Positions 1 through 9,525 of a stretch of DNA of 9,525 nucleotides are shown here, piece after piece. The stretch is from a virus. Taxonomy: Duplodnaviria > Heunggongvirae > Uroviricota > Caudoviricetes. Within the stretch, counting starts at the first letter, position 1. Each line of letters starts with the position of its first letter. The stretch lies in the IMG/VR virus record IMGVR_UViG_2563366807_000006, one strand, 5' to 3'. The translations under genes were made by a program, and so were the position numbers. A model generated the notes under the pieces. It worked only from the letters and a program-made list of their open reading frames with translations, was not told where the DNA came from and made no database searches.

Positions 1-621
1 GAGCCGGAGGCGTATTTTCGTATCGCACCGGAAGACTGGCTGCGGGCAGAGATGCAGGGGGAGATTGTGGCACTGGTCCACAGTCATCCCGGTGGGCTGC
101 CCTGGCTGAGCGAGGCTGACCGGCGGCTGCAGATAAAAAGCGCACTGCCCTGGTGGCTGGTCTGCCGGGGTGACATTCACAAATTCCGCTGTGTGCCACA
201 TCTGACGGGACGGCGCTTTGAGCACGGGGTGACGGACTGTTACACGCTGTTCCGGGATGCTTATCATCTGGCGGGGACTGAAATGCCGGATTTTCATCGC
301 GAGGATGACTGGTGGCGCAACGGTCAGAACCTTTACCTGGACAATATGGCGGTCACCGGCTTTTACCGGGTGCCCCTGTCCTCTGCACAGGCGGGCGATA
401 TTCTGCTGTGCTGCTTTGGTGCTTCGGTACCGAACCATGCCGCCATTTACTGCGGCAACGGTGAGCTGCTTCACCATCTGCCTGAACAACTGAGTAAACG
501 GGAGAGGTATTCCGAAAAATGGCAACGACGAACGCATTCTGTCTGGCGTCACCGCCACTGGCACGCATCTGCCTTCACGGGGATTTACAACGATTTGGCC
601 GCCGCCTCAGCCTGTATGTGA
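1..621 (+). CDS. K: Phage tail tip assembly protein K (5'-partial); JAB/MPN metalloprotease-like N-domain plus NlpC/P60-like C-domain
   Basis: Frame 1 is open from nt 1 (EPEAYFRIAPEDWLRAEMQGEIVALVHSHPGGLPWLSEAD...) to TGA at 619-621, so the true start is upstream of the window (the ORF track begins at an internal Met at 52). A perfect JAMM motif HxHx7Sx2D (HSHPGGLPWLSEAD) sits at nt 79-120. The C-terminal half has a Cys (GVTDCYTLF) and a His (PNHAAIY) as expected for an NlpC/P60 fold. The overall sequence is recognisably lambda gpK-like from memory. Confidence 0.88.
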   Translation, partial: EPEAYFRIAPEDWLRAEMQGEIVALVHSHPGGLPWLSEADRRLQIKSALPWWLVCRGDIHKFRCVPHLTGRRFEHGVTDCYTLFRDAYHLAGTEMPDFHREDDWWRNGQNLYLDNMAVTGFYRVPLSSAQAGDILLCCFGASVPNHAAIYCGNGELLHHLPEQLSKRERYSEKWQRRTHSVWRHRHWHASAFTGIYNDLAAASACM

Positions 622-1199
622 ACACGGCAGCGGAAGCCATCCGCGCGCTGTCGTTACAGGTGCCGGGCTTTCGCCGTCAGATGAACGAAGGCTGGTACCA
701 GATACGTATTGCCGGTTATGACACGGCACCGGAGGCGGTGTACGCCCGTCTTCACGAACAGCTGGGTGAGGGAACGGTCATCCATATTGTGCCGCGACTG
801 GCCGGGGCCGGAAAGGGTGGACTGCAGATTGTGCTGGGGGCGGCAGCCATCGTGGGCTCTTTCTTCACTGCCGGGGCATCAATGGCGTTATGGGGTTCAG
901 CCCTGGCAGCCGGTGGTTTTTCTGCCACCACGATGCTGTTTTCACTTGGAGCCAGCATGATTCTGGGCGGTGTGGCCCAGATGCTGGCCCCGAAGGCAAA
1001 AACACCGGATTACCGCGCAACGGATAACGGCAGACAGAACACGTACTTTTCCTCGCTGGATAACATGATTGCCCAGGGGAACCCGATGCCGGTGCCTTAC
1101 GGGGAAATGCTGGTTGGCTCCCGCCGTATATCCCAGGACATCAGCACCCGTGATGAAGGCGGGGGCGGAAAGGTCGTGGTTATCGGGCGGCAGGGGTAA
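519..1199 (+). CDS. I: Phage tail assembly protein I
   Basis: 226-aa ORF starting at ATG 519 and overlapping the 3' end of K by 103 nt in another frame, the same K/I overlap as in phage lambda. Sequence (ARICLHGDLQRFGRR..., Gly/Ala-rich hydrophobic middle, ...NTYFSSLDNM..VPYGEM..GSRRISQDISTRDEGGGGKVVVIGR) is recognisably lambda gpI-like. Stop TAA at 1197-1199. Confidence 0.9.
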   Translation: MATTNAFCLASPPLARICLHGDLQRFGRRLSLYVNTAAEAIRALSLQVPGFRRQMNEGWYQIRIAGYDTAPEAVYARLHEQLGEGTVIHIVPRLAGAGKGGLQIVLGAAAIVGSFFTAGASMALWGSALAAGGFSATTMLFSLGASMILGGVAQMLAPKAKTPDYRATDNGRQNTYFSSLDNMIAQGNPMPVPYGEMLVGSRRISQDISTRDEGGGGKVVVIGRQG

Positions 1200-1213
1200 A
1201 AAGAATAAAAAAA

Positions 1214-1245
1214 TCCCGCAGTGATCGCGGACAGGAACTGCGGGA
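1214..1245 (-). terminator. Candidate intrinsic terminator read on the minus strand
   Basis: Inverted repeat TCCCGCAGT (1214-1222) / ACTGCGGGA (1237-1245) with a 14-nt loop. On the + strand it is preceded by an A-run (AAAAAGAATAAAAAAA, 1197-1213), which is a T-run immediately following the hairpin when read on the minus strand. No T-tract follows it on the + strand. Confidence 0.3.
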
Positions 1246-1407
1246 GAGTTACGAAGATTAAGTGTAAGGAATTATTCTTATATCACGACAAAAAAATTAA
1301 CGCAGAGAAATTATACGCGCCACAGTCAGTTTGTGAAAATGTGAAGATATTCAGAATTTTTATGCCATTACCGGTTTTAACCAACAGGATTATCGGTGGG
1401 CATGAAA

Positions 1408-1445
1408 GAAAACCCCGGTATCTGCTGATACCGGGGTTTCTCTTT
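1408..1445. terminator. Strong GC-rich stem-loop with T-rich flanks on both sides (terminator-like, orientation ambiguous)
   Basis: AACCCCGGTAT (1411-1421) - CTGCTG loop - ATACCGGGGTT (1428-1438) is a perfect 11-bp stem. It is followed on the + strand by TCTCTTT and preceded by GAAAGAAAA, which is T-rich when read on the minus strand. Confidence 0.35.
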
Positions 1446-1542
1446 AGCATGGCAGAAATGTGTTTCATGCTTTTCGGGCGAAGGATATCCGACTTCTGTA
1501 CGGAATGGCAAGTGGCGGTTAATTTATTCAGGGGAAGGCTGT

Positions 1543-4500
1543 ATGGGAAAAGGTGGCGGTAAGGCACACACGCCTCGTGAGGCGAAGGATAATCTCAAAT
1601 CCACGCAGATGATGAGCGTGATTGATGCGATTGGTGAGGGACCGATAGAAGGTCCGGTGAAGGGACTGCAGAGTATCCTGGTGAACAAAACCCCGCTGAC
1701 GGACACGGACGGTAATCCCGTGATACACGGTGTGACGGCGGTCTGGCGCGCCGGGGAGCAGGAGCAGACACCACCGGAAGGCTTTGAGTCCTCCGGTGCT
1801 GAAACCGGACTGGGCGTGGAAGTGACGAAGGCAAAACCGGTGACGCGCACCATTACGTCCGCGAACATTGACCGCCTGCGGGTTACCTTCGGGGTGCAGT
1901 CACTGGTGGAGACCACCTCAAAGGGTGACCGTAACCCGGCATCCGTCCGCCTGCTGATTCAGTTACAGCGTAACGGTAACTGGGTGACAGAAAAGGACGT
2001 CACCATTAACGGCAAGACCACCTCACAGTTCCTGGCCTCGGTGATTCTGGATAATCTGCCTCCCCGGCCCTTTAACATCCGGATGGTCAGGGAGACGGCG
2101 GACAGCACCACGGACCAGCTGCAGAATAAGACGCTGTGGTCGTCATACACCGAAATCATCGATGTGAAACAGTGCTACCCGAACACGGCCATTGTGGGGC
2201 TGCAGGTGGATGCGGAGCAGTTCGGCGGCCAGCAGATGACGGTGAACTACCATATCCGCGGTCGCATCATCCAGGTGCCGTCAAACTATGACCCGGAAAA
2301 ACGCACGTATAGTGGTATCTGGGACGGCAGTCTGAAACCGGCATACAGCAACAACCCGGCCTGGTGCCTGTGGGACATGCTGACTCACCCGCGCTACGGC
2401 ATGGGAAAACGTCTGGGGGCGGCGGATGTGGACAAGTGGGCGCTGTATGCCATCGGGCAGTACTGCGACCAGACGGTCCCGGATGGTTTCGGGGGGACCG
2501 AGCCGCGGATGACCTTTAATGCGTACCTGGCACAACAGCGTAAGGCGTGGGACGTTCTCAGTGATTTCTGCTCTGCGATGCGCTGTATGCCGGTATGGAA
2601 CGGTCAGACGCTGACGTTCGTTCAGGACCGCCCGTCGGATGTGGTGTGGCCGTACACCAACAGCGATGTGGTGGTGGATGATAACGGCGTGGGATTCCGC
2701 TACAGCTTCAGTGCCCTGAAGGACCGGCACACGGCGGTGGAGGTGAATTACACCGACCCGCAGAACGGCTGGCAGACCTCCACGGAACTGGTGGAAGACC
2801 CGGAAGCCATACTGCGCTACGGACGCAACCTGCTGAAGATGGACGCGTTCGGCTGTACCAGCCGCGGTCAGGCCCACCGTGCCGGACTGTGGGTGATAAA
2901 GACCGAACTGCTGGAAACGCAGACGGTGGATTTCACGCTCGGGTCTCAGGGGCTGCGTCACACACCCGGTGACATCATTGAAATCTGTGATAATGACTAT
3001 GCCGGGACCCTGACCGGCGGACGTGTCCTGTCCATCGATGCCGCCAGCCGTACCCTGACGCTGGACCGGGAGGTGACACTGCCGGAGACCGGCACGGCCA
3101 CTGTTAATCTGATTAACGGCAGCGGTAAGCCGGCGAGTGTGGACATCACCGCACACCCCGCGCCGGACCGGATACAGGTCAGTACCCTGCCTGATGGTGT
3201 GGAGACATACGGTGTGTGGGGACTCTCCCTGCCGTCACTGCGTCGTCGCCTGTTCCGCTGTGTCTCCATCCGGGAAAACACGGACGGCACCTTTGCCATC
3301 ACGGCGGTGCAGCACGTACCGGAAAAAGAAGCCATCGTGGATAACGGTGCCCGCTTTGAGCCGCAGTCAGGTTCCCTGAACAGCGTCATCCCACCGGCAG
3401 TGCAGCACCTGACGGTGGAGGTGAGCGCAGCTGACGGCCAGTATCTGGCGCAGGCGAAATGGGACACGCCGCGGGTGGTGAAGGGTGTGCGCTTCAGTCT
3501 GCGCCTGACCAGTGGTAAGGGAACGGATGCCAGACTGGTGACCACCGCCATCACCGCAGACACGGAGCACCGTTTCAGCGGCCTGCCACTGGGGGAATAC
3601 ACCCTGACGGTGCGGGCGATAAACAGCTGCTACGGCATGGGAAAACGTCTGGGGGCGGCGGATGTGGACAAGTGGGCGCTGTATGCCATCGGGCAGTACT
3701 GCGACCAGACGGTCCCGGATGGTTTCGGGGGGACCGAGCCGCGGATGACCTTTAATGCGTACCTGGCACAACAGCGTAAGGCGTGGGACGTTCTCAGTGA
3801 TTTCTGCTCTGCGATGCGCTGTATGCCGGTATGGAACGGCCAGACGCTGACGTTCGTTCAGGACCGTCCGTCGGATGTGGTGTGGCCGTACACCAACAGC
3901 GATGTGGTGGTGGATGATAACGGCGTGGGTTTCCGCTACAGCTTCAGTGCCCTGAAGGACCGGCACACGGCAGTGGAGGTGAATTACACCGACCCGCAGA
4001 ACGGCTGGCAGACCTCCACGGAACTGGTGGAAGACCCGGAAGCCATACTGCGCTACGGACGCAACCTGCTGAAGATGGACGCGTTCGGCTGTACCAGCCG
4101 CGGTCAGGCCCACCGTGCCGGACTGTGGGTGATAAAGACCGAACTGCTGGAAACGCAGACGGTGGATTTCACGCTCGGGTCTCAGGGGCTGCGGCACACA
4201 CCCGGTGACATTATTGAAATCTGTGATAATGACTATGCCGGGACCCTGACCGGCGGACGTGTCCTGTCCATTGATGCTGCCACCCGCACCCTGACGCTGG
4301 ACCGTGAGGTTACCCTGCCGGAGACAGGTACATCGGCGGTGAACCTGATTAACGGCAGCGGTAAGCCGGTGAGTGTGGACATCACCGCACACCCCGCGCC
4401 GGACCGGATACAGGTCAGTACCCTGCCTGATGGTGTGGAGACATACGGGGTGTGGGGACTCTCCCTGCCGTCACTGCGCCGTCGCCTGTTCCGCTGTGTC

Positions 4501-4746
4501 TCCATCCGGGAAAACACGGACGGCACCTTTGCCATCACGGCGGTGCAGCACGTACCGGAAAAAGAAGCCATCGTGGATAACGGTGCCCGCTTTGAGCCGC
4601 AGTCAGGTTCCCTGAACAGCGTCATCCCACCGGCAGTGCAGCACCTGACGGTGGAGGTGAGCGCAGCTGACGGCCAGTATCTGGCGCAGGCGATGTGGTG
4701 GTGGATGATAACGGCGTGGGATTCCGCTACAGCTTCAGTGCCCTGA
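1543..4746 (+). CDS. J: Host specificity protein J (central tail fibre / tail tip), N-terminal portion with an internal tandem duplication; reading frame ends after a frameshifting junction at about 4690-4693
   Basis: ATG 1543 is preceded by GGGGAAGG (RBS). The N-terminus [39 protein letters not shown]... and downstream blocks ([70 protein letters not shown]) are recognisably lambda gpJ-like. The ORF runs 1067 aa; the last 18 codons ([17 protein letters not shown]) are out-of-frame read-through of the third repeat copy. Confidence 0.85.
2393..3628 (+). repeat. J internal repeat unit, copy 1 (complete, 1236 bp = 412 codons)
   Basis: Sequence from GCTACGGCATGGGAAAACG (2393) through ...GCGGGCGATAAACAGCT (3628) recurs starting at 3629 at about 99% identity. 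At protein level it spans [15 protein letters not shown]...[12 protein letters not shown]. Confidence 0.9.
3629..4692 (+). repeat. J internal repeat unit, copy 2 (partial, unit positions 1 to about 1064; in frame with copy 1)
   Basis: Offset of 1236 nt from copy 1. The junction retains an extra in-frame GCT (Cys) codon, giving ...[14 protein letters not shown].... The few nucleotide and amino-acid differences from copy 1 (e.g. AASRTLT vs AATRTLT; [21 protein letters not shown] vs [21 protein letters not shown]) show the copies are not identical. It ends at ...GQYLAQA. Confidence 0.88.
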
Positions 4747-5655
4747 AGGACCGGCACACGGCGGTGGAGGTGAATTACACCGACCCGCAGAACGGCTGGC
4801 AGACCTCCACGGAACTGGTGGAAGACCCGGAAGCCATACTGCGCTACGGACGCAACCTGCTGAAGATGGACGCGTTCGGCTGTACCAGCCGCGGTCAGGC
4901 CCACCGTGCCGGGCTGTGGGTGATAAAGACCGAACTGCTGGAAACGCAGACGGTGGATTTCACGCTCGGGTCACAGGGGCTGCGTCACACACCCGGTGAC
5001 ATCATTGAAATCTGTGATAACGACTATGCCGGGACCATGACCGGCGGACGTGTCCTGTCCATCGATGCCGCCAGCCGTACCCTGACGCTGGACCGGGAGG
5101 TGACACTGCCGGAGACCGGCACGGCCACTGTTAATCTGATTAACGGCAGCGGTAAGCCGGCGAGCGTGGCCATCACCGCACACCCCGCGCCTGACCGGAT
5201 ACAGGTCAGCACCCTGCCGGATGGTGTGGAGACATACGGTGTGTGGGGACTCTCCCTGCCGTCACTGCGTCGTCGCCTGTTCCGCTGTGTCTCCATCCGG
5301 GAAAACACGGACGGCACCTTTGCCATCACGGCGGTGCAGCACGTACCTGAAAAAGAAGCCATCGTGGATAACGGGGCCCGCTTTGAGCCGCAGTCAGGCA
5401 CCCTGAACAGCGTTATCCCACCGGCAGTGCAGCACCTGACGGTGGAGGTGAGCGCAGCTGACGGCCAGTATCTGGCGCAGGCTAAATGGGACACGCCGCG
5501 GGTGGTGAAGGGCGTGCGCTTCAGTCTGCGCCTGACCAGTGGTAAGGGAACGGATGCCAGACTGGTGACCACCGCCATCACCGCAGACACGGAGCACCGT
5601 TTCAGCGGCCTGCCACTGGGGGAATACACCCTGACGGTGCGGGCCATTAACAGCT
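4693..5655 (+). repeat. J internal repeat unit, copy 3 (partial, unit positions about 274-1236; -1 frame relative to the upstream J frame)
   Basis: Begins at ATGTGGTGGTGGATGATAACGGC, corresponding to copy 1 position about 2666, and continues to the unit end (..TVRAINS) before passing directly into the unique J 3' region ([12 protein letters not shown]...). The offset from copy 1 is 2027 nt, which is not a multiple of 3. It carries its own variants (AGTMTGG, ASVAIT, SGTLNSV). Confidence 0.88.
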
Positions 5656-7262
5656 ACGGCCAGCAGGGCGAACCTGCGACCACCACCTTCCGGATTGCCG
5701 CACCGGCAGCACCGTCGCGGATTGAGCTGACGCCGGGGTATTTTCAGATAACGGCGGTCCCGCGTCTTGCGGTGTATGACCCGACGGTACAGTTTGAATT
5801 CTGGTTCTCAGAAAAACGCATCACGAACACGGCACAGGTGGAAAAATCTGCCCGTTATCTGGGGACCGGCAGTCAGTGGACTGTCCAGGGGAGCCGGATT
5901 AAGCCGGGGACGGATTTCTGGTTTTACGTGCGAAGCGTCAACCTGGTGGGAAAATCTGCTTTTGTGGAAGCCAGCGGGCAGCCCAGCAATGATGGTGAAG
6001 GGTATCTGGAAATTTTCCGGGGGCTGATAGATGAGACGCTTCTGGGCCAGGCACTGAAAGAGCGCATTGATGCTTCAGCGCTGCGTACGGAGGTCACGCA
6101 ACTGGAAGAAGACATCCGTCAGCGGATGGACACGGATATCGCAGAAGTGACCCGGAAAATCGGGAAGGCGGAAAACAGCCTCACGCAGCTGGTTGCGAAA
6201 AAGAATGAGGACCAGACACTGGCCATCGCGCAGGTGAGCCAGAAAGTGGACCGGGTGAGCAGTGAAATCTCACAGACTGTCAGCCAGGGGCAGTCAGAAA
6301 ACGCCCGACAGATAGCACAGGTCCGCCAGTACGTGGATAAAAAAGGGAGTGAAATTACCTCGACCACGGATAAAAAGCTGGGTGACCAGGCCGTGACCAT
6401 ACAGCAAATCCAGCGGGTTCAGTCAGACACGCGCAATGAGCTGAATGCCATGTATATGCTGAAGGTGCAGAAAACAAAAAACGGTATTCCCTATGTGGCC
6501 GGGATTGGTGCGGGGATTGAGGATGTTGATGGTCAGACGCTGAGCAGTATTCTGCTGCAGGCGGACCGTATCGCGATGATTACCCCGGAGAATGGCAACA
6601 CCACGCCGCTGTTTGTGGCGCAGGGGAATCAGCTGTTCATGAACGACGTGTTCCTGAAGCGACTGTTTGCGGTGAGCATCACGTCATCCGGCAATCCTCC
6701 TACGTTTTCCCTGACGCCGGATGGCAGGCTGACAGCCCGCAATGCGGATATCAGTGGAGCCATCACGGCGAATACCGGCACGCTCAATAATGTCACCATT
6801 AACGAGAACTGTGTCATCAGAGGGAAACTGTCTGCAAACCAGATTGAAGGCGATCTCGTTAAAACAGTGGGTAAGGCTTTCCCCCGTGACTCCCGTGCAC
6901 CGGAGCGTTGGCCATCAGGAACCATTACCGTCAGGGTTTATGACGATCAGCCGTTTAACCGGCAGATTGTTATTCCGGCGGTGGCTTTCAGCGGTGCCAG
7001 ACATGAGCGGGAGAACAGCGATACTTATTCGTCATGCCGCCTGATAGTACGGAAAAACGGTGCTGAAATTTATAACCGTACCGCGCTGGATAATACGCTG
7101 ATTTACAGTGGTGTTATTGATATGCCTGCTGGTCGCGGCCACATGACGCTGGAGTTTTCTGTATCAGCATGGTGGGTAAATGGCTGGTATCCCACAGCAA
7201 GTATCAGCGATTTGCTGGTTGTTGTGATGAAGAAAGCCACTGCAGGCATCACGATTAGCTGA
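4695..7262 (+). CDS. J: Host specificity protein J, C-terminal portion (repeat copy 3, Fn3-like region, coiled-coil region, C-terminal receptor-binding region), 'cassette A'; probably the downstream half of a frameshifted J rather than an independent gene
   Basis: 855-aa ORF opening at GTG 4695, 2 nt after the copy 2/copy 3 junction, with no strong RBS (only a weak AGG at 4688-4690). Contains [21 protein letters not shown]...[10 protein letters not shown]...[16 protein letters not shown] (Fn3-like), a long heptad-like coiled-coil stretch (about 6040-6450), and a C-terminal block ...[24 protein letters not shown]...[29 protein letters not shown]... ending ..[10 protein letters not shown]; TGA at 7260-7262. 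Confidence 0.8.
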
Positions 7263-7683
7263 ATTTTATAACCCCAATACGGGCGCCAGAAATGGCGCCT
7301 TTTTTATTGCAGAAAAGCGAGAGGTAATTATGCGTAAAGTTTGTGCAGCCATTTTGTCCGCAGCCATCTGTCTGTCCGTATCCGGTGCGCCTGCATGGGC
7401 GTCTGAACATCAGCCCACACTGAGCGCGGGGTATCTTCATGCCCGTACGAACGCTCCCGGCAGCGATAATCTGAACGGGATTAACGTGAAATACCGTTAT
7501 GAGTTTACGGACGCGCTGGGGCTGATTACGTCCTTCAGTTATGCCAATGCTGAGGATGAGCAAAAAACGCACTACAGCGATACCCGCTGGCATGAAGATT
7601 CCGTGCGTAACCGCTGGTTCAGCGTGATGGCGGGGCCGTCTGTACGCGTGAATGAATGGTTCAGCGCGTATGCGATGGTGGGT
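5503..7683 (+). repeat. Segmental duplication unit A (J 3' portion - terminator - lom 5' portion), period about 2181 bp
   Basis: 5503-5750 is near-identical to 7684-7930, and about 6800-7683 is about 90-95% identical to 8760-9525 (the 7281-7307 terminator and lom start recur at 9243-9269 and 9292). The central part is divergent with a net 219-nt length difference. Confidence 0.85.
7281..7307 (+). terminator. Rho-independent terminator downstream of J cassette A
   Basis: GGCGCCA (7282-7288) - GAAA - TGGCGCC (7293-7299) followed by TTTTTTATT. Confidence 0.8.
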
Positions 7684-7689
7684 TGGTGA
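7330..7689 (+). pseudogene. lom: Lom/Ail-family outer membrane protein, 3'-truncated at codon 119 by the duplication junction (lom copy A)
   Basis: RBS GAGAGG 6 nt upstream of ATG 7330. Signal-peptide-like N-terminus MRKVCAAILSAAICLSVSGAPAWA, followed by ...LNGINVKYRYEFTDALG...RNRWFSVMAGP..SAYAM, which matches Lom/Ail beta-barrel proteins as I recall them. Full-length Lom is about 200 aa; here TGA is created at 7687-7689 exactly where J-derived sequence (GTGAAGGGCGTGCGCTTCAGT) begins. Confidence 0.75.
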
Positions 7690-9224
7690 AGGGCGTGCGC
7701 TTCAGTCTGCGCCTGACCAGTGGTAAGGGAACGGATGCCAGACTGGTGACCACCGCCATCACCGCAGACACGGAGCACCGTTTCAGCGGCCTGCCGCTCG
7801 GGGAATACACCCTGACGGTGCGGGCGATAAACAGCTATGGCCAGCAGGGTGAACCTGCCACCACCACCTTCCGGATTGCCGCACCGGCAGCACCGTCGCG
7901 GATTGAGCTGACGCCGGGCTATTTTCAGATAACCGCAACGCCACATCTTGCCGTTTATGACCCGACGGTACAGTTTGAGTTCTGGTTCTCGGAAAAGCGG
8001 ATTGCGGATATCAGGCAGGTTGAAACCGCAGCCCGCTATCTTGGCTCGGCGCTGTACTGGATAGCTGCCAGTATCAATATCAAACCGGGCCATGATTATT
8101 ATTTTTATATCCGCAGTGTGAATACTGTTGGCAAATCGGCATTCGTGGAGGCTGTCGGTCGGGCGAGCGATGATGCGGAAGGTTACCTGGATTTTTTCAA
8201 AGGAGAAATCGGGAAAACACATCTGGCCCAGGAGCTGTGGACGCAGATTGATAACGGTCAGCTTGCGCCGGACCTGGCTGAAATCAGGACGTCCATTACG
8301 AATGTCAGCAATGAAATCACGCAGACCGTCAATAAAAAACTGGAAAATCAGAGTGCGGCAATCCAGCAGATACAGAAAGTTCAGGTTGATACAAATAATA
8401 ACCTGAACAGCATGTGGGCCGTGAAACTGCAGCAGATGCAGGACGGACGCCTTTATATTGCGGGTATCGGTGCCGGTATTGAGAATACGCCAGCAGGAAT
8501 GCAGAGTCAGGTGCTGCTGGCGGCAGACAGGATTGCGATGATTAATCCTGCGAATGGCAACACAAAGCCGATGTTTGTTGGTCAGGGCGATCAGATATTT
8601 ATGAATGAAGTGTTCCTGAAATATCTGACGGCTCCCACCATTACCAGCGGCGGTAATCCTCCGGCATTTTCCCTGACACCGGACGGGCGGCTGACGGCGA
8701 AAAATGCCGATATCAGCGGTAACGTGAATGCGAACTCCGGGACGCTCAACAACGTCACGATTAACGAGAACTGTCGGGTTCTGGGAAAATTGTCCGCGAA
8801 CCAGATTGAAGGCGATCTCGTTAAAACAGTGGGCAAAGCTTTCCCCCGGGACTCCCGTGCACCGGAGCGGTGGCCATCAGGAACCATTACCGTCAGGGTT
8901 TATGACGATCAGCCGTTTGACCGGCAGATTGTTATTCCGGCGGTGGCATTCAGCGGCGCTAAACATGAGAAAGAGCATACTGATATTTACTCCTCATGCC
9001 GTCTGATAGTGCGGAAAAACGGTGCTGAAATTTATAACCGTACCGCGCTGGATAATACGCTGATTTACAGTGGTGTTATTGATATGCCTGCCGGTCACGG
9101 TCACATGACACTGGAGTTTTCGGTGTCAGCATGGCTGGTAAATAACTGGTATCCCACAGCAAGTATCAGCGATTTGCTGGTTGTGGTGATGAAGAAAGCC
9201 ACTGCAGGCATCACGATTAGCTGA
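7656..9224 (+). CDS. J C-terminal paralogue fragment, 'cassette B' (Fn3-like region + shorter coiled-coil + C-terminal receptor-binding region); lacks the J N-terminal domains; silent cassette or remnant
   Basis: 522-aa ORF. The first 11 codons (from ATG 7656) are an alternate-frame read of the lom-A 3' end with no RBS. From about 7684 onward it encodes [62 protein letters not shown]..., near-identical to cassette A and repeat copies 1 and 3. The middle ([92 protein letters not shown]) differs from cassette A and is closer to my recollection of phage lambda J. Ends ..[13 protein letters not shown] at 9222-9224. Confidence 0.7.
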
Positions 9225-9242
9225 ATTTTATAACCCAGATAC

Positions 9243-9269
9243 GGGCGCCAGAAATGGCGCCTTTTTTAT
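9243..9269 (+). terminator. Rho-independent terminator downstream of J cassette B
   Basis: GGCGCCA (9244-9250) - GAAA - TGGCGCC (9255-9261) followed by TTTTTTATT; identical to the 7281-7307 element. Confidence 0.8.
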
Positions 9270-9291
9270 TGCAGAAAAGCGAGAGGTAATT

Positions 9292-9525
9292 ATGCGTAAA
9301 TTATGTGCTGTTATTTTGTCCGCAGTAGTCTGGCAGGTCGCCGCTGCTACGCCAGCGAGTGCAGCAGAACATCAGTCCACGCTGAGCGCGGGGTATCTCC
9401 ATGCCTCGACGAACGTTCCCGGTAGTGATGATCTGAACGGGATTAACGTGAAATACCGTTATGAGTTTACGGACGCGCTGGGGCTGATTACGTCCTTCAG
9501 TTATGCCAATGCTGAGGATGAGCAA
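9292..9525 (+). CDS. lom: Lom/Ail-family outer membrane protein (lom copy B), 3'-partial at window end
   Basis: GAGAGG RBS then ATG 9292. MRKLCAVILSAVVWQVAAATPASAAEHQSTLSAGYLHASTNVPGSDDLNGINVKYRYEFTDALGLITSFSYANAEDEQ..., open to the window end. The signal peptide differs from lom-A while the mature region is near-identical. Confidence 0.85.
   Translation, partial: MRKLCAVILSAVVWQVAAATPASAAEHQSTLSAGYLHASTNVPGSDDLNGINVKYRYEFTDALGLITSFSYANAEDEQ

Follow-up and report, generated by a model that had tools for sequence, protein, structure and literature searches.

What occupies the space between the tail genes I and J of this lambdoid prophage of E. coli, and is it more than a spacer? The window, by which we mean the whole 9,525-nt stretch of DNA that was analyzed (IMG/VR record IMGVR_UViG_2563366807_000006), has an upstream open reading frame (ORF; 519..1199) that matches Pfam Lambda_tail_I (gene I) and an ORF from 1543 with the GpJ domains FNIII-A_GpJ, Ig_J, and Phage-tail_3 (Pfam; gene J). 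Because the I ORF ends at 1199 and the J ORF starts at 1543, the I-J gap comprises 343 bp of noncoding DNA (1200-1542). An earlier reading of the letters without database searches (hereafter, the sequence-only reading) had described this spacer as much longer than that of lambda, AT-rich against the tail genes, and possibly foreign. Each impression holds. In lambda, 60 bp separate the end of I (15444) from the start of J (15505). The GC content of the window's gap is 0.417 (about 42%) versus 0.602 in I and 0.608 in J (60 to 61%), with 0.361 in 1200-1365 and 0.469 in 1366-1542. The origin of the spacer is foreign and mosaic. The term moron reportedly denotes, in the usage attributed to Juhala et al. 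in 2000, extra DNA between two conserved phage genes that relatives lack and that has its own promoter and terminator and a deviant base composition. The spacer shows each of these traits: it measures 343 rather than 60 bp, its GC content is 0.36 to 0.47 rather than 0.60, and it contains a promoter and a terminator. We consider it highly probable that the I-J spacer is a moron-type insertion of two modules: an antisense small RNA (sRNA) gene of the PasB/EcOnc22 family and a J leader with a terminator-like hairpin.

As called mechanically, the I ORF (ATG at 519, 226 aa) shares about 100 nt with the end of a K-like ORF (52..621). In closed genomes, I is annotated with 193 aa from the K stop, so the true I start probably lies near 618.

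The features of the left part of the gap are as follows, with the coordinates of the window.
~1200-1365, minus strand: left module, the sRNA gene, with promoter, unstructured body, and Rho-independent terminator.
1305..1365, minus strand: conserved promoter block, defined by alignments, with an A/T-rich, UP-element-like stretch upstream of the -35 hexamer; also the junction of the left and right modules.
1345..1340, minus strand: second copy of TTCACA, 8 nt upstream of the -35 hexamer.
1332..1337, minus strand: -35 hexamer TTCACA (promoter scan), invariant in 39 of the 40 distinct alleles, the exception being the Sakai allele.
1310..1315, minus strand: -10 hexamer TATAAT (promoter scan), behind a 16-nt spacer.
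1207..1303, minus strand: primary transcript predicted for the window allele, 'A', with a length of about 97 nt, its start placed from the position of the -10 hexamer.
1271..1279, minus strand: (ARN)3 run AAGAAUAAU, a candidate Hfq distal-face contact judged from its sequence and from the ARN triplets, at least three in number, of each of three alleles compared.
1253..1271, minus strand: single-stranded CU-rich core UUCCUUACACUUAAUCUUC, a candidate seed judged from allele alignments and unpaired in the consensus fold.
1207..1244, minus strand: Rho-independent terminator (hairpin 1), with the stem CCCGCAG/CUGCGGG followed by A and U7.

The promoter scan found a sigma-70 promoter on the minus strand, TTCACA-16-TATAAT at 1337..1310, which matches 11 of 12 consensus positions. 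When the gap was shuffled 5000 times with dinucleotides preserved, 0.84% of the shuffles scored at least 11. The sequence-only reading had proposed weak hexamers on the plus strand, among them TTGTGA around 1330. That hexamer is the -35 of the strong minus-strand promoter read on the wrong strand, and the near-consensus promoter itself had been overlooked. On the plus strand of the gap, no promoter was found by the scanner or by eye. In other alleles, the -10 hexamer reads TATAAT, AATAAT, or GATAAT, and the invariant sequence of the promoter block is TGTGAAAATGTGAAGATATTCAGAA. The roughly 30 bp upstream of the -35 hexamer (1338-1365, minus strand) are near-invariant across alleles whose bodies are about 60% identical. 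They contain the direct repeat TTCACA-TT-TTCACA and an A/T tract. This stretch could be an UP element, a regulator site, or a segment homogenized by recombination; inspection of 1338-1365 by eye recognized no transcription-factor consensus.

Hairpin 1 pairs 1215-1221 with 1238-1244 and is followed on the minus strand by A and U7 at 1214..1207 (U7 being 1213-1207). It folds at -15.7 kcal/mol (z = -4.0), and none of 200 shuffles folded as well. No T-run follows the stem on the plus strand; hairpin 1 is therefore not a plus-strand intrinsic terminator, and the earlier view that it looks like a terminator only when read on the minus strand is upheld. The predicted 3' end of the sRNA (~1207) lies 8 nt from the I stop codon (1197-1199). 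According to the fold of the window allele and the RNAalifold consensus, the terminator is the only predicted stable structure of the sRNA. Its seven pairs show no change in any allele that has both arms (the outer arm is missing from one allele), and covariation is therefore uninformative here. Most alleles have two alternative left arms, an outer CCCGCAG and an inner CCGC(G/A), for the same 3' arm CUGCGGG, and a few (e.g., L007) have the short inner hairpin alone. These twin left arms (1215-1244) may reflect a duplication or two alternative conformations.

The best-conserved segment of the body is AAUCUU, whose adjacent bases vary between alleles. In each of the three alleles compared, a CU-rich stretch (UCCUU ... 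AAUCUU) comes after the ARN triplets, despite differing sequence. The 5' end can be placed in two ways. The -10 hexamer predicts a start at ~1303, which is 14 to 15 nt upstream of ~1288, the equivalent of the mapped PasB 5' end transferred by alignment. With the latter, the mature RNA would measure about 82 nt. Either the RNA undergoes processing or one of these estimates is inexact, and the published end, which is coverage-based, may be only approximate.

A small moron or an sRNA had been among the suggestions of the sequence-only reading, and the same slot in enteropathogenic strain E2348/69 indeed holds a Northern-validated sRNA, PasB. PasB (83 nt; NC_011601 1466343..1466261, minus strand) belongs to prophage PP6 of EPEC E2348/69 (Pearl Mizrahi et al. 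2021, PMC8550237). A Northern blot confirmed the RNA, which is stabilized by Hfq, takes part in 37 RIL-seq interactions, and is more abundant under non-virulence-inducing growth (PMC8550237). We took its 5' and 3' ends from table S6 of PMC8550237 and placed them on the window by alignment. In E2348/69, PasB lies between I (which ends at 1466255) and J (which starts at 1466496), that is, in the same I-J slot, in the same antisense orientation, and with its 3' end by the I stop. The promoter block (~60 bp) and the terminator are near-identical, including the U7 tail. Both RNAs have a single-stranded body in which an ARN run precedes UCCUU..AUCUUC. The mapped 3' end of PasB falls at exactly the homologous terminator, as expected from the earlier proposal of an antisense transcript that ends at hairpin 1, and the PasB Northern probe matches window 1212-1231 at 20 of its 23 bases. 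However, the window sRNA is only 72% identical to PasB overall and 61% identical in the body upstream of the terminator. The bases in and around the proposed seed are not the same in the window allele, and the right-hand side of the gap differs as well (R1 and a 343-bp gap in the window; R2 and a 240-bp gap in E2348/69). Mosaic intermediate alleles link the two.

Judged by position, orientation, homology, and its own promoter and terminator, the left module of the window belongs to the PasB/EcOnc22 family as a diverged allele. By analogy with PasB and EcOnc22, we infer that it is expressed as an Hfq-dependent RNA of the 83- to 85-nt type. The analogy does not extend to function: because the body is only 61% identical, target and function data for PasB are not transferable. 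The PasB seed has been placed just upstream of the terminator, and PasB variants are said to differ by 'only a few nucleotides' (Zhu, Shabalina and Storz 2026, bioRxiv 10.64898/2026.05.13.724894). With variants so few nucleotides apart, the window allele appears to fall outside that catalogue, whose PasB-2 (a single change at position 27) is the PPompW-type allele.

A third body allele occupies the I-J gaps of the O157 Sakai prophages Sp15, Sp14, and Sp11, which align with the window. In just these three prophages, Tree et al. (2014, PMC4104026, Table S2) list EcOnc22, EcOnc23, and EcOnc24, in antisense orientation to the tail genes. EcOnc22 gives a Northern band of ~85 nt and is destabilized in a delta-hfq strain (Tree et al. 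2014, PMC4104026). The published EcOnc coordinates refer to an older genome version and were shifted by about +128 to +146 to match NC_002695.2, a shift calibrated on AgvB. For AgvB1, the old Hfq peak is at 1941783-1941835 and the Rfam match in NC_002695.2 is at 1941920-1941981. EcOnc06 and its STnc100 match at 3.49 Mb give a compatible shift (about +100 to +230). Once shifted, EcOnc22 (~2902842-2902920) coincides with the body of the predicted I-J sRNA, whose U-run is at 2902920-2902926. By this calibration, EcOnc22-24 would be alleles of the same gene as PasB and the window sRNA. Like the window sRNA, these Hfq-bound RNAs of ~85 nt would lie in the I-J gap antisense to the tail genes, and their terminator and core align with those of the window. 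They differ in a body that is 67% identical to the window's and in a more diverged promoter (-10 AATAAT, with the proximal -35 lost). Neither Pas paper mentions EcOnc22 (PMC8550237; Zhu et al. 2026), and a 2021 review gives its targets as unknown.

The promoter 23-mer has exact matches in at least 120 IMG/VR contigs, and the loci located with this 23-mer contain 40 distinct left modules. Across these, there is essentially no variation in the promoter hexamers or in the terminator's 3' arm and U-tail. In the sRNA body, alternative 5' parts, cores, and preterminator segments are combined in mosaic fashion. Left alleles also occur with different right modules: in the IMG/VR set we counted 37 A+R1, about 15 A+R2, 21 B+R1, and about 15 B+R2 combinations, plus mosaics. 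Left allele and right module thus assort independently, which makes the conserved promoter block the recombination joint. What had been taken for a single 343-bp insert therefore consists of two modules joined at that block. The sequence-only reading would have been contradicted by a spacer of the same length in most lambdoid I-J junctions, free of transcript ends. We find otherwise: lambda is without the spacer, and homologous alleles have mapped transcripts.

Could the spacer be a nonfunctional recombination scar, AT-rich junk, or a protein-coding moron? The region is indeed a mosaic joint, and it does contain mechanical ORFs (1221..1562 on the plus strand, 113 aa; 1283..1567 on the minus strand, 94 aa). 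Yet promoter and terminator are far better conserved than the body, and homologous alleles are expressed. The ORFs have GTG starts and run across module boundaries with allelic indels that are not multiples of three. A PHROG search with three gap ORFs gave no match below E = 0.09, and on this result we rejected a protein-coding reading. No Shine-Dalgarno-like sequence was seen upstream of the in-frame ATG at 1449. We regard a scar or a coding moron as very improbable and retain the antisense sRNA gene, whose homology, position, orientation, promoter and terminator motifs, and allelic mosaicism are direct observations.

To the right of the promoter block, the gap contains the following features.
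1366..1542, plus strand: right module R1, the J 5' leader, one of two alternatives; nearly invariant and found only in this context.
1410..1439, both strands: hairpin 2, a perfect 13-bp stem (from folding) with the loop TGCT and T-rich runs on both sides.
1482..1511, minus strand: weak promoter-like TTGCCA-18-TATCCT, a 9/12 match.
1531..1545, plus strand: Shine-Dalgarno-like GGGGAAGG and the ATG of J, from sequence, ORF, and Pfam.

R1 (~180 bp, with hairpin 2) is found in the window and in PPompW prophages. The alternative, R2 (~75 bp), is unrelated to R1 and is found in E2348/69, Stx1 and Stx2c phages, PhiR5_1, and Sakai. With so little variation in R1, its individual parts cannot be judged by conservation. 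Hairpin 2 pairs 1410-1422 with 1427-1439, and 10 of the 13 pairs form a G+C-rich core; it is the perfect GC-rich stem-loop with T-rich tails on both sides of the earlier description. It folds at -28.6 kcal/mol when read on the plus strand and at -26.4 kcal/mol on the minus strand (z about -7). By folding energy, which the sequence-only reading had proposed as a check, both hairpins of the gap are real. The tails of hairpin 2 are interrupted (plus strand UUUCUCUUU, minus strand UUUUCUUUC), and the terminator scanner did not call it, probably as its T-run criterion was unmet. From its sequence, hairpin 2 looks like a bidirectional intrinsic terminator. In one contig (IMGVR_UViG_2671180417_000014), R1 lacks 47 bp that include all of hairpin 2 and are bounded by an AGAAA repeat or microhomology, so the hairpin can be lost, at least in that contig.

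Similar hairpins precede J elsewhere, at positions that correspond to that of hairpin 2. In R2, a plus-strand hairpin is followed by GTTGTTTTT (-18 to -23 kcal/mol), and one of its pairs has changed from T-A to C-G via a T.G intermediate, a compensatory change. In the lambda gap, a plus-strand hairpin (ACCGCC-TGCG-GGCGGT) is followed by TTTTG (-15.2 kcal/mol). The presence of a hairpin with a T-run before J in lambda, R2, and R1 marks it as an old feature of the I-J junction, and the sRNA cassette is located between the I stop codon and this pre-J hairpin. The lambda hairpin resembles hairpin 2 in its G+C-rich stem with a plus-strand T-run before J. It differs in its unrelated sequence and in lying in a 60-bp gap without an sRNA cassette. 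Unlike the lambda and R2 hairpins, hairpin 2 has a T-run on the minus strand too.

These hairpins suggest another reading, in which the spacer is a plus-strand checkpoint whose hairpins act as terminators or attenuators that meter late transcription into J, the minus-strand signals being incidental. The recurrent hairpin and T-run before J and the compensatory change in the R2 hairpin speak for it. Hairpin 1 has no plus-strand T-run, however, and the minus-strand promoter matches 11 of 12 positions and is conserved. Transcripts of the predicted size and strand have been published for two alleles. In lambda, Q-modified late transcription is expected to read through intrinsic terminators, which also counts against a checkpoint. 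The lack of a plus-strand T-run at hairpin 1, the expected Q read-through, and the conserved minus-strand signals leave the idea applicable to hairpin 2 only, and as an account of the spacer we consider it improbable. The role of hairpin 2, like the targets of the window allele, is something we infer. In a gap organized around an antisense sRNA gene, hairpin 2 of R1 would replace the plus-strand pre-J hairpin of lambda and R2 phages and would probably stop rightward transcription that is not antiterminated. In the other direction, it might shield the sRNA promoter from antisense transcription out of J. A second minus-strand RNA of ~70 nt (~1475..1405), running from the promoter-like site at 1511..1482 to hairpin 2, is speculative; the minus-strand fold of 1405-1475 has -31.6 kcal/mol.

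How might the window sRNA act? Transcription from the sigma-70 promoter (-35 at 1337..1332, -10 at 1315..1310) would start at ~1303 on the minus strand, antisense to the tail operon, and would end at the U7 terminator (1244..1207). By analogy with the PasB and EcOnc22 alleles, the sRNA could be made from a resident prophage without late transcription. Hfq would stabilize it through the 3' U-tail and the ARN run, and the single-stranded CU-rich core could then pair in trans with host and prophage mRNAs. This core is partly anti-Shine-Dalgarno, with UUCCUU complementary to AAGGAA. ChiX-type (class II) Hfq sRNAs have an ARN-rich stretch, a CU-rich anti-Shine-Dalgarno-like seed, and a terminator with a long U tail. 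We take the architecture of the window sRNA to resemble theirs, and we know of no sequence homology between the two. The window sRNA most likely acts by Hfq-dependent base-pairing in trans. Promoter and terminator are common to the alleles and the bodies differ, so the target sets probably differ too.

Alternatively, the RNA, a perfect complement of the I-J intercistronic part of the late tail mRNA, could act mainly in cis, either by pairing with that mRNA during lytic growth (through RNase III cleavage or stability, tuning J versus I) or by interference between convergent transcripts, with a secondary trans role that is compatible with it. In every case the gene is antisense and lies exactly between I and J, and its slot is conserved while its body drifts, as expected of an RNA that pairs with its own complement. 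Against this, PasB has its 37 Hfq-mediated interactions with other RNAs (PMC8550237), and the ARN runs of the three alleles compared, together with the conserved AAUCUU core, point to trans pairing. The RNA overlaps neither the J ribosome-binding site nor I coding sequence, as it starts ~240 nt from the J ATG and ends short of the I stop, and lambda does without it. Predicted duplexes of the sRNA with the J start, the I start, and R1 reach -34 to -42 kcal/mol, no better than the window background (mean -41.4, SD 6.0) with RNA.duplexfold, a method that is crude for long sequences; pairing at the J start is thus at background. We consider a mainly cis-acting RNA rather unlikely and keep to trans pairing as the preferred reading.

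A bolder version of the trans reading, which we put forward tentatively and with some doubt, is that the I-J slot is an allele-swapping sRNA cassette with conserved ends and a hypervariable pairing region (at least 40 versions, with ~60% identity between major alleles). Through recombination within those ends, lambdoid prophages would exchange target specificities like tail-fibre modules, the window allele would have targets that differ from those of PasB, and R1 might further encode a second antisense RNA of ~70 nt. If this is true, the window allele, which about a quarter of the complete E. coli genomes carry and which is common among extraintestinal isolates, regulates its own target set; the allele is so far unannotated and apparently uncatalogued.

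Other prophage sRNAs provide parallels for the PasB family. AgvB, AsxR, HnrS, and PasA/C/D are likewise short, Hfq-associated RNAs of prophages; each has a promoter and an intrinsic terminator of its own and lies between late genes, and they form families with conserved 3' parts and variable pairing regions. They differ in occupying other slots (downstream of PR'/Q, near lysis genes) and in their unrelated sequences. A search of the whole window at Rfam gathering thresholds gave no matches, and the best subthreshold matches in the gap were terminator-like chance matches. The AgvB (RF02702), AsxR (RF02703), STnc100, Esr41, and IsrK families, among others, were rejected on this basis. PasB is absent from the families listed as Rfam entries. 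Two further candidates were set aside. The extraintestinal origin of the closest genomes brought up svsR of prophage NC-SV (PMC12803456), an sRNA that maps to another locus, the 3' end of cI. HnrS corresponds to EcOnc10-12 (PMC13502914), measures 66 nt, and has its own site in the late region, some 5 kb away from AgvB.

Of the alleles in the IMG/VR sample of at least 120 contigs, that of the window occurs most often. Of 5426 complete E. coli genomes, 1662 contain the full 343-bp spacer, and the identity is at least 99% in 633 records. Copies with 100% identity include those of 'FDA strain Seattle 1946' (NZ_CP149500, 2964861-2965203) and EBJ003. The window sRNA alone reaches at least 99% identity in 613 records and at least 90% in about 1240 of the 5426. 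RefSeq carries no annotation at the spacer or the sRNA in these E. coli records, which leaves roughly 30% of complete E. coli genomes with a gap in their annotation. One genome per species was also searched for the promoter 23-mer; in that set, it was found only in E. albertii and two tiny contigs, and this search gave no sign of the cassette outside Escherichia. One of the contigs, assigned to Asaia platycodi (NZ_BAKW01000035.1, 546 bp), has the exact 23-mer. The other, assigned to Streptomyces flavalbus (NZ_JBHTEB010000006.1, 3408 bp), has the 23-mer and the whole I-J spacer with small indels. Both are most likely E. coli prophage contamination of unrelated assemblies.

The sRNA family has already been described; the window allele and the allelic architecture are new details of it, not a new kind of system. 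Prophage sRNAs tie horizontally acquired DNA to host regulation, and PasB and EcOnc22 are abundant Hfq clients. EPEC PasB and, by the coordinate calibration, EHEC EcOnc22-24 would be alleles of one gene in a fixed slot of the tail operon. The window adds a third allele that is equally common, unannotated, and dominant in many non-EPEC/EHEC strains, including clinical extraintestinal isolates. With its variable pairing region between a constant promoter and terminator, the locus is a natural allelic series for work on targets.

Downstream of the gap, the J region of the window (2393-9525) is rearranged relative to closed genomes. Against E. coli EBJ003, window 1-3628 corresponds to reference 1501-5128, 3629-4691 to 3893-4955, and 4690-7686 to 4163-7160 (99.9%). 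Two further, more diverged pieces of the J C terminus follow at 7680-7996 (94%) and 8514-9525 (86%). The J frame breaks at ~4700, where the ORFs 1543..4746 and 4695..7262 are in different frames, and the best-matching closed genomes (12 listed) hold the same content in 5.66 kb. J alleles of several prophages have probably been joined into a chimera during assembly, a reading that we favor over a genuine array of J cassettes.

Follow-up and report, generated by a model that had tools for sequence, protein, structure and literature searches.

The out-of-frame junction that splits the tail gene J at positions 4690-4693 is, in our judgement, very probably a false duplication made when the draft genome of Escherichia coli KTE1 was assembled. 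The window, by which we mean the whole stretch of 9,525 nucleotides that was analyzed, corresponds to positions 8459-17983 of a 23-kb locus (L003) on scaffold KE136575.1 of the KTE1 draft (GCA_000407665.1). Because runs of Ns border it on both sides, with 10 Ns upstream (L003 8449-8458) and 4,690 Ns downstream (L003 17984-22673), the window represents a single contig of a draft scaffold, running from one gap to the next. Its large open reading frames belong throughout to the genes K, I, J or lom, and the features described below lie on the plus strand unless the minus strand is named. Elsewhere, both among phage records and in complete E. coli genomes, these four genes take up approximately 5.3-5.7 kb with J as a single ORF; the intact J genes that we fetched are 3390-3693 nt long, and all listed matches to the 9.5-kb window collapse in 5 to 6 pieces onto one locus of that size.

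The split J is present in the deposited sequence. Self-BLAST aligns 2393-3457 to 3629-4693 (97.7% identity, an offset of 1236 nt or 412 codons), 2663-3628 to 4690-5655 (98.1%) and 3899-4691 to 4690-5482 (95.3%, an offset of 791 nt, which is not a multiple of 3), and the E value of 0 of these repeat matches in J excludes chance. The tetranucleotide GCGA (4690-4693) is common to the end of the second copy, at 4693, and the start of the third copy, at 4690; past this junction the J frame reads a 17-aa frameshift tail and stops at the TGA at 4744-4746. An earlier note on this DNA had given the coordinates of the copies, the GCGA, the 791-nt offset, the stop at 4744-4746 and the GTG at 4695, and all of these agree with the self-BLAST and the list of ORFs. 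The same note had overlooked two further junctions of the same kind (3628/3629 and approximately 7686/7687), the differing prophage haplotypes of the copies and the fact that the window is bounded by gaps.

Two intact loci served as references, the prophage of strain 81009 (L001, reference y), which has a J of 3474 nt and a lom interrupted by ISEc12, and the prophage of strain EBJ003 (L004, reference z), which has a J of 3693 nt. When aligned to them, the window splits into four abutted pieces. The first, P1 (1-3628), corresponds to L001 4340-7966 and is a y/z mosaic that holds K (5'-cut at the contig start and ending at 621), I (618-1199), the spacer between I and J, and J up to two thirds of its length. 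P2 (3629-4693) is internal to J and corresponds to L001 6731-7795 at 99.6% identity. P3 (4690-7686) corresponds to L004 5663-8660 at 99.9% and contains a Z-type J that lacks its first third, followed by the first 119 codons of lom (first copy, 7330-7689), while P4 (7680-9525) corresponds to L001 7811-9655, also at 99.9%, and contains the 3' part of a Y-type J and a second lom start (9292-9525) that runs into the 4,690-N scaffold gap. Two more repeats found by self-BLAST, 5500-5815 with 7680-7996 (93.7%) and 6552-7563 with 8514-9525 (85.6%), indicate that the 3' end of J and the start of lom each occur a second time farther downstream. The J of strain 7/2, which has both y- and z-type parts, was also tried as a single reference and gave a worse fit (98.1-98.5%) than L001 and L004 together.

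Each of the three joins between these pieces is a same-strand back-jump (1236, 791 and approximately 1970 nt, respectively), and Pfam domains are interrupted at all three. Junction 1 (3628/3629) is blunt and in frame; it jumps back 1236 nt, from L001-equivalent 7966 to 6731, and cuts an Ig_J domain at profile position 88/104. Junction 2 (4690-4693) leads from the end of P2 at L001 7795 to the start of P3 at L001-equivalent 7001, an out-of-frame back-jump of 791 nt, and lands at Phage-tail_3 profile position 47/164, which is where the domain match of the following ORF begins. Junction 3 (7683-7687, approximately 7686/7687) jumps back approximately 1970 nt from lom (L004 8660) to the Ig_J domain of J (L001 7811), fusing Lom residue 119 to the middle of that domain; it is essentially blunt at base level, and a 7-nt microhomology suggested by BLAST was not upheld.

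The consequence of the joins can be read in the three J coding parts. ORF1 (1543-4746; 1067 aa) comprises the J N-terminus, the in-frame 412-codon repeat and the frameshift tail, and its Pfam domains are ordered FNIII-A_GpJ, Phage-tail_3, Ig_J (the one cut at 88/104), Phage-tail_3 and Ig_J. ORF2 (4695-7262; 855 aa, GTG start) is the C-terminal part of J, with a truncated Phage-tail_3 followed by Ig_J, Ig_J_second, Phage_Tail_Tip and Ig_GpJ_C. The third ORF (7656-9224; 522 aa) is a Y-type J 3' fragment. All of the J pieces are unmistakably gpJ in sequence; across the three parts the canonical single-ORF order from FNIII-A to Ig_GpJ_C is absent, and Phage-tail_3 and Ig_J are repeated and truncated. 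The 1067-aa product of ORF1 occurs in one public contig only, where it is deposited as EOW94394.1 ('phage tail protein [Escherichia coli KTE1]'), and it is the sole member of its protein cluster.

The two versions of the J 3' part, 5816-6551 and 7997-8513, have no nucleotide similarity to each other that BLAST can detect and differ in length by 219 nt (73 codons); their flanks are 86-94% identical by BLAST, and intact J genes that match either version at 100% identity are present in complete genomes. The divergence, which lies before the receptor-binding end, is natural variation.

Some features of the I-J spacer (1200-1542; 343 nt, non-annotated) are recorded here in their own right. The segment from approximately 1310 to 1560 is invariant in six aligned prophage alleles, and it includes a strong hairpin (1413-1440; -29.9 kcal/mol, z = -5.7), which has an A-run on one side and a T-run on the other and looks from its sequence like a bidirectional terminator. 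On the minus strand, a promoter-like site from 1337 to 1310 (11/12 matches) is followed by a terminator-like hairpin and T7 from 1231 to 1215, and the two could delimit a putative antisense transcript of approximately 100 nt. An Rfam scan that included the spacer gave no family at the gathering score, and the ORF at 1221-1562 has no Pfam or PHROG match.

The content of the window can be accounted for almost completely by the two reference haplotypes. Out of 9,495 31-mers, 9,300 are present in L001 or L004, and the 195 novel ones are confined to the three junctions and to P1, where they mark a few y/z switches at short range. No private state occurs at the variable sites of P1, of P2 or of P3 up to position 5815: P1 is y or z at 132/132 sites, P2 has 40 sites of which the first four are z-type and the next 36 y-type, and P3 has 58, the first two being y-type. 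Where the sequence is present in triplicate, copies 2 and 3 show complementary states at 38/38 sites, and copy 1 alternates between the two. Because the copies carry different haplotypes, the repeats are not fresh in-place duplications and represent distinct alleles, resident or pre-existing. The haplotype is the same on the two sides of junction 2 (y-type, with a switch 73-82 nt past the junction) and on the two sides of junction 3 (z-type, with a switch 8-110 nt past it).

The mosaic in P1 is finer, with at least 15 y/z switches, some of them 4-12 nt apart. Its best match among 5,426 complete E. coli genomes is 98.8% identical, and the 45 mismatches are spread along the whole length. Natural J alleles are y/z mosaics too, and P1 is either a rare natural mosaic allele or a consensus chimera of collapsed paralogues. 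Both types of J can reside in one genome: NZ_CP030768.1 carries an intact Z-type J in a prophage on the potB side and an intact J of the Y-3' type in a prophage on the ompW side, approximately 229 kb apart, and it is the kind of genome that would be expected to confuse a short-read assembler.

Just upstream of the window (L003 7388-8458) the preceding contig stops inside J, in a 354-aa FNIII-A_GpJ fragment, and after the 10 Ns the scaffold resumes inside K; this makes a fourth back-jump, of 2.6 kb, from L001-equivalent 6941 to 4340, which is of the same kind as the joins in the window. When the pieces are de-interleaved, the order of each haplotype is restored. The Z path runs from the upstream contig (L004 1-5603, 99.9%) through P3 (5663-8660) to the sequence after the 4,690 Ns, which continues from L004 8678; on the Y path, P2 ends at L001 7795 and P4 begins at L001 7811. 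The sequence missing at these breaks amounts to only 59 and 17 nt on the Z path and 15 nt on the Y path. In common coordinates the starts of the successive pieces rise steadily (before 4340, 4340, 6731, 7001, 7811, 12383). Ascending starts are what would be expected of overlapping paralogue contigs that could not be merged and were abutted by position, and not of independent natural rearrangements. As to the downstream gap itself, the 4,690 Ns coincide with the ISEc12 interruption of lom in the best Y-type reference (L001 9995-12297), and a repeated IS element is a likely reason for that gap.

The junctions were then looked for in other genomes. The earlier note had asked whether the GCGA junction recurs in related genomes, and we found no recurrence in genome, phage or metagenome collections. 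For all three junctions, the query was built so that only a junction-spanning 28-mer could seed a match; neither the 5,426 complete E. coli genomes nor the 50,697 phage records searched contained one, and the exact 38-mer of junction 2 likewise had no match in IMG/VR, the GTDB representative genomes or the JGI metagenomes. A search of the 59-aa junction peptide against 5.8 billion proteins left the frameshift tail uncovered, a result that carries little weight since the 1067-aa source protein was missed as well; this word-indexed search returned only proteins of 101 aa or less, which makes negatives from short queries weak. Neither the window nor the 10 kb on either side of it contains a recombinase gene, the ORFs with family hits there being tail genes or lom, and no conserved crossover site is present at the joins, which are blunt or share 4 nt.

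We propose the following course of events. KTE1 would carry two or more lambdoid prophages that are, according to the stretch, 85-100% identical in their K-I-J-lom regions; the assembler would have failed to resolve these prophage paralogues, and contig-sized pieces of the different copies, with parts of two or three near-identical J genes, would have been ordered by their shared coordinates and abutted unmerged. The outcome would be the same-strand back-jumps, of which three lie within the contig and one spans the 10-N gap. Such an assembly layout would by itself account for the division of J into two ORFs, its in-frame repeat of 412 codons, the shortened lom and the additional 3' fragment of J. 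We infer that the joins originated in silico or from chimeric library molecules, and not in the cell.

False duplications of the heterotype and homotype kinds have been described close to contig boundaries (PMC8081667), and misassembled prophages in E. coli ST131 genomes have been reported together with a warning on artefactual duplications in phage regions (PMC4134206). The region studied here has the corresponding features: it adjoins gaps, its copies are distinct alleles (95-98% identical), its order is restored by separating the haplotypes, and its junctions are not reproduced in the collections searched. The counterpoint is that no Ns occur at the joins, which are blunt or have 4 nt in common. 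A pure path error in a de Bruijn graph was considered as a sufficient cause and rejected, since it needs a shared k-mer and the joins share at most 4 nt. Joins of this kind, with 0-4 nt shared and no Ns, imply either real junction molecules, whether from a chimeric fragment or from a true rearrangement, or an abutment made during scaffolding or gap closing. The continuity of haplotype across junctions 2 and 3, with a switch soon after, fits a short chimeric molecule or gap closing; it also fits a genuine intramolecular event, and for this reason we keep a small share of our confidence for a real, strain-specific rearrangement. The assembly chimera that the earlier note had offered as an alternative is strongly supported by the interleaved haplotypes, the gap-flanked draft contig and the unique junctions. 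Our search of the literature on KTE1, and on duplication artefacts specific to ALLPATHS, returned nothing.

The KTE1 assembly is one that we take to be Illumina-based and ALLPATHS-style. Within the explanation by assembly, it is possible, without being likely, that the joins derive from chimeric library molecules, for example circularization junctions of a jumping (mate-pair) library that were used where the graph was broken. A circularized fragment read across its ligation point would give same-strand back-jumps such as those of 0.8-2.6 kb seen here, the joins are blunt or nearly so, and the equal haplotypes that flank junctions 2 and 3 give way to the other type only 73-82 nt and 8-110 nt beyond; the implied fragments are, however, smaller than the nominal 3-5 kb jump.

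A genuine rearrangement particular to KTE1, in which illegitimate recombination and gene conversion between lambdoid prophages would have left a decaying prophage with a pseudogenized J, appears unlikely. In its favour, E. coli prophages commonly decay and recombine with one another, illegitimate recombination typically leaves joins that are blunt or share 4 nt, junctions 2 and 3 have one and the same haplotype to their left and right where this can be judged, and the output of an assembler is normally sequence that is present in the reads. Nevertheless, such an origin calls for four or more non-homologous back-jumps within 12 kb, each independent of the others, in addition to several haplotype switches, and all of these must preserve a perfect haplotype order and ascending piece starts; assembly gaps flank the region and one of the back-jumps spans a gap; and none of the junctions occurs in the complete genomes or phage records searched (5,426 and 50,697, respectively). 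We give a still slimmer chance to the junction at 4690-4693 being physically present in KTE1, in the clone or in a subpopulation, in which case part of J would be duplicated in tandem and out of frame. Homologous recombination between the 793-nt repeats could remove this duplication, which would make it an accidental, reversible knock-out of J.

The earlier note had further proposed that a single homologous recombination between copies 2 and 3 would restore an intact J, and that the split could be a revertible ON/OFF state of this host-range gene. The first part holds for the reading frame: the two copies share 793 nt at 95.3% identity, and deletion of 791 nt does restore the frame. It does not hold for the gene, because the 'restored' J would be 4929 nt long (1642 aa) and would keep the 1236-nt (412-aa) duplication that cuts Ig_J, whereas intact J genes are 3390-3693 nt; removal of both extra segments (5720 - 1236 - 791 = 3693 nt) gives exactly the length of the Z-type J. 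A programmed host-range switch, in which RecA-mediated deletion between copies 2 and 3 turns OFF to ON, is extremely improbable and finds no support in these data, since there is no recombinase or conserved site, the junction recurs in no other genome searched, the interleaved copies 2 and 3 differ in haplotype and were thus not duplicated in place, and the other junctions, including the one that joins lom to the middle of J, have no switch logic.

The window can be compared with several known systems. Like the false duplications of draft genomes (PMC8081667), the window has divergent copies in tandem near contig boundaries or gaps, with apparent partial duplications and frameshifts; it differs from them in that the organism is a haploid bacterium, so that the 'haplotypes' are separate prophages, and in that three of the joins contain no Ns. 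It also resembles the misassembled prophages of E. coli NA114, as compared with EC958 (PMC4134206), where similar prophages in one genome led to misplaced or duplicated phage segments, although those cases involve contig misplacement and inversion alleles, and here the partial copies lie head-to-tail inside J. The coding pieces, from FNIII-A_GpJ to Ig_GpJ_C, are those of a lambda-like gpJ and are 99.6-99.9% identical to intact E. coli prophage J, but intact gpJ is a single ORF and here its domain order is broken three times. The likeness to invertible segments of the Gin/Cin/Min type and to shufflons is that a host-range gene would change by DNA rearrangement; those systems have a site-specific recombinase, conserved crossover sites, in-frame inversion of a C-terminal cassette and recurrence, and the window has none of these.

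The J junction is therefore most likely not a biological feature. If it were real, it would be a pseudogenizing rearrangement of a single strain and of modest interest. As it stands, the proteins deposited for this contig, such as EOW94394.1, are chimeric, and they give no evidence for duplication or pseudogenization of J or for a host-range switch. The case also provides a way of recognizing such artefacts from the letters of the sequence by themselves, which is to compare the copies with intact loci, to ask whether they carry complementary haplotypes, and to see whether the natural order returns once they are de-interleaved.

Follow-up and report, generated by a model that had tools for sequence, protein, structure and literature searches.

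The window analysed here, a 9,525 nt stretch of DNA, carries fragments of the genes K, I, J and lom and corresponds to L001 8459-17983, drawn from scaffold KE136575.1 of the draft assembly of E. coli KTE1 (GCA_000407665.1), a strain for which a literature search returned no paper. It is flanked directly in KE136575.1 by N-runs of 10 and 4690 and has no N inside, and the contig preceding it duplicates window positions 1-2603 at 98.2%. J does not form a single frame of about 1130-1230 codons in the window; it is split over ORFs at 1543-4746, 4695-7262 and 7656-9224, with duplicated segments. The 5' part of lom (7330-7689; Pfam Ail_Lom), of A-type as defined below, is cut off at a junction (J3), whereas lom is intact at 600 nt in the corresponding locus of strain EBJ003 (L003). 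At the gathering score Rfam had no match in the window, the only signals being terminator-driven chance matches in the I-J spacer.

Two J 3' ends stand in tandem in this stretch, cassette A (5502-7259, 586 aa) and cassette B (7683-9221, 513 aa); both cassettes, the lom fragment and all features mapped in them lie on the + strand. In allele A, Pfam placed Ig_J at 5394-5705, Ig_J_second (FNIII-2) at 5709-6017, Phage_Tail_Tip (the beta-prism) at 6399-6782 and Ig_GpJ_C (the receptor-binding domain) at 6867-7259, and in allele B the FNIII-2 domain falls at 7890-8198 and the beta-prism at 8358-8744. Intact A-type and B-type genes each carry FNIII-A_GpJ, Phage-tail_3, Ig_J, Ig_J_second, Phage_Tail_Tip and Ig_GpJ_C, all above the curated cut-off, and precomputed Pfam matches on the window's own gene calls agree with this six-family series. 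Cassette A matched the solved lambda gpJ (8iyk_J) in phmmer at E = 1e-161 over lambda residues 647-838 and 840-1131, two aligned stretches between which A has about 102 residues more. The same Pfam series and the same gene position, with K, I, J and lom in order, are found for lambda gpJ (PDB 8IYK, 8XCK, 8XCI, 8XCJ), and A and B also follow the lambda order of FNIII-1, FNIII-2, alpha-helical shaft, beta-prism fibre and Ig-like receptor-binding domain (PMC11101478). Judged by domain series, homology and gene context, A and B thus belong to the gpJ-type tip attachment proteins. In the phmmer alignment the receptor-binding domain appears to depart from that of lambda more than the beta-prism region does, so that LamB is at most a possible receptor for either allele.

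A global protein alignment of the two cassettes revealed 87 identical positions in the first 90 columns, a fall to 50-60% identity from about column 120, and a return to 80-100% over the last 140 columns, so that conserved flanks enclose a variable core where a uniform divergence could have been found. The conserved N flank of A (5502-5741) comprises the end of FNIII-1 and the first FNIII-2 codons and matches B at 7683-7922, with 97-100% amino acid identity and 9 nucleotide mismatches in 5502-5740. The divergent core of A (5742-6829) contains FNIII-2, the alpha-helical shaft and the beta-prism central straight fibre and is only 23-80% identical to that of B (7923-8791), which has FNIII-2, a short shaft and the beta-prism. 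The conserved C flank of A (6830-7262) holds the last fibre residues, the receptor-binding domain and the stop, at 85-100% identity, and its counterpart in B (8792-9224) holds the receptor-binding domain (8829-9221) and the stop codon; the B borders were drawn from the alignment, the synonymous divergence and the mismatch map. Nucleotide mismatches are sparse to 5738, dense from 5753 and sparse again from about 6830, and the divergent core that the original prediction had put at 5750-6810 and 7930-8770 was accordingly correct to about 10-20 nt. The length difference of 73 codons proposed there is exact and is due to one 73-residue gap in B, and the peptides it quoted are present in the translations. 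Its count of about nine differences in the last 150 or so residues needs a shorter span, for the 130 residues from GKAFPRD to the end have exactly 9 differences and the last 150 have 12. The Pfam assignments and the lambda gpJ alignment bear out its view that the variable part is not the C-terminal receptor-binding domain; it consists of FNIII-2, the shaft and the upper fibre.

Amino acid identity alone cannot tell selection from recent ancestry, and the flanks are constrained domains, which leaves room for a reading with no recombination at all, in which A and B are uniformly old and their flanks were kept alike by strong purifying selection acting on the FNIII-1 and receptor-binding domains. 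Synonymous sites speak strongly against it. In 40-codon windows the synonymous divergence between A and B was 0.06-0.21 in the N flank, rose in the core from 1.2 to beyond saturation, and fell back to 0.06-0.53 in the C flank, with the drop from saturation to 0.06-0.3 at the same borders as the change in protein identity. Intact alleles from natural loci (L003 against the J gene of strain 4/1-1, L004) gave the same divergence profile over the whole J gene, with third-codon-position identity of 24-47% in the core and 80-100% in the flanks. Natural J proteins also carry the same modules in other combinations, and some natural alleles pair an A-type or B-type core with an unrelated receptor-binding domain or an unrelated FNIII-1. 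Since synonymous sites have diverged little in the flanks but to saturation in the core, the conserved-flank/variable-core pattern is, as read from these alignments, a true recombinational mosaic between J alleles, as had been proposed, and by the same measure it exceeds what chance and purifying selection alone would leave; we give the reading without recombination next to no credence. Modular tail-fibre mosaicism of this kind, with conserved flanks, a swapped middle, breakpoints near domain borders and reassorted modules, is already well known, and A and B conform to it. Textbook tail-fibre mosaics mostly swap the tip, whereas A and B swap the shaft and fibre body and have the tip in common.

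The 73-residue difference lies in the shaft. For A, an AlphaFold2 monomer model made without an alignment predicted a single alpha-helix of 137 residues, an extended shaft, at 6033-6443 (residues 77-213 of the segment 5805-6830) with pLDDT of about 76-85; the rest of that model was below 60 and was not used, and the model of the B core (pLDDT 35) was discarded. The counterpart of the A helix in lambda is the shaft at residues 809-861 (PMC11101478). The stretch had been called heptad-like, which is approximately right in that it is a long predicted helix with a 29-residue repeat, but its hydrophobic residues recur with a period of 3.65 and not 3.5, and the power observed was reached by 9 of 500 shuffled sequences, making the periodicity significant for A only, and modestly. 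Self-comparison of A gave its best diagonals at offsets of 29 and 58, and four 29-residue units stand in register at 6129-6467 (starts 6129, 6216, 6303 and 6390), the last of them entering the start of the beta-prism, whereas the short shaft of B has two (starts 8265 and 8352). The extra 73 residues of A amount to two more 29-residue copies plus 15 residues within the one long predicted helix. Tandem Repeats Finder detected no DNA-level tandem repeat in the shaft, which indicates that the duplication of the unit is old and not recent.

Measured from GYL to YVAGIG, the shaft is 63 residues long in lambda, 91 in B and 164 in A, so that B exceeds lambda by about 28 residues and A by about 101, and lambda has roughly one 29-residue unit fewer than B. 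Among J proteins the shaft comes in discrete length classes of 63, 91, 164 and 200 residues between fixed anchors; a literature search on mosaicism in J brought up no paper that describes such classes. That shaft length varies within the family is also shown by PyoF10, the central fibre of an F-type pyocin of Pseudomonas aeruginosa. In lambda the helical shaft flips and unlocks the tail tip (PMC11101478). By analogy with the lambda structure, the shaft of A and B would clamp the FNIII domains and relay receptor binding. If the shaft is a trimeric helical assembly, the 73-codon difference would fall within it, A having four units and a longer lead-in where B has two, and 73 more helical residues would make the central fibre about 11 nm longer with receptor specificity unchanged.

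Both cassettes have close counterparts outside KTE1. Many complete genomes have an annotated single gpJ gene that matches cassette A together with the 5' part of lom at 100% identity, or cassette B at 99.9%, and across the cassette regions the nucleotide identity to known E. coli prophage and phage J genes is 98.6-100%, including phage records such as PhiR40_1 (98.6%), vB_EcoS-783R2 (100%) and the Stx1 phage VT1-Sakai (99.8%). Intact J is 1230 aa in the A-type and 1157 aa in the B-type. The A-type allele is effectively that of the EBJ003 prophage J next to potAB (WP_000514742.1), PhiR40_1 and PhiR49_2, and the B-type allele effectively that of the strain 4/1-1 prophage (WP_000514710.1), vB_EcoS-783R2, VT1-Sakai and the PPompW phages. 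Unlike the window, these known records have one intact J followed by lom and no tandem 3' ends, and every natural locus that we inspected (L003, L004 and L005) has a single J followed by lom and stf, with K and I upstream. Among the close homologues of J in the databases, the majority are "partial" proteins encoded on draft contigs. By sequence identity, then, cassettes A and B are the 3' ends of ordinary, already known J genes.

How they came to stand side by side is suggested by the make-up of the window, which on self-comparison has three backward jumps, all in the same orientation, between copies only 95-98% alike. At least three J alleles are joined here at three microhomology junctions (3628/3629, about 4690 and 7680/7681). 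The first piece (1-3628), which we treated as a putative third J allele, has a best match of no more than 98.8% in complete genomes; we rejected the reading that it is stitched together from alleles A and B, since its mismatches to L003, L004, L005 and the contig before the window form blocks that do not resolve into clean segments. The second (3629-4693) is B-type and 99.6% identical to the J gene of strain 4/1-1; the third (4690-7686) is an A-type J-lom segment 99.9% identical to the EBJ003 locus (L003 5991-8988); and the fourth (7680-9525) is again B-type and matches the intact J (1157 aa) of strain 4/1-1 at 99.9%. The second and fourth pieces are only 15 nt apart in the J gene of strain 4/1-1 (L004). 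The preceding contig, the third piece and the contig after the gap are likewise consecutive parts of an EBJ003-type prophage, with 59 and 17 nt missing between them, and taking the interleaved pieces out restores collinear genes in both cases. We also considered whether the preceding contig runs on into the second piece, the start of which is 100% identical to its last 211 nt, and rejected this, the preceding contig being A-type and the 211-nt stretch at its end being sequence common to alleles A and B.

The junctions themselves have 0-8 nt of microhomology. J1 (3628/3629) jumps backward and in frame, from J position 2086 to position 851 in another allele; an additional GCT stands at the join, which adjoins an 8-nt microhomology (GCTACGGC). 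J2 (4690-4693) passes from the middle of a B-type J to the middle of an A-type J at GCGA and shifts the frame, which stops the ORF at 1543-4746. At J3 (7680-7686) the lom sequence of the A-type prophage runs into the FNIII-1 region of a B-type J, the two overlapping by 7 nt. Searched against 5,426 complete E. coli genomes, the J1 probe was found in none, the 401-nt J3 probe had no place with at least 80% coverage, and the J2 probe matched solely as two non-collinear pieces. Exact scans of IMG/VR had no match for J3 or J1, and the 1067-aa chimeric protein derived from J1 is a singleton cluster among about 15 billion proteins. The assumption that the two cassettes belong to one locus is not supported by these comparisons: they lie in a draft contig between N-runs, J1 and J3 are absent from the complete genomes, and each cassette is part of a single gene elsewhere.

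Microhomology of this length is also what a rearrangement in the cell might leave. Three backward jumps that all keep one orientation, with microhomology of 0-8 nt and in one case a 3-nt insertion, form the signature of template-switch duplication, and the assembler gave the junctions as contiguous, without N; the arrangement could on these grounds be real in KTE1. Three resident lambdoid prophages would then have recombined illegitimately or by microhomology-mediated template switching, and the non-functional product would comprise a J gene that is disrupted and partly duplicated, together with a fusion lom::J. Three switches would, however, be needed among three alleles from distant loci, and these alleles have stayed 99.6-99.9% identical to intact genes elsewhere. 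Removal of the foreign pieces yields two genes contiguous to within 15-59 nt, the contig lies between two N gaps, beside sequence that repeats its first 2.6 kb at 98%, and the zero count of J1 and J3 in complete genomes and the singleton status of the chimeric protein point the same way, so that we regard a real rearrangement as unlikely.

A functional tandem fares worse. The divergent core is bordered by direct repeats (240 nt at about 96%, and about 730 nt at 85-93%), which is the geometry required if B were a silent, promoterless donor that swaps the 3' end of an expressed J and toggles the shaft and fibre type, recombination then using the conserved flanks 5502-5741/7683-7922 and 6830-7563/8792-9525. 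The supposedly expressed upstream J is, however, itself frameshifted and duplicated, the window has neither inverted repeats nor a recombinase or reverse transcriptase gene, the mismatches have no adenine bias, the lom::J junction occurs in no complete genome, and the natural loci inspected have a single J. Programmed variation of this sort therefore appears extremely improbable, and the related proposal that the tandem is genuine in KTE1, with B a stored 3' end by which the phage would toggle between a short and a long shaft (about 11 nm) on the same receptor-binding domain, is scarcely less so and we hold it to be highly unlikely. Known switching systems were compared individually and set aside: invertible segments (Gin, Cin, Min; shufflons), with no inverted repeats of at least 40 nt, both cassettes on the same strand and no recombinase called; a diversity-generating retroelement, with no adenine bias in the flank substitutions and no reverse transcriptase in the window or the scaffold stretch; and silent-cassette conversion of the pilE/pilS or vlsE type, the expression copy being disrupted and the arrangement unique to this draft.

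Based on these data, we favour, at a probability of roughly 0.85, the explanation that A and B are the 3' halves of separate gpJ genes from different lambdoid prophages of KTE1, abutted by a chimeric draft contig, with a core that has been exchanged as a module. The placing of two cassettes in one locus is very probably not biological, and the relation between A and B is that of alleles of different prophages, not of an expressed and a stored copy; the window being a draft contig of at least three J alleles, and each cassette a single gene elsewhere, the two can be compared only as alleles. On this explanation, A and B would have a recent common ancestry in the hub and FNIII-1 and again in the receptor-binding domain, and the deeply diverged block of FNIII-2, alpha-helical shaft and beta-prism would have been swapped by homologous recombination. 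The probable breakpoints lie about 11-15 codons inside the border between FNIII-1 and FNIII-2 at one end and, at the other, some 12 codons ahead of the receptor-binding domain. Assembly would then have interleaved short contigs of three prophage regions that are nearly identical, sealing them at tiny overlaps, and the internal J duplications upstream would be the same assembly artefact as the tandem 3' ends and no feature of the genome. Repeat-induced chimeric contigs in short-read drafts of polylysogenic E. coli have the N-gap bounds, interleaved pieces that each match a contiguous natural gene, and unique junctions seen here. Joins without N at overlaps of 0-8 nt, as in the window, are unusual for a pure k-mer graph error; a k-mer graph walk cannot yield joins at 4-8 nt of microhomology, a point against this explanation unless a gap-closing or contig-abutting step is assumed.

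The finding is mainly a caution, in that the J genes of polylysogenic E. coli appear especially prone to chimeric draft assembly. Public protein databases would carry an artefact in EOW94394.1, the 1067-aa "phage tail protein", and apparent "cassettes" in such J regions need comparison with complete genomes. For the biology of the family, FNIII-1, FNIII-2, shaft, fibre and receptor-binding modules are reassorted among natural alleles of lambda-type J, with shaft length classes built from 29-residue units. A and B are natural alleles that have the receptor-binding domain in common but shafts of unlike length, and this pair could be used to probe the role of shaft length in receptor reach through O-antigen or capsule, or in triggering.

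Reading of the ORF list and translations placed a 5'-truncated K (52-621) and I (519-1199), both lambda-type tail genes on the + strand, ahead of a low-GC spacer of 343 nt (1200-1542) and the start of J at 1543 on the same strand. J is not a single gene here and is split over several ORFs, all on the + strand. The first (1543-4746, 1067 AA) contains the same stretch of about 400 residues twice, the second (4695-7262, 855 AA) restarts within that stretch and ends at the J C-terminus as cassette A, and after a truncated lom (7330-7689) the third (7656-9224, 522 AA) runs from the J FNIII region to another J C-terminus (cassette B), with a second lom start downstream. Self-comparison of the window revealed no inverted repeats, and matched 2393-3457 with 3629-4693 (97.7% identity), 2663-3628 with 4690-5655 (98.1%), 3899-4691 with 4690-5482 (95.3%), 5500-6017 with 7681-8198 (81.6%), and 6552-7563 with 8514-9525 (85.4%). 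The region 2393-5655 thus holds two partial internal duplications of upstream J, with copies 95-98% alike and microhomology joins, one in frame and the other frame-shifting; these are probably part of the same assembly chimera as the A/B tandem. The product of the chimeric ORF stands in public databases as a singleton, the 1067 AA "phage tail protein" EOW94394.1.

The spacer between I and J (GC about 47% versus about 60% around it) also occurs in the natural prophages of strains EBJ003 and 4/1-1 and at a further natural prophage locus (L005); in lambda, I and J are adjacent. Within the spacer, 1405-1445 can form a near-perfect hairpin (AAAACCCCGGTATC-TGCT-GATACCGGGGTTT), T-runs being present on both strands, and the minus strand has a promoter-like site (TTCACA-16-TATAAT, 1337 to 1310) with a terminator-like site beyond it (1231 to 1215). 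In combination, these elements could represent a small RNA of approximately 90 nt or else a moron; Rfam gave no match to the spacer at the gathering score.

An exact-protein look-up found both the 1067 AA ORF and the truncated lom on one record, Escherichia coli KTE1 scaffold KE136575.1 (GCA_000407665.1), in which runs of 10 N and 4690 N bound the window exactly, so that it corresponds to a single contig of a draft scaffold. The preceding contig duplicates window 1-2603 at 98.2%. Two complete genomes served for comparison with the scaffold, those of EBJ003 (L003; J of 1230 AA, intact lom, and a side-fibre gene of 1008 AA) and 4/1-1 (L004; J of 1157 AA). The preceding contig best matched L003 1-5931 (99.9%), window 3629-4693 matched L004 5921-6985 (99.6%), window 4690-7686 matched L003 5991-8988 (99.9%), window 7680-9525 matched L004 7001-8845 (99.9%), and the contig after the gap matched L003 from 9006 onward (99.9%), while window 1-3628 was a third allele with a best match anywhere of 98.8%. 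By the L003 matches, the A-type prophage is present as three successive parts of its sequence, separated by no more than 59 and 17 missing nt, and the two B-type pieces adjoin in their own gene in L004, 15 nt apart. The pieces are simply interleaved in the scaffold. Single annotated gpJ-lom loci were 100% identical to 5700-7680 and 99.9% identical to 7681-9525, with A or B matches in hundreds of complete genomes, and phage records contained allele A (PhiR40_1 and PhiR49_2, 98.6%) and allele B (vB_EcoS-783R2, 100%; VT1-Sakai, 99.8%), so both alleles are already known.

The 4690-nt N-gap (17984-22673 in the scaffold stretch L001) is close to the summed length of the first two pieces (4693 nt; window 1-4693), which could reflect chance or the way in which the scaffolder placed the repeat contigs. 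In the best allele-B genome match, E. coli 4/1-1 (NZ_CP023844.1), lom is split by an insertion of the IS21-family element ISEc12 (L004 9049-11570), and the gap after the B-type lom fragment in KTE1 could conceal an insertion of this kind. In the hit list for the C-terminal half of J, the nearest database homologues were mostly annotated as "partial" on contigs of 2-4 kb, showing that short-read E. coli assemblies routinely break J.

The pieces meet at three joins with 0-8 nt of microhomology: J1 at 3628/3629, with an extra GCT adjoining a shared GCTACGGC; J2 at about 4690, with GCGA microhomology and a shifted frame; and J3 at 7680-7686, with a 7-nt overlap. For 401-nt probes of J1 and J3, no place covering at least 80% was found in 5,426 complete E. 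coli genomes, and the J2 probe matched complete E. coli genomes only as two non-collinear pieces. J1 and J3 were both missing from IMG/VR, and the chimeric 1067 AA protein was a singleton among approximately 15 billion proteins. The original prediction of two cassettes in one locus was therefore not borne out, as the junctions are unique and the pieces match separate intact gpJ-lom loci; from these comparisons we put the probability that the tandem is an assembly artefact at roughly 85%. A real but non-functional rearrangement is unlikely, as it would call for three illegitimate joins among three different prophages, all confined to the one region that is unresolvable for an assembler, although joins with 4-8 nt overlaps are not producible by a k-mer graph walk, so that the artefact presupposes a step of contig abutting or gap closing.

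Alignment of cassette A (586 AA, 5502-7259) with cassette B (513 AA, 7683-9221), together with dS windows, confirmed the predicted conserved flanks, divergent core, and 73-codon difference. Identity was 87/90 over the first 90 columns, dropped to 50-60% thereafter, and was back at 80-100% in the final 140 columns; there was a single gap of 73 residues, in B, and the two lengths differ by exactly 73 codons. Mismatch positions set the core borders at about 5740-5753 and 6825-6830, in good agreement with those predicted. The count of nine C-terminal differences holds for the 130 residues from GKAFPRD to the end, but not for the last 150, which contain 12. Nei-Gojobori dS in 40-codon windows was 0.06-0.21 in the N flank, 1.2 to beyond saturation in the core (5742-6821), and 0.06-0.53 in the C flank, and third-position identity between intact natural alleles was 80-100% outside the core but 24-47% within it. 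Given these steps, the flanks are of recent common ancestry and the core is not, and the pattern is a genuine mosaic, more than selection on the flanks.

On the A-type J, Pfam identified, all on the + strand, Ig_J (FNIII-1; residues 609-712, 5394-5705), Ig_J_second (FNIII-2; 714-816, 5709-6017), Phage_Tail_Tip (the beta-prism fibre; 944-1071, 6399-6782), and Ig_GpJ_C (the receptor-binding domain; 1100-1230, 6867-7259). Against solved lambda gpJ (8IYK and others), cassette A residues 2-192 aligned with lambda 647-838 and residues 295-585 with 840-1131, so about 102 residues are inserted at lambda position ~839. Lambda residues 809-861 form the alpha-helical shaft, a three-helix bundle below FNIII-2, which on LamB binding turns over by about 180 degrees, with part of it refolding into beta-strands, freeing the FNIII domains and opening the tip (Ge and Wang 2024, PMC11101478). 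Taken together, the Pfam domains and the lambda alignment define the variable block as FNIII-2, shaft, and beta-prism and the common C flank as the receptor-binding domain, in line with the prediction that the shaft varies and the receptor-binding C-terminus does not. One breakpoint falls 11-15 codons into FNIII-2 and the other about 12 codons ahead of the receptor-binding domain, both near domain borders. Within the otherwise conserved receptor-binding domain, A/B differences bunch in two patches at 6980-7040 and 7130-7190 (8942-9002 and 9092-9152 in B), in which one 10-letter stretch stands against another and WWVNG (A) against WLVNN (B). A lone R/H change separates the two patches, which may represent receptor-contact loops or mini-mosaic tracts.

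In a monomer AlphaFold2 model of 5805-6830, made without an alignment, the A shaft is one helix of 137 residues (nt 6033-6443; pLDDT ~76-85); the B model reached a pLDDT of 35. Self-comparison of the A shaft gave the best diagonals at offsets 29 and 58, a 29-residue repeat that is invisible at the DNA level. On the + strand, A has four such units in register (6129-6467; starts 6129, 6216, 6303, and 6390) and B has two (8265-8429; starts 8265 and 8352), and the 73 extra residues of A are two added units (58) plus 15 residues in the lead-in. The shaft is thus assembled from 29-residue units. The description of the A stretch as "heptad-like" was only roughly right, as its hydrophobic moment peaks at a period of 3.65 residues (reached by 9/500 shuffles), near 29/8 (3.625) rather than 3.5. 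Among the database J proteins P0010-P0024 and P0137-P0231, the spacing between GYL and Y(V/I)AGIG falls into discrete classes of 63 (lambda-like), 91 (B-like), 164 (A-like), and 200, the last being the A type plus one 29-residue unit and one heptad.

Region-by-region identities of database J proteins revealed the same modules in other combinations, which supports the predicted recombination between J alleles. P0078, P0080, and P0098 combine A-type FNIII-2, shaft, and fibre (87-96%) with an unrelated receptor-binding domain (57-61%), P0141 a B-type core (89-96%) with another receptor-binding domain (40%), P0030, P0037, and P0137 A-type or B-type 3' halves with different FNIII-1, and P0149 a lambda-length shaft with a B-like receptor-binding domain, while the shafts of P0145 and P0178 are recombinant internally. 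A and B are two ordinary J alleles with a common receptor-binding domain and an exchanged central block, and modular mosaicism of tail fibres is textbook. None of the three programmed-variation systems considered fits: invertible segments were rejected for want of inverted repeats or an invertase, diversity-generating retroelements for want of adenine bias or a reverse transcriptase, and silent-cassette conversion because its would-be "expressed" copy is disrupted and the arrangement occurs in this draft alone.

[quoted passage not shown] By extension from lambda (PMC11101478) and F-type pyocin, the shaft would be a trimeric bundle that fixes the reach of the receptor-binding domain and relays the trigger, and added units would lengthen the fibre while leaving specificity unchanged; at about 0.15 nm per helical residue, the A fibre would exceed that of B by about 11 nm. 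Neither the 29-residue unit nor the discrete shaft-length classes were found in the literature searched; they are a small descriptive addition.

Follow-up and report, generated by a model that had tools for sequence, protein, structure and literature searches.

Is the lom gene that breaks off after 119 codons in a prophage tail region of Escherichia coli KTE1 a real pseudogene of that chromosome, or did it arise in the making of the sequence? The stretch of DNA analysed (9,525 nt; hereafter, the window) contains this truncated gene, lom-A, in which J sequence takes over from lom sequence within the reading frame. Truncated lom-A was considered to be an assembly or library chimera, and not a real pseudogene of the KTE1 chromosome, with a probability of about 0.8. 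A preliminary description of the window had reported the truncation and interpreted it as the junction of a duplication; its observation was confirmed and its interpretation was partly supported.

Structure of the window

The window was a lambda-like tail gene block, with the 3' part of K followed by I, J and lom. Self-comparison and comparison with natural loci resolved it into four segments on the plus strand, separated by three same-strand back-jumps. Segment A (1-3628) contained K', I and J nt 1-2086, segment B (3629-4693) contained J nt 851-1915, segment C (4690-7683) contained J from nt 1121 through its stop codon and the first 354 nt of lom, and segment D (7684-9525) contained J from nt 1934 through its stop codon and the first 234 nt of lom. 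The 3' part of tail gene K (1-621, plus strand; C40/NlpC-P60 peptidase) was cut by the contig start, and was followed by tail assembly gene I (618-1199, plus strand; Lambda_tail_I). An Rfam scan of the window returned no hits.

Joint 1 (3628/3629, entered as 3626-3631; plus strand) led from J nt 2086 back by 1236 nt to J nt 851 and remained in frame. It had GCT on both sides and lay beside an unused 8-nt homology (GCTACGGC). Joint 2 (4690-4693, plus strand) led from J nt 1915 back by 795 nt to J nt 1121; the two sides had 4 nt in common (GCGA), and the J frame was shifted. Joint 3 (7683/7684, plus strand) led from lom nt 354 back by 2181 nt to J nt 1934 and was blunt (0 nt of microhomology). 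Because long alignments with 99.9% identity flanked joint 3 on both sides, it was not a chance pattern. All three non-homologous joints fell within 4.1 kb, and each broke J or lom.

No single ORF in the window contained the full domain series of lambda J (TipJ). The chimeric J ORF (1543-4746, plus strand; 1067 aa, EOW94394.1) consisted of J nt 1-2086 and J nt 851-1915, followed by a frameshift after joint 2, and encoded FNIII-A, two Phage-tail_3 and two Ig_J domains, the distal domains being absent. The J 3' portion that followed (4694-7262, plus strand) extended from J nt 1125 to the stop codon. The J 3' fragment downstream of joint 3 (7684-9224, plus strand) extended from J nt 1934 to the stop codon, and its 512-aa ORF from GTG 7686 (EOW94397.1) encoded distal domains only (partial Ig_J, Ig_J_second, Phage_Tail_Tip and Ig_GpJ_C).

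The lom-A reading frame and its product

The lom-A ORF (7330-7689, plus strand; EOW94396.1) was present in the deposited sequence as previously reported, with an ATG at 7330, a TGA at 7687-7689 and a product of 119 aa. It consisted of native lom nt 1-354 and of TGG TGA contributed by J. Identity to lom, in comparison with a natural J-lom locus 99.9% identical (L004), ran through 7683 (lom nt 354 of 600). Identity to J restarted at 7684, which is J nt 1934 (TGGTGAAGGGC), and from 7684 on the window read TGGTGAAGGGCGTG..., which is J nt 1934 onward in the alignment to L002 and L004. The J-derived part, previously set to begin at 7690, begins at 7684. The final TGG (7684-7686) and the stop codon TGA (7687-7689) were the J bases gTG GTG AAG read in the lom frame, in agreement with the claim that J-derived bases at a novel lom/J joint create the stop codon. 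The two junction strings had been quoted correctly (GGGTTGGTGAAGG in the window and GGGTGGTGAAGG in J). Microhomology-mediated joining, which had been proposed from them, did not agree with the joint, which was blunt, with 0 nt assignable to either side; a join via the nearby GGGTG homology would give one T fewer than observed.

Of the 199 residues of Lom, 81 (41%) were absent from lom-A, including the closing strands of the barrel, close to the 40% estimated earlier. Over residues 1-118, lom-A was identical to the Lom (199 aa) that prophages of complete E. coli genomes encode. The match of lom-A to the Pfam profile Ail_Lom (PF06316) covered profile positions 1-118 of 199 (E = 5e-76), and the intact allele (L004) spanned positions 1-199. 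The alignments of lom-A to OmpX and to lambda Lom covered only residues 4-84 of 148 and residues 1-125 of 206, respectively. A signal peptide was read directly off the translation of lom-A (MRKVCAAILSAAICLSVSGAPAWA, then SEHQ) and was the same in the intact allele. The C-terminal strand with an aromatic end that closes an eight-strand barrel was missing from lom-A; the intact allele ended in ...GIGYRF.

If joint 3 were real, the lom-A product would have the signal peptide and roughly the first four and a half strands, without the closing strands. From what is known of beta-barrel assembly, lom-A could not form a barrel; as judged from its sequence, a complete barrel cannot be expected of it. 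Entries of about 117-119 aa in the same protein cluster were labelled partial, and no bona fide short Lom was found among the cluster entries; a full-length Lom of about 119 aa in databases had been named beforehand as evidence against the truncation.

A terminator-like hairpin (7281-7300, plus strand) was located between J and lom-A, with a near-identical copy at about 9243-9262 upstream of the second lom. The first 234 nt of this second gene, lom-B (9292-9525, plus strand), were identical to a lom of the type of strain 4/1-1 and were cut by the contig end. A lom start was present at 9292 as described, but lom-B belongs to another allele (85% identical) and is incomplete, since the window ends within it.

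Alleles and natural counterparts

From 4694 to 7683, segment C was 99.9% identical to J-lom of strain 50579417, and the same identity was found for its J 3' portion (4694-7262). Segment D (7684-9525) was 99.9% identical to J-lom of strain 4/1-1, and the J 3' fragment within it was of the 4/1-1 type from J nt 2046 on (99.9%). Segments B (99.6%) and D (99.9%) matched the single J gene of strain 4/1-1, in which they are 18 nt apart. Segments C and D were only 79-92% identical to each other. The two J-lom copies of the window, previously taken to result from the duplication of one DNA stretch, were different natural alleles, each with its own counterpart in a prophage of a complete E. coli genome; they were arranged head-to-tail on the same strand, as in a tandem duplication, but they were not near-identical copies of the same DNA and shared no bases at 7683/7684. 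Each allele-specific piece was present once, and the number of passes through each J segment equalled the number of distinct haplotypes; therefore, no material was truly duplicated.

The KTE1 segments differed from the natural alleles only by bases of the co-resident allele, with no private variants. Reciprocal swaps were observed at window 207 and 1677-1797 between segment A and the contig before it, at J nt 1062-1194 in segment B versus J nt 1152/1194 in segment C, and at J nt 1944 in segment D. Identical sequence of at least 95 nt delimited every allele swap. At joints 2 and 3, the same allele was found immediately on either side, and the other allele entered at the next long identical stretch. 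Both immediate flanks of joint 2 were of the 4/1-1 type, and the diagnostic variants nearest to joint 3 (lom nt 350 and J nt 1944) were both of the 50579417 type. Such same-allele flanks at joints 2 and 3 are also expected from a genuine tandem duplication.

In segment A, the allele state between J nt 1405 and 2086 changed within 4-27 nt, and the best natural match was 98.9% identical. The possibility that only two alleles are present and that segment A is graph noise was rejected, as switching within 4-27 nt is impossible for a K=96 graph with two haplotypes. Because the allele state switches at this scale, segment A from J nt 1405 on must be a third real haplotype, which brings the J copies of KTE1 to three or more. 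Fine-scale mosaicism is also seen among natural J alleles.

Contig and scaffold context

The window corresponded exactly to positions 2672-12196 of locus L006, one contig of scaffold KE136575.1 (GCA_000407665.1, E. coli KTE1, 2013 draft), bounded by a 10-N gap before and a 4690-N gap after. The preceding contig contained another K-I-J' (J nt 1-1061) with a 50579417-type allele; because K-I-J' is already present there, the scaffold itself returns from J to K across the first gap. The contig after the 4690-N gap started at lom nt 376 and ran into the tail-fibre gene, with 99.8% identity to the 50579417-type locus and 0 mismatches to the intact allele between lom nt 376 and 600. In strain 4/1-1, ISEc12 interrupts lom behind nt 380 and has duplicated its target ACTTT (nt 376-380), and the KTE1 contig began at the first base of that target duplication. 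The idea that this contig is the missing 3' end of lom-A was weakened, as its start coincides with the ISEc12 insertion site and the contig may follow an insertion sequence instead. Its start no longer counts strongly for lom-A being an artefact or for a real joint.

The last 95 nt of the window (9431-9525) were exactly identical to lom-A 7469-7563, with a mismatch immediately before. The last difference between lom-A and lom-B was at lom nt 139, and 139 + 95 = 234, where the contig ends. The contig started at the first base after an allele difference, and the preceding contig ended 1 nt before such a site. Ninety-five nt is K-1 for K=96. Judging by this 95-nt signature, and as a Broad KTE draft, KTE1 was presumably assembled with ALLPATHS-LG. 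ALLPATHS-LG forms unipaths at K=96, glues together perfect repeats of at least K, and fills gaps in the unipath graph with jumping reads whose pairing is ignored (PMC3483556, Ribeiro et al. 2012).

An origin of the internal joints at de Bruijn branch points was rejected, as none of them was located at a variant-defined branch point of a K=96 graph. It was also considered unlikely that a scaffolder had abutted overlapping contigs of different alleles, as the same allele immediately flanks joints 2 and 3.

Searches for the joints and their products

A 181-nt query spanning joint 3 was compared by BLAST with 5,426 complete E. coli genomes and 50,697 phage records, and no record matched 80% or more of its length. 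Exact searches for the joint-3 string in IMG/VR, the GTDB species representatives and the JGI metagenomes were also negative. In complete E. coli genomes, neither joint 1 nor joint 2 was matched in one piece; two-piece matches of at least 80% to these joints were dismissed as ordinary J genes whose halves had been joined by the search tool. The 119-aa, 512-aa and 1067-aa products were each found on this one contig only, and the 1067-aa chimeric J stood alone in its 90% cluster in a set of about 15 billion proteins. A literature search on E. coli KTE1 and MUGA00000000 found nothing useful.

Among 8000 scored relatives of J, only the KTE1 chimera (2481 bits) and P0032 stood out. P0032 scored 1659 bits versus at most 1651 for the rest, and was 1442 aa long versus about 1157-1230 aa in the other listed hits. 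It originated from draft contig MUGA01000174.1 (GCA_002154285.1; L008), which contained two diverged head-to-tail repeats inside J, followed by a 117-aa patchwork lom fragment, a blunt back-jump from that fragment into a J 3' fragment of another allele, and an intact lom. The patchwork of L008 was weighed against lom-A being an artefact, but it could reflect a recurrent artefact as well as a recurrent real event. The J-lom'-J'-lom pattern recurs in drafts of multi-prophage strains, for which a technical and a biological cause could account alike.

Genuine disruptions were found in complete genomes, namely the ISEc12 insertion in lom of strain 4/1-1 and a deletion of about 1 kb in J of strain DLI.5a.

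Discussion

The marks of an assembly chimera were found in the window: it is a draft contig that ends at repeat boundaries of the k-mer size of the assembler, it switches phase between co-resident alleles without private variants, and its joint is absent from independent assemblies. KTE1 would contain at least three lambdoid prophages, whose K-I-J-lom regions would be 95-99% identical. A K=96 graph assembler would have glued copies sharing at least 96 identical bases and walked from copy to copy, and the phase switches would be present because it walked from one copy into another. At three places, the assembler would have bridged onto sequence located 0.8-2.2 kb upstream in the same copy, and the bridge from lom nt 354 to J nt 1934 would have put J bases in the lom frame as TGG TGA.

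Simple mis-threading of the graph is insufficient to explain the internal joints, because they are not at variant-defined branch points; therefore, some real molecule, genomic or library-made, carried each joint. As a guess, the joints may have come from reads crossing the circularisation point of a jumping (mate-pair) library, which would give a blunt back-jump of 0.8-2.2 kb on the same strand and in the same molecule. The mosaic structure, the contig boundaries, the K-1 signature, the phase switches and the uniqueness of the joints were observed directly; we infer that the three joints lack genomic read support.

Alternatively, the rearrangement may be real and lom-A a genuine pseudogene, which was considered unlikely. 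End-joining or a template switch would then have duplicated the 2181 nt from J nt 1934 to lom nt 354 head-to-tail, as an illegitimate event in one KTE1 prophage, and the allele switches further along would be assembler noise. Such an event agrees with the joint being part of a deposited contig, since in a K=96 graph its 96-mers must come from some read (PMC3483556), and with the nearest diagnostic variants belonging to the same allele on both sides, as in an intramolecular duplication. The location of the internal joints away from graph branch points, the damage to J and lom seen in complete genomes (strains DLI.5a and 4/1-1) and the similar layout of an independent draft (L008) also argue for it. 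However, it would need three blunt back-jumps in three paralogous J copies, or one real joint and two artefacts, and the scaffold contained no extra copy, with as many passes per J segment as distinct haplotypes. Furthermore, the joints and the chimeric proteins occurred in no other assembly despite the dense sampling of E. coli clones, and the surrounding scaffold was demonstrably tangled. Even if joint 3 were real, the prophage would be defective, because the upstream J is broken by the joint-2 frameshift.

The layout might otherwise be functional, with the J 3' fragment as a promoter-less alternative receptor-binding cassette expressed by coupled translation or swapped with the upstream J to change host range. 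This fragment has the complete set of distal domains of J (Ig_J_second, Phage_Tail_Tip and Ig_GpJ_C) and is of another specificity type, the sequence on either side of it closely resembles the upstream copy (97% across 156 nt; 85-92% across about 1 kb), its GTG start at 7686 overlaps the stop codon TGA of lom' (7687-7689), and a similar gene order exists in L008. The joint-2 frameshift leaves no working upstream J to diversify, though, the layout was not conserved in any other genome, and all the evidence for an artefact applies to it too. A cytoplasmic J fragment is not known to have a role. A functional cassette was regarded as very improbable. If the lom'/J' joint were both real and recurrent, a second, divergent J module behind a truncated lom might act as a silent host-range cassette, of which L008 would be another instance; this was regarded as highly improbable.

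An assembly or library chimera remains the preferred explanation of lom-A. The preliminary description had lom-A as probably non-functional; such a lom more likely belongs to the assembly than to the bacterium itself. If lom-A is an artefact, three E. coli KTE1 proteins in GenBank (EOW94394.1, EOW94396.1 and EOW94397.1) are chimeras, and J-lom duplications and pseudogenes in short-read drafts of multi-prophage strains should be checked against the reads before they are given a biological meaning. If the joint were real, lom-A would be an unremarkable pseudogene of one strain, within a defective prophage. The locus would be of wider interest only if the stacking of J receptor-binding modules turned out to be recurrent and usable for host-range switching.

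Comparison with known systems

The window resembles a repeat-copy misassembly by ALLPATHS-LG (K=96) in that contigs end at K-1 or at allele differences, alleles switch only across at least 95 nt of identity, and scaffold gaps border the contig, which belongs to a prophage region present in several copies. Unlike in plain repeat gluing, the three internal joints of KTE1 are back-jumps away from graph branch points.

Contig MUGA01000174.1 has, like KTE1, a J-lom'-J'-lom patchwork unique to one assembly; it differs from KTE1 in its breakpoints and alleles, in the two internal deletions of its lom fragment and in having no N gaps nearby. The disruptions in strains 4/1-1 and DLI.5a affect the same genes as lom-A in the same kind of prophage. 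In these finished genomes they consist of an inserted transposon, with a target duplication of 5 bp, and of a simple deletion, respectively, whereas the disruption in KTE1 is a back-jump from lom to J found in one draft contig only.

As in lambda-like prophages, lom-A is located directly 3' of J and a terminator-like hairpin. The Ail-Lom-OmpX family (PF06316; PDB 9wso for Lom, 1qj8 for OmpX and 3qra for Ail), which includes phage lambda lom, consists of eight-stranded outer-membrane beta-barrels. Unlike these barrels, lom-A ends at the equivalent of OmpX residue 84 of 148 and lacks the second barrel half as well as the ...GYRF at the C-terminus.

Joints and Haplotypes Within J

Two more abrupt back-jump joints were found in the window, at 3628/3629 and at 4690-4693, both within J. 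Owing to these joints, J nt 1121-1915 (numbered within the natural gene) was passed through three times in the window, and J was divided into a chimeric 1067-aa ORF and an 855-aa ORF. A third J haplotype occupied window 2947-3628 (J nt 1405-2086). It changed from one of the other two allele states to the other within 4-27 nt and had no private variants; its best match among 5,426 complete genomes was 98.9%. This haplotype may be a genuine third allele from another prophage, or it may have arisen through read correction.

The contig upstream of the window in the E. coli KTE1 draft scaffold KE136575.1 (L006 1-2661) carried another K-I-J', which includes J nt 1-1061 and belongs to the 50579417-type allele, the natural J-lom type of strain 50579417. 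A run of 10 N (L006 2662-2671) lay between it and the K'-I-J of the window, and the scaffold thus sets two prophage copies in series. Within the window, I was separated from J by 343 nt (1200-1542), a stretch with no gene annotation, as also in natural prophage loci of complete E. coli genomes (L002 and L004), and with no Rfam match.

Junctions and Insertion at lom

At window 7686-7689 (GTGA), the annotated J-fragment ORF of 512 aa (EOW94397.1) begins with a GTG that overlaps the stop codon of the truncated lom copy. This overlap, translational coupling in appearance, is a by-product of the joint at 7683/7684, where lom copy A abuts J bases. In each of the two copies (window 7281-7300 and about 9243-9262), the spacer separating the J stop codon from the start of lom contained a hairpin resembling a terminator, with GGGCGCCAGAAATGGCGCC ahead of a T run. 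For the protein itself, a solved structure of the lambda type exists as 'Outer membrane protein lom' (PDB 9wso chain C, 206 aa).

Past a 4690-N gap in the KTE1 scaffold, the next contig began at L006 16887 with lom nt 376. In strain 4/1-1 (L003), where lom is interrupted by an ISEc12, lom nt 376 is the first base beyond the right end of the element, and the 5-bp target duplication ACTTT lies at L003 7984-7988 and 10570-10574. One KTE1 lom gene probably carries the same ISEc12.

Comparison With Other J-lom Loci

An independent draft contig (MUGA01000174.1, GCA_002154285.1; L008 6001-12724) encoded a J of 1442 aa containing two diverged repeats, after which a 117-aa patchwork lom fragment was followed by a blunt back-jump into the 3' part of a J from another allele, and then by an intact lom. 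In the complete genome of E. coli DLI.5a (L001 7071-9759), J had lost about 1 kb internally and was annotated as two products, an incomplete TipJ and a DUF3672 protein. The DLI.5a locus, in a finished genome, is a case of genuine J decay.
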